Shown in pieces: positions 1-64,000 of a DNA stretch of 64,000 nucleotides. The position numbers and the translations under genes are program-made. This stretch comes from Alphaproteobacteria bacterium (GTDB taxonomy: Bacteria; Pseudomonadota; Alphaproteobacteria; JBFXJJ01): assembly GCA_050175015.1 (NCBI GenBank), contig JBFXJJ010000001.1, forward strand, positions 128,001 to 192,000, in the 5' to 3' direction. Every line of letters starts with the position of its first letter. Within the stretch, counting starts at the first letter, position 1. The notes under the pieces were generated by a model. It was not told where the DNA came from. It did not search any database and saw only the letters and a list, made by a program, of their open reading frames with translations.

Positions 1-1
1 T

Positions 2-220
2 CTGGAACATTTGAATGTTATGGATAATCCCGAATGCACGCCAGAACAAGCACTAAAGGCCTGGGGAAAAGTATTTAACAATACGGATTTCTTTGATGCC
101 CGAATCCAAGAACGGAAAAGTGCCAACAACGCAATAGGTAGCATGGCAATTATTAAAGAAGCTGAACGGTTGAACCTTAACTCGCCTGTTAATAAACAGG
201 GGAACAATGAATATGCCTGA
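2..220 (+). CDS. C-terminal fragment of a CBASS CD-NTase (cyclic oligonucleotide synthase), truncated by window start
   Basis: Frame is open from base 2. ALKAWGKVFNNTDFF and a flexible tail ending PVNKQGNNEYA resemble type II CD-NTase C-termini. Stop overlaps the start of Cap2. Catalytic core is outside the window. Confidence 0.7.
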   Translation: MEHLNVMDNPECTPEQALKAWGKVFNNTDFFDARIQERKSANNAIGSMAIIKEAERLNLNSPVNKQGNNEYA

Positions 221-2051
221 AGATGACTTGTTTTGGATCGAATTGCACAGGAAAGCAGCCAATGAAATAGAAGAATACTTTATGGCGGCGGGCTGGCATT
301 TTATCCCTCTGAAAGATGAAGAGATAAATAAAAGCTATTCTGGGCGAAAAATTTCCTTCGGTTGGAGTTTGTTGTTTTCTTTTCCTTGTGGAACGAAAAA
401 ACGCCTGCATTTGCTTATTGATAAAAACTTTCCTTATTCCCTTCCCCGGGTAGCATTAGAAGACAAAAGCTTTTATATGAAATGGCCTCATGTTGAAGAA
501 GATGGCATTCTTTGTCTTGGATCAAAAAATAGCAACGCTATAGATAATAGCAATATTGCATGCATGGTTTTCGGTGCGTTTAGATCAGCTTATGAACTAA
601 TAGAAGCTTGTCTTGACGAAAGCTGTTTTTCTGACTTTGACACAGAATTTAATTCATATTGGTGCAGAGAAGAGCACGACTCAGAGGCCTTTTTATCCCT
701 ATTGGATGATTCCAGAAAAACGCGAAAAGTTATGTTCGCCAACGTAAAAGATAGAGTTCTTGTTTGCGACGATAAAAAACATGGACAACGCTGGATAAAC
801 AACTTTTTTACCTTCAAACCAGAAGAGAAAGTTACCTTTAAAAAAGGAGTTTTTCTATGGCTATCTAAACCGTTAAGACCACCATATCCCAAGTCCGGAA
901 AAGAGGTGCTTTCTTTAATAAAAGAGTGTGCGGAACAAAGCGATGCTAAAATTATAGGAGAAACTTTAAAAGATATTCCCAATACGTTTCCAATTTTTTT
1001 TGGCTTTGAAACAAAAAACGGCCCTGCATTAGGCTGTTTTTATACCGAGAGACCAAAAACAGAAAAGCTTCCTAATGGGAAAGAGATTAATCCAATAACA
1101 AACGGATTTCGTCCTGGCAAAATTCCTTTTAAAGTCATAACCACACGATATTTATCAAAGGCTGATATAAAACCAAGAAAAGTAGATAGAGTTGATCATG
1201 CTTGGTTGCATGGCAGGGCTGTAGATGAGACTTCTAATTCTATTAGAAACAAATCTGTTGCTATAATAGGGCTAGGGGCTGTTGGAAGTTTTGTCGCGGC
1301 AATACTTGTCAAAGCTGGTGTAGGAAACATAGTTCTAATTGACGACGACAAACTGTCATGGGTGAACATAGGCCGTCATGTCTTGGGTGCGCAACATGTT
1401 GGCAAATACAAGAGCCGTGCCCTATCCGAAGATTTAAGAAGAAACCATCCAAATCTCAATGTGATTTATGATGATCCATCAATTATTCAGAGTGTGTTGC
1501 TCGAAAGAATAGATGTCTTGCAAAAGTGCGATATAATAATAGACCTTACAGCCGATTGGATAGCAAAAAGTATATTGAATGAGTTTTGGCATAGAGGGAT
1601 GCTAAGCGCCCCCCTTGTTTTTGGCTGGACAGAACGCTTTGGGGTAGCAGGCCATGCTATTGCACTAATAAACAAAAATCATGGCTGTTATCAATGTGGA
1701 TGCAATTTTGATGGCGGTTTATTAAATCCCTTAACAAACTGGCCAGAGGATATGCCTGTTTTTCAAGAACCTGCCTGCGGAACTGTTTTTCAGCCTTATG
1801 GGCCTACGGAACAGGGGTTTTCTAATTCACTGATCAGCAATCTTATTATTGATGTTCTAATGAAAAACATAGAGCAGTCCGTTCATAGAGTTTGGGTTGG
1901 CCCAAAGAAAAAAATTAACCATTATCGTGGGTGTATTTCTGATGATTGGAAGGAAATAACCAAACATATAGAAGAGCATGGTGGTATTGTTTGCAGGAAT
2001 TGGGAAAGACGAAAAGATTGTCCAGTCTGCGGAAAAGGGTACACGCGATGA
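207..2051 (+). CDS. cap2: CBASS Cap2, E2-E1 (ThiF) ubiquitin-transferase-like fusion
   Basis: E2 motif WPHVEEDGILCL; ThiF nucleotide-binding IIGLGAVGS and NIGRH; E1 catalytic Cys region QEPACGTVFQPYG; Zn ligands CYQC and CPVC; followed by a JAB gene. Confidence 0.9.
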   Translation: MNMPEDDLFWIELHRKAANEIEEYFMAAGWHFIPLKDEEINKSYSGRKISFGWSLLFSFPCGTKKRLHLLIDKNFPYSLPRVALEDKSFYMKWPHVEEDGILCLGSKNSNAIDNSNIACMVFGAFRSAYELIEACLDESCFSDFDTEFNSYWCREEHDSEAFLSLLDDSRKTRKVMFANVKDRVLVCDDKKHGQRWINNFFTFKPEEKVTFKKGVFLWLSKPLRPPYPKSGKEVLSLIKECAEQSDAKIIGETLKDIPNTFPIFFGFETKNGPALGCFYTERPKTEKLPNGKEINPITNGFRPGKIPFKVITTRYLSKADIKPRKVDRVDHAWLHGRAVDETSNSIRNKSVAIIGLGAVGSFVAAILVKAGVGNIVLIDDDKLSWVNIGRHVLGAQHVGKYKSRALSEDLRRNHPNLNVIYDDPSIIQSVLLERIDVLQKCDIIIDLTADWIAKSILNEFWHRGMLSAPLVFGWTERFGVAGHAIALINKNHGCYQCGCNFDGGLLNPLTNWPEDMPVFQEPACGTVFQPYGPTEQGFSNSLISNLIIDVLMKNIEQSVHRVWVGPKKKINHYRGCISDDWKEITKHIEEHGGIVCRNWERRKDCPVCGKGYTR

Positions 2052-2515
2052 TGATTTTTTGTTCTGATCAGTTGAGGCAAAAGGTTGTCTTTACAAACCG
2101 TGTAGTCAAACTGTTCAAAAAACACCAACAAACAAATGCAAAAAGCAAGGAAGCAGGGGGACAGCTTTTTGCAAGCTTTGAAAAAGATTCTGTAATCATA
2201 ATGGATGCTTCAGAGCCAAATAGACAAGATATAAGGGGTAAATATTTTTTCCATCCAAACAGAGATAGGGAAAGACAAGACATCAACATTTTTTTTAAGA
2301 AAGGCCTTCATTATGTAGGTGATTGGCACACTCATTTTGAACCAGCTCCTAATCCATCGGATAAAGACAAAGAAACTATTCGGGATTGCTTTATAAAATC
2401 AGACCATAAATTAGATAATTTTATTTTGGTTGTAGTTGGAACAGCCTGTTTCCCTGAAGGATTATCTGTCTCTATTCATAACGACAAAACATATTTGTTT
2501 TTACACAATGTTTAA
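2048..2515 (+). CDS. cap3: CBASS Cap3, JAB/JAMM isopeptidase
   Basis: EAGGQL and YVGDWHTHFEPAPNPSDKD JAMM motif. ATG at 2048 overlaps the Cap2 stop (ATGA), so it is preferred over the ORF-track start at 1946. Confidence 0.9.
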   Translation: MMIFCSDQLRQKVVFTNRVVKLFKKHQQTNAKSKEAGGQLFASFEKDSVIIMDASEPNRQDIRGKYFFHPNRDRERQDINIFFKKGLHYVGDWHTHFEPAPNPSDKDKETIRDCFIKSDHKLDNFILVVVGTACFPEGLSVSIHNDKTYLFLHNV

Positions 2516-3015
2516 TTCAAATAATAGCTTCATCTTACATTCATCTAAAATTGCAGTTATTTCTCTTATCGCTATAACAATGCTTCCCAATTTTACCCAA
2601 AGAACTTGAACTTTTGGCACTTTTATAAATGGTTTTTTCTGCAGCAGTGGCGATATAATTATAATATCATAACAAGTAACTTGTTTAGAGCAAAACCTCT
2701 TTCCTGTTTTTGTCGTTAATAATATTTTTATGGCATAAAAATCAACTTGAAGCACACAAGCATACTTTTCAAAGTTTTCAACTTATTTAAATTTGTCCAA
2801 TATGTACAAGTAAACTAGCGTAATAGCTATTGATTTAGCGTCACTTTTCTGGACAGTTTATTTTAATAAAATTATGATACATCAATTTAAAATAACAAAT
2901 ATGTCCCCCGTAATTATCAAGAAAACATAAGTATATTATTAATTTGTGCTTAGCAAATACGCCCTGCTGAACAATTGTTCTAAGCAGGCTCTAAGGCTAG
3001 CACATTTGTTTAACC

Positions 3016-3048
3016 GCCCGATAGGTTCGTTCCTATCGGGCTTTTTTT
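3016..3048 (+). terminator. Intrinsic terminator immediately upstream of the 3062 ORF
   Basis: Perfect 10-bp stem GCCCGATAGG-ttcgtt-CCTATCGGGC followed by T7. Confidence 0.8.
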
Positions 3049-3061
3049 ATGGGTTGTTATT

Positions 3062-3343
3062 ATGACAGCAGACATTCCTAACTTAAGCTCTGTTTTATCG
3101 CTTTATAAAGCAGAGGAGAAAGATGTTGTTCGCATCTCTTTTACAGAAGTGTTGAACGGAAAGCCTGACCCTTCAGGCATTGTTCAGTATATGCAAGATT
3201 TAGACATCAACATCAAGATATTAATCGACCTTCTTAAAATCAACGAAGATGAAGACGAAGAAGAGCTTTACGCTCATCTTTGCCAAGAAGGCATTGCCAT
3301 TAGCCACAAATCAGACGGCTTGTGGTTTTTATTCACCAATTAA
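3062..3343 (+). CDS. Small acidic hypothetical protein
   Basis: 93-aa ORF, first of a tightly spaced three-gene run; EDEDEEE tract. Confidence 0.65.
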   Translation: MTADIPNLSSVLSLYKAEEKDVVRISFTEVLNGKPDPSGIVQYMQDLDINIKILIDLLKINEDEDEEELYAHLCQEGIAISHKSDGLWFLFTN

Positions 3344-3357
3344 CAAAGGGCAAAACC

Positions 3358-3711
3358 ATGAAAGAAGAAATATTACAACGATTAAAACTTTTGCCAAAAC
3401 TTTGGGCAACCGAGGCAATAGAAACATCTGACTTAAGCTTGCCTCTTTGCCTAAGGTGTAATTGGCATAACTTACTATGGTATCCAGTCGAATTTGACGA
3501 ACAAAGAAATATCATCTATGGACTAACCGTTAAATCCATTCCCGAATGGCGTCATTTCCACGTTGAAGAGTTATTTAAACAATACCAAAGACAACCAGTC
3601 ATCATAAACAGTAATCATATTTGCGTTTCTGCTCCAGAGGTTCCAGAAATTGCAAGATTTATGCTTGATGATATTACCCCATTTATCCCAATGAACGTCA
3701 AAGATATATAG
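3358..3711 (+). CDS. Divergent DUF2958-like protein
   Basis: LPKLWATE...WYPVEFD...IYGL...PEWRHFHVEEL parallels the DUF2958 pattern of the next gene; ATG 3358 follows AAAGGG. Confidence 0.6.
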   Translation: MKEEILQRLKLLPKLWATEAIETSDLSLPLCLRCNWHNLLWYPVEFDEQRNIIYGLTVKSIPEWRHFHVEELFKQYQRQPVIINSNHICVSAPEVPEIARFMLDDITPFIPMNVKDI

Positions 3712-3723
3712 AAAGGAGATATT

Positions 3724-4038
3724 ATGAAGCTTTTAACTAAAGAGATTGAAAAACGCTTACCGCTTAGGCAAGAAAATCCAAGCGAGAAAATAGGAGAATT
3801 AGTTGCCCATGTTAAATTCTTTACACCGTGGGCTGGCTGGACGTGGTTTGCTTGCGAATACAATAGAGATGAGAGGACATTTTTCGGCTGGGTGATAGGT
3901 CTTGAGCAAGAAGCAGGCTATTTTAGTTTAGATGAATTAGAAGAACTTCAGGGACCATTTGGCTTAAAAGTAGAGCGAGATTTGTATTTTGAGCCAACCA
4001 AACTTAAAGATATTCCTGAAGTAAAGCTTATTTATTAG
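3724..4038 (+). CDS. DUF2958 family protein
   Basis: VKFFTPWAGWTWF, FFGWVIGLEQEAGYFSLDEL, GLKVERDLYF; RBS AAGGAG. Confidence 0.85.
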   Translation: MKLLTKEIEKRLPLRQENPSEKIGELVAHVKFFTPWAGWTWFACEYNRDERTFFGWVIGLEQEAGYFSLDELEELQGPFGLKVERDLYFEPTKLKDIPEVKLIY

Positions 4039-4175
4039 CTTGTTTAGTCATAACTCGTCATTTTTCAGCACAATTTACTTAACAATATATTGAGGGCTTT
4101 TGAAAGCAATTTTCAGTAAATGACTTCTTACGCCCTCTAATTATTGTTAACAATTATTTTTATGGAGAGTAAAAA

Positions 4176-5345
4176 ATGGCAAAAATTAAGCTTAATGCCA
4201 ACGTAGTTGCAAAAATTAAACCAACAGGAGAAAGAAATGATAAGGAACGTTATTATTGTTCTGAAAACATAGGCCTTATGCTTGAAGTAAGAGCAACAGG
4301 AGTAAAAACATTTTATGTCAATTATCAATTACCTGATGGAACAAAACGTCAATTCAAGATAGGTAGATATCCTGAAATTTCTTTTGAGAATGCCAAGAAA
4401 AAAACTTTGGAAATTAGGGGCTTAGCTATGACAGGAGTTGACCCCACAAATTCAAGACAAAAGTCAAGGGGCACTCCATTGTTTTGTGAATTTGCGGATA
4501 CATATCTTAAACATGTTAAGGATCAAAAATCATCTTGGAAAGACGATGAATGTATTATTAGAATTTGGCTTAATCCTAATTTTGGCAGAAAGAAACTAGA
4601 CCAGATTGATACTGTTGATATTAGCCGTCTTCACAATACTATGAAACAAAGTCGTTCATCTGCTACCGCAAATAGAACGTTATCTATAATCAAGCATATG
4701 TTTAATGTTGCCATTAGCTGGGGAGAGATTAACAAAAATCCAGCAAAGGGCATTAAAAAATTTAGAGAAAACCAAAAAGAAAGATATTTGTCTGTTGAAG
4801 AAATCAAAAGACTCATGGCTGTTCTTAATGAGGAAAAAAATCACTCCATTGCATCTCTTGTTATGTTGCTATTATTTACAGGTGCCAGAAAGTCTGAAGC
4901 CCTGAAAATGAAATGGTCTGATGTTGATTTTAAAAATGCAATCTGGACAGTTCCCCAAGAGAACTCAAAATCAAGAAAAGTGAGACATATTCCTTTATCC
5001 AATATTGCGATTAGGATTTTGCAAAACATTGAGCGGGTAGAGGATTCTCCTTATGTTTTTGTTGGTAGATATGACATTTACAAACCAATGAACAGTCCTA
5101 AAAAAACTTGGTATAAGATTAGAGAACTAGCAGGATTACCAGATGTTAGGCTTCATGATTTAAGACATAGTTATGCTTCTTTGCTGGTCTCTAATGGACG
5201 TTCCTTATATGAGGTTCAAAAGATATTAGGACACAGCTCTCCTAACATGACTCAAAGATACAGTCATTTTAGCAAGGATACTCTAATAACAGCGGTTAAT
5301 TCTGTTGGCAATTCGTTAAACGACATTTTAGTTATAGAAGCCTGA
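4176..5345 (+). CDS. int: Tyrosine recombinase/integrase with N-terminal arm-DNA-binding domain
   Basis: TGARKSE, RLHDLRH, LGH and TQRY catalytic residues intact; N-terminal GVKTFYVNY...IGRYPEIS arm-binding pattern. Confidence 0.95.
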   Translation: MAKIKLNANVVAKIKPTGERNDKERYYCSENIGLMLEVRATGVKTFYVNYQLPDGTKRQFKIGRYPEISFENAKKKTLEIRGLAMTGVDPTNSRQKSRGTPLFCEFADTYLKHVKDQKSSWKDDECIIRIWLNPNFGRKKLDQIDTVDISRLHNTMKQSRSSATANRTLSIIKHMFNVAISWGEINKNPAKGIKKFRENQKERYLSVEEIKRLMAVLNEEKNHSIASLVMLLLFTGARKSEALKMKWSDVDFKNAIWTVPQENSKSRKVRHIPLSNIAIRILQNIERVEDSPYVFVGRYDIYKPMNSPKKTWYKIRELAGLPDVRLHDLRHSYASLLVSNGRSLYEVQKILGHSSPNMTQRYSHFSKDTLITAVNSVGNSLNDILVIEA

Positions 5346-5356
5346 GTTTAGTTTAT

Positions 5357-5402
5357 GAGACAAGAATTGGTATTATTTATCAGTTCTTGTTTCTTTTTTT
5401 TG
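5357..5402 (+). terminator. Probable terminator after the integrase
   Basis: GAGACAAGAATTG...CAGTTCTTGTTTC imperfect stem followed by a T run. Confidence 0.55.
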
Positions 5403-5461
5403 TAATTAATCAAAAAGTGTAGTGCATCAATTTGATGTTTTTAACTTTCAGGAGAAATGCA

Positions 5462-5687
5462 ATGGGAATAACGATAAAGAGAGAGACTCAACCAGAAAAA
5501 CTTTTAACACCTAAAGAAGCAGGAGAGTATCTGCAAGTGGCTCCAGCTACTTTAGAAAAATGGCGTATGAAAAAAAATTGGTCCTAAATATGCTAGGTTT
5601 GCCAATAGAACAGTTAGGTATAGCAAAGTTGATTTAGAAAACTTTGTTTTTGAAAATAAAATTATGCCAACCGCCCAAAAAAATTAA
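5462..5687 (+). pseudogene. Excisionase-like HTH (HTH_17/AlpA-type) gene frameshifted in an A8 tract
   Basis: ATG 5462 gives MGITIKRETQPEKLLTPKEAGEYLQVAPATLEKWRMKK and then stops early. Removing one A from 5570-5577 continues IGPKYARFANRTVRYSKVDLENFV...TAA 5687. Absent from the ORF track. Confidence 0.8.
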
Positions 5688-5891
5688 GGCTCTTATTTTT
5701 TTTATTTTCGGATTTTTAATGGTTTTAGCAATAATAAACGCTACCCTAAACATATTGCCCTTATCCAAAACGGATAAGGGCTTTGTGTTATTCTTTTTAC
5801 TTTTAGCTAAATCATTAAAAACACATAGAAATCTACAGTTTTCCACATTATGACCTGTCAGAATTATTGTCTTTCTAAACACTAATTTCTG

Positions 5892-5926
5892 TAACGTCCA
5901 ATTTTGTCGCACATAGGTGTCATCTT
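5892..5926 (+). promoter_or_regulatory. Putative DriD box plus -10 element upstream of the dnaQ-like gene
   Basis: TAACGTC-N7-GTCGCAC; TGTCGC-N10-CATCTT. Confidence 0.6.
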
Positions 5927-5961
5927 TATAAACAACAATTAGTTTATAAGGAGGTGTTGCT

Positions 5962-6858
5962 ATGCGAGAGATAGTTTTAGATGTTGAAACAACTGGTTTG
6001 TCTGCAAAAAATGGGAATAGAATTGTTGAGATAGCAGGAATAGAGGTTATAAATTATGTTCCAACAGGAAAATATTTTCAGGCTTATGTGAATCCAGAAA
6101 GAGAAAGCGATGCTGACGCTTTTAAAGTTCATAATTTAACTACAGAGTTTTTATCACAGAAGCCTTTGTTTAAAGAAATTGCTTCTGATTTTTTAGAGTT
6201 TATCAAAGACAGTCCGTTAGTTATTCATAATGCCCCTTTTGATATGAGTTTTATTCAAAACGAGCTTAAAATCGCAGGCTTGCCAATTCTTCAAAATAAA
6301 ATAGTTGATACATTAGAAATTGCTAGGAAGGCGTTTCCTGGAATTTCTAATTCATTAGATAGCCTATGCAAAAGGTTTAACATTGATATTTCCGAAAGAG
6401 AAATTCATGCCGCTCTTTTAGATGTTGAGTTGTTGGCAAAAGTCTATTTAGAGCTGATGGGCGGCTCTCAAACCAAAATGACTTTTGCTGTTAATGAGGA
6501 ATGTAATGTAAAGTCAGAAAAGAAATTTTATCCCCCAAGACCTCATTTTCCAAGTGAAGATGAGTTAGATGCTCATAAAAAAATGTTTAGCGATAATTAT
6601 ATGTGGTGCTGGAAAAATGACTTAGAAAAAATGCCCTTAAAAGATTTTATGTTAAAACATAATCTTGAAAGATTCTTTCCAGCCTTTTTTAATGAAGAAT
6701 ATAAACTTTTTACTGATTTAAGTATCAAGGCTCTAGGTGATACAGGAAACGCATCAGAGGCAAGATTATTTTGCTTGCTTGAAGCATTAATTAAAAAACA
6801 TCGAATTGAAAATTTAAAAAACATACTTGATAAAATCAGAAACAAACAACCTATTTAA
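5962..6858 (+). CDS. dnaQ: DNA polymerase III epsilon (DEDDh 3'-5' exonuclease) with extra C-terminal region
   Basis: LDVETTG, HNAPFD, HAALLD; PPRPHFPSEDELDAH tail, then about 80 extra residues; RBS AAGGAGG. Confidence 0.85.
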   Translation: MREIVLDVETTGLSAKNGNRIVEIAGIEVINYVPTGKYFQAYVNPERESDADAFKVHNLTTEFLSQKPLFKEIASDFLEFIKDSPLVIHNAPFDMSFIQNELKIAGLPILQNKIVDTLEIARKAFPGISNSLDSLCKRFNIDISEREIHAALLDVELLAKVYLELMGGSQTKMTFAVNEECNVKSEKKFYPPRPHFPSEDELDAHKKMFSDNYMWCWKNDLEKMPLKDFMLKHNLERFFPAFFNEEYKLFTDLSIKALGDTGNASEARLFCLLEALIKKHRIENLKNILDKIRNKQPI

Positions 6859-6877
6859 GATAGAAACACAAACAACA

Positions 6878-6912
6878 AAACGTCCAAATTTATCGTGTAT
6901 ATATGACATTTA
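6878..6912 (+). promoter_or_regulatory. Degenerate copy of the 5892 motif upstream of the UDG-fold gene
   Basis: AAACGTC-CAAATTT-ATCGTGTATATATGACAT aligns ungapped with TAACGTC-CAATTTT-GTCGCACATAGGTGTCAT. Confidence 0.5.
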
Positions 6913-6988
6913 TTTGTTGTAAAAACTTATTTTAACTTGCCTAATAAAAACTAACTTAAAGTTTAAAAACAAATTGGAGGAGAAAATT

Positions 6989-7702
6989 ATGCAAAACCAG
7001 AAATTAGAAGATATTCAAGCCAACATTTATGACTTTCTTGATAAAGCAAATAAGGTTCTACTGAAAGAAGACTCTCTTTTTTATGGCGGACAATATATAA
7101 CAGGTTGCCTTGAAAATCCTAAAATTCTTTTTATTGGTATTAATCCAGGTTTTGCAGCAAACGATGAATGGGGAGACCGTCCACATACTTTTAATCGGAA
7201 AACTTTTTCTCAAAAAGATTGTAAATATATTGAAGAAGCAAAACGAAAAAACTCTTTGGCTCTTAAAGTTGTTGAATATCTTCTAAATAACGAAAATGAT
7301 TTACTAAAAAAATGTGCTGAAACAAGTTTTAAATCTTTCTTTGCTACATCTAATGAAAACGGTATTGATGGCTCATTAAAAAATCTATCCTCCTCTGGAT
7401 TGCAAGTAGAACATCATAAAATTATGAACGATGCAATCAAAACAATTATAGAAGAAATTTCTCCTGAAAATATTGTATTTATTGGAAAAACAGTCTTTGA
7501 CAATTTTGTTTGTACCTTTGGTTGTAAAAAAACAGAAATAAAAGAAATGACTTCACTAAGCGGAAAAACAAAACGTATTTTTTATCAAAAAACGTTTTTT
7601 AACGGAATACCAACTCACGGGGTTTTACATTTATCTGGAGCTCAACCCTCTACTAAAATTTTGGACGAGCTAAAAAATATTTTTAAATCTGTAATTAGCT
7701 AA
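6989..7702 (+). CDS. Uracil-DNA-glycosylase-like fold protein
   Basis: ILFIGINPG (motif A-like), PENIVFIGK, VLHLSG (motif B-like); ATG 6989 follows GGAGG. Confidence 0.65.
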   Translation: MQNQKLEDIQANIYDFLDKANKVLLKEDSLFYGGQYITGCLENPKILFIGINPGFAANDEWGDRPHTFNRKTFSQKDCKYIEEAKRKNSLALKVVEYLLNNENDLLKKCAETSFKSFFATSNENGIDGSLKNLSSSGLQVEHHKIMNDAIKTIIEEISPENIVFIGKTVFDNFVCTFGCKKTEIKEMTSLSGKTKRIFYQKTFFNGIPTHGVLHLSGAQPSTKILDELKNIFKSVIS

Positions 7703-7719
7703 ACTTTTTTAAACGCCAT

Positions 7720-7752
7720 AAAAGAGCCTGCTTTAAAACAGGTTCTTTTTTT
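7720..7752. terminator. Bidirectional terminator between convergent genes
   Basis: AAAAGAGCCTG-loop-CAGGTTCTTTTTTT. Confidence 0.7.
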
Positions 7753-8113
7753 ATGTTCTATAATGGCTATCGGTTTTGATGATATAGTTTTGTCTTAAAA
7801 GACCAAATTCGTTGATAATTTTTTGCATGATAGATTTTTTTAAAAGTTTTCTATCCGCATAGATATAAAACCGTTTTTCTGGCACATGATAAGAAACACG
7901 ACCTCTTGGCACTTCATCATATTCAAAATCATGAAAAACAGAAGAAAATCCTGTTTTAAGCTCCATCTCTTCCCAAAAATCCACATGCCCTTTATCGTGA
8001 ATTAAAAAAACACCATAAGAAACAGCATTATCAAGCAAAGTCTTATCACAAATAAGCTCCAAAGACTTAAACCAGAAAATGCCAACATAAATATTTTTAT
8101 TTGTATCTGTCAT
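7751..8113 (-). CDS. Conserved-looking hypothetical protein
   Basis: 120 aa with YVGIFW, EYDEVPRGRV, FYIYAD and DSHY motifs; function not recognised. Confidence 0.7.
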   Translation of the reverse strand: MTDTNKNIYVGIFWFKSLELICDKTLLDNAVSYGVFLIHDKGHVDFWEEMELKTGFSSVFHDFEYDEVPRGRVSYHVPEKRFYIYADRKLLKKSIMQKIINEFGLLRQNYIIKTDSHYRT

Positions 8114-8119
8114 ATATTA

Positions 8120-8154
8120 ATAATAACAGCCAATAACGTCACAAATGGACATGT
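8120..8154 (-). promoter_or_regulatory. Putative DriD box in the divergent region, with -10 placed for a leaderless transcript
   Basis: Plus strand TAACGTC-N7-GACATGT. Minus strand reads TGACGT-N10-TATTAT-N6-ATG(8113). Confidence 0.55.
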
Positions 8155-8234
8155 TAGAAAACATAATCTAAAAACATTTTAATGCTTTCATAATTGTCAT
8201 AATATTTAAGTTTATCTTTTAAAGGAGTTTTCTT

Positions 8235-9458
8235 ATGCTGAAAAAAAAGTTTTATGCCTTTGTAGATAACGTTGATATATTAAGTAAAAGCTCTAAAGGA
8301 AGAGTTTATATAGAATTCGACTGTATTAACGCAGAGGCTTATAAGATTGGTAATTTTAATTCCAAGCCAGATGCTTATGCCGTTTTAAGAATTGTTACAA
8401 CCAAAAAAAGACTACTTGATATAACATCAGAAAAAACTCTTCCTAAAACCTCTAGTTGGTGGGAAATAGGCGTTTCTTCTAATAAAAAGTGGTTGCCGAC
8501 TTGGTTTTCAAAATTGCAAGAAGATGGTTTTAGCTTTCCAATTAAATGTTATACGCATGGTTTAAAGCGAATTAAAGATGATGAAGATTACCCTAAAAGA
8601 AAAAGTTTAAGTGCGGCGGCGACAAAAAAGGTTATGTTAAGCGATGTTACTCAAGATTTTTGTATTGATAATTTAAGCAGAGAAAAATGTAATGCCTGCA
8701 AAATTTTATCAAAAATTAAACCGATTGACAAAATTATTATATATGATGTTGGACAAGCTAATTTTATTGCCCTTTTAAATAAAGATAATCAAAAAGAGCT
8801 TTATGTTGATGTTGGTTTCCCTCTCCCATTTAATTATAATACGATAAACAAAGCTATTACTGCAAAAGTTTCAAAATTACCTCAAGCAACGATTTTATTA
8901 ACTCATTGGGATTATGACCATATGAGTGCTGTTTTTAAAAATAACAATTTAAGAGAAAGTAACTGGGTTGTTCCTAATCAAAAAATAGGACCTAGCAAAT
9001 TTAAACTAGCAAAAGAGCTAGCAGATAGAGGAAAGCTCCACATATGGGACAATAGTAACAGTAACTGCCGAAAATATTTTAATTTTGGAGACATAAAACT
9101 AGCAACTGGAGATGATATAAATAATTCTGGTTTAATTCTAAATGTAAGGTTTAAGGATTTTTATAATGTACTAATGTCTGGAGATACAGATTATAGTAAT
9201 TGTCCTTTTAATCTCACTTTTGATGCAATTGTTGCTACTCATCATGGAGGAAGTTTTAATGGAAGATGTCCTTCGCCTAAAGGAGGATTAGGAATAAAAC
9301 ATAACTTTATAGATAAGGTTTATTTATCTTACGGCAAGGGTAATCGTTACAAACACCCTTCAAATGCAGCAACCAATCAATATATACGCAACGGTTGGAA
9401 AATAGAAAGAACAGCGAAAGATGTTTCTAAAAAAAGAGGTGATATTTCGATATCTTAA
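8235..9458 (+). CDS. MBL-fold (ComEC/Rec2-like) metallohydrolase with unknown N-terminal domain
   Basis: DVGQAN, THWDYDH, NNSG, SGD, HHGG and GNRYKHP metal-binding motifs. Confidence 0.85.
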   Translation: MLKKKFYAFVDNVDILSKSSKGRVYIEFDCINAEAYKIGNFNSKPDAYAVLRIVTTKKRLLDITSEKTLPKTSSWWEIGVSSNKKWLPTWFSKLQEDGFSFPIKCYTHGLKRIKDDEDYPKRKSLSAAATKKVMLSDVTQDFCIDNLSREKCNACKILSKIKPIDKIIIYDVGQANFIALLNKDNQKELYVDVGFPLPFNYNTINKAITAKVSKLPQATILLTHWDYDHMSAVFKNNNLRESNWVVPNQKIGPSKFKLAKELADRGKLHIWDNSNSNCRKYFNFGDIKLATGDDINNSGLILNVRFKDFYNVLMSGDTDYSNCPFNLTFDAIVATHHGGSFNGRCPSPKGGLGIKHNFIDKVYLSYGKGNRYKHPSNAATNQYIRNGWKIERTAKDVSKKRGDISIS

Positions 9459-9474
9459 TTGATATAAATGTTTT

Positions 9475-9496
9475 GCTCGCACATATTTGTTATAAT
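9475..9496 (+). promoter_or_regulatory. Half-site plus perfect -10 upstream of the WYL regulator
   Basis: GCTCGC-ACATATTTGT-TATAAT; same spacing and shared TCGCACATA as the dnaQ promoter. Confidence 0.5.
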
Positions 9497-9537
9497 AATG
9501 TTTTAATTTTAAAGATATTTTTTAAAAGAGGCTCTAT

Positions 9538-10485
9538 ATGCGGTATGAAAAGTCTGAAAACATTTCAAGATTAGCAATAAAAATGCAGTCTAATGCGGAA
9601 GGTCTTTCATTGGCAGATATTCAAAATGAATTTGGGGTTAGCAGACGAACCGCAGAACGTATGCGAGATGCCGTTTTACGGCTATATCCACAATACGAAG
9701 AAATTATAGATGGCAGAAGTAAACGCTGGAGAATTCCCTATGGCAGAGTAAATAATCCTGCCCTAACGGTTGATGAATTATCATCAATTGCCAAAGCGAT
9801 AAAACTAGCAGAGGAAATTGGACGAGAAGATATTTTTAAACATCTAAAATCAGCCCAGGATAAAATCAAAGCAACCATATCGCCTGATGCAATCAGAAAA
9901 GCAGAGCCAGACATTGAAGCAATTATCGAGGCTGAAGGTTATGCTATGCGTCCTGAGCCAAAAGAAAAAATCGATACTCATATTTTGGAAACATTGGTTT
10001 ATGCTATAAAAGCCTGTCGTAAAGTTAAAGTTGAATATCTTGGAGCAAATTCAGGTAAAATAAGCTTTCAAGTAATCTATCCTTATGGATTTACCTATGG
10101 AAGTCGAAAACGTTTGGTTCTTTATAATGAATATGCCGAAGATTTTTATACTTACCGTTTAGCTAACATAAAAAAAATCAAACTGCTTGATGAATGTTTT
10201 AAAAAAGACGCCAATTTTTCTTTAAAAAAATATGTTGAACAGTCTTTCGGAGCCTTTCAAGAACCTCCTCAAAAAGTTGTTTGGAGAGCCTCTCCCGAAA
10301 TTGCAGATGATGCCAAAAATTGGCTGTTTCACCCAACACAAACCATAGAAGAACAAGCTGACGGCTCTTTACTAATCACCTTTATCGCAGGTGGTTTTTT
10401 AGAAATGGCTTGGCATCTCTATACTTGGGACGGCAAAATGGAAGTCTTGGAACCAAAAGTTTTAAGAGATATGATTGATTTTTAA
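9538..10485 (+). CDS. driD: wHTH-WYL-WCX transcriptional regulator, DriD-like
   Basis: MRYEK, GVSRRTAERMRDAV, YRLANI, SFG, FHPTQ and AGGFLEMAWHLYTW match Caulobacter DriD as recalled from memory. Confidence 0.85.
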   Translation: MRYEKSENISRLAIKMQSNAEGLSLADIQNEFGVSRRTAERMRDAVLRLYPQYEEIIDGRSKRWRIPYGRVNNPALTVDELSSIAKAIKLAEEIGREDIFKHLKSAQDKIKATISPDAIRKAEPDIEAIIEAEGYAMRPEPKEKIDTHILETLVYAIKACRKVKVEYLGANSGKISFQVIYPYGFTYGSRKRLVLYNEYAEDFYTYRLANIKKIKLLDECFKKDANFSLKKYVEQSFGAFQEPPQKVVWRASPEIADDAKNWLFHPTQTIEEQADGSLLITFIAGGFLEMAWHLYTWDGKMEVLEPKVLRDMIDF

Positions 10486-10603
10486 ATGTTTAATCAGATA
10501 ATACTTTTTGCTTTCAAGAAAAAATATTTATACCTCTACACTTTAAATATCATATGACATATTAAACGTCTTATTATAAATAATATACAATTTTTTAGTT
10601 TCA

Positions 10604-10635
10604 CCCCTCACGATTGACTGTGAGGGGAGTTTTTT
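10604..10635 (+). terminator. Terminator between the WYL gene and the ykvA-like gene
   Basis: CCCCTCAC-N8-GTGAGGGG then AG and a T run. Confidence 0.65.
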
Positions 10636-11008
10636 AATCTTTTTCTAACCATTTTTTATATTCTTTCAGTTCATCGCTCACCATTTTTAGGCAGACTGAT
10701 ATTACTGTAATATCATCTGTATAGCCAAAAATAGGGATAAAATCTGGTATCACATCAATAGGCATTAATAAGTAAATTAAGGCAAAAACTATTACACTTA
10801 AATTATTCCAATTAATGTTTTTATAAGTTCCGTCATAGTAATCTTTTGCTAGGTTAAACATTATTTTAACATCACTAGAAACAGAAGATAATATGCCATT
10901 TAGCATAGAAAACAATCGTTCTTCCTTCGCTATTAATTTATGTAAATCTTTTTTATTAACATTATTAGATTGCTTTGTTACAAGCTTTTTAGTTTTTTCA
11001 AAATTCAT
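10634..11008 (-). CDS. YkvA/DUF1232 family membrane protein
   Basis: ALIYLLMPIDVIPDFIPIFGYTDD signature. Confidence 0.9.
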   Translation of the reverse strand: MNFEKTKKLVTKQSNNVNKKDLHKLIAKEERLFSMLNGILSSVSSDVKIMFNLAKDYYDGTYKNINWNNLSVIVFALIYLLMPIDVIPDFIPIFGYTDDITVISVCLKMVSDELKEYKKWLEKD

Positions 11009-11030
11009 ATTAATTCTCCATTAAAATACA

Positions 11031-11090
11031 AAAAAAAGCCTGAACAACCAAATATTCAAGCTAAATTAATGATATATGTTTTAAAGAAAA
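11031..11090 (-). repeat. Copy A of an approx. 58-bp imperfect direct repeat containing a minus-strand terminator
   Basis: AAAAAAAGCCTGAACAACCAAATATTCAAGCTAAATTAATGATATATGTTTTAAAGAAA aligns with 12634-12690. Confidence 0.8.
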
Positions 11091-11248
11091 AATAATTACG
11101 ATTAAAAATACATTTTTTATCAGTATTCTATCTTTATTACAAGTTTCGCTATCAAAACTGGCAACAATCTCTATCTTTTCTTTAATTGACTAAGTGATAT
11201 TCTTAGTTTTAATATAGTTAAATACAATTGAATAATTCGGAGAAAGCA

Positions 11249-12175
11249 ATGTCAGGAGCATACGCTCATATAGCAGCGGTACAAACACTAACATCAGGAA
11301 ACAACCTTGATGAAATAACTATGCCAAAATTATTAAAAAAAGCATTGAGTACGAACCCATCATTTTGCATTATGGGAGCTGTAAGTCCTGATTATCCTTA
11401 TCTTGATTTAACTAATCCAAGTTCTAGTAAATGGGCAGACGAAATGCATAATGGGGGAATGCAAAATATTATAAAATCTGGCATCAAATTAATAAAATGC
11501 CTTGAAAATAATGAAGAACTGGAAAAATGTTTGGCTTGGTTCTTTGGGTTTTTAGCGCATGTTGGAGTGGATATGACCATTCACCCTATAGTTGAAGGCA
11601 TTGCAGGTATTTATTCTTTGAGTAAAGAAAACCAGAGAAAACATCGCATTTGCGAAATGAACCAAGATGTTCATATTTGGCAAAAACTAAATTTGGGAAC
11701 AATCGGCAGATGTGAAATTATAGATAATATTAGATACTGCGATGATGATAAAAAAAATCTTTATGAACCAGTTAGATTGTTTTGGGATAGTATTTTAAGC
11801 TCAGCATATCCAGAGTTATACTCAACCAATAAACCAGATATAAACAAGTGGCACAAAAGCTTCTCTTATATAGTTGACATAGTAGAAGAAAGTCACGAAT
11901 GGCCTAGATTTGCACGACATGTTTCTGTTGATGCGGGATTGTCATATCCCTTGCCAAGTGAGGTTGACGATCAATATATTCAGAAATTAAAAACTCCTGA
12001 TGGTAAAATGTTAAGTTATGATGAAATTTTTAAAAAGGCTTTATCTAACGTAAATGGAATTTGGGTTAACATAGCGGAAGCTATAGAAAACGAAAAAAGT
12101 AGTTATATATCATCTTTATTAAGTTGGAATTTAGATAGAGGTTTAACAAGTTCAGGAGGATATTTATTTTGGTAG
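11249..12175 (+). CDS. Zinc-dependent phospholipase C / S1-P1 fold family protein
   Basis: MSGAYAH, GAVSPDYPY, WADEMH, GFLAHVGVDMTIHP, HRICEMNQD; ATG 11249 follows GGAG. Confidence 0.8.
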   Translation: MSGAYAHIAAVQTLTSGNNLDEITMPKLLKKALSTNPSFCIMGAVSPDYPYLDLTNPSSSKWADEMHNGGMQNIIKSGIKLIKCLENNEELEKCLAWFFGFLAHVGVDMTIHPIVEGIAGIYSLSKENQRKHRICEMNQDVHIWQKLNLGTIGRCEIIDNIRYCDDDKKNLYEPVRLFWDSILSSAYPELYSTNKPDINKWHKSFSYIVDIVEESHEWPRFARHVSVDAGLSYPLPSEVDDQYIQKLKTPDGKMLSYDEIFKKALSNVNGIWVNIAEAIENEKSSYISSLLSWNLDRGLTSSGGYLFW

Positions 12176-12597
12176 CCATAATACGAAAAAAATTCATAAC
12201 AATTATCATCATAAGCCTTTTTGTTGTGTCGTGTTCTTGTGCATCTGCATTCAAAGGCATAAACTCCGAAAAAGTTGATGAGATTTCAGGGAAATTGATA
12301 CTTGTTTCAAAAATAGCTGATGGTGAATTACGTTATAGCGATAATACTTATTCATCAGATGAATTAAAAGATGTTGTATCTAGAAAAAATAAGCTTCTCT
12401 ACAATTATTTCAATGATTTTTATTTGGGCTTTAATATTGAAGGAAAACTCTCGTCCGTAATTGTTTGCGATAAAGAACGTAAATATATGATTGCTGAAGA
12501 TTCTAACTGCACAAGTAAACTTGATAAGAAAGACTCAACTCAAAGTCTTCCTTGCTCTTTTACTTTAAATCTAAATGAAATATGTGCTTATAAGTAG
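12169..12597 (+). CDS. Cys-rich putative lipoprotein or exported protein
   Basis: Basic N-terminus, hydrophobic stretch and FVVSC lipobox-like Cys; overlaps the end of the PLC gene. Confidence 0.65.
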   Translation: MVAIIRKKFITIIIISLFVVSCSCASAFKGINSEKVDEISGKLILVSKIADGELRYSDNTYSSDELKDVVSRKNKLLYNYFNDFYLGFNIEGKLSSVIVCDKERKYMIAEDSNCTSKLDKKDSTQSLPCSFTLNLNEICAYK

Positions 12598-12633
12598 CAA
12601 CCTTATCCTTTTTATATTTTCAGAAACGTTGCT

Positions 12634-12690
12634 AAAAAAAGCCCGAACATCAAACGTTCAGGCTAAACTAATGATATATGTTTTAAGAAA
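12634..12690 (-). repeat. Copy B of the approx. 58-bp direct repeat
   Basis: AAAAAAAGCCCGAACATCAAACGTTCAGGCTAAACTAATGATATATGTTTTAAGAAA. Confidence 0.8.
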
Positions 12691-13014
12691 GGGATTGCTG
12701 CGTCGCTGAAAATATTTTCCCGCCGTATTCCCGTTTTATAATTAGCGTTACTTCCCGTATTTGATTTTTATTTTTTGTCTGGAGCTGTTGAAAACAATCA
12801 TTTTGCTAAAGAAAAATTTCCCGCTTTTTTCTGTAGGATTCTCGTCCGCCCGCCTTAACCCCGCCTGAGCATGCCTCTAAGCAAGAGTTATCAACGTTTT
12901 TTTCTGTTTAAGATTTTTGCTTTTGTTAATAGCAGAATTGGCTCTTGATGGCTCTATCCTTAAGTTTTTTGTATTTTGAGTTTGAAATGAAATTTCATTA
13001 AATTTTGAGCAACG

Positions 13015-13050
13015 AAAAAGCCTTGAAACCGTTGAGTTTCAAGGCTTTTT
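13015..13050 (-). terminator. Hairpin terminator directly downstream of tRNA-Lys
   Basis: AAAAAGCCTTGAAAC-cgttga-GTTTCAAGGCTTTTT perfect inverted repeat. Confidence 0.85.
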
Positions 13051-13052
13051 AT

Positions 13053-13128
<76 letters not shown>

Positions 13129-13271
13129 GCACCTTTTATGTTGTACATAATGATACAAACTCAAAAAAAATCAAGCAACTATTATTATAAAAAAAATTTA
13201 TTTAGCTTTTTTTCATTTTTAAGGTATTAATCATACTAATAAATTAGCAACAACGTTATAGGAAAATCTTT

Positions 13272-13892
13272 ATGGAACAGTTAGAAGCACAACAGTTAGA
13301 AAACATTAAGTTCTTAGTTAAACGTAATATTGATGCTAAAAACAAACTCTTAGAACAAAATATCATTCCATCTCAAATTTACAATTTAGCAAACATTTTT
13401 GCCGACACTTTTAAAAATGGCGGCAAACTTCTTTTTTGTGGCAATGGCGGCTCAGCTGCCGATGCCCAGCATCTTGCCGCTGAGTTCTTGATTCGCTTTC
13501 GTAAGGACGTTGTAAGACCACCATTACCAGCTATTGCCTTACATTTAGATGCGTCTTCTATTACTGCCTGTGGCAACGATTACGATTTCGAATCATATTA
13601 TTCACGTTTAGTTGAAGCTTTAGGAAGCAAAAATGATTGCCTAATAGGCATATCAACTTCAGGAAATTCTAAAAACATTTTAGACGCTATAAAAAAAGCT
13701 AAAGAAAAAGGCTTAAAAACAGCCGCTTTCTTAGGTTGTGATGGTGGAGAAATTGCCAAATTCTGCGATTATCCTATAATTGTTGATGAAAAAATCACCG
13801 CTGTGATTCAAGAAATCCATATTATGGTTGGTCACGCTTTAGTAGAAACAACTGAAAATATAATGATTAAAAAAAATTATTTTAATCATTAA
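13272..13892 (+). CDS. gmhA: D-sedoheptulose-7-phosphate isomerase
   Basis: CGNGGSAADAQHLAAE, GISTSGNS, IQEIH. Confidence 0.93.
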   Translation: MEQLEAQQLENIKFLVKRNIDAKNKLLEQNIIPSQIYNLANIFADTFKNGGKLLFCGNGGSAADAQHLAAEFLIRFRKDVVRPPLPAIALHLDASSITACGNDYDFESYYSRLVEALGSKNDCLIGISTSGNSKNILDAIKKAKEKGLKTAAFLGCDGGEIAKFCDYPIIVDEKITAVIQEIHIMVGHALVETTENIMIKKNYFNH

Positions 13893-13943
13893 AAAAAAAC
13901 GTTACTATTAATCAACAAAATTAATAACTTCAAAGATATAACA

Positions 13944-14669
13944 ATGATTAATAAAAAACCATACATAATAGTTGTAGATGATGACTTAATTACACGTGAA
14001 CTTTTAAATGATGTTTTGATAAAGCACGATTTTAAGGTTGATGTTTTTCGTGATGGACAGGAATTATTTAGAGCGTTAAAAACCAAAGTTCCCAATCTAA
14101 TTGTTTTGGATTTAATCCTGCCTGGAGATGATGGGTTAACCATTTTAAAAAAACTGCGTGAAAACAGTAATATTCCAGTAATTATGCTTACCACAGCCAA
14201 TGAAGACGTCGACAAAATCATTGGCATTGAAATGGGAGCGGACGATTACCTTGGAAAGCCATTTAACCCTAGAGAACTTGTTGCCAGAATTAAATCGGTT
14301 TTAAGAAGAACTTTAGTTCAAAAAATGTCTTCTGTTGAATCAGCAGAAGGAATTATATCTTTTGAAACTTTCACTCTAGATAGTTTTAAACATAAACTCC
14401 TAAAGAATGATGTCGAAATAAACTTAAGCTCTGGTGAATATGAAATGTTACTTATTTTCATTAAACACGCAGGACGAGTTTTAACGAGAGAACAGCTTTT
14501 ATATTATTTACGTGGCGAAGAAGCTACTCCTTTTGATCGTTCGATTGACATTCAAGTAAGCCGTCTCAGGAAAAAAATTGAAGAAGACAGTGCTGACCCC
14601 AAAATTATCACAACAGTAAGAGGCGGCGGCTATATTTTTGTCCCGCAAACCACAAAAACTCTAAAGTAA
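13944..14669 (+). CDS. OmpR/PhoB-family response regulator
   Basis: REC (VDDD, LDLILP, GADDY.KPF) plus winged helix (DRSIDIQVSRLRKK, TVRGGGY). Confidence 0.95.
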   Translation: MINKKPYIIVVDDDLITRELLNDVLIKHDFKVDVFRDGQELFRALKTKVPNLIVLDLILPGDDGLTILKKLRENSNIPVIMLTTANEDVDKIIGIEMGADDYLGKPFNPRELVARIKSVLRRTLVQKMSSVESAEGIISFETFTLDSFKHKLLKNDVEINLSSGEYEMLLIFIKHAGRVLTREQLLYYLRGEEATPFDRSIDIQVSRLRKKIEEDSADPKIITTVRGGGYIFVPQTTKTLK

Positions 14670-17600
14670 TTTGATAAAATCTTCAAATACCTTTACTGTT
14701 CTTATTAGTTCATCTTTTGCTTCGTTAATTTTGGTATCAATCTCATCTAGCTCAGAAAGTTTAAGAGCTTTTTCTACAACAAACATCTTTTCTGAAAGAT
14801 TAACAGCCCCAAGAATTCCGCTAGAGCCCTTAATGCTATGGACGAGTTCTATTAAATCTTTTTTATTGCCTTCCTGCCATAATCTATCAATAACATTATA
14901 TGCTTGAGACCGGTCTTTAATAAAGATATTAAGCATCTTCGACAATCTATCAGGATTGTAATTAGTCCATTCCAACATTAAACCTAAATCAAAGCCGTCG
15001 ACTTGCGGCAATTTGCTATACCAAAGATTTTGGTCTTTCTCATCTTCTTTTTTAGAACCATTTTCCGCCTTTACCCATTTAAGAATGGTCTCAAGCATAA
15101 CTTTGACATCAACTGGCTTTGGAATATGATCATTCATGCCAACGTCTAAACATTTTTGACGATCTTTACTCATTGCATTAGCTGTCATTGCTATAATAGG
15201 CATATTTTTGTATTCAGCTTTTTTCCTAATTTCTCTAGTAGCCTCATACCCATCCATCTTAGGCATTTGAACATCCATCAAAATAACATCGTAATCAGAA
15301 TTAATTTTTTCTAATGCCATGACCCCATTTTCTGCAGGTTCAACCAAAGCTCCGTAGTCTTCAAGCAATTCTTTAGCTATTTCCATATTTATTAGATTAT
15401 CTTCTACTAAAAGAATTTTGACCCCTTCTAATTTTTTATTAGTGCCAGAATAGCTTAGCATAATTTTTCTTTCTACTTTGTTGTCATAGGCATTAACAAC
15501 CGCATCTAAAATCATAGAGGCTGTTGATGGTTTTAATAAGGAACCATCAAATAATTTTTCATCTTCCTCATTGGTTAAACCTACAGCAGAAATCATTATT
15601 ACTTTTGGTTGTTCTTTAGCAATAGATCTAATTGCTTTAGTCGCATCAACACCACTCATATCTGGCATTTTAATATCCATTAAAACAACATCAAATGGCT
15701 TATTTTCTATTGACTTATTATAGATTTCGATTGCATCTTTGCCTGATGAGCATACTGTAGGATTCCAGCCAAAAGCTTTAGTTATGCTTTCCAAAATTTC
15801 ACAAGATGTAAGATTATCATCAACAATTAAGACTTTTAAATTGTTGCGTTGGAATGCCATATTTTTAGAGACATATTTGCTTGTTTCAAACATTTCAAAA
15901 TTAGCATTAAAAGAAAACTCACTGCCTATACCTTGTTGGCTTTGAGCCGTTATATGCCCACCCATAAGATTTGCTAATCTTTGGCTAATCGTCAAACCAA
16001 GACCAGTTCCACCAAATTTTCTACTCGTCGACCCATCTTCTTGTTCAAATGGTTCGAATATTTTCTTGATATTAGGGGCAGAAATGCCAATGCCTGTGTC
16101 TCTGATAGTAAAGTTAAGTGTTACAATCGTCCCATCTTTAGAATATTCCTTAGCAGAGACAACAACTTCACCTTTTTTAGTAAATTTAATCGCATTGCTG
16201 GAAAGGTTTATTAAAATCTGTTCAAGTCTCTGAGGATCACCTACTAAGTTATTTGGCAAGTCAGATTGAATATTAAACAAAACTTCTAAATCTTTGCCCC
16301 TAGAATTCATTGCTAAAATAGTTGCAAGATTTCTTAAAACCCCATCTAGATTAAATTTAACTTTAGCAAGCTCTAGTTTACCCGTTTCTATCTTAGAAAA
16401 ATCAAGAATATCGTTGATAATATAGAGAAGAGACTGGCTTGATACTTCAATCTTTTCGGCATAATCTTTTTGCTTAAGATCAAGATTGGTGTTTTTTAAT
16501 AACTGAATGAGACCTAAAACCGCATTCATTGGTGTTCTTATTTCGTGGCTCATATTTGCCAAAAACTCTGATTTAGCAAGGCTTGCCTTTTCAGCTTTTT
16601 CAGCCATCTCTTTACTTAAGATAATGGCATTTTCTAATTCTTGGTTAATCTCATAAATTTTGATATCTGCCTGTTGGCGCAGTTGAACATTAACCAGCAT
16701 TTGGCTAAAAACCATCAAAAGTTTTTGTTCGTTCTCGGTATATGTATGCTGTTTTTTAACTGAATCAAAGCCAACAAACCCAATGCAATTACCTCTATTT
16801 ATAAGAGGAAGAGTTATCAAACTCTTTATTTCTTGTGGTTCCAATATTTCTCGAAGATTCCCAGCTGGAAGAGCCAAGACGTCCGGTACGTGCATTGGCT
16901 TTCCTGTTAAATGCCATTCCACCCAGTCTGGAATAGCTGCAAGAGGTACTGTTTGTAACTCTTCGATTTGCGGAGAAATATCATCACCACACCATTCGTA
17001 AGTGTTAGAGCAGATACCACGTTTAAAATCATAATCAAAAATATATGCTCTATCAGCACCTACAAAGTTGCCCATCTTAGCTAAAGAATCGTTGATTGCC
17101 CTATCGATTGAATCCAGAGGCATATTGATGTAAGTAGAAGATATCTCTATTAAAAGATTTCTTAATTTTGCTTGTTTTTTTAATTCCTCTTCGGCTTCAA
17201 ACTTTTCTGTTATATCTTTGCCAATAGCCTGAATTTCTAAGATATTTCCTTTGGAATCTTTGATAGCTGAACCTTCCCAAAAAAAGGTTCTTATTCCATT
17301 CGGCGTTTTTGCTTTAATTGTAACCGATGATCGATATGGAGGTTTTTTTACTTCTTCAAAGGCATCGTATATTTTTTGATGGTCTTCCTCGACAACCAGC
17401 CAATCTACCCTTTGTCCTATTACTTCTTCTTTTGTTTTGCCTATTATAGAACAATGAGCTTCATTGGCATAACTAATTCTACAATCAAGATTTATTCTAA
17501 CAATTAAATCATGCTGTGATTCTAAGATGCCTTTAAGATATTCACTTTGTTGTTTTATATCCTCTTCATCTATATGCTTCTTAAATAATAAAAGCACTAA

Positions 17601-17741
17601 ATTAATCGTGAGAAAAACTATAACAATAGGAATATCTTTATATATGTGAATATTATGAAAAAAAAGTGCATATATAAATAATATAATATTAAGAATACAA
17701 GCAAAAATGTATATTGAATTTTTAGCCACTTTTTTTAACAT
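14661..17741 (-). CDS. Hybrid sensor kinase TM-PAS-GAF-HisKA-HATPase-REC-REC-Hpt
   Basis: FLANMSHEIRTPMN, NAIKFT, GGTGLGL, two receiver domains, HSIKGSSG. Confidence 0.93.
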   Translation of the reverse strand: MLKKVAKNSIYIFACILNIILFIYALFFHNIHIYKDIPIVIVFLTINLVLLLFKKHIDEEDIKQQSEYLKGILESQHDLIVRINLDCRISYANEAHCSIIGKTKEEVIGQRVDWLVVEEDHQKIYDAFEEVKKPPYRSSVTIKAKTPNGIRTFFWEGSAIKDSKGNILEIQAIGKDITEKFEAEEELKKQAKLRNLLIEISSTYINMPLDSIDRAINDSLAKMGNFVGADRAYIFDYDFKRGICSNTYEWCGDDISPQIEELQTVPLAAIPDWVEWHLTGKPMHVPDVLALPAGNLREILEPQEIKSLITLPLINRGNCIGFVGFDSVKKQHTYTENEQKLLMVFSQMLVNVQLRQQADIKIYEINQELENAIILSKEMAEKAEKASLAKSEFLANMSHEIRTPMNAVLGLIQLLKNTNLDLKQKDYAEKIEVSSQSLLYIINDILDFSKIETGKLELAKVKFNLDGVLRNLATILAMNSRGKDLEVLFNIQSDLPNNLVGDPQRLEQILINLSSNAIKFTKKGEVVVSAKEYSKDGTIVTLNFTIRDTGIGISAPNIKKIFEPFEQEDGSTSRKFGGTGLGLTISQRLANLMGGHITAQSQQGIGSEFSFNANFEMFETSKYVSKNMAFQRNNLKVLIVDDNLTSCEILESITKAFGWNPTVCSSGKDAIEIYNKSIENKPFDVVLMDIKMPDMSGVDATKAIRSIAKEQPKVIMISAVGLTNEEDEKLFDGSLLKPSTASMILDAVVNAYDNKVERKIMLSYSGTNKKLEGVKILLVEDNLINMEIAKELLEDYGALVEPAENGVMALEKINSDYDVILMDVQMPKMDGYEATREIRKKAEYKNMPIIAMTANAMSKDRQKCLDVGMNDHIPKPVDVKVMLETILKWVKAENGSKKEDEKDQNLWYSKLPQVDGFDLGLMLEWTNYNPDRLSKMLNIFIKDRSQAYNVIDRLWQEGNKKDLIELVHSIKGSSGILGAVNLSEKMFVVEKALKLSELDEIDTKINEAKDELIRTVKVFEDFIKLL

Positions 17742-17823
17742 CTGTTTTTTAAAACTCTTATCTACTGCTCAACAAAATTTATTTTAGCTTATATTATTTT
17801 AGACACTAATTGAAACTATTTTT

Positions 17824-18126
17824 TTACCATTCACACTTAATTATTTTATTAAATTGAAGCGTCTCTAATAGTTTTCTTACTCTTGCTTTCGCCCCCTTAA
17901 TTACTATCTTATATTTATCTTTTGACGATTCATTTAAAGCTAAAATCATACCCAATGCTTCAGAATCAACAAAATCTACATTGCTTAAATTAATAATACA
18001 TTCTTTCGTATTTCTATCTTCGACAAAGGCGGTGGCTTCGAAGAAGTCGTTATAATCACGATAAGTAAAATCACCAGAAATCATAACCTCACCGCCATTT
18101 TCACATTTATTTACGAAATATTGCAT
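17824..18126 (-). CDS. STAS domain (anti-anti-sigma-like) protein
   Basis: INLSNVDFVDSEALGM motif. Confidence 0.85.
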   Translation of the reverse strand: MQYFVNKCENGGEVMISGDFTYRDYNDFFEATAFVEDRNTKECIINLSNVDFVDSEALGMILALNESSKDKYKIVIKGAKARVRKLLETLQFNKIIKCEW

Positions 18127-18184
18127 TTGTTCCCCCCCCCTTTTAAACTTCTTGGAAAACCTTAATGCCCATAATTAGATTATG

Positions 18185-18245
18185 GCATAAATATGTAACA
18201 ACAATATTTCAAAAAGAAGGGTTTTTTGTAACAAAAAAGTATCAG
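18185..18245 (-). promoter_or_regulatory. Duplicated promoter, copy 1 (upstream of the STAS gene)
   Basis: Minus strand GATAC-N6-GTTAC, then TTGAAA-N17-TATGCC; aligns with 25450-25509. Confidence 0.7.
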
Positions 18246-18247
18246 AT

Positions 18248-19822
18248 TTAGTGGGGGTTTACTTTTAAGGAATAAGCCTCTGTTGGATGATCTTTTAAGG
18301 GCGCAATAGAATTGCCAGCTATTAAGGAATACCTAAGCATTTTGGCTTGAGTTACCTGATCATATTTGTTAACACCTAAAACATACTTCCTTAAATTGGT
18401 CTGAGAACATAAATTGCTAAACGTTTCAATCGCATTTTCACTTGCCCAAGCAGAGTCTCCAATAAAAAATCCCGAAATTTGAATTCCAGCTTTTACTATT
18501 TCTTCTTCTTTTAACACCCCAGCTCTATTTCTAAAGATAACTGCGGCACAACAATCTTTACAAAGTTTCTGCGCTTCATGAAGCATTTTAGCGTCTTCTT
18601 TTTCATTAAAAAGCAGTTCTATAAATATATGATTTTTAGGAAATTCCCAACTATTAGCAAGACCATTTAAATAATTGTGAGTTGATTCAAAAATAACACT
18701 TTCAACATGTAAGGGAACAATTAAAATCGGCATATTTTCGGGTGTTGTCCTAACATCAGACGCTGAAAAACATTTGCCGATTACAAATCTATCGTATTCA
18801 GAAATAAAGCTTGGATTCATTCCGCTTAAACTACTAACGACAGGAATAAATTTTCCGCCTTTTTCAGTATGAGGAACGCAAAAGTAGCCTACAACTTGAC
18901 CTTTCTGATAATTCCAAACGGCACTAAATTTTACTTTTAAATGCGATAAAATTTCATCTAACCTTTGACGCATTGGATCTTTCTTATTTTCATCGTCTTG
19001 TTTACTTGAAACCCCTAAAAGATCTGAAATATCAACAGCTTCAGAATAAAGCGTTACGGCGTCAAATGCGGCATTATCTCCGATTAATTTACTTTTTATC
19101 ATTTCCGCAATATTTTGGGTTTTAATTACAGCTTCTTCCTGTGAGAGTTCAGCAAACATTAATAAATATTCAAATTTACCCACTTTTAAACAAACATCTT
19201 GGCTGCTTATTTTAGAATTAATAACTTTTTCTGTTGTGAGCAGAATATTTGGAACCCATTTACTCCATTTATCACCAAAAACCTTTTCAAGCACTTGAAT
19301 ATTCAGATAGGTTATTTTTCCCAGTTTAGCATTTTCATGTTTTTTAAGATAATTTTTAACTGTATCAACAGCATTAGAATGAGAAATATCTGCGTGTTCT
19401 GATCCAGTATTAACATTTTCTTGAGGCTCAAAAACAACGCCTGTGCGTTTAATAATAGAGGTTGCTTTAGCAATCAGAATATCATAATCAATCGGCTTAC
19501 ATATATAATCATCAACTCCTGTTTCATACCCTTTTAAAACATCTTTTCGATCGGAATAAGCAGATAGGAAAACAAATGGTATTTTAGCATATTCGCTATT
19601 TTCCGCTCTAACCTTCGCAATAAGTTCATAACCATTCATAATCGGCATATTAATATCAGAAATAATAAGATCTGGAGCTTCTTGGGACAATTTTTGCATA
19701 GCTTCTTCGCCATTTGCGGCCTCAACAACTTCATATCCTTCGCTACGAAGCTCTTCAGCAATATCTTCTCTTAATTCTTTTTCATCTTCTACACAAAGTA
19801 TGAGTTTCTTTTCTTCTGCCAT
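18248..19822 (-). CDS. Response regulator: REC plus probable degenerate GGDEF/EAL-like output
   Basis: N-terminal REC. The C-terminal part has remnants (LIVPLH, IFIEL, YVLGV) but no GGDEF or EAL signature. Confidence 0.7.
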   Translation of the reverse strand: MAEEKKLILCVEDEKELREDIAEELRSEGYEVVEAANGEEAMQKLSQEAPDLIISDINMPIMNGYELIAKVRAENSEYAKIPFVFLSAYSDRKDVLKGYETGVDDYICKPIDYDILIAKATSIIKRTGVVFEPQENVNTGSEHADISHSNAVDTVKNYLKKHENAKLGKITYLNIQVLEKVFGDKWSKWVPNILLTTEKVINSKISSQDVCLKVGKFEYLLMFAELSQEEAVIKTQNIAEMIKSKLIGDNAAFDAVTLYSEAVDISDLLGVSSKQDDENKKDPMRQRLDEILSHLKVKFSAVWNYQKGQVVGYFCVPHTEKGGKFIPVVSSLSGMNPSFISEYDRFVIGKCFSASDVRTTPENMPILIVPLHVESVIFESTHNYLNGLANSWEFPKNHIFIELLFNEKEDAKMLHEAQKLCKDCCAAVIFRNRAGVLKEEEIVKAGIQISGFFIGDSAWASENAIETFSNLCSQTNLRKYVLGVNKYDQVTQAKMLRYSLIAGNSIAPLKDHPTEAYSLKVNPH

Positions 19823-19846
19823 CGTTGATATTCCTCTTGCTTAATC

Positions 19847-20257
19847 TTAATTATCGCTAAGATTAACGTTTTTTCCTGCCCTTTTTAAAATAGCTTTTAT
19901 TTTAGCTATTAAGATATCAAAATCTATTGGTTTACAAATATAATCTTCTATACCTTTTTCAAAACCTCTTAGAATCAAATGCCTATCGGAATAAGCTGAT
20001 AAAAAAATTACGGGAATACTCGCAATTGAATCTTTTCTAGCTCTAATTTTTTCTATAAGCTCATATCCATCCATAATTGGCATTTTTAAATCTGAAACTA
20101 TTATATCTGGAATCACACTTTCAAGTATTTTAATTGCTTCTTCACCATTCTTAGCTTCAATAGCTAAATATCCGTTGCTACGGAATTCATCTATTAAATC
20201 TTTCCTTAATTCATTTTTATCTTCAACACAAAGTATAAGTTTTTTTTCTTCAAGCAT
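19847..20257 (-). CDS. Single-domain response regulator
   Basis: CVED, SDLKMPIMDG, DYICKP. Confidence 0.92.
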   Translation of the reverse strand: MLEEKKLILCVEDKNELRKDLIDEFRSNGYLAIEAKNGEEAIKILESVIPDIIVSDLKMPIMDGYELIEKIRARKDSIASIPVIFLSAYSDRHLILRGFEKGIEDYICKPIDFDILIAKIKAILKRAGKNVNLSDN

Positions 20258-21857
20258 TAATAATTTCCTGATCTAAATTAACATTTTGCTTAAAATTTTT
20301 GGGTATTGACACTATGATTGTAGTTCCAACGCCTTTTTCACTTTCTATTTTTATATAACCTTGATGTTTTTCAATAATATTCTTAGCTAGATAAATTCCA
20401 ACGCCTGTACCCGGAATATTTTTGGTCTCATCAACTCTAAAAAACTTCTCTCCAACCCTAGATATATACTCCTCAGAAATACCAACCCCCGTATCAGTAA
20501 CAGAAACTTTTATATAATCTTTATCTTCAAAACAGAGAACATTAATTTCTGCGGCAGAGTATTTAATAGCATTTGATAAGAGATTGTCTACAACCAAAGA
20601 TACTCTCTCGGGATCAAATTTGCAAATTGTGTTGCCTTGATATTCAAATTTAATAGTTCTTTCTGGGGTATAGTTTCTAACCTCTTTAATAGTAGTAAGA
20701 ATCACCTCTTTCAAATCGTTAATGCTAGGATTAATTGTTAGATTTCCAGCATCTAATTTAGAAAGGCTAAGCGTACTTTCAACTAAATTGTTAAGCCTGC
20801 CAACGTTTTGTCTTACACGCTCCATACGTTCCGTAATCTCGCTGTTTTCAATTGTATCAATTTTTCTAATAATTTTTTGCGCTGAGCTATCAATAATTGA
20901 AAGCGGGGTTTTAAATTCGTGAGACACCATTGACACAAAGTTCTGCTGTTTTTCTCTAGCTACTATTTCTTGTTCTAAAAGTTTTAATGTACATTCATAA
21001 GCCTTTTTTTGCTCTTCTTCTAAAAGATTTTTTTTAATTGTATTTTCTCTAAATATTTCAACCGCTCTTGCCATATCACCAATTTCATCAAGACGATCAG
21101 TACTAGGAATTTCAATATCCAGCTTTTCCGCTATTATTAAATTCATCGCATTATGAAGATTTAAAAGGGCTTTTAACTGTTTTTGCGAAATCAATGCCAA
21201 AACTAAGACCATAAATATGGTTATAAAGAAAGAAACCGTAAAATGTCCTTCTATTATAGGTTTTATAGATGCTAAAAACTTGTCTTTCTGCAATCCAACA
21301 AAATAAATGCCAACAATATCACCTTGTTCATTTTTTATTGGTTCGTAGGCTGTGTAATATAGATTATTCAGAATATCAGCCTCACCAATATATGCCTCAC
21401 CTTTAATTATTTTATCGTAGACATCTCCTCTATCTAAAAAGGTTCCAATTGCCCTTTTACCATCTTTGGTAACAATATTCGTAGCAATTCTTTCAAACTC
21501 TATTTGATCATTTATGACCTTTTTTATGAATATTGTTGCAACCCCTCCTGCAATATCTTTAACTTTATCAGGAACTTCATAATTATTGTTAATAACGTAA
21601 TCACCAAAAAAAAGTACGTTATCAATTAACCTTATATCTTTACCTTTTTCGGCTAAGAGTGTTTTCAAAACGTTTAAAAGAACTTTTTGGTTATTTTGAG
21701 CAATATTAACCATCTCGGTTTTAATATTAGTCTCGGTTTTAAAAATTAGAACAATACCTAATACAAACATACTCAAAGAGAATGACAATATTATTTTTTT
21801 AGCGAATCCACTTCTTTGAATTGTATAAAGCATTGCTACACCATTTTTATTGCTCAT
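20250..21857 (-). CDS. Sensor histidine kinase, Cache-HAMP input
   Basis: RAIGTFL/YYTAYEPI Cache, DEIGDMARAV HAMP, SHEFKTPL H-box. Confidence 0.92.
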   Translation of the reverse strand: MSNKNGVAMLYTIQRSGFAKKIILSFSLSMFVLGIVLIFKTETNIKTEMVNIAQNNQKVLLNVLKTLLAEKGKDIRLIDNVLFFGDYVINNNYEVPDKVKDIAGGVATIFIKKVINDQIEFERIATNIVTKDGKRAIGTFLDRGDVYDKIIKGEAYIGEADILNNLYYTAYEPIKNEQGDIVGIYFVGLQKDKFLASIKPIIEGHFTVSFFITIFMVLVLALISQKQLKALLNLHNAMNLIIAEKLDIEIPSTDRLDEIGDMARAVEIFRENTIKKNLLEEEQKKAYECTLKLLEQEIVAREKQQNFVSMVSHEFKTPLSIIDSSAQKIIRKIDTIENSEITERMERVRQNVGRLNNLVESTLSLSKLDAGNLTINPSINDLKEVILTTIKEVRNYTPERTIKFEYQGNTICKFDPERVSLVVDNLLSNAIKYSAAEINVLCFEDKDYIKVSVTDTGVGISEEYISRVGEKFFRVDETKNIPGTGVGIYLAKNIIEKHQGYIKIESEKGVGTTIIVSIPKNFKQNVNLDQEIINA

Positions 21858-21858
21858 A

Positions 21859-24030
21859 TCAAGATTCTACATCTACATCAACATTTTCTTTTTGTTGGAT
21901 ATTTTTAGGTATTGATACTATAATCGTCGTTCCAACACCTTTTTCACTTTCAATTTTTAAATAACCTTGATGCTTCTCAATAATATTCTTGACTAAATAA
22001 AGTCCAACTCCTGTTCCTGGAATATTTTTGGTATTGTCCGCTCTAAAAAATTTCTCTCCAACTTTGGGCAGATTTTCCTTAGAAATACCCACGCCCTTAT
22101 CGGCAACAGCAAATCTTACATAATCTTTATCTTCAAAACACAAGACATTAACTTCTGCGGTAGAGTATTTAAGAGCATTAGATAAAAGATTATTTACAAC
22201 AAGTCCTAATCTTTCCGGATCAAAACTACAAATTGTATTGCCTTCATTTTTAAAGTTAATAACTCTTTCCGAGGTATAGTTCTTAATATCTCTAACCATT
22301 GAATGTATAACATCTTTTAGATCATTAACACTTGGATTAATTGATAATTGCCCCGCATCCAGCTTAGAAAGGCTCAAAGTGCTTTCAACCAAGTTATTAA
22401 GCCTGCCAACGTTATGCCTTACACGTTCCATACGTTCAGCGACCTCAGTAATTTCAATAGTATTAATTTTTCTAATAATTTTTTGTGCTGAACTATCAAT
22501 GATTGAAAGCGGCGTCTTAAATTCATGAGATACCATTGATACAAAGTTTTGCTGCTGCTCTCTAGCTGCTATTTCTTTTTCAAGCATTCTGATTGTCTGT
22601 TCCTGAGCTTTCTTCTGTTCTGTAATATCTGTATGGACACCTATAATTCCAACAATTTCCCCAGCATCATTTTTAATTACGTCGGCTCTTAAAAGAACAA
22701 ATAATCCTTCTCCATTTCTCTTAACAATCTCAATTTCACCTACCCAGCTTTTGCCATTTATAACGCTGGCAAACATTTCATAGGCACGATCTTTGTCTTT
22801 ATAAAGCTGTGGAACTGTAACATTTTTAATTTCTTCTGTGCTGTATCCTAGCATTTGAGTAAAAGCTTGGTTCTGGTAAAAAATTTCACCCTGACAAGTA
22901 GCCATACCAATGGCATCGCCTGAAGCTTCAACAGCTTTTTTAATTCTCATCAAATTTTCTTGAATCAAGTATTCAGAAGTAACATCACGAAAAACTAAAA
23001 CAACACCTTTGATTGTTCCTGTTTCATCTTTAATAGGAGCAGCACTATCTGCAATTTGATATTCTATCCCATCTCTAGAAACTAGCACCGCACGATTCTC
23101 TGAGCTAGGTTTTGAACCTGTCGCAATAACTTCTTGTACGGGATTAACTTTGCCAGATTTATTGCCCGTAGTCTTAAAAATATCTTCCAGATTTTTGCCA
23201 AGTGCTTCTTCTAATTTATACCCTGTTAATCTTTCTGCTACAGGGTTCATTCTCGTGATTAAGCCATTAATATCAGTTGCAATAATACCATCACCAATAG
23301 AGTTTAAGGTAATGGCTAAGTTTTGTTCATTTTCTTTGAGTTTTGCCGTACGTTCATCAACAAGTTTTTCTAAATTATAATTATCTTTACGCAATAAACC
23401 TACAAAGAATGCTAATAAAACCGCTGAAAGCGCAAAAACAATTACGACTGTTACAGTTCTAGATGCATTTTCTCCAGCTTCGGTTAAAACATCGGCAAAA
23501 CTATTATTAAAATGAGCTTTTATATCAAACACATTGGTATTCAAAGCCAAATACATCTCATTAGCGGTATTTTGGTACATATACGCTAAAGAAACATCTA
23601 TATCAATTATGTTTAAAACATCATCGATTGCTGTTTTATATTTATTTTTATTTTCGATAATTAGATTTGCAAGCTTTTTTTCCTTATCACTCAAAGCCAT
23701 TTTTTCTATTTTTAAAATGTCATCATCTATACCTTTAAGATTCTGAATAATATTTCCTTTGTAACCCTCTCTCTGTTCTAAATTAACAGAAAGAAACGCA
23801 TAGTGAGTATAAAGCTTATAGATTAAAAATTGAGTGTTTTCTACGTGTTCATAAATATCATTAATAATTTTATTTTTATTAAAGTAGTCTTCTTTTAATT
23901 CTCTCAAGACCTCTGTTTGCTTATTAGTATTTTGAACAGAAAAAAAGCCCATACCAGCCATAAAAATCACAATAAGTGCTATTTTTACTGGAGCAAAAGA
24001 TGTTTTGTTAAAAACGCTTAATATTCTCAT
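21859..24030 (-). CDS. Sensor histidine kinase, periplasmic helical sensor plus two PAS domains
   Basis: Two TM segments, SIGDGIIATD...MNPVAERLTG PAS, second PAS, SHEFKTPL. Confidence 0.92.
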   Translation of the reverse strand: MRILSVFNKTSFAPVKIALIVIFMAGMGFFSVQNTNKQTEVLRELKEDYFNKNKIINDIYEHVENTQFLIYKLYTHYAFLSVNLEQREGYKGNIIQNLKGIDDDILKIEKMALSDKEKKLANLIIENKNKYKTAIDDVLNIIDIDVSLAYMYQNTANEMYLALNTNVFDIKAHFNNSFADVLTEAGENASRTVTVVIVFALSAVLLAFFVGLLRKDNYNLEKLVDERTAKLKENEQNLAITLNSIGDGIIATDINGLITRMNPVAERLTGYKLEEALGKNLEDIFKTTGNKSGKVNPVQEVIATGSKPSSENRAVLVSRDGIEYQIADSAAPIKDETGTIKGVVLVFRDVTSEYLIQENLMRIKKAVEASGDAIGMATCQGEIFYQNQAFTQMLGYSTEEIKNVTVPQLYKDKDRAYEMFASVINGKSWVGEIEIVKRNGEGLFVLLRADVIKNDAGEIVGIIGVHTDITEQKKAQEQTIRMLEKEIAAREQQQNFVSMVSHEFKTPLSIIDSSAQKIIRKINTIEITEVAERMERVRHNVGRLNNLVESTLSLSKLDAGQLSINPSVNDLKDVIHSMVRDIKNYTSERVINFKNEGNTICSFDPERLGLVVNNLLSNALKYSTAEVNVLCFEDKDYVRFAVADKGVGISKENLPKVGEKFFRADNTKNIPGTGVGLYLVKNIIEKHQGYLKIESEKGVGTTIIVSIPKNIQQKENVDVDVES

Positions 24031-25337
24031 TTAATACTATCCTCACAAGAAAAATCAAAATCTTTTAATAAATAAACTGTAAACGTTGAACCAGAGCCTA
24101 ATTTGCTTTGAATATCGAATTTACCGCCATGCATTTCTATAATATTTTTAATCAGATAAACTCCAACTCCTGTTCCTGGAATATCTTGAGTATGCTTGGC
24201 TCTAAAAAATTTGCTGCCCATCTGTTTTAAGTCATCTTCAGATAAGCCATATCCTTTGTCTGTAACCGAAACTCTTAAATATTTATCATAATCATCACAC
24301 TTAACATTTATTTCTTCCGCAGAATATTTTATAGCATTGGAAATCAAGTTGTTAATAACCAAATAAAGGCGATGCGGGTCAAAAATTCCAACCGTGTTTC
24401 CACTGTATTCGAAATTGATTGCTCTATCTGGCGTTACATATTTGATTTCAGCTATAACTGATAAAACTATATCTTTAAGATCGTTCATACTAGGATTAAT
24501 TGACAATTTTCCGGCATCTAATTTGGAAAGGTTAAGTGTTGTTTCAACCAGATTATTAAGACGGCTTATACTATTGCGGATTCGTTCCATACGGTTAATA
24601 ATTTCGCTGGGTTCCATAGTATTAATTTTGCGTAAAATTCTTTGGGCTGAACTATCAATAATTGAAAGTGGGGTCTTAAATTCGTGAGAAACCATCGAGA
24701 CAAAGTTTTGCTGCTGAATTTTTTGCTGTTGAATTTCCAGCAGTTTTATTTGAATTTGCCTTTTATCATATGCCCAAGCAAAAATATCTGCTAAAATCTG
24801 CATAAGATTTATTTCTTCATCAGACCAACTTATTTTTTTGTTTACGCCGTCTATGCCATAAAAACCATAAACCTTGTTTTGTTTTTTTATCGGAAAGCAG
24901 ACAAAGGACTTAATCTCAGCCTTCTTAACTAGTTCTTTTTCAACCGACATTTCTTCAGAAATATCATCAACATCTGGAATAAATACATAAGATTTTTTAG
25001 AAAGCTCACCAAAACTGTTTGATATTTTTTCCATTTCTATTTCTAAACACGTTCCGAGTTTAGAATAAATATTCTCGGCACAAACTTCGTATGAATATTC
25101 TAACCTTTTATTGTCTTTTGAAACTTCAAAAACATAGACTCTATCTGAATCAAGAAGCTCTCTAATTTTTGCAAGAGATTCTCTCATTACTGCATCAAAA
25201 TTATCCTGAGTTACAATGTTAATAAAGCTTTTGGATATGCTTCCTATAATTTTTTCAAATTCTTGCTGCTTATCTTTATTAGAATTACTAAGAGAAGCAT
25301 TATTAGATTTTAGATTTTTTGAATTATCATCATCCAT
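24027..25337 (-). CDS. Cytoplasmic GAF sensor histidine kinase
   Basis: SDRVYVF...YGFYGID GAF, SHEFKTPL, GTGVGV. Confidence 0.92.
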   Translation of the reverse strand: MDDDNSKNLKSNNASLSNSNKDKQQEFEKIIGSISKSFINIVTQDNFDAVMRESLAKIRELLDSDRVYVFEVSKDNKRLEYSYEVCAENIYSKLGTCLEIEMEKISNSFGELSKKSYVFIPDVDDISEEMSVEKELVKKAEIKSFVCFPIKKQNKVYGFYGIDGVNKKISWSDEEINLMQILADIFAWAYDKRQIQIKLLEIQQQKIQQQNFVSMVSHEFKTPLSIIDSSAQRILRKINTMEPSEIINRMERIRNSISRLNNLVETTLNLSKLDAGKLSINPSMNDLKDIVLSVIAEIKYVTPDRAINFEYSGNTVGIFDPHRLYLVINNLISNAIKYSAEEINVKCDDYDKYLRVSVTDKGYGLSEDDLKQMGSKFFRAKHTQDIPGTGVGVYLIKNIIEMHGGKFDIQSKLGSGSTFTVYLLKDFDFSCEDSIK

Positions 25338-25449
25338 AATGCTTCTCTCCCCTCTTACTTAAACAACAAGCCTTACAACTCAAAGTTAGGATTATAACAT
25401 AATTCTCTTTTTTATTGTAAGCATTATTGCTTCCCCAGTTCTAATTAAA

Positions 25450-25509
25450 GCATAATTATGTAACGTTAGTATTTCAAAAAACGACTTTTTTGTAACAATT
25501 TTGTATCAG
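25450..25509 (-). promoter_or_regulatory. Duplicated promoter, copy 2 (upstream of the kinase operon)
   Basis: Minus strand GATAC-N6-GTTAC, then TTGAAA-N17-TATGCT. Confidence 0.7.
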
Positions 25510-25650
25510 TCAGTTTTTTCTAATAATTCTTTTTATATTTAAAAAAATATCGTATTTTTAAATACAAGACAATGAAGCTAGCTATAATATATACTAATTG
25601 TTATATTTTAGTAACATTGCTCCTTATCTAATCTTTTTAAGGAATCCTTA

Positions 25651-26691
25651 ATGAAACAAAAAATATTTTACCAAATAGCATCTAGCAAGCAGCCTGTAAC
25701 ATTAATTACAGCCTATGCTGTAAGTGGTTCAACGCCTTGCCAGAGCGGTTCAATGCTTGCGGTATTTAATGATGGCTCTAGAGTCGGAACCGTTGGCGGA
25801 GGGCTGGTTGAAGCCAAAGCAATTGAACTTGCTCAAAACTGCTTAAAGCAAAAAACATCAGATGTTTTAACCGTTGATATGCTTGGGCAAAATACTTCTG
25901 AAGAAGAAATGATTTGCGGTGGTACGGTTAAGCTTTGGGTAGAATATATTGAAGATGTTTCACCTTTTAAATTAATTATTCAGAATTTGGACAATGGTGA
26001 TCTAGTTGTAAGAATCGGCAAAATTAGTTTCAAGGGTCAAACAAAAGCCATTATTAACGCTAATAAAGAAGTTGTTTTTGGCAGTCTTGAACAAGTTGAC
26101 TATGAAGCCGTTTCTGAAACCATTTCTCTTAATAAAAACACTTTAAAAGACAATATTTTTTATCAATTTATTGCTCCTTGCGAAAAACTATTAATTCTAG
26201 GCGGAGGCCACGTTGGTCGTGCTTTAGCCAACATTGCGGCAAACTTAGGATTTGAAACAACTGTTGCCGATTTTAGAGCCGAATTTGCTAATAGTTCTCT
26301 TTATCCTGAAAATGTTACTTGTATCAAGGGAGAACTTGCTGAAACTATTGATAATTTTAATTTAAGCGCTAATAGTTATGTTGTTGTTGTAAGTCCAAGT
26401 CATATAACGGACTTAGATTGCGCTAGAGCTCTTATGAAAAAAAATTATCGTTATGCTGGGTTAATGGGTTCACGGCGCAAAGTCAAAATGATTTTTGATA
26501 CTTTAGAGCAAGAAGGCTTTGACCGATACAAAATTGAAACAATTAATGCTCCGATAGGTTTAGATGTTGGAGCCGTTTCTCCAGAAGAAATTGCGGTTTC
26601 TATTTTGGCAGAAATTATTTCGGTTAGAAGAAACTCTGCTCACTTGGAAACCTTCCAGCAAATGAAAAAAGAACGACGTCAAAAGGCATAA
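25651..26691 (+). CDS. xdhC: XdhC/CoxI-family Moco insertion chaperone
   Basis: GTVGGGLVE, MICGG, GGGHVG, GLMGSRRK, APIGLDVGAVSPEEIAVSI. Confidence 0.9.
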   Translation: MKQKIFYQIASSKQPVTLITAYAVSGSTPCQSGSMLAVFNDGSRVGTVGGGLVEAKAIELAQNCLKQKTSDVLTVDMLGQNTSEEEMICGGTVKLWVEYIEDVSPFKLIIQNLDNGDLVVRIGKISFKGQTKAIINANKEVVFGSLEQVDYEAVSETISLNKNTLKDNIFYQFIAPCEKLLILGGGHVGRALANIAANLGFETTVADFRAEFANSSLYPENVTCIKGELAETIDNFNLSANSYVVVVSPSHITDLDCARALMKKNYRYAGLMGSRRKVKMIFDTLEQEGFDRYKIETINAPIGLDVGAVSPEEIAVSILAEIISVRRNSAHLETFQQMKKERRQKA

Positions 26692-26697
26692 ATTAAC

Positions 26698-27408
26698 GTG
26701 CAGTCTCTTTGCCATATTATTAATAAAATCCTTCCACCCAAAACTGTCATCTCTTTAGTTGGAGCTGGAGGCAAGACCTCGGCATTATTTAAACTTGGAG
26801 AATATTTTAAAAATCAATACAAAATTGCCTTAACAACAACAACTCATATCTATGACCCTCAAAACGAAAAAAACCGCTGTTTTGATACCGTAATATCTAA
26901 TTTTGATATCAATATTATCAAAGATTTAAAAAATGACGAAAAAGATATAGTCGTCTTAGGCGCAGGCAAAACAAAAGATGATAAATTAAAGGGTCTCAAG
27001 TTTGATGAAATTGAAGCTTTAAAAGAGGTTTTTGACTTAATTATTGTGGAAGCAGACGGCGCTAAAAAGAAAGCTTTAAAAGCACCTGATGCCCACGAAC
27101 CTGCCGTTCCTCCATCTAGTAACATTGTAATTGGGGTTATCGGCATTAATGTTCTTGGAAAATCCCTTAATCAAGAAAATGTTCATCGTCCAGAAATATT
27201 TTCAAAGATAACAAATTGCCAGCTTAATAATGCCATTACTTTAGATCACATTATTACTTTGATTAATCACAAAGAAGGCTTATTTAAAAACTGCCCCAAG
27301 GACGCTGTAAAAATTGTTTTTTGCAACCAGTCAGAAGGGCTTTCTTTGGAGCAGAAAGAATATCTAGAAACAACCTTAAGACCTTTAATTGTCTCGTTTT
27401 TTTTCTAA
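26698..27408 (+). CDS. yqeC: Selenium cofactor biosynthesis protein YqeC
   Basis: VGAGGKTS, TTTTHI, VEADGA, KAPDAHEP, VHRPE. Confidence 0.9.
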   Translation: MQSLCHIINKILPPKTVISLVGAGGKTSALFKLGEYFKNQYKIALTTTTHIYDPQNEKNRCFDTVISNFDINIIKDLKNDEKDIVVLGAGKTKDDKLKGLKFDEIEALKEVFDLIIVEADGAKKKALKAPDAHEPAVPPSSNIVIGVIGINVLGKSLNQENVHRPEIFSKITNCQLNNAITLDHIITLINHKEGLFKNCPKDAVKIVFCNQSEGLSLEQKEYLETTLRPLIVSFFF

Positions 27409-29235
27409 CGCTCGAGCATAATAACGGAAAACATCAATTTCAGAAACATACCCAACAACGCTGTAATCTTTAAGGTTAGCTATAACTGGCAAAATTTCTG
27501 TTTTACCTTCTTCAAAAAGTTTAATCGCTCTAGAAACCGAACTGTTATTTGTTAAAACAACTTTTTCTAACGATACCAATCCTAAACTAGAAATAGATTC
27601 GCTTAAAGAATTATCTAAATCAGGTGATTTTGCCATAACGACATCGACCAAACCTTCATAAAGCCCATTATCATCAACGGCTATTACTAAAATTTTGGCT
27701 CTATGTTCTATCATTTTTCTTAGATTTGCTAGCGTTTCATTGATATTGATTGTTTTCATATCATTACGAACAATCGGCTTCACTTTAATTTCATTGAGCC
27801 AGCCAATATCTCTGGCATCTTTAATCATTTTGCCTTTCAAATGGAATTTCCAAGTTGAAAAACTATAACCAAAGTTGGTTCGAACCAACAAAAATGAAGT
27901 GATAGCACCAGACATAACGCCAAGAGCGGCTTTATAATCCCCCGTAAGCTCCAAAACCAGCATAACCATTGTCATTGGAGTACCAATAACACCTGCGCCA
28001 AAAGAACCCATACCAACCAGAACAAATGTCAACATCTGCCCTTCCGTAATGCTGGTAAACTGTCCTACCGCATAGCCTATAATTGAGCCATAAAGACTGC
28101 CGATAAAAATCGATGAACTAAAAAGACCGCCTAAAAATCCTGACCCTAAAGAAACCGATGATGCCACCAGCTTAACAACAAACATAAGAAGCAAAGTATA
28201 AATCGGCCAACTTATATCAAGATTATATTGAATAGCTCTTTGTCCGCTTCCAAGAACCTGCGGCGCAGTCAGTGCCATAAGTCCTAGAGCAAACCCGCCT
28301 ATTGCAGGTTTAAGCCAGTCTGGGGTTGAAACTTTTTTAAATCCCTGTTCGGTCCAAGTTACAATTTTCATTGTAAATATACTAAAATAACCAGCAAAGA
28401 CTCCCATTATAATAAAGACCAAATACTGCCAGGGCTCTATCAGTAAGTCGGTTGTAAGCATAAATATCGGATTAGAGCTTTTAACCAAACGGGTAAACAA
28501 TGCCCCCGAAAAAGCTGCTGCCGATACTGGCGCTAATGCTGAAACCGTATAGCTGCCAAGCATCATTTCAAAAGCATAAAAGGTTCCTGCAAGCGGAGCA
28601 TTGTAAACCGTGGCAATCGCTGCGGCGGCCCCTGCCCCAACAAAGATTCTTAAATCTTCCCTTCTTAAGTGAAACCACTTGCCGATATTAGAAAAAATTC
28701 CTGCACATATCTGCGTATATCCTGCCTCCATACCGACAGATGCACCTGATATGTTAGAAATAATGGTTGTTGTTGTCAGTCTTATACTATCAATTAGATT
28801 AAGCTTGCCTCCCAGTAAGGCATTAGCTTCAACAGGATCGACAATATCATTAGGACGCCATTTTTTAATCAGCCTTTTGATAAGACCTAAACACAGCCCC
28901 CCAATACAAGGTATAATTAAAATACGGCTGCTAGGAATAAAACTAGCGGCACTTAAATATTCATTAGAATTGATTAAAAACAAAATGTGATGGCACCAGC
29001 GAATGCCTCTATTTATAAATAGGACTAAAATACTTAGGAAAATTGCAATAATAACGCACAGCAAAACCAATATAATGGTGCTGTTACGAACATTTCTCTG
29101 TGCTAATTTGATGCGGACAACTGCGTGTTTTTTTAATCTTCTGAAAAAAAGTTGCAGCTTTTTTTTAAGCAAGTTTAATCTTTTTTTATAAAAATCGCTT
29201 ACTTCCGTTTTACATATTTTTAGTTTTTCAAGCAT
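27385..29235 (-). CDS. ClC-family chloride channel/transporter with CBS pair
   Basis: GASVGMEAG, YNAPLAG, GFLGGLF, ELTGDY; C-terminal CBS-like region. Confidence 0.9.
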   Translation of the reverse strand: MLEKLKICKTEVSDFYKKRLNLLKKKLQLFFRRLKKHAVVRIKLAQRNVRNSTIILVLLCVIIAIFLSILVLFINRGIRWCHHILFLINSNEYLSAASFIPSSRILIIPCIGGLCLGLIKRLIKKWRPNDIVDPVEANALLGGKLNLIDSIRLTTTTIISNISGASVGMEAGYTQICAGIFSNIGKWFHLRREDLRIFVGAGAAAAIATVYNAPLAGTFYAFEMMLGSYTVSALAPVSAAAFSGALFTRLVKSSNPIFMLTTDLLIEPWQYLVFIIMGVFAGYFSIFTMKIVTWTEQGFKKVSTPDWLKPAIGGFALGLMALTAPQVLGSGQRAIQYNLDISWPIYTLLLMFVVKLVASSVSLGSGFLGGLFSSSIFIGSLYGSIIGYAVGQFTSITEGQMLTFVLVGMGSFGAGVIGTPMTMVMLVLELTGDYKAALGVMSGAITSFLLVRTNFGYSFSTWKFHLKGKMIKDARDIGWLNEIKVKPIVRNDMKTININETLANLRKMIEHRAKILVIAVDDNGLYEGLVDVVMAKSPDLDNSLSESISSLGLVSLEKVVLTNNSSVSRAIKLFEEGKTEILPVIANLKDYSVVGYVSEIDVFRYYARALEKKRDN

Positions 29236-29362
29236 AAGCTAAGATATTAGTTTTGGAGTCATTTCGGAAACTAAAAAATTATTAGATTTTATAACACTTT
29301 GCAAGTTTTTAATTATTTTAAGACTGTTCTTTATGCTTTTATATTTGCTTTTTAAAAATCAT

Positions 29363-29390
29363 ATCGTTATATTTTTATGGATATTACGAT
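29363..29390 (+). promoter_or_regulatory. ModE operator upstream of modA
   Basis: ATCGTTATAT-N8-ATATTACGAT matches the ModE consensus ATCGNTATAT-N8-ATATANCGAT; a modE gene lies in the same cluster. Confidence 0.85.
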
Positions 29391-29410
29391 ATGAAAGGGA
29401 TTTAAAAACT

Positions 29411-30208
29411 ATGTTTAAACTAAAAACTTTAACGACATTTTTTGCTGTTGTTCTGCTCTCAGGTTTGGTAACAACCGCATCATTTGCTGAAGATTCTAAT
29501 ACAGTAAATGTTGTTTCTGCATCAAGTCTGCAATTTGCACTTAAAGATATTGCAACCAATTTTGAAGCCGAAACAGGAAAAAAAGTAGCTCTTACTTTCA
29601 GCGCTTCAGGCAATGCCTACCGCCAAATATTACAAGGCGCTCCATTTGAAATTTTTCTTTCTGCCAATGAAGATTTTGTGCTTGATTTAACTAAGGCAGA
29701 AAAAACAGAAGGTGACAGCCTTTTATATGCAGTTGGACGTTTGGTCTTATTTGCATCTGAAAATTCACCTGTAAAAGTCGATGCCGAACTAAAAGATGTT
29801 AAAGCTGCTCTTCAAGATGGCAGGATTAAACACTTTGCGATTGCTAATCCTGAACACGCACCTTATGGTGTAGCCGCTAGAGAAGCCTTAAAAAATCAAG
29901 GACTTTGGGATAGTATGTCTGATAAAATTGTAATGGGTGAAAACGTTTCACAAACTGCACAATTTATATCAACAGGTTCTGCTGAAGCTGGATTAATTCC
30001 TTATTCTTTGGTTTTAAGCCCAAAATCTGCTAATCTTGGAAAATATGTACTTCTACCAGAAGCATGGCATAATCCTATTAACCAAAGAATGGCTTTGCTT
30101 AAAGGTGCTGGCGATACGGCAAAAGTTTTTTATGATTATTTGCAGTCTCCTAAATCACAAGAAGTATTTGCGAAATATGGCTTTGTAATGCCAGAAAAAA
30201 AGGATTAA
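29411..30208 (+). CDS. modA: Molybdate ABC transporter substrate-binding protein
   Basis: Signal peptide from ATG 29411, SASSL, IANPEHAPYG, GENVSQ. Confidence 0.95.
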   Translation: MFKLKTLTTFFAVVLLSGLVTTASFAEDSNTVNVVSASSLQFALKDIATNFEAETGKKVALTFSASGNAYRQILQGAPFEIFLSANEDFVLDLTKAEKTEGDSLLYAVGRLVLFASENSPVKVDAELKDVKAALQDGRIKHFAIANPEHAPYGVAAREALKNQGLWDSMSDKIVMGENVSQTAQFISTGSAEAGLIPYSLVLSPKSANLGKYVLLPEAWHNPINQRMALLKGAGDTAKVFYDYLQSPKSQEVFAKYGFVMPEKKD

Positions 30209-30217
30209 TTTATTAAA

Positions 30218-30886
30218 ATGGATTGGGAAGCCCTTCTTTTATCTTTAAGATTAAGCTGTTTAACAGTCTCCTTCCTCCTGCCTATCGGCATTTTAATTGG
30301 CTGGTTTTTAGCTTATAAAAATTTTAAAGGTAAGGCTTTATTTGAAGGGCTTTTCACAATACCTCTAATTCTGCCGCCTACGGTTATTGGTTATTATCTT
30401 TTGATTAATTTTGGCGGCAATTCTTTTTTAGGTGCTTTCTTACAAAAAACCTTTCATATAAGCCTTGTTTTTACTTTTGAAGGTCTTTTGTTTGCTTCCA
30501 TAATTATAAATTTACCTTATGTAATCTTGCCAATTAAAAACGCTTTTAAAGCCATACACCCAGAAATAAGGCAAGCCGCCGCTGTTTCTGGAATGTCCCC
30601 TTGGGTTATTTTGAAAAAAATAGAAATTCCTTTAGCTTGGCCTGGCATTGTAACGGGACTTGTTATTTCTTTTGCTCATACTTTGGGTGAATTTGGAGTA
30701 GTTTTAATGGTTGGCGGCGCTATGGCTGGACGCACAAAAACCATTTCAATCGCTATTTATGATAGGATTCAGGCTTTTGATACCAAAGCCGCAGGATTAA
30801 TGGCAGCCCTACTTTTGATAATTTCTTTATCATCTATCGGTTTGACTTTTTTCTTATCACGCAAATTGGATAAACTTCATGGCTAA
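30218..30886 (+). CDS. modB: Molybdate ABC transporter permease
   Basis: LPPTVIGYYLL, FAHTLGEFG. Confidence 0.95.
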   Translation: MDWEALLLSLRLSCLTVSFLLPIGILIGWFLAYKNFKGKALFEGLFTIPLILPPTVIGYYLLINFGGNSFLGAFLQKTFHISLVFTFEGLLFASIIINLPYVILPIKNAFKAIHPEIRQAAAVSGMSPWVILKKIEIPLAWPGIVTGLVISFAHTLGEFGVVLMVGGAMAGRTKTISIAIYDRIQAFDTKAAGLMAALLLIISLSSIGLTFFLSRKLDKLHG

Positions 30887-31976
30887 TACTCTAAAATTAA
30901 AAGTTTATCAAAAAAAACCGATTGCCCTTAATGCCGAGCTTAGCTGTAAATCTGGAGAGTTATTGGCGCTTGTTGGTCCTTCTGGCAGCGGAAAAACAAC
31001 CTTACTTCGAACTATTGCGGGACTTTATACTCCCAAAGAAGCCCAAATCCATTGTGGCAATGACATCTGGCTTGATACTTCTAAAAAAATCAATTTTCCT
31101 ACGCATTTACGTTCTGTAGGTATGGTCTTTCAAAGTTATGCCTTGTTTCCTCATATGAATGTTTTAGAAAACATTACGGCGGCAATGCGTCATCTTCCTA
31201 AATCGGAATGGCATAATAAAGTTTTAAAGCTCCTTGATATGCTTCATCTAAGTGGATTAGAAGAAAGACGTCCCAGCCAATTATCTGGCGGACAAAAACA
31301 ACGTGTTGGCATTGCCCGAGCGCTGGCAAGAGATCCTAAAATACTGCTTTTTGATGAACCCTTTTCAGCAATCGATAAGGCCTCTCGTCATGGACTTTAT
31401 CAAGAGATAATGAACCTCCACGAAAATTTATCTATCCCTATAATTATGGTAACTCACGACTTTGATGAAGCTTCTATGCTAGGCGATAAAATGTCTTTTA
31501 TTCACGAAGGCAATATTATTCAAACCGATACTCCTTATAATGTTTTTACTCGTCCTGCCAACGTAGAAATGGCAAGACTCCTTAATATTAAGAATATTTT
31601 TGAAGGTGAGATTTTATATCATAAAGAAGATGCTACTTATATTAAATGGCATAATAACGTTTTAAAGGCAGCTTTTTATCCCCATTTTGAAGCGCAGGAA
31701 AAAATCTATTTTGCGATGCCTTCTACCGAAATTATTTTGCATCGAGACGATATTCCAGACGTCTTTGAAACTCCGCAAAATACTCTTAACGGAAAAGTGC
31801 TCCAGCTTATTAACTTAAGTGAGAGCATTATGGTTACCGTCGCTGTTAATGATAGCTGCGATACAGTTTCTATGACTGTTCCAGCTCATTTTGTAAAACG
31901 AACCAAGCTCCAGAAAGGTTCATCAATAAAAATATCATTACTCAGCGACGGTATTCATCTTATGAAAAAAGCTTAA
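30879..31976 (+). CDS. modC: Molybdate ABC transporter ATPase
   Basis: GPSGSGKT, LSGGQKQR, DEPF; operon position after modAB. Confidence 0.9.
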   Translation: MANTLKLKVYQKKPIALNAELSCKSGELLALVGPSGSGKTTLLRTIAGLYTPKEAQIHCGNDIWLDTSKKINFPTHLRSVGMVFQSYALFPHMNVLENITAAMRHLPKSEWHNKVLKLLDMLHLSGLEERRPSQLSGGQKQRVGIARALARDPKILLFDEPFSAIDKASRHGLYQEIMNLHENLSIPIIMVTHDFDEASMLGDKMSFIHEGNIIQTDTPYNVFTRPANVEMARLLNIKNIFEGEILYHKEDATYIKWHNNVLKAAFYPHFEAQEKIYFAMPSTEIILHRDDIPDVFETPQNTLNGKVLQLINLSESIMVTVAVNDSCDTVSMTVPAHFVKRTKLQKGSSIKISLLSDGIHLMKKA

Positions 31977-31998
31977 GACGCAGCCAAAAGACAAAATT

Positions 31999-32050
31999 AT
32001 TGCTGCGCATATTAAGGATTTTTTTTAAAAATCCTTAATAATCCTTAAAA
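31999..32050 (+). repeat. Palindromic dispersed repeat, copy 1
   Basis: ATTGCTGCGCATATTAAGGATTTTTTTTAAAAATCCTTAATAATCCTTAAAA; near reverse complement at 41467-41518. Confidence 0.8.
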
Positions 32051-32087
32051 TATTTTTATAATTAATGCTTTGTTGCACAAGCAAGAT

Positions 32088-33185
32088 TTATGCAGCTAAA
32101 TACTCTTGGACTGGAATAAATTCCTTATTTTGTACTTTCGCCGTTTCTTCTAAAATTAAATTGCCGTTATGACAAGTAAGTCCTTTTGCCAGCCATTCAT
32201 CTTGGCGGCAAGCCTTGATTGCACCATTAAGCGCAATACTTTCTACTTTAGAAAAAATAGCTTCTGCATATCCTCTAGAAGAAGCAACAGGGACTGCCCC
32301 TGGAATATTATCAACGCAAAAATGGCAGATGCCTTCTTCATAATAAGTCGGGTTTTCCCACGTTGTAGGAATACACGTTTCTACAGCCCCAGCCTTATCA
32401 CAGGAAATATCAACAATAACGCAAGATCTCTTTAATTTTTTTAAATCCCTGCGGTTTATAATGTGATCTTTGCGATGCTTATCCCATTTAACACAGTTGA
32501 TAATTACATCACAATCAAACAAATAATCGTGAAGTTTATCCATTCCAAGAGCTTTAAAGTCATATTTATGCCAAGTAAGATTAGCCTGTTTGCAAGGAAA
32601 AAACGATAAATTAAACCCCCGAACCGAACAGCCAAGATTTAACGTTGTTCTTAACGCACCTTGTCCTACAGCTCCTAATCCTATGACGACAACCCTAGTT
32701 GGTTTGGCTCCAAAATGTCTCATAAAATGTCTGCCGCAGCCGCCTCTATTAGCAAGTGTTAGCGCTATGCCTTCAAAGGCTCCAACTTCTCCCGCTAATG
32801 TGCAGTTTGGGGAACCAAATTCGTGCGTTTCTTCAGCCGAAATTGCGGTAAGCTTTTTTTCAAGCAAAACTTCGGTTTGAACGGCATCAAGTGCAGAATG
32901 AATATTAGTAAAAATAATATGTTCTTTTTTTAATAACGGAAATTCTGGTTCTAGAATTTCTTTAACCTTAACAATTAATTCAGAATTTTGATAAATATCA
33001 CCTAAATTATTTAAAATTTTAGCTCCAGCTTTATGATATTGCTCATCGGTCGCTTCTGCTAAAAAACCTGCCTTAGTTTCCACAAAAACTTCGTGCCCTT
33101 TTCGAACTAAACGCTTTATTTGTTCTGGTAAAAGAGCAACTCTTCCTTCTTGAGATTTAATTTCTCTAGGTATGCCTATTCTCAT
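32088..33185 (-). CDS. Alanine dehydrogenase/PNT-family NAD-dependent oxidoreductase (substrate uncertain)
   Basis: MRIGIPREIK..EGRVAL, VKVKE, GLGAVG, DISCD..G.VET, VDNIPGAVP. Confidence 0.8.
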   Translation of the reverse strand: MRIGIPREIKSQEGRVALLPEQIKRLVRKGHEVFVETKAGFLAEATDEQYHKAGAKILNNLGDIYQNSELIVKVKEILEPEFPLLKKEHIIFTNIHSALDAVQTEVLLEKKLTAISAEETHEFGSPNCTLAGEVGAFEGIALTLANRGGCGRHFMRHFGAKPTRVVVIGLGAVGQGALRTTLNLGCSVRGFNLSFFPCKQANLTWHKYDFKALGMDKLHDYLFDCDVIINCVKWDKHRKDHIINRRDLKKLKRSCVIVDISCDKAGAVETCIPTTWENPTYYEEGICHFCVDNIPGAVPVASSRGYAEAIFSKVESIALNGAIKACRQDEWLAKGLTCHNGNLILEETAKVQNKEFIPVQEYLAA

Positions 33186-33206
33186 TTTTCTCCCTTATTT
33201 GTTTGT

Positions 33207-34211
33207 TTAACTCCTTATAACAGCGTGGTGTTTAATAATATCACCAATAATAGCTATAGCTATTTCATTAGCCGTTGCAGCCTTTATATCCAAGCCTATC
33301 GGAGCTTTTAATTTAATAATACTTTCAGGACTAAGATTGTCCCTATTCATAAGGTCTTCTCTTCGTGGCAAATGCTTACGACTGCCAAGAACACCAACAT
33401 AAAATGCTTTAGATGGTAAAGCATATTTAAGAATATCATGATCGGCTTCTAAATCATGCGTCAAAGAAACAACGGCTGTCATTTCATCTAGTTTGAATTC
33501 ATCAAAAAGTTCAGCTCCAGATGTCTTACGATAAAAATCAACGCCTAAAACAGAAGGAAGCTCTGAGCCGTGCTCTCGATTGAAAATGATTTCCCAACCC
33601 ATTTTGCGTGCGATTAAAAGCACTGCCATTGTAACAGGATTGGAACCATTAACAACCAATCTTAACCTAGGATTGTATTTTTTCCAATAGTAATTATTTT
33701 TGGAGCCTGTATCACGCAGTTTAATTACCTCTCTTAGTTCTTCAGGAATCCTTTTATCACCAAATGATGTAATACAAAGATGTCGGTTTTCAACAATATC
33801 ACTAATCCAAAAGCTAGGTTTTCTTTGCTTTTCATATTCCAAAAGATTTAAAAGCGCTTCTTCTTCAGGATTAATTACATCAATCGCAACTTCAATTTTC
33901 TTGCCGCACAAAAGGCGAATATCAATATAAGGGCTGCCGTATCCAAAGGTAACCTTAGAACTTTTATTATTTTTGATGGCATCTATTCCCATTTCACAAA
34001 GATTGCTTTCAATGCAGCCTCCCGACACATAGCCAAAGACATCTCGGTCTTCAGAGATTAGCATCTGGCTTCCTGTGCCTCTAGGAGCAGAACCTTCTGC
34101 TTCAACTAAGGTTGCAATAACAAACTTTTTACCTTTTTTTATTAAGCCTCTAAGCTCCGAACGAATATCATCACATAGGGCAAACAACGGCCAGTCAAAC
34201 GCATTGCTCAT
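33207..34211 (-). CDS. Second XdhC-family protein
   Basis: GSAPRG.GSQM, VSGGCIE, LLCG, YVGVLGSR, APIGLDI. Confidence 0.88.
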   Translation of the reverse strand: MSNAFDWPLFALCDDIRSELRGLIKKGKKFVIATLVEAEGSAPRGTGSQMLISEDRDVFGYVSGGCIESNLCEMGIDAIKNNKSSKVTFGYGSPYIDIRLLCGKKIEVAIDVINPEEEALLNLLEYEKQRKPSFWISDIVENRHLCITSFGDKRIPEELREVIKLRDTGSKNNYYWKKYNPRLRLVVNGSNPVTMAVLLIARKMGWEIIFNREHGSELPSVLGVDFYRKTSGAELFDEFKLDEMTAVVSLTHDLEADHDILKYALPSKAFYVGVLGSRKHLPRREDLMNRDNLSPESIIKLKAPIGLDIKAATANEIAIAIIGDIIKHHAVIRS

Positions 34212-34495
34212 AAGTCTTTCTCTGTCATTTTTTGATAGTTTAAAGATTTTCTTTTACTATTTGGCTGTGTTTCTTCTGTAACCTGCCAAACGCTTTCATA
34301 AAGCTTTTCATCTAAATCAAACTGCTCAGTATCTTTGGATTGTAGTTTGATACAAACACCGCACGCACTGGATATTTCACGTGGAACAGGAATGAATTCC
34401 ACCTTGATTTGTTTCTGTTTTAGCTCTTTTTCAGCTTTTAATGCTAAATAATTACTCTCAAACGTTATGATTAGGTATTGATTATCATTAAGCAA
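34208..34495 (-). CDS. DUF3343 family protein
   Basis: ITFES..LALKAEK, IPVPREISSACG. Confidence 0.8.
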   Translation of the reverse strand: MLNDNQYLIITFESNYLALKAEKELKQKQIKVEFIPVPREISSACGVCIKLQSKDTEQFDLDEKLYESVWQVTEETQPNSKRKSLNYQKMTEKDL

Positions 34496-35525
34496 TAGTT
34501 ATAACCCCTGCATCTCTAGTTGTTTCACCTATTATTCGGGCATAAATGTTCTGCCCTGCCATTTCTGCAATAATTTTTTCGGCATCTTCTTCTTTTACCG
34601 CCGCCAGCAATCCGCCTGAGGTCTGAGGATCAAACAAAATATCCCTAATTACAGGATCCATTTTATCTAAATCTTTAACAGCGTGTCCTCTTCCTTGACG
34701 ATTGCGAAAAGTACCTTCTGGCACCAATCCCATTGAGGAATATTCCAAAACATCTGGCAACAAAGGCACAGCATCAGCTTTAACTTTTATGCCGCAAGCC
34801 GCATCTGTTACCATCTCCGCCATATGACCTAAAAGACCAAAACCAGTAACATCGGTGCAGGCTTTAGTTTGATATTTTTGCAATATTTCGCAAGCAGTTT
34901 TGTTTAACGTCGTCATAGATTTCTGAGAAGCAGCCAAGGCTTCATCAGAAACACAATCACCTCTAAACGCCATATTAATTAAACCTGTACCAATCGATTT
35001 AGTTAAAATAATTTTGCAATTATCTTTCAAGCCATTATTACGCCAGAATTTATCAGTTGCGGTTTCGCCTGTTACCGCATAACCTAATTTAGGTTCAGAA
35101 TCTTCAATGCTGTGTCCGCCTACCAACGCACAGCCAGCCTCAGTCAATGCCGATAAGCCTCCGTCCATCATAGCTCTTAATGTTTCAAGCCCCAGTTCTT
35201 TTACAGGATAACATACCAGCGCCAATGCCGTAATAGGTCTCCCGCCCATTGCATAAACATCAGACAAAGCATTTGCCGCCGCAATTCTTCCAAACATAAA
35301 GGGATCGTCCACAATCGGAGGAAAGAAATCAACTGTTTGAACTAAAAGTTTTTCAGGCGTTATGGCATAAAGCCCTGCATCTTCACAGCCATCATAATTG
35401 GCGACAACATTAGGATAAATCGGCTGGCTAAGACCGCATAATGCTTTTTGTAAGACATTAGGTCCTAGTTTAGCGCCGCAGCCTGAAAATTTAGTGTGTT
35501 TTGTTAACGATACCTTATTTTCCAT
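34488..35525 (-). CDS. selD: Selenide, water dikinase (Cys form)
   Basis: SGCGAK, TVDFFPPIVDDP, ANALSDVYAMGG, TDVTGFGLLGH, DPQTSGGLL. Confidence 0.96.
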   Translation of the reverse strand: MENKVSLTKHTKFSGCGAKLGPNVLQKALCGLSQPIYPNVVANYDGCEDAGLYAITPEKLLVQTVDFFPPIVDDPFMFGRIAAANALSDVYAMGGRPITALALVCYPVKELGLETLRAMMDGGLSALTEAGCALVGGHSIEDSEPKLGYAVTGETATDKFWRNNGLKDNCKIILTKSIGTGLINMAFRGDCVSDEALAASQKSMTTLNKTACEILQKYQTKACTDVTGFGLLGHMAEMVTDAACGIKVKADAVPLLPDVLEYSSMGLVPEGTFRNRQGRGHAVKDLDKMDPVIRDILFDPQTSGGLLAAVKEEDAEKIIAEMAGQNIYARIIGETTRDAGVITIA

Positions 35526-35527
35526 TT

Positions 35528-36664
35528 CTAAATAATATCCTTTAAAATTTTTATAGTTTCATCTATTTCCGCATTCGTTGTAAAAAGACTTGGAGAAAAA
35601 CGAACTGTTCCCCCTTCATCAAAGGTTCCGATCGATTTATGTGCTAAAGGAGAACAATGCAAGCCCTGCCGAACCGCAATATTCCTAGCATCAAGCTCTC
35701 TTGCCAAAGAACTTGAAGGCATATCATCGACTGAGATGCTGACAACGGGCATTCTTTTTTTATGCAAATCAAGATTATAAATTTTAATTTTGGGTATTGT
35801 TTTTAAACCATCAATTAAATAACTCGTAATTATCTGTTCTTCATCTTCTATAACGGAAAGGCTTTTTTCTTTGATGAATTCTGCCGCCGACAAAAGACCT
35901 TTAAGCCCAACAATATTAGGCGTTCCTGCCTCATATTTATCTGGCATAAAATCAGGGTGATATTCTTTATCCGACAAACTTCCCGTTCCACCAAAAACAA
36001 GCGGATCTGGATTAAAATCAGACTTCAAGCACAAAGCCCCGATACCCGTTGGAGCTAGCAAGCCTTTATGACCTGAGAACGCTAAAAAATCTGCACCACT
36101 GGCATCAAAATCGAAAGCAGCGTGTCCAATAAACTGGCTGCCGTCTAACCCAACTTTTATGCCTTGCTTTTTGGCTGCTGCAATAATATCTAAGAAAGGC
36201 AAAACTGCTCCTGTTACATTACTTGCCATCGTCATAACAATTAAACAAGGCTTTGCCGCCAAAACTTCTTTTAAACTGGAAACATCAGGATTACCATCAG
36301 CATCGCATTTGATAATCAAGATTTTAACGTTTCTTTTTTTCTCTAAATATCTTAACGGGCGAATAACCGAATTATGTTCCAGTGATGATACGGCAACCAC
36401 GCCTCCATCTGGTACAAAACCTAATATTGCCGTATTTAAAGCCATTGTTGCATTATAGGTAAAAACTATATTTTCAGAGTGTGATATTCCTAAAAGACTG
36501 CCAAGCATATCTCTTGTATTAAAAATTAATTCGCTGGATTTACAAGCTAAAATATGACTGGCTCTTCCTGAATTGCCATAAGGTTCAGATAAACAAGCAT
36601 AAACACTTGCCGCCACTTGAGGAGCTTTGGGAAAACTGGTAGCTGCATTATCTAAATAAATCAT
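35528..36664 (-). CDS. Cysteine desulfurase / selenocysteine lyase family (class V PLP)
   Basis: YLDNAATS, EHNSV, FSGHKGL, EAGTPN, RQGLHCSP. Confidence 0.92.
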   Translation of the reverse strand: MIYLDNAATSFPKAPQVAASVYACLSEPYGNSGRASHILACKSSELIFNTRDMLGSLLGISHSENIVFTYNATMALNTAILGFVPDGGVVAVSSLEHNSVIRPLRYLEKKRNVKILIIKCDADGNPDVSSLKEVLAAKPCLIVMTMASNVTGAVLPFLDIIAAAKKQGIKVGLDGSQFIGHAAFDFDASGADFLAFSGHKGLLAPTGIGALCLKSDFNPDPLVFGGTGSLSDKEYHPDFMPDKYEAGTPNIVGLKGLLSAAEFIKEKSLSVIEDEEQIITSYLIDGLKTIPKIKIYNLDLHKKRMPVVSISVDDMPSSSLARELDARNIAVRQGLHCSPLAHKSIGTFDEGGTVRFSPSLFTTNAEIDETIKILKDII

Positions 36665-37467
36665 TTAATCATTCCGCTGAAATATAAGACTGCTTCTAAA
36701 ACACCGCCGCCTATCGCTCTTGCTTTATCTGACACGGAAAAGCAATGTTCATATTTACACCTAGGATCAATATCTCCGATTTTCATACCTTTAGGAACGG
36801 TTAGACCTGCTCTGATTATACCTCTTAAAATTCCTTTGAATGGTGCTTTCATAACCGCTTTAGAATCACCCTCTATTTCAACAACTTCTTGCCCTTCTTC
36901 TACTAAATCACCAATTTTAGCCAGTGGCTTAACAACTCCTGCAATCGGTGAGTGCAAAACTCTTTCGGCTGATTTGCCGCCTATCAAACCAGGAACACCC
37001 GTGTTGGGTTCGGCAGCACCTTCTAAAAGAACTCTGCCTAAGTTATGTCCTCTGTTAGTCTCAATAACAGCGTGCGCATCAATTCCAACAGTAAAACCAG
37101 GACCTAGAGCAATAACTATTTTAGCCATATTTTTACTTAAACCTAGGTTTTTCTTAGCAATAATAGCATCAACCAAAGCCAAAGGCTTTACTTCATTTAA
37201 AATCGCACAACCAGCATCAATTAATATTGGAACCATACCATCTTCCAACAAAATTAGAGCTTCTTGAACACTATCGGCTTTAACCGCCGTTATGCCTTCA
37301 ACCTCTACTTGCGGCTGATAGATTGCTTCTGAAAAGGCGACTGTCCTTCTTATCGTTGTGGGCTTTTCAATTTCAAGAGCAATTACTTTAAACCCTGAGC
37401 GCCTAAGTCTTACAATTACTCCTGTTGCTAAATCGCCTGCACCTCTGACAATAATTAAATTTTCCAA
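36661..37467 (-). CDS. yqeB: Selenium-dependent molybdenum hydroxylase system protein YqeB
   Basis: RGAGDLATG, IRRTVAFSEA, ALGPGF, ETNRGHNLG, KIGDIDPR, SDKARAIGGGVLEA; TTG start. Confidence 0.92.
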   Translation of the reverse strand: MENLIIVRGAGDLATGVIVRLRRSGFKVIALEIEKPTTIRRTVAFSEAIYQPQVEVEGITAVKADSVQEALILLEDGMVPILIDAGCAILNEVKPLALVDAIIAKKNLGLSKNMAKIVIALGPGFTVGIDAHAVIETNRGHNLGRVLLEGAAEPNTGVPGLIGGKSAERVLHSPIAGVVKPLAKIGDLVEEGQEVVEIEGDSKAVMKAPFKGILRGIIRAGLTVPKGMKIGDIDPRCKYEHCFSVSDKARAIGGGVLEAVLYFSGMIK

Positions 37468-37487
37468 AATTTTCTCCGTAATATTTT

Positions 37488-38426
37488 TTAATGACCATCA
37501 ATATCGTGCAGCATAATAACTTGATGTTCTAAAATGGGTAAAATTTCCGTTACATATTCCTCAACCGCTCTAACACTTCCTGGAAGTGCAAAAACCTGTG
37601 TCTTATTTATGATAGCGGCAACAGACCTGCTCAAAAGTGCCTTGGGATTGGTTGCGCCGTATTTAAAACGGATAAAGTCCATAATGCCATCAAGCGTTTT
37701 ATCGGCTTCTTTTAAAATAACATCTGGTGTAATATCTCTTGATGAAACACCTGTTCCGCCAGTTGTAAACAAAATATCAATTTCGCCTTTTCGAGCTTTA
37801 TCGAGCTCCGTTTTAAGCAAATCGGCATCATCTGGTATAATTTTTTGGCTAATATTTATATGCCACCTTTTGGTTTCAAAATATTCCATTATCATTTCTT
37901 GAGCTTTGGGACCGCTTTTATCTTCATATTCACCTCTAGACGCCCTATCACTCAAAGTAAGAATTGTGATATTAAGTGGCTGCGGCTGCCATACAATTTC
38001 ATCTCCAGCATTAATTATTCCGCCTTTAATAACTCTGCAAAAAATACCCTCTTTAGGCATAACGCAATTACCAACTTCACGATAAATAGCGCAGTTATCA
38101 CCATGGCATTTTTTACCAAGCTGGGTAACTTCAAGTTCAACTTCTCCTATTTTGAACCTATCAAGAACTGCTGTTTTCATAATATCGATACCGCCAACGG
38201 TAAAGTTTTCTGCAAACTCTCCCGCATTAATCTCCCTTTTTGCTTTTGCCTCAAATTTTTCAATGCTTGATAGACCTAACAAGCTTATCTGACGGTGCCA
38301 AGCGCCAGCGTGAGCATCTCCAACAATTCCGTTAGCATCGATTGTTACGCTAGCCTTAGGAGTTTTAATTATTCCTTTTTTTTCAGAAATATTAACCGAA
38401 ATTATCTTGCCTTTAACTGTTTCCAT
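37488..38426 (-). CDS. MOSC domain-MogA (molybdopterin adenylyltransferase) fusion
   Basis: GDAHAG.WHRQISLL, GEFAEN, GKKCH, CVMPKEG; then TLSDR, TTGGTG, ALPGS. Confidence 0.88.
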   Translation of the reverse strand: METVKGKIISVNISEKKGIIKTPKASVTIDANGIVGDAHAGAWHRQISLLGLSSIEKFEAKAKREINAGEFAENFTVGGIDIMKTAVLDRFKIGEVELEVTQLGKKCHGDNCAIYREVGNCVMPKEGIFCRVIKGGIINAGDEIVWQPQPLNITILTLSDRASRGEYEDKSGPKAQEMIMEYFETKRWHINISQKIIPDDADLLKTELDKARKGEIDILFTTGGTGVSSRDITPDVILKEADKTLDGIMDFIRFKYGATNPKALLSRSVAAIINKTQVFALPGSVRAVEEYVTEILPILEHQVIMLHDIDGH

Positions 38427-38435
38427 TTTTTTACC

Positions 38436-38891
38436 TTAGATGTTTTCTTTTGTTTTTTCTAACAGCCTAATATTGCCTAAAACCATTTCTTTATCAATGG
38501 CTTTGCACATATCGTATATTGTAAGCAGTCCAACAGAAACGGCCGTCAAAGCCTCCATTTCAACTCCTGTAAGACCTATGCAGGAAGCACTCGCTTCAAC
38601 TTCTATCGTTGTTTCATCAACAATTTTTGCTTCCGCACCTATATGCGTTAAAGCTAGCGGATGACATAATGGAATTAAGTTTGATGTTTGCTTAGCCCCT
38701 TGAATAGCTGCAATCTCTGCAATATTCAAAACATTTCCTTTACGAATTTCATTCTGTTTAATCTTAAGGATTGTTGCAGAATTAAGCTTTATTTGCCCCT
38801 TAGCAACAGCCCTACGTTTTTGAGGGCTTTTAGACCCGACATCAACCATTTTAGGGCGGTCTTTTTCATCCAAATGTGAAAATTCGCTCAT
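38436..38891 (-). CDS. moaC: Cyclic pyranopterin monophosphate synthase
   Basis: MVDV, LIPLCHP, TGVEMEAL, YDMCKA; start MSEFSHL. Confidence 0.96.
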   Translation of the reverse strand: MSEFSHLDEKDRPKMVDVGSKSPQKRRAVAKGQIKLNSATILKIKQNEIRKGNVLNIAEIAAIQGAKQTSNLIPLCHPLALTHIGAEAKIVDETTIEVEASASCIGLTGVEMEALTAVSVGLLTIYDMCKAIDKEMVLGNIRLLEKTKENI

Positions 38892-38896
38892 TATTA

Positions 38897-39694
38897 TCAG
38901 CCTCCTATTTCCCAAAACTTATGATGACTATTGGTGCCGTGTTCTGGTTTACTGCTAACCGCTTTTGCTAAAGCCTCTTTGGCTCCATATTCTCTAACGT
39001 CAAAAGATAAATCATTAAAAAGACAAGGGACTATCTTTCCCATACAATTAAGGCGCAGACGGTTACATTTATAACATTTGCCGCCTTCTCCACCTTCAAC
39101 TGGAGCAAAAACTCCTTCTTCTAAATCCATTCTATGGATATATCTAATATCAATTCCTTCCGCATCGGCAAAAGCTTTGACCTTTCTAGCCCTAGGTTCA
39201 TCTTTAGATTGGTTAACTACGCAGTTCAGCTTAATCGGAAAAAGACCCGCCTTCTTAGCTGCTCTAATTCCTTTAACCACTTTATCTAAATCGCCGCCGC
39301 CAGTAAGCTTAAAAAACTCGTCCTTATCAACACTATCCAAACTTATATTAATCCGCATAAGCCCTGCTTTAGCTAATTTTTCAGCTTTATCTTCCAGCAA
39401 AATGCCATTGCTTGTCATACTTAAATCTTTAACACCTGCAATTCCAGAAATAAGCGCCACTAGTTTTTCAATCTGCGGTCTTACTAATGGCTCTCCTCCA
39501 GTAATACGAAATTTTTCAAACCCAATTAAAACGGCTTCATTAACAACTTCTGCTATTTCTTCAAAGGAAAGTAAATCATTATGCTTAACCAAATTTGTGC
39601 ATTTTTGAGCCGCACAATATTCGCAAGCTAAATTGCACTTATCTGTTACTGAAATTCTTAAATAATTAAGATTACGACCGAAGCAGTCTAACAT
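38897..39694 (-). CDS. moaA: GTP 3',8-cyclase (short form)
   Basis: YLRISVTDKCNLACEYC, TGGEP, CYKCNRLRL, C-terminal IGG. Confidence 0.93.
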   Translation of the reverse strand: MLDCFGRNLNYLRISVTDKCNLACEYCAAQKCTNLVKHNDLLSFEEIAEVVNEAVLIGFEKFRITGGEPLVRPQIEKLVALISGIAGVKDLSMTSNGILLEDKAEKLAKAGLMRINISLDSVDKDEFFKLTGGGDLDKVVKGIRAAKKAGLFPIKLNCVVNQSKDEPRARKVKAFADAEGIDIRYIHRMDLEEGVFAPVEGGEGGKCYKCNRLRLNCMGKIVPCLFNDLSFDVREYGAKEALAKAVSSKPEHGTNSHHKFWEIGG

Positions 39695-40853
39695 TTATCT
39701 CAGAACCCTTTGCAATTTCAGAAATACCTTGCTCAATAATCATTAAACCGTCAGCTTCAGCTAAACTGGCAATATCTCCTGATGATTGTTGTTTCAATGG
39801 TTTTATCATTTTGTGATTTATAATTTTTACAGGGTACCATTCTTTGCGTTTATTTTCTTTGCGGCGAAAATCTTCAGCCAAAATAAACGATGCTTCCAAA
39901 GGTTTGTAATCACACCCCATCAATTTATATAAAAACGGCTTAGCTAAAATTTCAAACTGCACGAATGAAGATACAGGATTGCCAGGAAGTCCTAGACAGC
40001 AAGATTTTTCAAAAGCGGCAAATTTTGAAGGTTTCCCTGGTTTTACTGCTACTTTTTCAATTAGAATTAACCCGCCTAGAGCTTCAATAGCTTTGGGAAC
40101 AAAATCATATTCCCCCATAGAAACACCGCCAGAAAGAAGAATTAAGTCGCTTACATCTTTAGCTTTGGCTATTGCACTTATGGTGCTTTCTAGCTTATCT
40201 CCAATGTGAGAACAAAAAGTTAAATCAGCACCCATCTCCTCTATTTGAGCTTTTAACTGTGGAGTATTGCTATCTCTAATATGACCGTCTTTTGGTTTCT
40301 CAGAAAAACTAGACAGCTCGTTACCTGTAACTAATAACGCAACTCTAGGACGAAGAGCCACTTTAACCTTTGCTCTACCAGCCGTTGCTAAAATGGCAAT
40401 GTGATGTGGTTTTAAAATCTTGCCCTTTGATAAAAGAATATCTCCGATTTTAAAATCCTCACCTTTAAAACTGATGTTGTCATCAGTTTTAACGCCAGTG
40501 AAAACGATAGTATCATCTTTAAGCGTTTTTGTTTCTTCAACCATAATCACACAGTCAGCTCCAGCTGGCACTGGCGCTCCTGTCATAATTCTAATGCAGG
40601 TTCCTGTAGTTACAATTTCATCTGACACTTCACCAGCATAAACCGTATCTATAACTTCTAATTCCTGCATTAAATCTTCTCTGCGGCAGGCAAACCCGTC
40701 CATACGTGATTTATTGAATAAAGGCATATCAATATCAGCTTCAATATCTTCGGCTAAAACTCGGCCGCAAGCATTTTCAAGCAAAACTTCTTCCTGCCCT
40801 TTAAAAACGGCTTTTTCTAAAACAATTTTTAATGCCTCTTCATATTTAATCAT
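39672..40853 (-). CDS. moeA: Molybdopterin molybdotransferase
   Basis: SRMDGFA, IMTGAPVP, TGNEL, SGGVSMG, KPGKP, LPGNP. Confidence 0.95.
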   Translation of the reverse strand: MIKYEEALKIVLEKAVFKGQEEVLLENACGRVLAEDIEADIDMPLFNKSRMDGFACRREDLMQELEVIDTVYAGEVSDEIVTTGTCIRIMTGAPVPAGADCVIMVEETKTLKDDTIVFTGVKTDDNISFKGEDFKIGDILLSKGKILKPHHIAILATAGRAKVKVALRPRVALLVTGNELSSFSEKPKDGHIRDSNTPQLKAQIEEMGADLTFCSHIGDKLESTISAIAKAKDVSDLILLSGGVSMGEYDFVPKAIEALGGLILIEKVAVKPGKPSKFAAFEKSCCLGLPGNPVSSFVQFEILAKPFLYKLMGCDYKPLEASFILAEDFRRKENKRKEWYPVKIINHKMIKPLKQQSSGDIASLAEADGLMIIEQGISEIAKGSEINVRLLRS

Positions 40854-40918
40854 CAAAACTTCCTCTTTTGACAAGATGCTTTATAATAGTTAATATTCTT
40901 ATTTTAAACTATATGGAG

Positions 40919-41299
40919 ATGAAATTGCCAAAAAAATCTTTGCAAAATCTCAATAATTCGGATCAAAAAACGACTATTACTTTTCGTATCGATTTGACTA
41001 ACGGCAAAGCCATTGGTCCTGGCAAAATAAACCTTTTGGAACAAATTGATAAACTTGGATCCATCTCCGCTGCAGGTAAAACTTTTGGTATGTCTTATCG
41101 CAGAGCATGGCTTCTGGTTGACGATCTCAATCATACTTTTAAAGAACCTCTAGTTATTGCCAAACAAGGCGGAAAAGGTGGCGGTAATGCAGAATTAACA
41201 ATTCTTGGTAAAGAAATTATCAAGCATTACCGCTCTATAGAAATTCAGGCTAAAGAACATTTTTTAGAACATCTAAATGCTTTTGAAAATGCTCTTTAA
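40919..41299 (+). CDS. modE: ModE-family wHTH regulator (DNA-binding domain only)
   Basis: IGPGKINLL, GSISAAGK.FGMSYRRAW, GGKGGGNAELT; no TOBE domain. Start could also be 40913. Confidence 0.9.
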   Translation: MKLPKKSLQNLNNSDQKTTITFRIDLTNGKAIGPGKINLLEQIDKLGSISAAGKTFGMSYRRAWLLVDDLNHTFKEPLVIAKQGGKGGGNAELTILGKEIIKHYRSIEIQAKEHFLEHLNAFENAL

Positions 41300-41310
41300 C
41301 TTGATGCTTG

Positions 41311-41544
41311 TAATATCCGTAAAAATATTACGACATTCATAAAACTAATGCAAGCCAATTACGCCTCATATTGCAGGCTAGAAAAAATATTCCTGAGAAC
41401 TTTAGGGCAGAATTTATGGTTGTAAGCTTTTTTATTTTTGCCTAACGGCAAATGCAAAAATAAACGTTTTTAGGATTATTAAGGATTTTTTTAAAAAATC
41501 CTTAATATGCGAAGCAATTTTAAATAATTAAATTACGGACATTA
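41311..41544. repeat. MITE-like non-coding element containing copy 2 (41467-41518) of the palindromic repeat
   Basis: Terminal inverted repeats TAATATCCGTAA / TTACGGACATTA (11 of 12 match) with internal hairpins. Confidence 0.45.
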
Positions 41545-41662
41545 TTTTAATCATACTGCTTTTATTTTGCCTTACGGCAAAGCCTAGCTGGCAGCTTTGC
41601 TTTTAACAAAAGCAAAAGTAAAAAATTTTTAAACTTTCTGCCTTTAGCTACAACGCCAAAAG

Positions 41663-43606
41663 CTACATTTCAAGACCTTTAATTTTATTAGCTACCGCAT
41701 AGTTAACTTGTGGTCTTGCCGCTTTTTGTTTGCCTAAAAATGATGACAGCCCTTCGTCCACAACCTGTTTTAAAACCTCTAAATCCTGAGGTCTGCCCAA
41801 ACCGTGTCCCGCGTCTTTGATTGTTTTCATTTCAACTGGAGTCGATGTTTTAAGCTTTTTAGTAAAACTTTTTGCTTCTTCAAAAGCTACAACATTATCC
41901 TTAACACCTTGAATCAAAACCACTTTAGACTTAATTTCTGGGCTATTAGAACGCAAAAGCATATTCTTTTCGCCATCAACGACTACCGCCCGAGTTAATT
42001 CTTCGCCTTCTGTGGGGCTAAAATCAGAATAAACTTTAGTCATACCTTTTTTATAAAGTTCATTTTTTTGCTCAGGGCTTAATTCTTGCTGCATTCTTTC
42101 CGTATAATCAGGAGCTGCCGCTAAACCCACGACCTCAGAAACACGATCTGGCATTTTGGCTGCCACATTAAGAGCAATCCAACCACCCATACTAGCACCA
42201 ATAACCATTTGCTGCCCTTTAGTATGTTCTTCAATAAGCTCTTGAGCAGCACTCGTCCATCTTGAAATTGTGCAGTCTTTATATTCTGGAGGAATTGAAC
42301 GCTTATGACCTGGCAAATCCATACTTAAAAAAGAAAGACCTTCTTTTTTACAATATTCTTCTATAAATTCAGGTTTAGAACCGTCCATACTGCCGTGCGT
42401 GCCGTGAATAAATACAATTCCAGGTTCTTTGCCTTCAACTTTTTTAAAATAAACTTTATCGCCGCTTTTAGTAATATGAGACTGAACTTCTTTGCTGTCA
42501 GTACGATGGCAGTATTCTTGGTTTAAGACATTAATAACCTGATTATAATGATCAAACTTACCTTCATTTCCTTTGTGGATTTTAGTTTTTAATTTTGTTA
42601 TTTCTCCAGCTAATACCGTTATTTCATCGGTTGAAAGATCTTTGACCGCATTGCTATAATCGGCATTACGCTTAGTCGCTGCGGCTGATTCCGCAATTTT
42701 TACCTTACCAGAATTAATATTGTCGTTATTTTGGTCTGATGTAACTAAATTTTTAGGATTATCAAAAAATACGACATTAGAGGCTGGTGCTGCAATCATA
42801 ACTTCACGGCTTTCGCCCTCTTTCATACCACTAATCTGCAAATCAAGATGAGCGTGTATCATATCGTGATAAAGGTTATCTCTGATTAAAACAAAGTTAC
42901 CCGCATCATTGGTACCACCGCCGTGAATTGGTTTTTTGTGATGAACATTATAACCGCTAGGACAAATTCCTTCTTCTGCCATTGCTGCTACTTGATCTGG
43001 CAATAAACCAGCCGCTTCCAAAGCCTGACTGTAATCACTGCCGAGTTTTTTTAAAAAATTACTGCGGGCTCCAACTAATAAAACATCTCCCAGCTTGTCC
43101 TTAGCCACTCCAAATTCATTAGGAACAGGACTGTTAAAAGCATCTCTAGTGCTAAGGCGGTATTCCTTGCTTTGAACGGTATAAGTATCTTTGTGAAAAG
43201 TCATACCGACATTGTTAAAATCTTTTTCGGTTAAACTCTTGCCCCTGTCTTCCACCATACTAACGAAAACTGCACTTTCAGATTCGCTCGGAAGCGTTCC
43301 AAAAGAAAGAAAATGTTCAGCTTTAAAGGCATTTAATTTGGTTTCTAGTTCTTTTCTTTTTTGCAGGTCTGCTTTAGCTTGTTCTTGTTGTAATTTTTCA
43401 GCTAAAGCCTGCTTTTTGCGAACTTCGCTTTCTATCTTCAGTTGATTTTTAACTTCATCAGAAAAATCTTGAAATCTTGGAGCTTTGCCCTCGGCAAATT
43501 CATAACTATCGCCAGTTTTAACTAGTACATCGCTGTATTGTTTTAAAAAGATCTGTTGAACTTCTGAACTGAACTTCGCAAAACTAACACTGTTTTCTTT
43601 TGCCAT
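41663..43606 (-). CDS. Fusion protein: helical N-terminus, HNH nuclease-like domain, alpha/beta hydrolase
   Basis: YNVHHKKPIHGGGTNDAGNFVLI...YHDMIH; GIVFIHG, GASMGGW, QGVKD, DAGHGL triad. Confidence 0.85.
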   Translation of the reverse strand: MAKENSVSFAKFSSEVQQIFLKQYSDVLVKTGDSYEFAEGKAPRFQDFSDEVKNQLKIESEVRKKQALAEKLQQEQAKADLQKRKELETKLNAFKAEHFLSFGTLPSESESAVFVSMVEDRGKSLTEKDFNNVGMTFHKDTYTVQSKEYRLSTRDAFNSPVPNEFGVAKDKLGDVLLVGARSNFLKKLGSDYSQALEAAGLLPDQVAAMAEEGICPSGYNVHHKKPIHGGGTNDAGNFVLIRDNLYHDMIHAHLDLQISGMKEGESREVMIAAPASNVVFFDNPKNLVTSDQNNDNINSGKVKIAESAAATKRNADYSNAVKDLSTDEITVLAGEITKLKTKIHKGNEGKFDHYNQVINVLNQEYCHRTDSKEVQSHITKSGDKVYFKKVEGKEPGIVFIHGTHGSMDGSKPEFIEEYCKKEGLSFLSMDLPGHKRSIPPEYKDCTISRWTSAAQELIEEHTKGQQMVIGASMGGWIALNVAAKMPDRVSEVVGLAAAPDYTERMQQELSPEQKNELYKKGMTKVYSDFSPTEGEELTRAVVVDGEKNMLLRSNSPEIKSKVVLIQGVKDNVVAFEEAKSFTKKLKTSTPVEMKTIKDAGHGLGRPQDLEVLKQVVDEGLSSFLGKQKAARPQVNYAVANKIKGLEM

Positions 43607-43622
43607 TTTTTTAAACCATATA

Positions 43623-44042
43623 TTATTTCATTATACTTAAAACAAGTTCTTCTATTGATGCAAAGTCTTGTAAAGCTTCGCAATCCACCGTATCTATTAC
43701 CTGATATTTTCTCGTTGTGTAATCATAGGCAAAGAGGTCATTATCCATTTTGCCGACCACAAGTTTTCCTATCAGTTTGGGATATTTTTCATCATAATTC
43801 TGATTAGCAGAAACAATGTTCGGTGCAGTATATTCTTCAGCATTGATATTGGCTGTACCAAAAATCTCCATACCGTTCCAAAGAAAGCCATCTGCCATCT
43901 TTAAAAATTTTATATAATCATCTGGAAGCAACGGAAAATCATTGTTAAACAAATTTTCCATACAAGTTTCTAACTCGTCATCTAAAGCCTTGCTGGCGAC
44001 GATGGCTCCTGTCTGATTTTTTATTTTAGCCAATATATCCAA
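43623..44042 (-). CDS. SUKH/SMI1-KNR4 (YrhA-like) immunity-family protein
   Basis: LPDDYIKFLKMADGFLWNGMEIFG, VVG, FAYD, FASIEEL; TTG start. Confidence 0.8.
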   Translation of the reverse strand: MDILAKIKNQTGAIVASKALDDELETCMENLFNNDFPLLPDDYIKFLKMADGFLWNGMEIFGTANINAEEYTAPNIVSANQNYDEKYPKLIGKLVVGKMDNDLFAYDYTTRKYQVIDTVDCEALQDFASIEELVLSIMK

Positions 44043-44133
44043 AAATCACCTAAAAAATTTAACAAAAAAACTATTTTAAAATTTAACATAACTTGTATAT
44101 TTAAGCAATTATTTAATTTTTAGGATTAGCGAT

Positions 44134-44448
44134 ATGGATTTTTTTCAAACCTACAAGGAAGTGTCTGATTTTATTAGTAAAAATAAAATTGTTTTGTTCG
44201 CTGGCGGGGAGGAAGGACACTTTAACTGCCGACAGTCAGAAGACCTTTTTGAAGCATTTAAAAGAAATAACGTCAAATTTGCCTGTTTTAACGTTATAGA
44301 GAGACCCCTTGTTATTGACTGTCTTAAAAAATATACCAAGCTGGTTACAATCCCTTTAGTATTCATAAACGGCAAGGCTTTTGGCGGTTATGATGATGTA
44401 CGCGGCAGCCTTTTTTCTGGTGAGTTTTTTGATATTATAAATCTATAA
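44134..44448 (+). CDS. Monothiol glutaredoxin-like protein (atypical CRQS site)
   Basis: IVLF...CRQS, TIPLVFINGK.FGGYD. Confidence 0.75.
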   Translation: MDFFQTYKEVSDFISKNKIVLFAGGEEGHFNCRQSEDLFEAFKRNNVKFACFNVIERPLVIDCLKKYTKLVTIPLVFINGKAFGGYDDVRGSLFSGEFFDIINL

Positions 44449-44989
44449 TTTAAGCTCTCTTTGCTGTGATATTTTGTCGAGTCCATAGCAGTTTAAACCA
44501 CCTTAGCTTTCTTTCTTATAATAAGATATTTCATTTATATAATAAATTATCTTAAAAAAACCTCGTTTCAAACCGTTTGTTTTGTCAAAAACTAAGGACA
44601 AAATAAAGTGAAATTTAAAATTAAATCTTCTTTTTTGCTGAATATCGACTAGATTTTTGGTGGTTTTTTATTAAAGTAAAAACTTTTTTATTCCTAAATC
44701 TTAATAAACTAAGATGGAAGTAATAAATAAATATAAACCTTACTAGACTATAAGTATTAGTTTGTTTATTAATTAGAGAGAAAAACTAATAATCAATGAT
44801 TAACATTAAAATATTATTATCAAAAATAACAATATTTTAATAAGCTTTTATCTACAGACTCTATTTTGAATCTATAAACCAGCTCAATCCTTTGAAAAAC
44901 CTATACTTTTGTGAAATACAAAATCCTTGACGATTCACTTTTTTGATTCCATAATAATAATGGATAATTGTAGAAAGAGTTGTAATCAA

Positions 44990-45403
44990 ATGACGACAGA
45001 TGTAAACAAAGTAATATCTCAAGAAATTGCGGCTATAACGGCACGCAGCGCTTTGTCTCGTCCTGTTGCGACTCAGAACAGCAAAGAAATTGAACAGCTG
45101 CAACAAACCACGGCTTCCGGCCCTTCGGTGGATAACAAACAACCCGAAGATTTTTATAATGCTAAAGATCAGGGGCGTGGTCAAAAAAACAATCAGGAAG
45201 AAAGAAAAGGATCTTTCCCTAAAACTCTAACTACCAATAACGTAGCTGAAGCTGTTGAAGCTGTTGGAGGATTTGATTTAAATCTCGATGATAAAATACC
45301 TTTGTTTGACGCTATAAGAAGCGTTGCTAAATATGATATGAACATTGAGACCATTGAGAGAGACGGTGAAGACGTTAAGCCTTTAAATAGATTTCTTTCT
45401 TAA
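44990..45403 (+). CDS. Hypothetical protein
   Basis: Open frame of polar, low-complexity composition upstream of a flagellar-rod-like gene; start uncertain. Confidence 0.6.
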   Translation: MTTDVNKVISQEIAAITARSALSRPVATQNSKEIEQLQQTTASGPSVDNKQPEDFYNAKDQGRGQKNNQEERKGSFPKTLTTNNVAEAVEAVGGFDLNLDDKIPLFDAIRSVAKYDMNIETIERDGEDVKPLNRFLS

Positions 45404-45483
45404 ATAAAATATTGCACCTGTTTTTTAAGGGTGTTGAACGTTAAGAACATTAGAGCCAAAAAAACAAAAAATAAGAGGCACAT

Positions 45484-45837
45484 ATGGATATTAACTCAAA
45501 TTTAAGCTCTTCATTATATTCAGCTCTTGCTGGTATGTCTGCTGCAGTTAGTACTGTCAATAAGTCCGCTGAAAATATTCTTGATGCAACAACTCTCAAT
45601 AGTTTTGAAGAACCTGCGGAAAACAATTATTCCCAAAACTCTAGCTTCACCCCTAATTATGTCTCTTATGCAAATGTTGTCAGCAATCTGCAAACTAATG
45701 CTGCCGAAGCTGATTCTATGGATCTTGCCCAAGAAATTGGTCATATGAAGCTAGCAGAAACAACTTATAAAGCAAATATTCAAACTATAAAAACCGTTAA
45801 TGAAATGTCGCAAAAGCTTTTAGACACGTTTTCTTAA
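45484..45837 (+). CDS. Flagellar basal-body rod C-terminal-domain protein
   Basis: SALAGM...SAENI N-terminus; DLAQEI..MKLAETTYKANIQTIKT.NEM..KLLD C-terminus. Confidence 0.75.
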   Translation: MDINSNLSSSLYSALAGMSAAVSTVNKSAENILDATTLNSFEEPAENNYSQNSSFTPNYVSYANVVSNLQTNAAEADSMDLAQEIGHMKLAETTYKANIQTIKTVNEMSQKLLDTFS

Positions 45838-46704
45838 TAGTTTACGGTATTTATAATTTTTCACGTATTCGCTAAGCCCTATACTTCCAATAACAATTAC
45901 AGCTCCTATCACTTTATAAAACAAGATAGGCTCGTTCATTATTATAAGTCCGCCAATAAAACTTGAGACCGGTGTCAAGAAACTGAAAAAGACAATATTG
46001 TTAATATTATTTTTGGACAGTAATTTATACCAAAGCGTGTTAGCTATAATATTGGAACCGATAGTAGAATAAAGCACTGATGCCCAGCCTTTCCAGTTAG
46101 ACGCAGCCATAATAGATATGGGATTGCCTTCTCCTGATAAATAAGAAAATAAGAACATTAAAGGCCAAGAATAAAAACCTATATAAAAGCCAATTTGAAG
46201 AGCGCTAACGTCTTTTAATTTTTTGATAACAATGTTAGCACAAGCCCAAGCAAACGCTGATAAAACGGCAGCAATAAAATATACTGGGTTCCCTATCCCA
46301 GAAGCACCGCCAGCTAAAATATAAACGCCGATAAATGCCCCAAAAGTTCCTAGAATTGTTGCCAAACTAGGCTGTTCTTTTAACAAAAATGTTGCTAACA
46401 ATGCGCTGAATGGAACACCTAATTGAATCAAGGTTGCTCCCGTACCAGAATCTATGCCCAAAAGACTGAAATTTAAAAGTCCAAAATGACCTATTCCCAG
46501 CAAAAGAGATATTGTTATAAGATGCTTACGCATAGCTTTGGGAGGCTTTGGTATAAATGGAAATAAAAAAACCGTAATTAATAAAAGTCTCATTGCGGTA
46601 ATTAAAAAAGGGGGGATTTGACCTAAGCCAAACCTAACAAATACGGCGTTTAATCCCCATAAAATTACCGTAATAAAAACTAATAAATAATCTTTTAAAG
46701 CCAT
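45820..46704 (-). CDS. DMT/EamA family transporter
   Basis: About ten hydrophobic segments, LWGLN, two EamA repeats. Confidence 0.9.
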   Translation of the reverse strand: MALKDYLLVFITVILWGLNAVFVRFGLGQIPPFLITAMRLLLITVFLFPFIPKPPKAMRKHLITISLLLGIGHFGLLNFSLLGIDSGTGATLIQLGVPFSALLATFLLKEQPSLATILGTFGAFIGVYILAGGASGIGNPVYFIAAVLSAFAWACANIVIKKLKDVSALQIGFYIGFYSWPLMFLFSYLSGEGNPISIMAASNWKGWASVLYSTIGSNIIANTLWYKLLSKNNINNIVFFSFLTPVSSFIGGLIIMNEPILFYKVIGAVIVIGSIGLSEYVKNYKYRKLLRKRV

Positions 46705-46705
46705 C

Positions 46706-47497
46706 TTAGTGATACATTATAGCTACAATCTCTAGTATAATTAGAATAATTACGTACCACTCTAACTTAGCACTATGATTATGTTGATCCAAATTTAATA
46801 AGGTCTCAATCGTCTTTGATGCTAAATCAAGTTTATGATTAAGAACATTATTTCTATTCTTTATTTCATATTCTTCGCTAAGTCTACTATAAAGTCTTTC
46901 TAAATCGGGCATATCCCAAAGAACATCTGGTTTTTCATCAACTTCAATACGACCGCCAGTTTTAACCAGTGTTAATAAAATTTCACCAATAAGCTTGGTT
47001 AAGGTTTTTTCGTGAGCTCCGCACTTGCCTTCGTTTTTTAGATGTTCGGCAAGAGGTTCAAGTTTATCAAAAAGGCTGCTAATATAACCTTCATAATAGT
47101 CTAAGATAAGAGCATCACTTAAAACTTCCGCAATAACCTGCATTCTTTCGACGGTCATTTCTTTAATATTAATAATGCCAGTATTAGTTATGTGGTCATC
47201 TGTTGCAGAATCAACAATAATGTTATTAAATTCCTCAAAAACTGTTGGCAACTGCTGAGAAACAAGAGGAACCAAAGATTCTAAAAAGGCATCTTCTTCT
47301 TTCTCGCTTAGATTAAACATAACCACCGCTCCAAAACGAAATAAAACGGCATATCCTTCTATCCCTGCTCTAATTACAAGCGGGGCTAATGCCACAGGAG
47401 GCGGTGTTTTTTCCAACAATTTAGTGTTGATTCTTTCACCTACTAAGCAGGCTCTAACATTAATTTGTTCTTCTTCATTCGAATTAACAGTTTCCAT
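46706..47497 (-). CDS. RMD1/DUF155 family protein
   Basis: VLFRFGAVV, EKPDVLWD.PDLERLY, LEWYVIILI. Confidence 0.88.
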   Translation of the reverse strand: METVNSNEEEQINVRACLVGERINTKLLEKTPPPVALAPLVIRAGIEGYAVLFRFGAVVMFNLSEKEEDAFLESLVPLVSQQLPTVFEEFNNIIVDSATDDHITNTGIINIKEMTVERMQVIAEVLSDALILDYYEGYISSLFDKLEPLAEHLKNEGKCGAHEKTLTKLIGEILLTLVKTGGRIEVDEKPDVLWDMPDLERLYSRLSEEYEIKNRNNVLNHKLDLASKTIETLLNLDQHNHSAKLEWYVIILIILEIVAIMYH

Positions 47498-47517
47498 AGT
47501 TTCGCTTCTTTTAAAAA

Positions 47518-48303
47518 TTACATAAGATCAACAATAATCGCCAACATAATCAAAATGATAACATACCAATCAAGCATAGATATGTGGCGGTGCTGACTAA
47601 GGCTAACAAAGGAGTTTACAGCATCAGAGGCAATATCAAGTTTGCGCTGCAAGGCAAAATTTCTTTCTCTAACCTCATATTCATCAGAAATCTTGGCATA
47701 AAGTCTTTCAAGATCCGGAAAATCCCAAAGAACATCTGGTTTTTCTAAAAGCTCTGCCCTTCCTACGGTTTTAGTCATAGAAAGAATTATTTCTCCAGTC
47801 TGACGATTAAGATTTTTTAAATTGGTACCGCTTTTGCCCTTGCTTCTTAAATTCTCAGCTAAAGGTTCTACGTTTTCAAAAACCGCAGACACTTTATTTT
47901 CGTAATAATTTAAGATAACACTTTTAGCCAATACTTCTGCACACAACTGAAATCTTTCAATCGTTTTTTCTTTAAAACAAATTGTGCCTGAATGCTCAAC
48001 GTTATCTTCACCTTTATCTAAAAGGATAACATTAGTTTCTTCACTGTCATTATCACAAACTTTAGAGATATAAGGAGAAATTTTATCCGTAATTGCTGCA
48101 ATTTCTGCATCATCTGAGCCAAAAAATACCACTACCCCATAACGAAAAATAATTACTATGTTATCATTTTCAGTTTTAAACGTGAAAGGCGCTGTAGAAA
48201 CGGGGGTAAATAAAGGTCTAAGATTTTTAATATCTATCCTCTCGCCAAAAAGCTTTGCTTTAAGGCTAATTTCCGCAGACTTTATACTGCCATCGGAAGA
48301 CAT
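47518..48303 (-). CDS. RMD1/DUF155 family protein (tandem paralogue)
   Basis: IFRYGVVV, AKSVIL..YE, EKPDVLWD, LDWYVIILI. Confidence 0.88.
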   Translation of the reverse strand: MSSDGSIKSAEISLKAKLFGERIDIKNLRPLFTPVSTAPFTFKTENDNIVIIFRYGVVVFFGSDDAEIAAITDKISPYISKVCDNDSEETNVILLDKGEDNVEHSGTICFKEKTIERFQLCAEVLAKSVILNYYENKVSAVFENVEPLAENLRSKGKSGTNLKNLNRQTGEIILSMTKTVGRAELLEKPDVLWDFPDLERLYAKISDEYEVRERNFALQRKLDIASDAVNSFVSLSQHRHISMLDWYVIILIMLAIIVDLM

Positions 48304-48417
48304 GTTGAACTCCAGAATTTTCGTTCGATTTGTATTTTATGATATTTAGCATATTAAACAAAGAAAAACAATTAAATGTTCTTAAAATAAACTATGCTTC
48401 AAAATATTATAATAAAA

Positions 48418-49287
48418 TCAACCAATTATGCTGATAACTTGCTCGGCGACATTCTCAAAAATTTTAGCGGTTTCGGTTTTACCATAGTTATAAACGAATG
48501 CTTTGCCATCGTCACAAGCCTTACCAATATTAGGTTCAACAGGAATTTTAGCAAATAATGGTAAATTAAATTTAGCCGCCGTTTTTTCTCCACCGCCAGA
48601 TTTAAAAATTTCGGTAATTTCTCCACAGTGCGGGCAAACAAAACCACTCATATTTTCAACCACACCTAAAACCTTAAGTCCTAATTTTAAGCAGAAGTTA
48701 ATAGATTTCCGAACGTCTGCTCCCGCAACCTCTTGAGGAGTCGTGACAATAACTACACCATCAATATCTTTAATCTGCTCACAAATACCAAGAGCTTCAT
48801 CACCTGTTCCTGGAGGACAGTCAATTACCAAACAATCTAAATCTCCCCAAGAAACATCATTTACAAATTGCTTAATAACAGTATTTTTTATAGGGCCGCG
48901 CCAAATAATCGCGTCATCTTGGTCTTCAAGCAAAAAACCAACCGAAGCAACTTTTAATGAACCAACGCTAGCAGGAAGTATGCTAACACCATCAGATTCA
49001 AAACGAGCTTTTTCTAGACCAAGCATTGTTGGAACACTTGGACCGTGAATATCAACATCTAAGATTCCTACTTTTTGACCTTTAAGCATTAAAGATGTAG
49101 CTAAGTTAACCGCAACGGTACTTTTGCCGACACCACCTTTGCCAGAAAGAACAACAATCTTATGTTTAATATTATTGTTAGCTAAAGGAGCTCTGCTAGC
49201 ACAGTTTGCTGAACAGCTTTTGCAGTCGTGGCTACAGCTGTCTTGTTCCATATTTGCTTCAAAATCTGATGTCATTTTTATTTCCAA
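48418..49287 (-). CDS. apbC: Mrp/ApbC/NBP35 Fe-S carrier ATPase
   Basis: SGKGGVGKST, DVDIHGPS, WRGP, DCPPGTGD, ENMS..CPHC; Cys-rich N-terminus. Confidence 0.92.
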   Translation of the reverse strand: MEIKMTSDFEANMEQDSCSHDCKSCSANCASRAPLANNNIKHKIVVLSGKGGVGKSTVAVNLATSLMLKGQKVGILDVDIHGPSVPTMLGLEKARFESDGVSILPASVGSLKVASVGFLLEDQDDAIIWRGPIKNTVIKQFVNDVSWGDLDCLVIDCPPGTGDEALGICEQIKDIDGVVIVTTPQEVAGADVRKSINFCLKLGLKVLGVVENMSGFVCPHCGEITEIFKSGGGEKTAAKFNLPLFAKIPVEPNIGKACDDGKAFVYNYGKTETAKIFENVAEQVISIIG

Positions 49288-49367
49288 TCCTAACGTTATA
49301 ATTAATTATTTGCCTCAAGATACTCTTTTGATTTCTAAAATTAAAGTATCTTTTTGCTTTTTCTTCT

Positions 49368-49997
49368 CTACTCTTTTGCTTCAAAATCACAAAGGTCTTT
49401 TATAATACAGCTTTTACATTCGGGCTTTTTAGCTTTGCAGACATATCTTCCGTGTAATATAAGCCAATGATGAGCATTAAATTTATATTCTTTAGGAATA
49501 TTTTTTTCTAAACCAAGCTCAATATCCAAAGGAGTTTTACCACTAGCCAAGCCTATACGGTTTGAGACTCTAAAAACGTGAGTATCTACAGCAATCGTTG
49601 GTTTTTTGAATGCGGTATTAAGAACGACATTAGCGGTTTTGCGTCCAACCCCAGCTAATTTTTCAAGCTCTTCTCTAGTCTCTGGAACTCTTCCTTGATG
49701 CTCGGTTATCAATGTCTGGCTTAAAGCTATAATGCTTTTTGCTTTGTTATTGTATAAGCCTATAGTTTTTATGTGCTCTAGAAGTTTTTCTAAACCCAAA
49801 TCAAGCATTTTTTGAGGAGTATCGGCAATTTCAAATAACTGCGGCGTAACTTTATTAACACCTTTATCGGTAGTTTGAGCTGATAAAACCACAGCTACTA
49901 ACATTGTATAAGCATTAGTATAAAAGAGTTCTGTTTTAGGCTCTGGGTTTTGTTTTTTTAAGCGCTCAAAAATCTCTTTTATTTTAGTTTCATTCAT
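49368..49997 (-). CDS. nth: Endonuclease III
   Basis: LSAQTTD, GVGRKTAN, VDTHV, C-terminal 4Fe-4S cysteines. Confidence 0.97.
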   Translation of the reverse strand: MNETKIKEIFERLKKQNPEPKTELFYTNAYTMLVAVVLSAQTTDKGVNKVTPQLFEIADTPQKMLDLGLEKLLEHIKTIGLYNNKAKSIIALSQTLITEHQGRVPETREELEKLAGVGRKTANVVLNTAFKKPTIAVDTHVFRVSNRIGLASGKTPLDIELGLEKNIPKEYKFNAHHWLILHGRYVCKAKKPECKSCIIKDLCDFEAKE

Positions 49998-50794
49998 ATT
50001 TCTCTAATTCCTAAAACATCTGACATATCATATAAGCCATTACTTTGACCTTTAAGCCATTTTGCAGCTCTGATTGCACCTTTAGCGAAAATAACCCTCG
50101 AAGTTGCCTTATGTGATAATATTACTCGTTCGCCAAGTCCTGCAAAAATAACATCGTGTTCGCCAACAACATCACCGCCACGCATAGAGGCAAAGCCAAT
50201 GCTGCCTTTTTTTCTTACACCGTTACGGTCATAATTTGTTGTAACGTCAGTTAGCACACTTCCCAGCCCTGAAGCCGCAGCTTCTCCTAAACTCAATGCT
50301 GTACCAGATGGAGCATCTTTTTTCTGGTTGTGATGCATTTCTAAAATCTCAATATCAAAATCATCTCCTAAAAGATGAGCTGTTTTCTTAACTAACGCTT
50401 GCAATAAATTAATACCAAGACTCATATTGGCCGCCTTTAAGATTGGCGTCTTATCACTATATTCCTTAATTTCAGCTATTTGCTCTTCATTTAAACCCGT
50501 TGTTCCTATTACCAATGCCGTCTTTGTTTCGGAGGCGATACGAGCATACTCAACACTAGCTGAAGCCTCGGTAAAATCTATAACAACATCTGATATTTCA
50601 AAGAGTTCTAGTGGGCTTTTAGCTATTTTTATTTCTTTATTTTTACCAATAATAAAGTCTAAAATTCCGCTTCCGATATAACCAGAGTTATCTTTCTCTA
50701 GACCTCCCGTAACTTCTATATCTTTATCTGCAACTAAGAGTTTTAAAAGTTCTAGGCCCATTTTGCCACGACAACCTGTTATGCCTATTTTCAT
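49994..50794 (-). CDS. dapB: 4-hydroxy-tetrahydrodipicolinate reductase
   Basis: GCRGKMG, IGTTG, EMHHNQKKDAPSGTA. Confidence 0.97.
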   Translation of the reverse strand: MKIGITGCRGKMGLELLKLLVADKDIEVTGGLEKDNSGYIGSGILDFIIGKNKEIKIAKSPLELFEISDVVIDFTEASASVEYARIASETKTALVIGTTGLNEEQIAEIKEYSDKTPILKAANMSLGINLLQALVKKTAHLLGDDFDIEILEMHHNQKKDAPSGTALSLGEAAASGLGSVLTDVTTNYDRNGVRKKGSIGFASMRGGDVVGEHDVIFAGLGERVILSHKATSRVIFAKGAIRAAKWLKGQSNGLYDMSDVLGIREI

Positions 50795-50867
50795 ATCTAT
50801 TCCTGCTAAATTGATGTTTAGATTATAACTTAAATTATAACCTAATGTGGGGTTGAACTATAAACCT

Positions 50868-52037
50868 TTATTTATCAGCTTTTTCTTTAACGTTTTCCCA
50901 AAATTCTTTTATTTTATTGAGAAAATTACTACTTTCAGGGCTGTATTCTTTGCTCTCTTTTTCAAATTCGACTAAAAGTTCTTCTTGCTTTTTGGTAAGA
51001 TTGGTTGGGGTTTCAACCCTTACCTTAACAAACATATCCCCTCTATGGCTGGAGTTCATAATATTCATTCCCTTACCTTTAAGACGGAAAACGTGGTCTG
51101 TCTGTGTCCCCTTAGGAATAGTTATTCGCGCTCTGCTACCATCAATCGAAGGAACTTCTATATAACCGCCTAAACTTGCGGTTACTACAGAAATAGGGGC
51201 TATGATATATAGATTAGCCCCATCTTTTTTAAAAATTTTATGAGGCTCAATCGTAATAAAAATATACAAATCACCCATAGCCCCGCCGCGAGTTCCAGCT
51301 TCACCCTCGCCCATCAGCCTGATTCTAGTACCTTCTTCAACTCCCTCAGGAATTTTAACTTCTAAAACTTTTTCTTTTTTTACACGGCCAGAACCATTGC
51401 ATACTTTACACTTGTTTTTAACCGCTTTGCCAAGTCCGCCACAATTTGGACATGCTCTTTCAACAGTAAAAAATCCTTGTTGAATTCTAACTCTGCCAAT
51501 TCCGCCACAAGTCTCACAAGTTGGAGGTTCTTTACCATCCGCCGTTCCATAACCATTGCAAGCTTCGCATTTAACATTGGTTGGAACATGGATTTTTTTA
51601 ACCATACCATTGAAAGCTTCTTCCAATGTTATAGTCATATTATAACGTAAATCAGCTCCTTTTCTAGCACCATCAGACCTTCTTTGAGAACCGCCGCCAC
51701 CCATAAACTCACCAAACATTTCCTCAAAAATATCGGTGAAGCTTCCACCAAACCCAAAATCAAATCCCGAAGAACCAAAACCGCCGCCAGTTCTGCCGCC
51801 CCCCATACCGCCTTCAAAAGCTGCGTGACCAAAGCGGTCATAAGCAGAACGCTTTTGCTCATCTTTCAAAATTTCGTATGCTTCATTGAGTTCTTTAAAC
51901 TTTTTCTCTGACTCTTTATCACCTTGATTACGATCAGGGTGGTACTGCATTGCAAGTTTACGATATGCTTTTTTCAACTCGTCAGCTGAAGCTTGTTTGG
52001 ATACACCGAGTACTTCGTAATAATCTTTCTTGCTCAT
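50868..52037 (-). CDS. dnaJ: Chaperone DnaJ
   Basis: J domain HPD, G/F region, four CxxCxGxG repeats. Confidence 0.98.
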
Positions 52038-52090
52038 AAGTAAACTTGCTCAAAGTAAAATAAAAAGGGTTAAAATATTAAATTAATTGG

Positions 52091-52123
52091 CAGGCTGCGT
52101 CGTTTAAAAACGAACACAGCCTG
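52091..52123 (-). promoter_or_regulatory. Stem-loop between dnaK and dnaJ (stability or attenuation hairpin)
   Basis: CAGGCTG..TCGTTT/AAACGA..CAGCCTG inverted repeat, no U-tract. Confidence 0.5.
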
Positions 52124-52148
52124 TTATAAGTAAAGTTATAATGGTTGT

Positions 52149-54098
52149 TTATTTGTCGTCGCTATCGACTTCTTCAAAGTCAGCATCAACAACTTTTTCA
52201 TCGCCCTCAGAAGAGGTTTCTGTTTCAGATGAACCTGAGGCATCGGCACCATCAGGAGAAGAAGATGCTTTAGCTGCGGCTTCTTCCTCTTTTTGTTTAG
52301 CCTTATAAACCGCCTCGCCTAATTTAATTGAAGCCTGCATTAATTTTTCAGCGGCATCATTAATTTTTTCTGGTTCACCAGAATCCAAAACTGCTTTTGC
52401 TTCGCTAATCGCGCTTTCAATACTTTGTTTATCACTGCTTGATAAGGAATCACCATATTCTTTAAGGTTTTTCTCTGTATTATAAATAGCACTTTCGGCT
52501 TTATTTTTAGCTTCAACGGCTTCACGGCGTTTTTTATCTTCGGAAGCATTAGCTTCGGCTTCCTTAACCATTTTCTTAATATCTTCATCTGATAAACCAC
52601 CAGAGCTTTGAATTCTAATTGTCTGCTCTTTACCTGTAGCTTTATCTTTTGCCGAAACATTGACAATACCGTTAGCGTCAATATCAAATGTTACTTCAAT
52701 TTGCGGCATACCTCTTGGTGCTGGAGGAATTCCAACTAAATCAAATTGACCAAGCAGTTTGTTATCGGCAGCCATTTCACGTTCACCTTGGAAAACCCTA
52801 ATGGTAACAGCGGTCTGACCATCTTCTGCGGTTGAGAAAACTTGAGATTTTCTGGTAGGAATCGTGGTGTTTCTATCAATTAATCTGGTGAAAACACCGC
52901 CTAAAGTCTCGATACCAAGTGATAATGGGGTAACATCAAGTAATAAAACATCTTTAACTTCGCCCTTTAAAACACCCGCTTGAATTGCGGCACCAAGAGC
53001 CACAACTTCATCTGGGTTAACGCCTTTATGAGGCTCTTTTCCAAAAAACTCTTTAACTGTTTCTTGGATTTTAGGCATACGGGTCATACCACCAACAAGA
53101 ATAACTTCATCAATCTCACTAGCTTTTAAGCCCGCATCTTTAAGAGCATTCTCGCAAGGTTTAATGGTTTTTTTGATTAAATCTTCAACCAAGGATTCTA
53201 ATTTAGCTCGGCTTAATTTAATATTTAAATGCTTAGGGCCTGTTTGATCTGCAGTAATAAACGGCAGATTTACATCGGTCTGCATTGAACTTGAAAGTTC
53301 AATTTTAGCTTTTTCTGCGGCTTCTTTTAGACGTTGTAAAGCAAGACGGTCATTACGCAAATCGATCCCGCTTTCTTTTTTGAATTCGTCAGCCAGATAA
53401 TCCATTACTCTAATATCAAAATCTTCACCGCCTAAGAATGTGTCACCGTTAGTAGATTTTACTTCAAAAACGCCATCGCCAATTTCCAAAACAGACACAT
53501 CAAAAGTACCACCACCAAGGTCGAACACTGCAATAGTACCTGAGCTTTTTTTATCAAGGCCATAAGCTAAAGCTGCTGCTGTAGGTTCGTTAATAATACG
53601 AAGAACTTCTAAACCTGCAATTTTACCAGCATCTTTAGTTGCCTGTCTTTGAGAATCATTAAAGTAAGCAGGAACCGTGATAACAGCCTGAGTTACCGTA
53701 TCACCCAAATATGCTTCAGCATATTCTTTAATTTTTTGCAAAACATACGCTGAAATCTGACTTGGAGCATATTTTTTGTCTCTTACTTCTACCCAAGCAT
53801 CGCCATTATCGCCATTGATAATTTTATAAGAAACAAGACCTTTATCTTTTTCAACAGTCTTATCACTATAACGACGTCCAATTAAACGTTTAATCGCATA
53901 AAGCGTATTTTCAGGATTGGTTACAGCTTGACGTTTTGCAGCTTGTCCTACAAGAATTTCTTCACCTTCAGTAAAGGCTACCATTGACGGTGTAGTCCTC
54001 ATACCTTCAGTATTTTCAATAACTCTTGGTTCCTTACCGTCCATAATTGCAAAGCAAGAATTGGTAGTTCCAAGATCTATACCTATAACTTTACTCAT
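52149..54098 (-). CDS. dnaK: Chaperone DnaK
   Basis: [24 protein letters not shown]. Confidence 0.99.
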
Positions 54099-54147
54099 TT
54101 TTTTACCTCTAGTTTTGTTTTTTATTCTGTAAATATTCTGTGAAGCT

Positions 54148-54176
54148 ATATAGGTTACGAAAATCTTCCTTGCAAC
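54148..54176 (-). promoter_or_regulatory. RpoH-type promoter of dnaK
   Basis: Minus strand GTTGCAA...CCTATAT resembles the alphaproteobacterial sigma32 consensus CTTG-N17/18-CCTATAT. Confidence 0.6.
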
Positions 54177-54282
54177 TATTTACCTGTAAAAAAATAAAAA
54201 ATATTTACATTTTCTTGAAATTAACATTATTTCGCTCTAATTTTTATTAGGATTATATGTTTTTATTAAAGGTTAAAAAACT

Positions 54283-54546
54283 ATGATAAAATATACAGTT
54301 TGCTGCTCTAATGGTCATAAATTTGATGAATGGTTTGATAGCATTAATGCCTATGAAGAAATGGAAAAAAACGGTTCTATAAAATGCCCGATATGCGGTG
54401 ATAATAAAATTACCCGTGCGGTAATGGCGCCTCAAGTGGCTTCAAAGACCATTTCTAATGCTAAAGCGACCTGTTCTGCGGAGAAAAAATTTGGCTCATC
54501 TTGCGGCTCTGCTTGCAACAGCGGCAGTTGTCCTTTTGCTGGTTAG
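54283..54546 (+). CDS. DUF1178 / zinc-ribbon family protein (short)
   Basis: MIKY...C.NGHKFDEWF, CPICG, RAVMAP. Confidence 0.8.
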   Translation: MIKYTVCCSNGHKFDEWFDSINAYEEMEKNGSIKCPICGDNKITRAVMAPQVASKTISNAKATCSAEKKFGSSCGSACNSGSCPFAG

Positions 54547-54702
54547 AGCCGATTTTCGGCTTCGGGCATTTTGGCTTTTAACCACGCCTTAAACAGGTAA
54601 GTTTTGACTTTTAAAAGTAACTTTGTATCGTCACAAAAAGTAAAAGCAGACAACCAAACGCTACAGACTCTAGATATGTGAAGTAGTTCCAGTTAATAAA
54701 TT

Positions 54703-56205
54703 CTAGTTTTTGTTGGATTTAATAATGATTTCATATCCTGAATCAGCCTCAGCATAACCGTTAGCAAAAGCAAAATCCGTAGAACGTGAAGCGTGTATGC
54801 GGTAAAGCGGTTCACCCCTCTCTACAAAATCGCCTGTTTTCTTAAGCAAATCGATTCCTGCGCCCTTATCACGAGGAGCCCCCGACAGTGCTGCGATACG
54901 TGATATTCTTTTGTTACTAATACTTTCAACCACTCCTGAATTTTCAGCGCAGACGTCTCTGGTTAAATGACCAAGCATTGGAGGCGAGGTTCTGCCTTGA
55001 GCGTGGATAATACGATTCATAGTTTCAAGCGCCCTGCCAGAATCAAGCATTTCTCTTGCCGTATAATAGCCTTCACCGCCTCTAAGATTAGAATCAAACT
55101 CTAAGATACGACCAGCAATAAACAAGGCTTTTTCTCTTAAATCATTAGGAGCGTCTTTTTTACAGCGCAAGACTTTCATAATATCGCGAGCTTCCAAAAC
55201 AGGTCCAATACCGTTGCCGATTGGTTCGCTGCCGTCTGTTATGACGACATCAACCTGCATTGAAAACAGATCGCAAACATATTCAAAAAGTTTTTTAATT
55301 TTCATTGCCTCTGGCATTGTCTTAATTTTAGCACCTTCTCCAACAGGAATATCAATAACCAGATGCGTAATTCCTGCTGCAACTTTACTAGAAATAATAG
55401 AGGCAACAATATGCTGTTCAATAGACATACCTATATTTTTCTCAACCAAAAGCATTGTATCGCCAGATGGAGCTATTCTTAAACTTTCGTTCCAAACTAT
55501 ACAACCCCGATGCTCTTCAATGATGCGGTAAAGATTTTTTTCATCAAAATCAATATTAGCTAAAACCTCCATAGCATCAATCACACCAGAACTTGAAGTA
55601 ATAGCTCTGGTTGCAACACTTGGAATAGCAAGGCCACACGCCGCAATAATAGGTACCACAATTAAAGTGATACGGTTTCCTGGAACACCGCCGATACAAT
55701 GGTGATCCACTATCATTTCTTCTTTTTCCCAAGTTAGAATATCTTCTTCACCAGCCATAGCATCTGTTAGAGAATATACTTCTTGTGCTGTCATAAAACT
55801 GCCGTTTGCCACCATAAACGCTGCTATTTCAGCCTGAGTATACCTGCCTGAAACAATGTCATTAACTATAGCTTTATATTCCGAACCCGATAAAACCGCA
55901 CCATTTACCTTTCTTTTGATAGAATCAACACTAGGTGCTGACGGAGCAGGAGAAATCGAAACCTCCGCACCTTCTGGAAGATTAATTCTCTTAAAGGTAT
56001 TAATCGATAAGCCAACCTCATTAGGTTTAACAATGGCATCATCATGAACTATTTCTAGCGAGGCATATAAGGGAAAAATTCCACCGTGGATTTCAACTCT
56101 GGTAGAAACATCAAATTCATATATTTTCCAAGAAGAACAGTTTTTATTAAGATAAACTACGTTTTCACTAAAGGTATCAATCGGAACTCTTCTTAATTGC
56201 AGCAT
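54703..56205 (-). CDS. AMP phosphorylase-like / thymidine phosphorylase family protein
   Basis: HCIGGVPGNR, RAITS, DIPVG..AK, TDGSEPIGNGIGPVLEARD, GAPRDKGAG; several active-site lysines appear substituted. Confidence 0.85.
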   Translation of the reverse strand: MLQLRRVPIDTFSENVVYLNKNCSSWKIYEFDVSTRVEIHGGIFPLYASLEIVHDDAIVKPNEVGLSINTFKRINLPEGAEVSISPAPSAPSVDSIKRKVNGAVLSGSEYKAIVNDIVSGRYTQAEIAAFMVANGSFMTAQEVYSLTDAMAGEEDILTWEKEEMIVDHHCIGGVPGNRITLIVVPIIAACGLAIPSVATRAITSSSGVIDAMEVLANIDFDEKNLYRIIEEHRGCIVWNESLRIAPSGDTMLLVEKNIGMSIEQHIVASIISSKVAAGITHLVIDIPVGEGAKIKTMPEAMKIKKLFEYVCDLFSMQVDVVITDGSEPIGNGIGPVLEARDIMKVLRCKKDAPNDLREKALFIAGRILEFDSNLRGGEGYYTAREMLDSGRALETMNRIIHAQGRTSPPMLGHLTRDVCAENSGVVESISNKRISRIAALSGAPRDKGAGIDLLKKTGDFVERGEPLYRIHASRSTDFAFANGYAEADSGYEIIIKSNKN

Positions 56206-56217
56206 TTATTTAAACCC

Positions 56218-57030
56218 TTATGCACCTTTACTGGCAATAAAATAACCGCCTAAAACCGGCCTGCCATATTCATATCTTATTGTTTCTTCTTTATATATAA
56301 CAGGAACCAAATTAAATTCTTTCAATTTTGCCGTTACATAGTCACTATTATAAGCATATCTTGCACTTTTTCTTAAACAAAAATCTTGGCGCCTATTCTT
56401 TTTTTCCAATAACTCAAAATCAAAACAAAAGAATCCCTTTTTAACCAGCACTCGAGATGCCTCTTTAAAAAGTTCTGTTAAATCACCGAGATAAACCAAA
56501 GCATCGGTAATGGTAATTAAGTCAGCACTTGTCTTTTTTAAGTTGGCAACAAACGTAAGCAGGTTTTCTTCAAGAAGCTCGTCATAAATTTTTTTCTCTT
56601 TTGCTTTTTTAAGCATATTTTCGGAAATATCGGCTCCTATAAGTTTTTTAATATTAAAATTTTCTTTAAGACTTTGCCCCATAAGCCCCGTTCCGCAGCC
56701 TAAATCAACCGCCAACTTAAATTTAGTTTTTTTTGTCGCCTCTTTAAGCATTTGAGAAATAACTAAAGGGGACTGATAACCTAGTCTATCAAGCAGGCTT
56801 GTTTCAAAATTATCAGCATAATCATCAAACAATTCTTTAACATAGGCACCTGAGCCATTTTTGGGAGTAAAACGAAAAAATGCCATAAACAAAATTTTTC
56901 TTATCTGCCAAGAATCTTTATTAGAATCAGATTTCTGCACATAATCTTGTTTAATATCAGTTAGTTCCTGATTAAATTCTGTTTTTATTTTCAACAACTC
57001 TTTTTTAAAAGAATCGCTCCAAAAAGACAT
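56218..57030 (-). CDS. SAM-dependent methyltransferase (COG4976-like, no TPR)
   Basis: YVKELFDDYA..F, DLGCGTGL, DALVYLGDL, RYAY. Confidence 0.85.
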   Translation of the reverse strand: MSFWSDSFKKELLKIKTEFNQELTDIKQDYVQKSDSNKDSWQIRKILFMAFFRFTPKNGSGAYVKELFDDYADNFETSLLDRLGYQSPLVISQMLKEATKKTKFKLAVDLGCGTGLMGQSLKENFNIKKLIGADISENMLKKAKEKKIYDELLEENLLTFVANLKKTSADLITITDALVYLGDLTELFKEASRVLVKKGFFCFDFELLEKKNRRQDFCLRKSARYAYNSDYVTAKLKEFNLVPVIYKEETIRYEYGRPVLGGYFIASKGA

Positions 57031-57042
57031 TTACCACTACTT

Positions 57043-57690
57043 TCAAGCAGAAGTATCAACCTTAGCACCCACAGCATTAGCATCATCTGGGCGAATCCCG
57101 CCTTTTGAAACTATAACCATAGCTTCTCTTAAAATTCTGCCGTTAATAGTATAGCCGGCTTGCAATTCTTTAACAACTGTTCCTGTCGGACGAGTAGGAT
57201 CATCTATTTCTTGAACAGCTTGTTCAAAGTTGGGGTCAAATAATTTGTCTTCGGTTTGCAGACGCTTAATGCCATTGCGTTCAAAAATAGCCGCAAGTTC
57301 CTTAGAGGTCATTTCAACGCCCATAAAAATATTTTTTAGACTTTCGTCTTTTTCCTTAGCTTCCTCAGGAACAGCAGCTAAAGCTCTTTCTAAATTATCG
57401 GCAACAGCTAGCAAATCTTTAGCAAATCCAGATATGGCAAATTTAGCGTTGTTTTCAATATCAAGCTTGGTTCTTTTGCGTAAATTATCCATTTCAGCCA
57501 AGGCTCTGATATAATTTTCATTTATTTTATCATAATCCTTTTTCAGATTTTCTAATAATGTAGAAACTTCGGTTTCTTTTTTAGATTTTTCTTTATTTTC
57601 ATCGGTTTTTTCTTCATTATTCTCGACTTCTTGAACATCGCTGTCTGCTTGATTCTGGTCTAAATTTTCCACATTTTCATTATCTGTCAT
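57043..57690 (-). CDS. grpE: Nucleotide exchange factor GrpE
   Basis: RALAEMDNLRKR, DNLERAL, FDPN, GYTINGRILREAMV. Confidence 0.97.
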   Translation of the reverse strand: MTDNENVENLDQNQADSDVQEVENNEEKTDENKEKSKKETEVSTLLENLKKDYDKINENYIRALAEMDNLRKRTKLDIENNAKFAISGFAKDLLAVADNLERALAAVPEEAKEKDESLKNIFMGVEMTSKELAAIFERNGIKRLQTEDKLFDPNFEQAVQEIDDPTRPTGTVVKELQAGYTINGRILREAMVIVSKGGIRPDDANAVGAKVDTSA

Positions 57691-57728
57691 TTTTAACCTA
57701 TCCTAATTATCTGATTTAGTTTAAACAA

Positions 57729-57756
57729 AGATAGTTATTCAAAATTAAATCGTCAA
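57729..57756 (-). promoter_or_regulatory. Possible RpoH-type promoter of grpE
   Basis: Minus strand TTGACG-N16-CTATCT. Confidence 0.45.
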
Positions 57757-57798
57757 TGGTATTGGCATAATTTCATTTTTTAAAAGAGAGTAATCAAA

Positions 57799-58515
57799 AT
57801 GCGTCCATCAAAAAGAAAAGAAAACGAACTAAGAAAAATAACTATAGAAAAAAATATAAATAAACACGCAGAAGGTTCCTGTTTAATTTCTTGTGGTGAT
57901 ACAAAGGTAATATGCACAGCCTCATTAGAAGACAAAGTTCCGCCTTTTGTTAGAGGTACAGGACACGGCTGGGTTACAGCAGAATATGGTATGCTGCCAA
58001 GAGCAACCGAAACCAGAATCAACCGCGAAGCTAAATCTGGTGGTCAAGGCGGCAGAACAATGGAAATTCAAAGACTTATTGGTCGCTCTTTACGTGCAGC
58101 TGTAGATATGAAAGCCCTTGGAGAAATCTCAATTAAAATCGACTGTGATGTCATTCAAGCCGATGGCGGCACTAGGACAGCATCAATTACTGGCGGTTTT
58201 ATTGCTCTATACCTTGCTTTACAAAAATTAAAAAAAGAAGGCAAAATTACAGCAATGCCTATTACAAGACAAGTTGCAGCGATATCTTGCGGTATTTATA
58301 AAGGTAAATGTGTTTTAGATTTAGACTATGCTGAGGACTCTAGTGCCGATGCCGATACTAACTTTGTAATGGATTCTAATGGTGGTCTTATTGAAATTCA
58401 AGGAACAGCAGAAAAAGAACCTTTTACAAAAGAACAATATTTAGAGCTGATGTCCCTTGCAGAAAAAGGTATATTTGAATTAAATGCCCTGCAAAAAGAG
58501 GTTTTAGAAATATGA
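57799..58515 (+). CDS. rph: Ribonuclease PH
   Basis: [30 protein letters not shown]. Confidence 0.98.
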
Positions 58516-59114
58516 AAAAATTTAAAGATAACAAATTAGTTTTGGCTAGTCATAATAAAGGAAAATTAGTTGAAATCAAAGAGATGCTGGCTCCTTTTAA
58601 TATAGAGGTTTTGTCTGCTGGCGACTTTAATCTTGATGAACCCGAAGAAACAGGAACGACTTTTGCGGAAAATGCTCTTTTAAAAGCTAACTATGTTGCC
58701 TCCAAGACTGGTTATACTGCTTTAGCCGATGACTCGGGATTATGCGTTAATGCCCTAGATGGACAGCCTGGCATTTACTCGGCACGATGGGCGGGCGAAA
58801 ACAAAGACTTTATTTATGCTATGAATAAAGTTAATAACAAATTAGAAGAGTTAAAAACCAATGACAGATCTGCTTATTTTGCCTGTGTTTTAGCCTTAGT
58901 ATGCCCTGAGAACAAAGAAGAATATACCTTTGAAGGACGAGTTGAAGGGGATTTAATCTGGCCGATAAGCGGCAATAATGGCTTCGGCTTTGACCCTATG
59001 TTTATGCCTAAAGGTTATGATAAAACCTTTGGCGAATTGGATCATTCCATAAAGCAAACGATTTCTCACCGCTCTAATGCCTTTAAAAAATTCAAAGCTT
59101 TTTTAGAAAAGTAA
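58512..59114 (+). CDS. rdgB: dITP/XTP pyrophosphatase
   Basis: ASHNKGK, ADDSGL, GFGFDP, SHR. Confidence 0.97.
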
Positions 59115-59117
59115 TCA

Positions 59118-60239
59118 ATGCAAAGTCTTTATATCCATTTTCCTTTCTGCCTTAAAAAATGTGCATATTGTGCATTTAACAGCTATCCTATGGGTGAAAT
59201 TGATTTTAAAGCGTGGCTGGAAAAATATTTAGTCGCTCTAAATTCTTTTGCCGATAATATGGATAAAAAACCTTTGAGTTCCATCTATTTTGGCGGGGGA
59301 ACACCATCGCTTATGCCCGAATTTATGTTGGCAGAACTTGTTGAAAATGCAGAGAAAATTCTTGGTTTTTCTGATAACATTGAAATCTCTATTGAAGCCA
59401 ACCCCAACACAATTAACCAAAATATGGTTAATGGCATAAAAAATGCTGGAATTAATAGGCTCTCAATCGGGATTCAGTCTTTTAATGATAAAGAATTAAC
59501 CTTTTTGGGGCGTATCCACAACGTGAAAGAGGCTCTGCAAGCATTTGAAATCGCTCATAAAACTTTCCAAAACATCTCTATTGATTTAATTTATGGACTG
59601 CCTGAACAAACGTTAGATGACTGGCATAAAAATTTAGAGCAAGCTCTAACTTTAAAATGCCCTCATTACTCTTTATATCAGTTATCAATAGAGAAAGGCT
59701 CTTTGCTGGAAACTAGAAAATTACCAGCTGTCGATGACGATACGGCACTTAATATGCTTAAACTTAATCAGTCCTTACTAAAAACCGAAGATATTCAGCA
59801 ATATGAAGTTTCTAATTATGCTCTATCGGGTTATGAATGCCGCCATAACATTTTAGGCTGGCAAGGATATGATTATATTGGTATTGGGGCTGGTGCCTGC
59901 TCTAGAATTACTTCTGATCACAAATTCTTAAGCATAATTCAAGAAGCCAACCCTCAAAAATGGTTTGATAACCCTCAAGATATGATTTGTGAGACCTTAA
60001 CTCCTATCACAAGAGCCGAAGAACTAGTAATACTAGGCTTAAGACTGCACGAAGGCATTAATAGCAATGTTTTTTATCAAAACTGCGGCAAAAATCTTCT
60101 TGATGTTATTGATGAAAAAGTTTTATCCGATTTTTGTGAATCAAACCTATTGATTTTTGAAGATAATATTTTAAAAACAACCGAAAGCGGCTTGTTAGTC
60201 CTAGATTATTTGTTATTAAAGCTTTTAAAAACTTTATAA
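59118..60239 (+). CDS. hemW: Radical SAM heme chaperone HemW
   Basis: YIHFPFCLKKCAYCAF, FGGGTPS, YEVSN, HN; position after rph-rdgB. Confidence 0.92.
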   Translation: MQSLYIHFPFCLKKCAYCAFNSYPMGEIDFKAWLEKYLVALNSFADNMDKKPLSSIYFGGGTPSLMPEFMLAELVENAEKILGFSDNIEISIEANPNTINQNMVNGIKNAGINRLSIGIQSFNDKELTFLGRIHNVKEALQAFEIAHKTFQNISIDLIYGLPEQTLDDWHKNLEQALTLKCPHYSLYQLSIEKGSLLETRKLPAVDDDTALNMLKLNQSLLKTEDIQQYEVSNYALSGYECRHNILGWQGYDYIGIGAGACSRITSDHKFLSIIQEANPQKWFDNPQDMICETLTPITRAEELVILGLRLHEGINSNVFYQNCGKNLLDVIDEKVLSDFCESNLLIFEDNILKTTESGLLVLDYLLLKLLKTL

Positions 60240-60830
60240 CTAGTTTTATTTTTTGGGGCTAAAATAAAAATTATTATCAAACTTAAGGCATCACTTTAAG
60301 AAAAATTAGAAACTAAAATCTCTTAAACTAATACCTTTTTTTAAAAATCTAACTATATGTTTTTTTGACCAAAAGAGCTTTAAAACCTGTCATTATTGTT
60401 TTCTTAGCTGATATTAGAAAATTTAAGCTCTTTAATTATTATAATAGTTTTTCATCCACTCTTACTTTTTATAATTTTAAATATACCTATTCGATTGTAA
60501 GATTTTCATAGAGATTATTTACAAAGAGATTCTAAATAATACCTATATTTTATTGTTTTTAACAATATGCTTTAAATTAAAATAAAGATAAAATTTTATT
60601 TAATTTTATTGTTTATTTTCATTATAATCGTGAATTTCATATTGTGATTCTATTTACCTATATAAACCTTTTATCTATTTACATTTTACCTATTTTATGC
60701 CATATTTTAATTATAGAGGGGGGGAAACCTTAAATTTAAAAGTGGCTTTAGTGATGCTTAACCTTCTATCTAGGGTTGAAAAGCCGCTTTTTTAAACTTT
60801 ATGTTTTTGCAAACGTTAAAATTAAACATT

Positions 60831-60875
60831 AAAAATAGCTATTCTTTTGCATCAAGTTTTAAGAATAGCTATTTT
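60831..60875 (-). terminator. Probable terminator downstream of the lpoA-like gene
   Basis: AAAATAGCTATTCTT...AAGAATAGCTATTTT inverted repeat. Confidence 0.55.
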
Positions 60876-60899
60876 GTTTATCAGCAATTTTAACTGAAC

Positions 60900-62351
60900 T
60901 TATTCAACAATTTGAGTTTTTATTTCACTATCGTTCTCATTATCCTGAATAAATAAATCATCATTGTTTATATCTGGCACAAAACTATCAGGAGCGGGTT
61001 CAACTATGATAGACCCTTTTTTATTAATCTCAACAATAGCAAGTCCACGTTCACTATATCCCGATGGCAGCAAACGAAAAATGCCGTCAATTCCTGCAAA
61101 GCCATTAGGGTTTGTTAATTCTTCTTTAGAAAAATCCGTGTCATCTTTACCTCTTGCGATAGCTGATGCTAGGGCAACAGCATCATATGCCAAAGACGCA
61201 ACTCTTGGCGCTTTAGTTTTAAAATAGTTTTCATATCTTGCTTGAAATGCCTCACTAGCTTCTTTAGGAAGAGCAGTATACCAGCCTCCTTGCAATGAGC
61301 TTTCTCTTATTAAACTGGAATCATCCCAAAGCGATGTTCCCAAGAATTTTACTTTTGATGGCAAAACATCATAATAAGGAAGCATTGAAGCTAAAGAGCG
61401 GAGTTTAGAACCCCCTTCTGCCAGTAAAATCATATCAAATTCAACATCGCCTAACGTGTCAACCTGCTCTAATTTTTCTAATGCCGCTTTTGAAACTTCG
61501 TCCTCCAGACCCTCTAAAAGTTTTTTCTGTTCTTCTAAATTCTGGACTCTCAAATCATAATCTGAAATTTCTTTTACAACTTGAGAAAAATCATTAATCG
61601 ATGGGTCGTAATAGCTGGTTTTATACACTTCAATTCCAGCGTTAGATGCAACCTGCGCTGCGGAATTAGCTATTGTTAAGCCTGTATCATTATCAGGAGC
61701 AATAATGGCGAGTTTGGCATAGTTGTTTTGTTTGGCATAAGATAAGATTTTTTCAACCTGCTGGTTCAACAGCAACCCAATAGTATAAACACCGTCACCA
61801 ACAACATAAGGATCATTAGAAAACGTAATAACATTAATTCCTTTGCGATTCGCAAGCTTAGCAACAGGCGTTACCGATGCTGAAAAAACAGGACCTATTA
61901 TCAGTTTAACGCCATGATTAATAGCTTCTTTTGTTGCCTCAACGGCTTGTTCTGGAGTTCCAGCGGTATCATAAAACTGCAAAATGATATTATCTAACGC
62001 AACTTCATATTGCGCCATCAATGCGGCATTGCGCAAAGCAAGTCCTATTTTAGAAGCATTACCAGTAAGAGGTAAAAGCACCCCTATTCTTATATAATTA
62101 GAATTTGTTTCTTTAATATTCTGTGATGAAACATCTGAAAGATTTTCTTCACCAGTAAAAAAAACGTCTTCATCTAACGGCTTAGTATCGGCATCAACCG
62201 CAGAATTTCCAATATTTCTTAGAATTGGAATTTTGTTTCTGCTCGGCATATTTTCGCAGGCAGTTAATAATAATACCAACGTAAGCAAAATACCCGATAT
62301 TCCATAAGACTTAAGTTTTTTTAAAAAAGACAACAAGGATTCTCTCCACAA
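60900..62351 (-). CDS. Penicillin-binding protein activator LpoA/LppC-like lipoprotein
   Basis: LLTAC lipobox, IGVLLPLTG, YDTAG, LAYDA, GFAGIDGIFR, RGLAI; divergent from rsmI. Confidence 0.85.
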   Translation of the reverse strand: MWRESLLSFLKKLKSYGISGILLTLVLLLTACENMPSRNKIPILRNIGNSAVDADTKPLDEDVFFTGEENLSDVSSQNIKETNSNYIRIGVLLPLTGNASKIGLALRNAALMAQYEVALDNIILQFYDTAGTPEQAVEATKEAINHGVKLIIGPVFSASVTPVAKLANRKGINVITFSNDPYVVGDGVYTIGLLLNQQVEKILSYAKQNNYAKLAIIAPDNDTGLTIANSAAQVASNAGIEVYKTSYYDPSINDFSQVVKEISDYDLRVQNLEEQKKLLEGLEDEVSKAALEKLEQVDTLGDVEFDMILLAEGGSKLRSLASMLPYYDVLPSKVKFLGTSLWDDSSLIRESSLQGGWYTALPKEASEAFQARYENYFKTKAPRVASLAYDAVALASAIARGKDDTDFSKEELTNPNGFAGIDGIFRLLPSGYSERGLAIVEINKKGSIIVEPAPDSFVPDINNDDLFIQDNENDSEIKTQIVE

Positions 62352-62427
62352 AATACAAAACTAATGATAACTTACTTCTTAACAAAAATAACATTTTATC
62401 AAAACATAAAACTTAAAACAAAAAAAT

Positions 62428-63261
62428 ATGAAATCAGGTTTATATATAATTGCAACCCCAATCGGTAATATGGAAGACATAACTTTAAGAGCGCTTGAAA
62501 CTCTTAAAACCGTTGATGTTGTTGCTTGCGAAGACACAAGAGTTACATCTAAATTATTTTCTCGTTATGGCATAAAAACTCCTCTTATTTCTTATCACGA
62601 TCATAATGTTCAAACGATGATTCCTAAAATTATTTCCCGAATCGAACGAGGAGAAGCAATCGGTCTAGTATCTGATGCAGGAACTCCTATAATTTCTGAT
62701 CCTGGTTTCAAACTAGTAAACACTCTTTTAGAACACAAACTCTATGTCACAACTATTCCAGGAGCTTCAGCTGCAACATCAGCCTTAACTCTTTCAGGAA
62801 TAGCATCTGATAAATTTATGTTTGCAGGTTTTCCTCCTCCCAAGACTAAAGCTAGATGTGATTTTTTTAATGATTTTAAAAATATCCCTGCAACTTTGAT
62901 ATTTTATGAATCTCCTAAACGGCTTTTAGCCTCACTTCAAGATATGCTTAAAATCTTTGGTGATAGAGAATGCGCTGTAATTCGAGAAATTACTAAGATT
63001 TATGAAGAAATTAATAAAAATAATCTCGGCGCTTTGGTTAATTATTATGAAAACAGTGATACTCCTAGAGGCGAAATTGTAATTGTCGTATCACGTCTTG
63101 ATGAGAGCAAAAAAGAAGTAAGCCAAGACGAAGTCATCTCTTTTTTAAAAGACTGCCTGCAAAAAGGCATATCAATTAAAGACGCATCTCAAATGGCATC
63201 AACTAGTTTTGATATTCCCAAAAAAGAGGCTTATCAAACAGCTTTAAAAATTAAGGAATAG
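62428..63261 (+). CDS. rsmI: 16S rRNA (C1402) 2'-O-methyltransferase
   Basis: ATPIGN, CEDTR, SDAGTP.ISDPG, YESPKR, REITK.YEE. Confidence 0.97.
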   Translation: MKSGLYIIATPIGNMEDITLRALETLKTVDVVACEDTRVTSKLFSRYGIKTPLISYHDHNVQTMIPKIISRIERGEAIGLVSDAGTPIISDPGFKLVNTLLEHKLYVTTIPGASAATSALTLSGIASDKFMFAGFPPPKTKARCDFFNDFKNIPATLIFYESPKRLLASLQDMLKIFGDRECAVIREITKIYEEINKNNLGALVNYYENSDTPRGEIVIVVSRLDESKKEVSQDEVISFLKDCLQKGISIKDASQMASTSFDIPKKEAYQTALKIKE

Positions 63262-63270
63262 ATTTTTTCA

Positions 63271-63639
63271 TTGTTATCGCAATCAGGCAGAAAAGGCAAA
63301 ATGGCAGAAAAAATCGCCGCCTTTTATCTAAAAATAAATGGATACAAAATAATAAAAAAGAACTACCGCCCCAAAAAAGGCATTGGAGCTGGAGAAGTTG
63401 ATATCATTGTTTTAAAAGATAATGTCTTAGTTTTTGTAGAGGTAAAAGCTAGGGAAAATGAAGAACTAGCAGCTTATTCCATTTTGCCCGAACAAATGAA
63501 ACGTATCATAAGAAGTGCCGAGATTTTTCTAGCTGAAAATCCAGATATGGCAGAATATGATTTACGCTTCGATGCTGTTTTAATGGGAAATATGCAAATT
63601 CCTGTCCATATAAAAGATGCTTTCCGAGCAGATTTTTAG
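63271..63639 (+). CDS. yraN: YraN family PD-(D/E)XK protein
   Basis: GEVDII, FVEVKAR, RFDAV; follows rsmI. Confidence 0.92.
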   Translation: MLSQSGRKGKMAEKIAAFYLKINGYKIIKKNYRPKKGIGAGEVDIIVLKDNVLVFVEVKARENEELAAYSILPEQMKRIIRSAEIFLAENPDMAEYDLRFDAVLMGNMQIPVHIKDAFRADF

Positions 63640-63797
63640 TCTTTATTTTTATTAACACAACGAAACAATACTGAAAAAACAATGGCTTCAATCCTGTAAA
63701 AAATTGAAGGTTGACAAAAAGTATCAAGAAGTTACTTAATAAACCCACAATGTTTTATACATTAAATTTCTTAAATCAAAAAGAAAGGTAATTTGTA

Positions 63798-64000
63798 ATG
63801 AATGATTTGTCGGTCAATTTTATTATGCCCGATCTGGCTACTTTAAGAGTTCAAAATGTATCTGCTATTGCTCTTGGTATGGAAGCTGAACGTCGTGGTT
63901 ATAAAATCTGCCATACTTGCGAGAACGACATTACCTACAAAGAAGGAAAGGTTATTGCCAGAGTTAGAGATGCCTCCCAGATTAAGCCTGAACAAGGCAG
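63798..64000 (+). CDS. gshB: Probable glutathione synthetase N-terminus, truncated by window end
   Basis: ATG 63798 after AAAGG gives MNDLSVNFIMPDLATLRVQNVSAIALGMEAERRGYKI, a divergent match to the GshB N-domain; rsmI-yraN-gshB synteny. Confidence 0.6.
   Translation, partial: MNDLSVNFIMPDLATLRVQNVSAIALGMEAERRGYKICHTCENDITYKEGKVIARVRDASQIKPEQG

Follow-up and report, generated by a model that had tools for sequence, protein, structure and literature searches.

A predicted island-local DriD regulon with candidate base-excision cargo in an alphaproteobacterial defence island

Introduction

Which genes does a DriD-type regulator control when it is encoded on a mobile defence island, and what might their products do? 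The question is raised by a five-gene block within a 64,000-nt stretch of DNA (hereafter the window), for which an initial annotation proposed that a WYL activator drives every transcription unit of the block. Our analysis points to a smaller unit. Judged from sequence, the predicted regulon probably comprises three genes: a dnaQ paralogue, a gene with a UDG fold (preceded by a weak site) and orf120, which encodes a 120-aa protein. In the best explanation, which we hold to be a probable one, a DriD-type activator runs a regulon confined to the island, with candidate base-excision and trimming cargo directed against foreign DNA.

Results

The block had been placed in a mobile defence island, and both parts of this description held. 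Dsr2, CBASS E1-E2, JAB and patatin are encoded in the same island, which is integrated at tRNA-Lys. Its right end (13047–13128, minus strand) carries a 51-bp att repeat (13047–13097) overlapping tRNA-Lys(CTT), and the partner repeat lies 26.3 kb from it (G000 C1:114786–114836). A second WYL gene, which is not the driD gene of the window, adjoins the CBASS operon outside the window; we take it to be CapW-like.

The last gene of the block (9538–10485, plus strand) is predicted to encode a DriD-family wHTH-WYL-WCX activator of 315 aa. Its reported resemblance to DriD extended over the full length (E=1e-53 over residues 1–313), with WYL and WCX Pfam matches above cut-off. Membership of the CapW/BrxR group was considered and rejected: the best PDB sequence matches were DriD structures, among five sequences matched in all and as a ranking rather than a tree. 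The residues R37, E40 and R41, by which DriD reads bases according to the available text of PMC10853764, are all present. For the RNAP-contact residues R121, R122, P125 and E128 named in PMC13004042, the window protein has R120, K121, P124 and E127. Of the ssDNA pocket (Y168, S172, R178, Y192, K202, R204, W206, Y240), it keeps Y167, Y206 and F240; S172, R178 and K202 vary across the family. The remaining pair is swapped (Y192R and R204Y), a combination (R192/Y204) found in 0 of 142 homologues, and the position of the lost near-invariant tyrosine was Y or F in 27/27 aligned homologues. Because Y192 and R204 are exchanged, ssDNA sensing is uncertain here, and by its sequence the protein may have an altered sensor or have lost the function.

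The four motif strings of the initial annotation were all found in place: TAACGTC-N7-GTCGCAC at 5892 (site 1), AAACGTC-N7-ATCGTGT at 6878 (site 2), TAACGTC-N7-GACATGT at 8134 (site 3) and GCTCGC at 9475 (site 4). The claim that a -10-like hexamer follows three of them at a constant distance stood for CATCTT (5921) and TATAAT (9491), but TATTAT fits site 3 solely on the minus strand (8125–8120), so promoter 3 points to the 120-aa gene and not to the MBL gene. Predicted promoter 1 (5892–5926, plus strand) consists of a DriD box with the core CGTC-N7-GTCG (5895–5909), 11 bp and the TG-extended -10 CATCTT (5921–5926). Predicted promoter 3 (8120–8154, minus strand) has the core TGTC-N7-GACG (8151–8137), again 11 bp, the TG-extended -10 TATTAT (8125–8120) and 6 nt to the ATG; the orf120 mRNA is probably leaderless. 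Promoter 2 (6878–6912, plus strand; core CGTC-N7-ATCG, 11 bp, TG-CATTTA) is predicted to be weak or decaying: a critical base is changed (G12 to A), CATTTA is without the last T of the -10 (-7 T), and this core variant is rare among foreign loci. Site 4 (9475–9496, plus strand) is a possible relic half-site, CTCGCACATA, upstream of a consensus TG-TATAAT that is likely a constitutive driD promoter. The arrangement of DriD target promoters, with a CGNC-N7-GNCG core covering the -35 and a constant spacing to the -10, was found at sites 1 and 3 (minus strand) and weakly at site 2, and not at site 4. A bidirectional terminator-like hairpin (7720–7749) separates the convergent UDG-fold and 120-aa genes; between the dnaQ paralogue and the UDG-fold gene, no strong terminator was found.

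A scoring profile trained only on promoters adjoining DriD homologues of other genomes ranked site 1 first, site 3 (minus strand) fifth, site 2 eleventh and site 4 6082nd among 5,049,158 positions. Three of the top 11 positions thus lie inside this 4.6-kb block (post-hoc binomial P~1e-6), and the other top matches inspected were intragenic (5/5) or adjoined a second DriD paralogue on contig C44. With a right-half profile, site 4 reached rank 1103. Just two places in the whole genome combine the perfect CGNC-N7-GNCG core with TG-YAnnnT at 11 bp, namely site 1 and a position beside the C44 gene; allowing one mismatch gave 20 matches, these two included.

The spacing recurred in foreign DriD loci. 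In a first set of 40 loci a -10 followed at gap 11 after 31 of 398 distal cores (other gaps, 1–14), although this set is inflated by related genomes, three loci of one family making up 13/36 gap-11 sites. In 75 further loci it followed 31 of 489 cores, with a mean of 8.9 at other gaps (P=4e-9). The spectrum was flat for the host genome (5/206), and 31 viral DriD loci showed no gap-11 enrichment (8/280). Sites of at least 14 bits were present in 74 of 146 DriD loci (141 sites, those used for training among them, compared with 5 when the sequence was reversed). Ranks and spacing spectra together place the motif above genome background and exclude chance.

We consider a more sceptical reading very improbable: that the regulator represses at the boxes like CapW or BrxR, or that the motifs are accidental. 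The island does hold the second, presumably CapW-like WYL gene by its CBASS operon, and box 3 overlaps a weak -35 (9/12) of the MBL gene, making occlusion possible. However, the promoter scan behind this -35 stayed at the background level (23 matches, against an expected 22.5). The protein belongs with DriD, and the boxes take the place of the -35 with a constant spacing to the -10, as in the published activator layout.

The MBL gene (8235–9458, plus strand) encodes a neighbouring 407-aa ComEC-like MBL-fold hydrolase, called from motifs and weak profile matches. A motif ahead of every transcription unit was not confirmed: in its own direction the MBL gene has no DriD-type promoter (profile score -19.4), and site 4 holds no more than a possible relic right half. 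Could all five genes nevertheless be DriD-activated, with box 3 serving the MBL gene when read forwards and the half-site serving driD? In favour, box 3 is close to symmetric, with CATAAT 10 bp off on the MBL side, and some homologous loci have bidirectional boxes and box-to-driD promoters. Three of the five genome copies of TCGCACATA, a pattern picked post hoc, are at site 1, site 4 and the C44 box. Against this, a far-side -10 at a 10-bp gap was at background in homologous loci (5/141, compared with 13 at 11 bp), site 4 lacks a left half, and in 3/3 foreign loci of the MBL family neither a DriD gene nor a box was found. We therefore judge the five-gene version improbable; without the geometry at the MBL gene and driD, three genes remain. 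No full box was found in the promoter of driD, where there is only the half-site at 9475. PMC10853764 gives 68/69 homologues as having a full box in the promoter of the regulator gene itself; among our foreign loci, the 160 bp upstream of driD contained a perfect core in just 12/40.

The boxes might also be read mainly by the C44 paralogue, with the sensor of the island copy changed or non-functional (always on, or responding to another ligand). The C44 protein keeps Y192, R204, R37, E40 and R41, its box ranks second in the profile scan and has GTCGCACATA in common with site 1, and the near-invariant pocket tyrosine is gone from the window protein. Yet the window ORF is intact with Y167, Y206 and F240 kept, the reciprocal Tyr/Arg changes could preserve the pocket, and RNAP-contact residues are better kept in the window protein than in that of C44. 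We think it doubtful that C44 is the main reader.

The cargo begins with the dnaQ (Pol III epsilon) paralogue (5962–6858, plus strand; 298 aa), for which the original call stands (TIGR01406, 246.8 bits; cut-off 222.7). It has the DEDDh residues D7, E9, D94, H149 and D154, about 80 extra residues at the C-terminus that could be assigned to no family, and both QTKMTF (170–175) and the HxxxF..W tail, which we take to be the clamp- and alpha-binding motifs. The housekeeping dnaQ is encoded elsewhere in the genome and is 51% identical. The second gene (6989–7702, plus strand) encodes a divergent UDG-superfamily protein of 237 aa. Its fold assignment was corroborated by Foldseek (E=1.2e-4 to 4zby) and by a match to 1l9g (VIA Z 10.8, rmsd 4.0, 172 aligned), and GINPG and HLSG were invariant in 4/4 aligned sequences. 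Its identity to solved repair UDGs does not exceed 16%, and the homologue search gave only three homologues at E≤0.001, which is unlike a repair family.

The third gene, orf120 (7751–8113, minus strand), belongs to an unnamed family of 748 representatives at E≤0.001 with invariant H43, G71, D115, H117 and Y118. Homologues in L138, L143 and L145 have their own box and -10-like hexamer, and in L212 DriD, a box (22.8 bits), a UDG-like gene and orf120 follow one another in this order. Translation of the homologues P0002 and P0003 suggests mis-called N-terminal extensions, compatible with the promoter-3 layout. In 17 loci found without using DriD, a box of at least 14 bits was absent from 12, and UDG-like genes adjoined orf120 homologues in five (two reach Pfam UDG at E<1e-3, the other three were assigned by motifs, by eye). 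Across proteobacteria the family turns up repeatedly next to UDG-fold genes and with DriD boxes in front of it, which suggests a putative inducible base-excision module.

An anti-phage role of this putative module is more likely than repair. Under the same regulation, the cargo could instead serve host or island as an accessory DNA-repair kit, contributing a further proofreading subunit whose clamp motif is improved and the repair of deaminated bases. The Caulobacter DriD regulon, with recA, recJ, dnaG, bapE and didA as targets, is of this type. The epsilon paralogue, above the dnaQ equivalog cut-off and with both binding motifs, is consistent with this, as are SRAP, Y-family polymerase and xseAB genes beside orf120 homologues. 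But the host has its own dnaQ and LexA/RecA system, the UDG-fold protein is distant from repair enzymes, and the remaining island cargo is defence; a repair kit thus seems unlikely, though a serious possibility. DriD geometry was absent at CBASS, Dsr2 and host recA. No DriD box was found upstream of recA or lexA, which carry GTTC-N7-GTTC-type boxes, presumably LexA boxes. A Caulobacter-type SOS-independent regulon would have DriD boxes at recA and other core repair genes; here the top genome-wide matches inspected outside the two DriD loci were intragenic.

The exact gene set was not met again: neither the UDG (A1) nor the MBL (A2) family was matched in 146 DriD loci. A tandem AAA ATPase stood behind the box in 32 of them, and 4 of 64 foreign cargo proteins scanned had PADLOC matches at E≤1e-8. 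Whereas work on DriD has concerned its role as a core DNA-damage regulator in Caulobacter, the survey indicates that many alphaproteobacterial homologues run small local regulons with interchangeable cargo.

Discussion

We propose the following course for the three-gene regulon. driD would be transcribed steadily from its consensus extended -10. When ssDNA builds up during DNA damage or phage or plasmid replication, the WYL and WCX domains would bind it and free the wHTH domains, as shown for Caulobacter DriD. A dimer on CGNC-N7-GNCG, in place of a -35, would then recruit housekeeping-sigma RNA polymerase. Such recruitment by a dimer at the -35 position was shown in Caulobacter, and the window residues and 11-bp geometry match that activation layout. 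The dnaQ paralogue and orf120 would be switched on strongly; the UDG-fold gene would follow via its weak box or, because no strong terminator intervenes, by read-through from promoter 1. The MBL gene, CBASS, Dsr2 and host SOS genes would lie outside the regulon.

The products may jointly provide inducible base excision and trimming against foreign DNA that carries non-canonical bases, a reading about evenly balanced with a function in repair. A Brig-like glycosylase would create abasic sites, orf120 would be a small His/Asp/Arg accessory enzyme, and epsilon would trim 3' ends. The fullest version, a predicted anti-phage module in which an ssDNA-sensing DriD variant with a re-tuned pocket, a Brig-like glycosylase, orf120 (no clear solved fold) and a replisome-docking epsilon destroy modified-base phage DNA, and in which DriD box plus -10 tags island effectors, is a tentative one.

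The switch is already known and this target set is new, so the value lies in what the switch controls. Since local DriD regulons have interchangeable cargo, the box offers a testable route to unannotated inducible defence or repair genes; if the module is as proposed, box plus -10 is a sequence tag for inducible, mostly unannotated island effectors. At this locus the box singles out two candidates, the orf120 family and the UDG-fold protein with its divergent sequence; the window DriD is a natural pocket variant with which ligand choice by WYL domains can be tested.

Among known systems, the closest is Caulobacter crescentus DriD (PMC9186387, PMC10853764 and PMC13004042, in their available text; PDB 8tp8, 9pfq), of which the window protein is a full-length homologue with the same base-reading and RNAP-contact residues. 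The box (CGNC-N7-GNCG with an AT-rich spacer) and the -10 distance are the same; in two Caulobacter promoter sequences in the available part of PMC13004042, counted by eye, 11 bp separate the core from a CAnnnT hexamer. Unlike Caulobacter DriD, the window copy sits on an integrated island and has different predicted targets, its neighbours only, with no recA or core genes; it also has no proper box of its own and carries Y192R and R204Y.

CapW and BrxR have the WYL-WCX architecture and the defence-island location in common with the window DriD, but they repress and form a separate clade, according to the available text of PMC12392091. That WYL regulators of defence loci are repressors, as the initial annotation held, is too narrow: DdaA of Moraxellaceae (PMC12392091, PMC13010146), likewise an activator of the WYL type whose box is related, turns on RM and CRISPR defence genes under DNA damage, and a WYL activator acting on defence genes is therefore already on record. 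According to PMC12392091, DdaA putatively regulated genes around its own locus at first and took over the core response later. DdaA replaced SOS with a genome-wide regulon, whereas the present host keeps LexA boxes and its named island defence systems have no DriD box.

The UDG-fold protein is likened by fold to Brig1, Brig2 and Brig3-BapA (PMC11078745; 10.1101/2025.10.29.685425; 10.64898/2026.02.25.707755; available text). No Brig entry was among its PDB sequence or fold search matches, the two Brig papers searched for WYL contain no mention of it in their available text, and orf120 is unlike BapA, a two-barrel ASCH protein of >250 aa. According to 10.1101/2025.10.29.685425, UDG-fold proteins that have diverged and reside on mobile elements can act against phage, but of seven integron UDG-like proteins assayed by Getz et al. 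only one gave such protection. The best structural match of Brig1 is S. tokodaii UDG (PMC11078745, available text), which is also the top neighbour of the window protein. Like the Brig proteins, the window protein combines a UDG-superfamily fold with divergence from repair UDGs, and it is encoded in a defence island with a partner gene nearby.

The regulator and its paralogue

The product of 9538–10485 matched DriD across residues 1–313 (E 1e-53), which bears out the resemblance claimed for the last gene of the block in the initial annotation. R37, E40 and R41 are retained, as is the RNA polymerase contact patch (R120, K121, P124 and E127). Of the ssDNA pocket residues as defined in PMC9186387, Y167, Y206 and F240 are kept, while Y192 is replaced by Arg and R204 by Tyr. 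This Arg192/Tyr204 pair occurred in none of the 142 homologues in which both positions aligned.

The host genome has three WYL genes: driD in the window, a DriD-like gene on a 2.8-kb contig (C44) and the gene ahead of the CBASS operon, which we take to be CapW-like. The C44 protein is 41% identical to the window DriD and has a canonical pocket. By its sequence, a perfect box on C44 (C44:1412–1481, locus L008) would drive the divergent gene of a 362-aa protein, for which no Pfam or PADLOC family was found. A scan of the genome contigs with a single protein gave no match, and the host had no second member of its order for comparison. Architecture, recognition residues and promoter layout indicate that the window regulator is a DriD family member, and activation of the DriD type, by one paralogue or the other, is very likely.

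Predicted binding sites and promoter geometry

According to PMC10853764, DriD recognises CGXC-N7-GXCG, whose spacer is AT-rich; G2, C4, G12 and C14 weigh most and C1 and G15 less. DriD covers the −35 position at a single fixed distance from the −10 (PMC13004042). In two promoter sequences printed there, we counted a gap of 11 bp between the core and a CAnnnT hexamer, the choice of −10 hexamer being our own reading.

The four motif strings of the initial annotation are present at 5892, 6878, 8134 and 9475 (sites 1 to 4). Site 1 has a perfect core followed after 11 bp by TG-CATCTT. Read on the minus strand, site 3 is TGTC-N7-GACG, again followed after 11 bp by TG-TATTAT and, 6 nt further on, by the ATG of the gene for a 120-aa protein (orf120, 7751–8113, minus strand). 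In site 2, G12 is replaced by A and the hexamer is CATTTA. Site 4 consists of a partial right half ahead of a consensus TG-TATAAT and may be a decayed box.

A scan with ACGAC-N7-GTCGT, allowing one mismatch, gave 16 matches, none of which was any of the four sites. Site 1 is absent from the intergenic counts because the gene caller had marked it as coding via a spurious antisense ORF (5634–5912). We dropped the likeness of site 1 to the didA 20-mer (14/20) as evidence, since 92 genome positions match equally well.

We then examined the 11-bp gap in foreign DriD-homologue loci. For set 1, 400 genomes of the class were sampled, 35 of which had a match; 40 of the 42 loci were fetched, representing 33 of these genomes. 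Away from the driD promoter, YAnnnT stood at gap 11 after 31 of 398 perfect cores with an AT-rich spacer, and each other gap from 4 to 18 gave 1–14 cases; 13 of 36 gap-11 sites come from three related loci. For set 2, 80 loci were fetched and 5 duplicates of earlier ones were removed before counting. In the remaining 75, gap 11 was found in 31/489 cases, where other gaps averaged 8.9 (P 4e-9, with kin that are non-independent), and 24 of the 75 loci had a distal site. The gap-11 spectrum was flat in the host genome (5/206), and no excess was seen in 31 viral DriD loci (8/280) or after one-mismatch cores away from driD (73/3714).

A profile built from 29 foreign sites was applied to 5,049,158 genome positions. 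Site 1 ranked 1, the perfect C44 box 2, site 3 (minus strand) 5, site 2 11 and site 4 6082; a second C44 box, which has one mismatch and faces the regulator, ranked 14. Three of the four proposed motifs thus stand out from the genome background. Five further high scorers were inspected and all were intragenic. In the rest of the 26-kb island no position exceeded 2.6 bits, and CBASS, Dsr2 and the integrase are therefore not targets. The recA and lexA genes carry GTTC-N7-GTTC-type boxes, presumably LexA boxes.

Regulon membership

All five genes of the block had been proposed as targets. The dnaQ (epsilon) paralogue (5962–6858) and orf120 clearly belong to the predicted regulon. The UDG-fold gene (6989–7702) may do so, either from its weak box or because transcription runs on from promoter 1; a terminator scan found a weak hairpin within dnaQ and none in the dnaQ/UDG-fold gap, and a bidirectional hairpin lies between the UDG-fold gene and orf120. 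The MBL hydrolase gene (8235–9458) is not supported as a member. Its activation from box 3 would require a 10-bp gap, for which the far sides of foreign boxes give background counts (5/141 vs 13 at gap 11), and all three foreign loci of its family stand apart from DriD and boxes. Control of driD from the half-site is likewise not supported, given the rank and the partial right half of site 4; in Caulobacter, DriD levels are reported to be constant (PMC9186387). As judged from sequence, we regard the three-gene DriD-type regulon within the defence island as real; its switch is already known and its cargo is new.

The cargo proteins

The epsilon paralogue passed the dnaQ equivalog and keeps the catalytic residues. 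It has QTKMTF at the place of REPGFVL in the housekeeping copy, which lies 77 kb off next to a coaE-like gene, and its C-terminal extension of ~80 extra residues matched no known family. In its predicted structure, the 237-aa protein adopts a UDG fold (pLDDT 78; Foldseek E 1.2e-4; Z 10.8, rmsd 4.0, 172 aligned, 16% identity), and a word-indexed search gave three homologues.

The orf120 family comprises 748 representatives with invariant H43, G71, D115, H117 and Y118. Its predicted fold is confident (pLDDT 92.8) and had no clear structural match; the best (Z 4.2, gelsolin/ADF-type domains) is evidence of neither kinship nor a new fold. Searches of Pfam, NCBIfam and PDB sequences gave no assignment, there was no phage match and no usable Atlas match, and identity with BapA was rejected.

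Within the 146 DriD loci surveyed, the exact gene set of the block had no second case. Four of these loci had an orf120 homologue within 1–2.5 kb, three of them equipped with a box and a −10-like hexamer of their own, despite the rarity of the family in the class (3 of 400 genomes). A match in L064 was dropped, being antisense to another gene. Eight of 12 plasmid matches were opened; L225, L226 and L228–L230 lie outside the loci examined.

Among 17 orf120 loci found independently of DriD, a nearby box of at least 14 bits was present in four (L051, L198, L212 and L222), one had a box 3.5 kb off (L211) and 12 had no box of at least 14 bits. Five had a UDG-like neighbour (two by Pfam, three by motif), and in three orf120 lay next to an RNase J-like MBL gene, so called from its annotation or from sequence resemblance. 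The order in L212, an Acetobacter plasmid, is DriD, box, UDG-like gene, orf120. In L138 and L143 the gene after orf120 appears DnaQ-like by its DxE motif, by eye, with no Pfam match at E≤1. The homologue in L207 (Roseomonas plasmid) lies with SRAP, ADP-ribosylglycohydrolase, phosphatase, UDG-family and REase-ARP genes, a cluster reminiscent of the Brig1 neighbourhood as described in PMC11078745.

A tandem AAA ATPase was the commonest cargo (32 of the 146 loci), followed by a DUF2779 nuclease in 8; ankyrin, DnaB-like, PD-(D/E)XK and ADP-ribosylglycohydrolase proteins also occurred, along with many that have no annotation. PADLOC matched 4 of 64 cargo proteins scanned. L182 has one box followed by a UDG-like gene (Pfam E 0.005), and a further box followed by a DnaB-like gene and a dnaQ-like gene. 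The ATPase (670–720 aa) is the first gene after the DriD box in its 32 loci, which include L047, L054, L056, L061, L065, L086 and L114, and is often immediately upstream of driD. Its similarity to IetA is only partial, and from sequence it would be the best lead to a conserved unnamed system. L075, L077 and L079, of one family, have dense clusters with up to 8–9 DriD-box promoters, which precede ankyrin-repeat, DUF2779 and unknown genes.

The island

The block sits in a 26.3-kb element flanked by 51-bp repeats at tRNA-Lys(CTT) and containing a tyrosine integrase, which agrees with the mobile module proposed at the outset. Dsr2, CBASS E1-E2, JAB and patatin genes in the same element (the scan left out the cyclase) confirm the defence island. 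Across L006:7408–19091, upstream of the window, and 207–2515 within it, the island encodes full-length Dsr2, a WYL regulator of CapW-like type, a PDC-S16 protein and a CBASS whose effector is a patatin and which includes E1-E2 and JAB.

The integrase gene (4176–5345) is mid-island, ~7.7 kb from the tRNA end; a DUF2958 protein gene (3724–4038) precedes it and a short, apparently split excisionase-like ORF (5501–5700; label by eye) follows. The element may be composite. A 59-bp repeat (86% identity) precedes both of two DUF1232-like genes (10634–11008 and L006:15329–15808, the second assigned by eye). The right arm carries a separate repeat pair (C1:139031–139089 and 140634–140690) and a zinc-dependent phospholipase C family gene (11249–12175).

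Proposed function and comparison with known systems

Most likely, ssDNA would activate the island DriD, which would then direct RNA polymerase to promoter 1, promoter 3 and, only weakly, promoter 2. As to purpose, we tentatively favour action on foreign modified-base DNA, at somewhat less than even chances, over host repair, which seems less likely, because of the defence context, because the host has its own dnaQ and SOS system and because divergent UDG-fold anti-phage enzymes exist as precedent: Brig1 (PMC11078745), Brig2 (10.1101/2025.10.29.685425) and Brig3-BapA (10.64898/2026.02.25.707755). Against an anti-phage purpose counts that just one of seven integron UDG-fold proteins was protective (10.1101/2025.10.29.685425).

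The system would work like that of Caulobacter DriD (PMC9186387). Unlike the latter, the window driD has no full box at its own promoter, and no core-gene regulon was found among the high-scoring sites inspected. The available part of a review handles DriD purely as a damage response (PMC7617703). Our literature search, covering main texts of mainly open-access papers, found no account of island-local DriD regulons or of the gene set of this block; neighbour targets may already be shown in Fig. S4B of PMC12392091 and Table S4 of PMC10853764. The WYL regulators of defence loci had been taken to be repressors, which does not hold for DdaA: it activates RM and CRISPR genes (PMC12392091; PMC13010146) and is described as a former regulator of the genes around its own locus (PMC12392091). 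An activator of defence genes is thus not new, being already known from DdaA.
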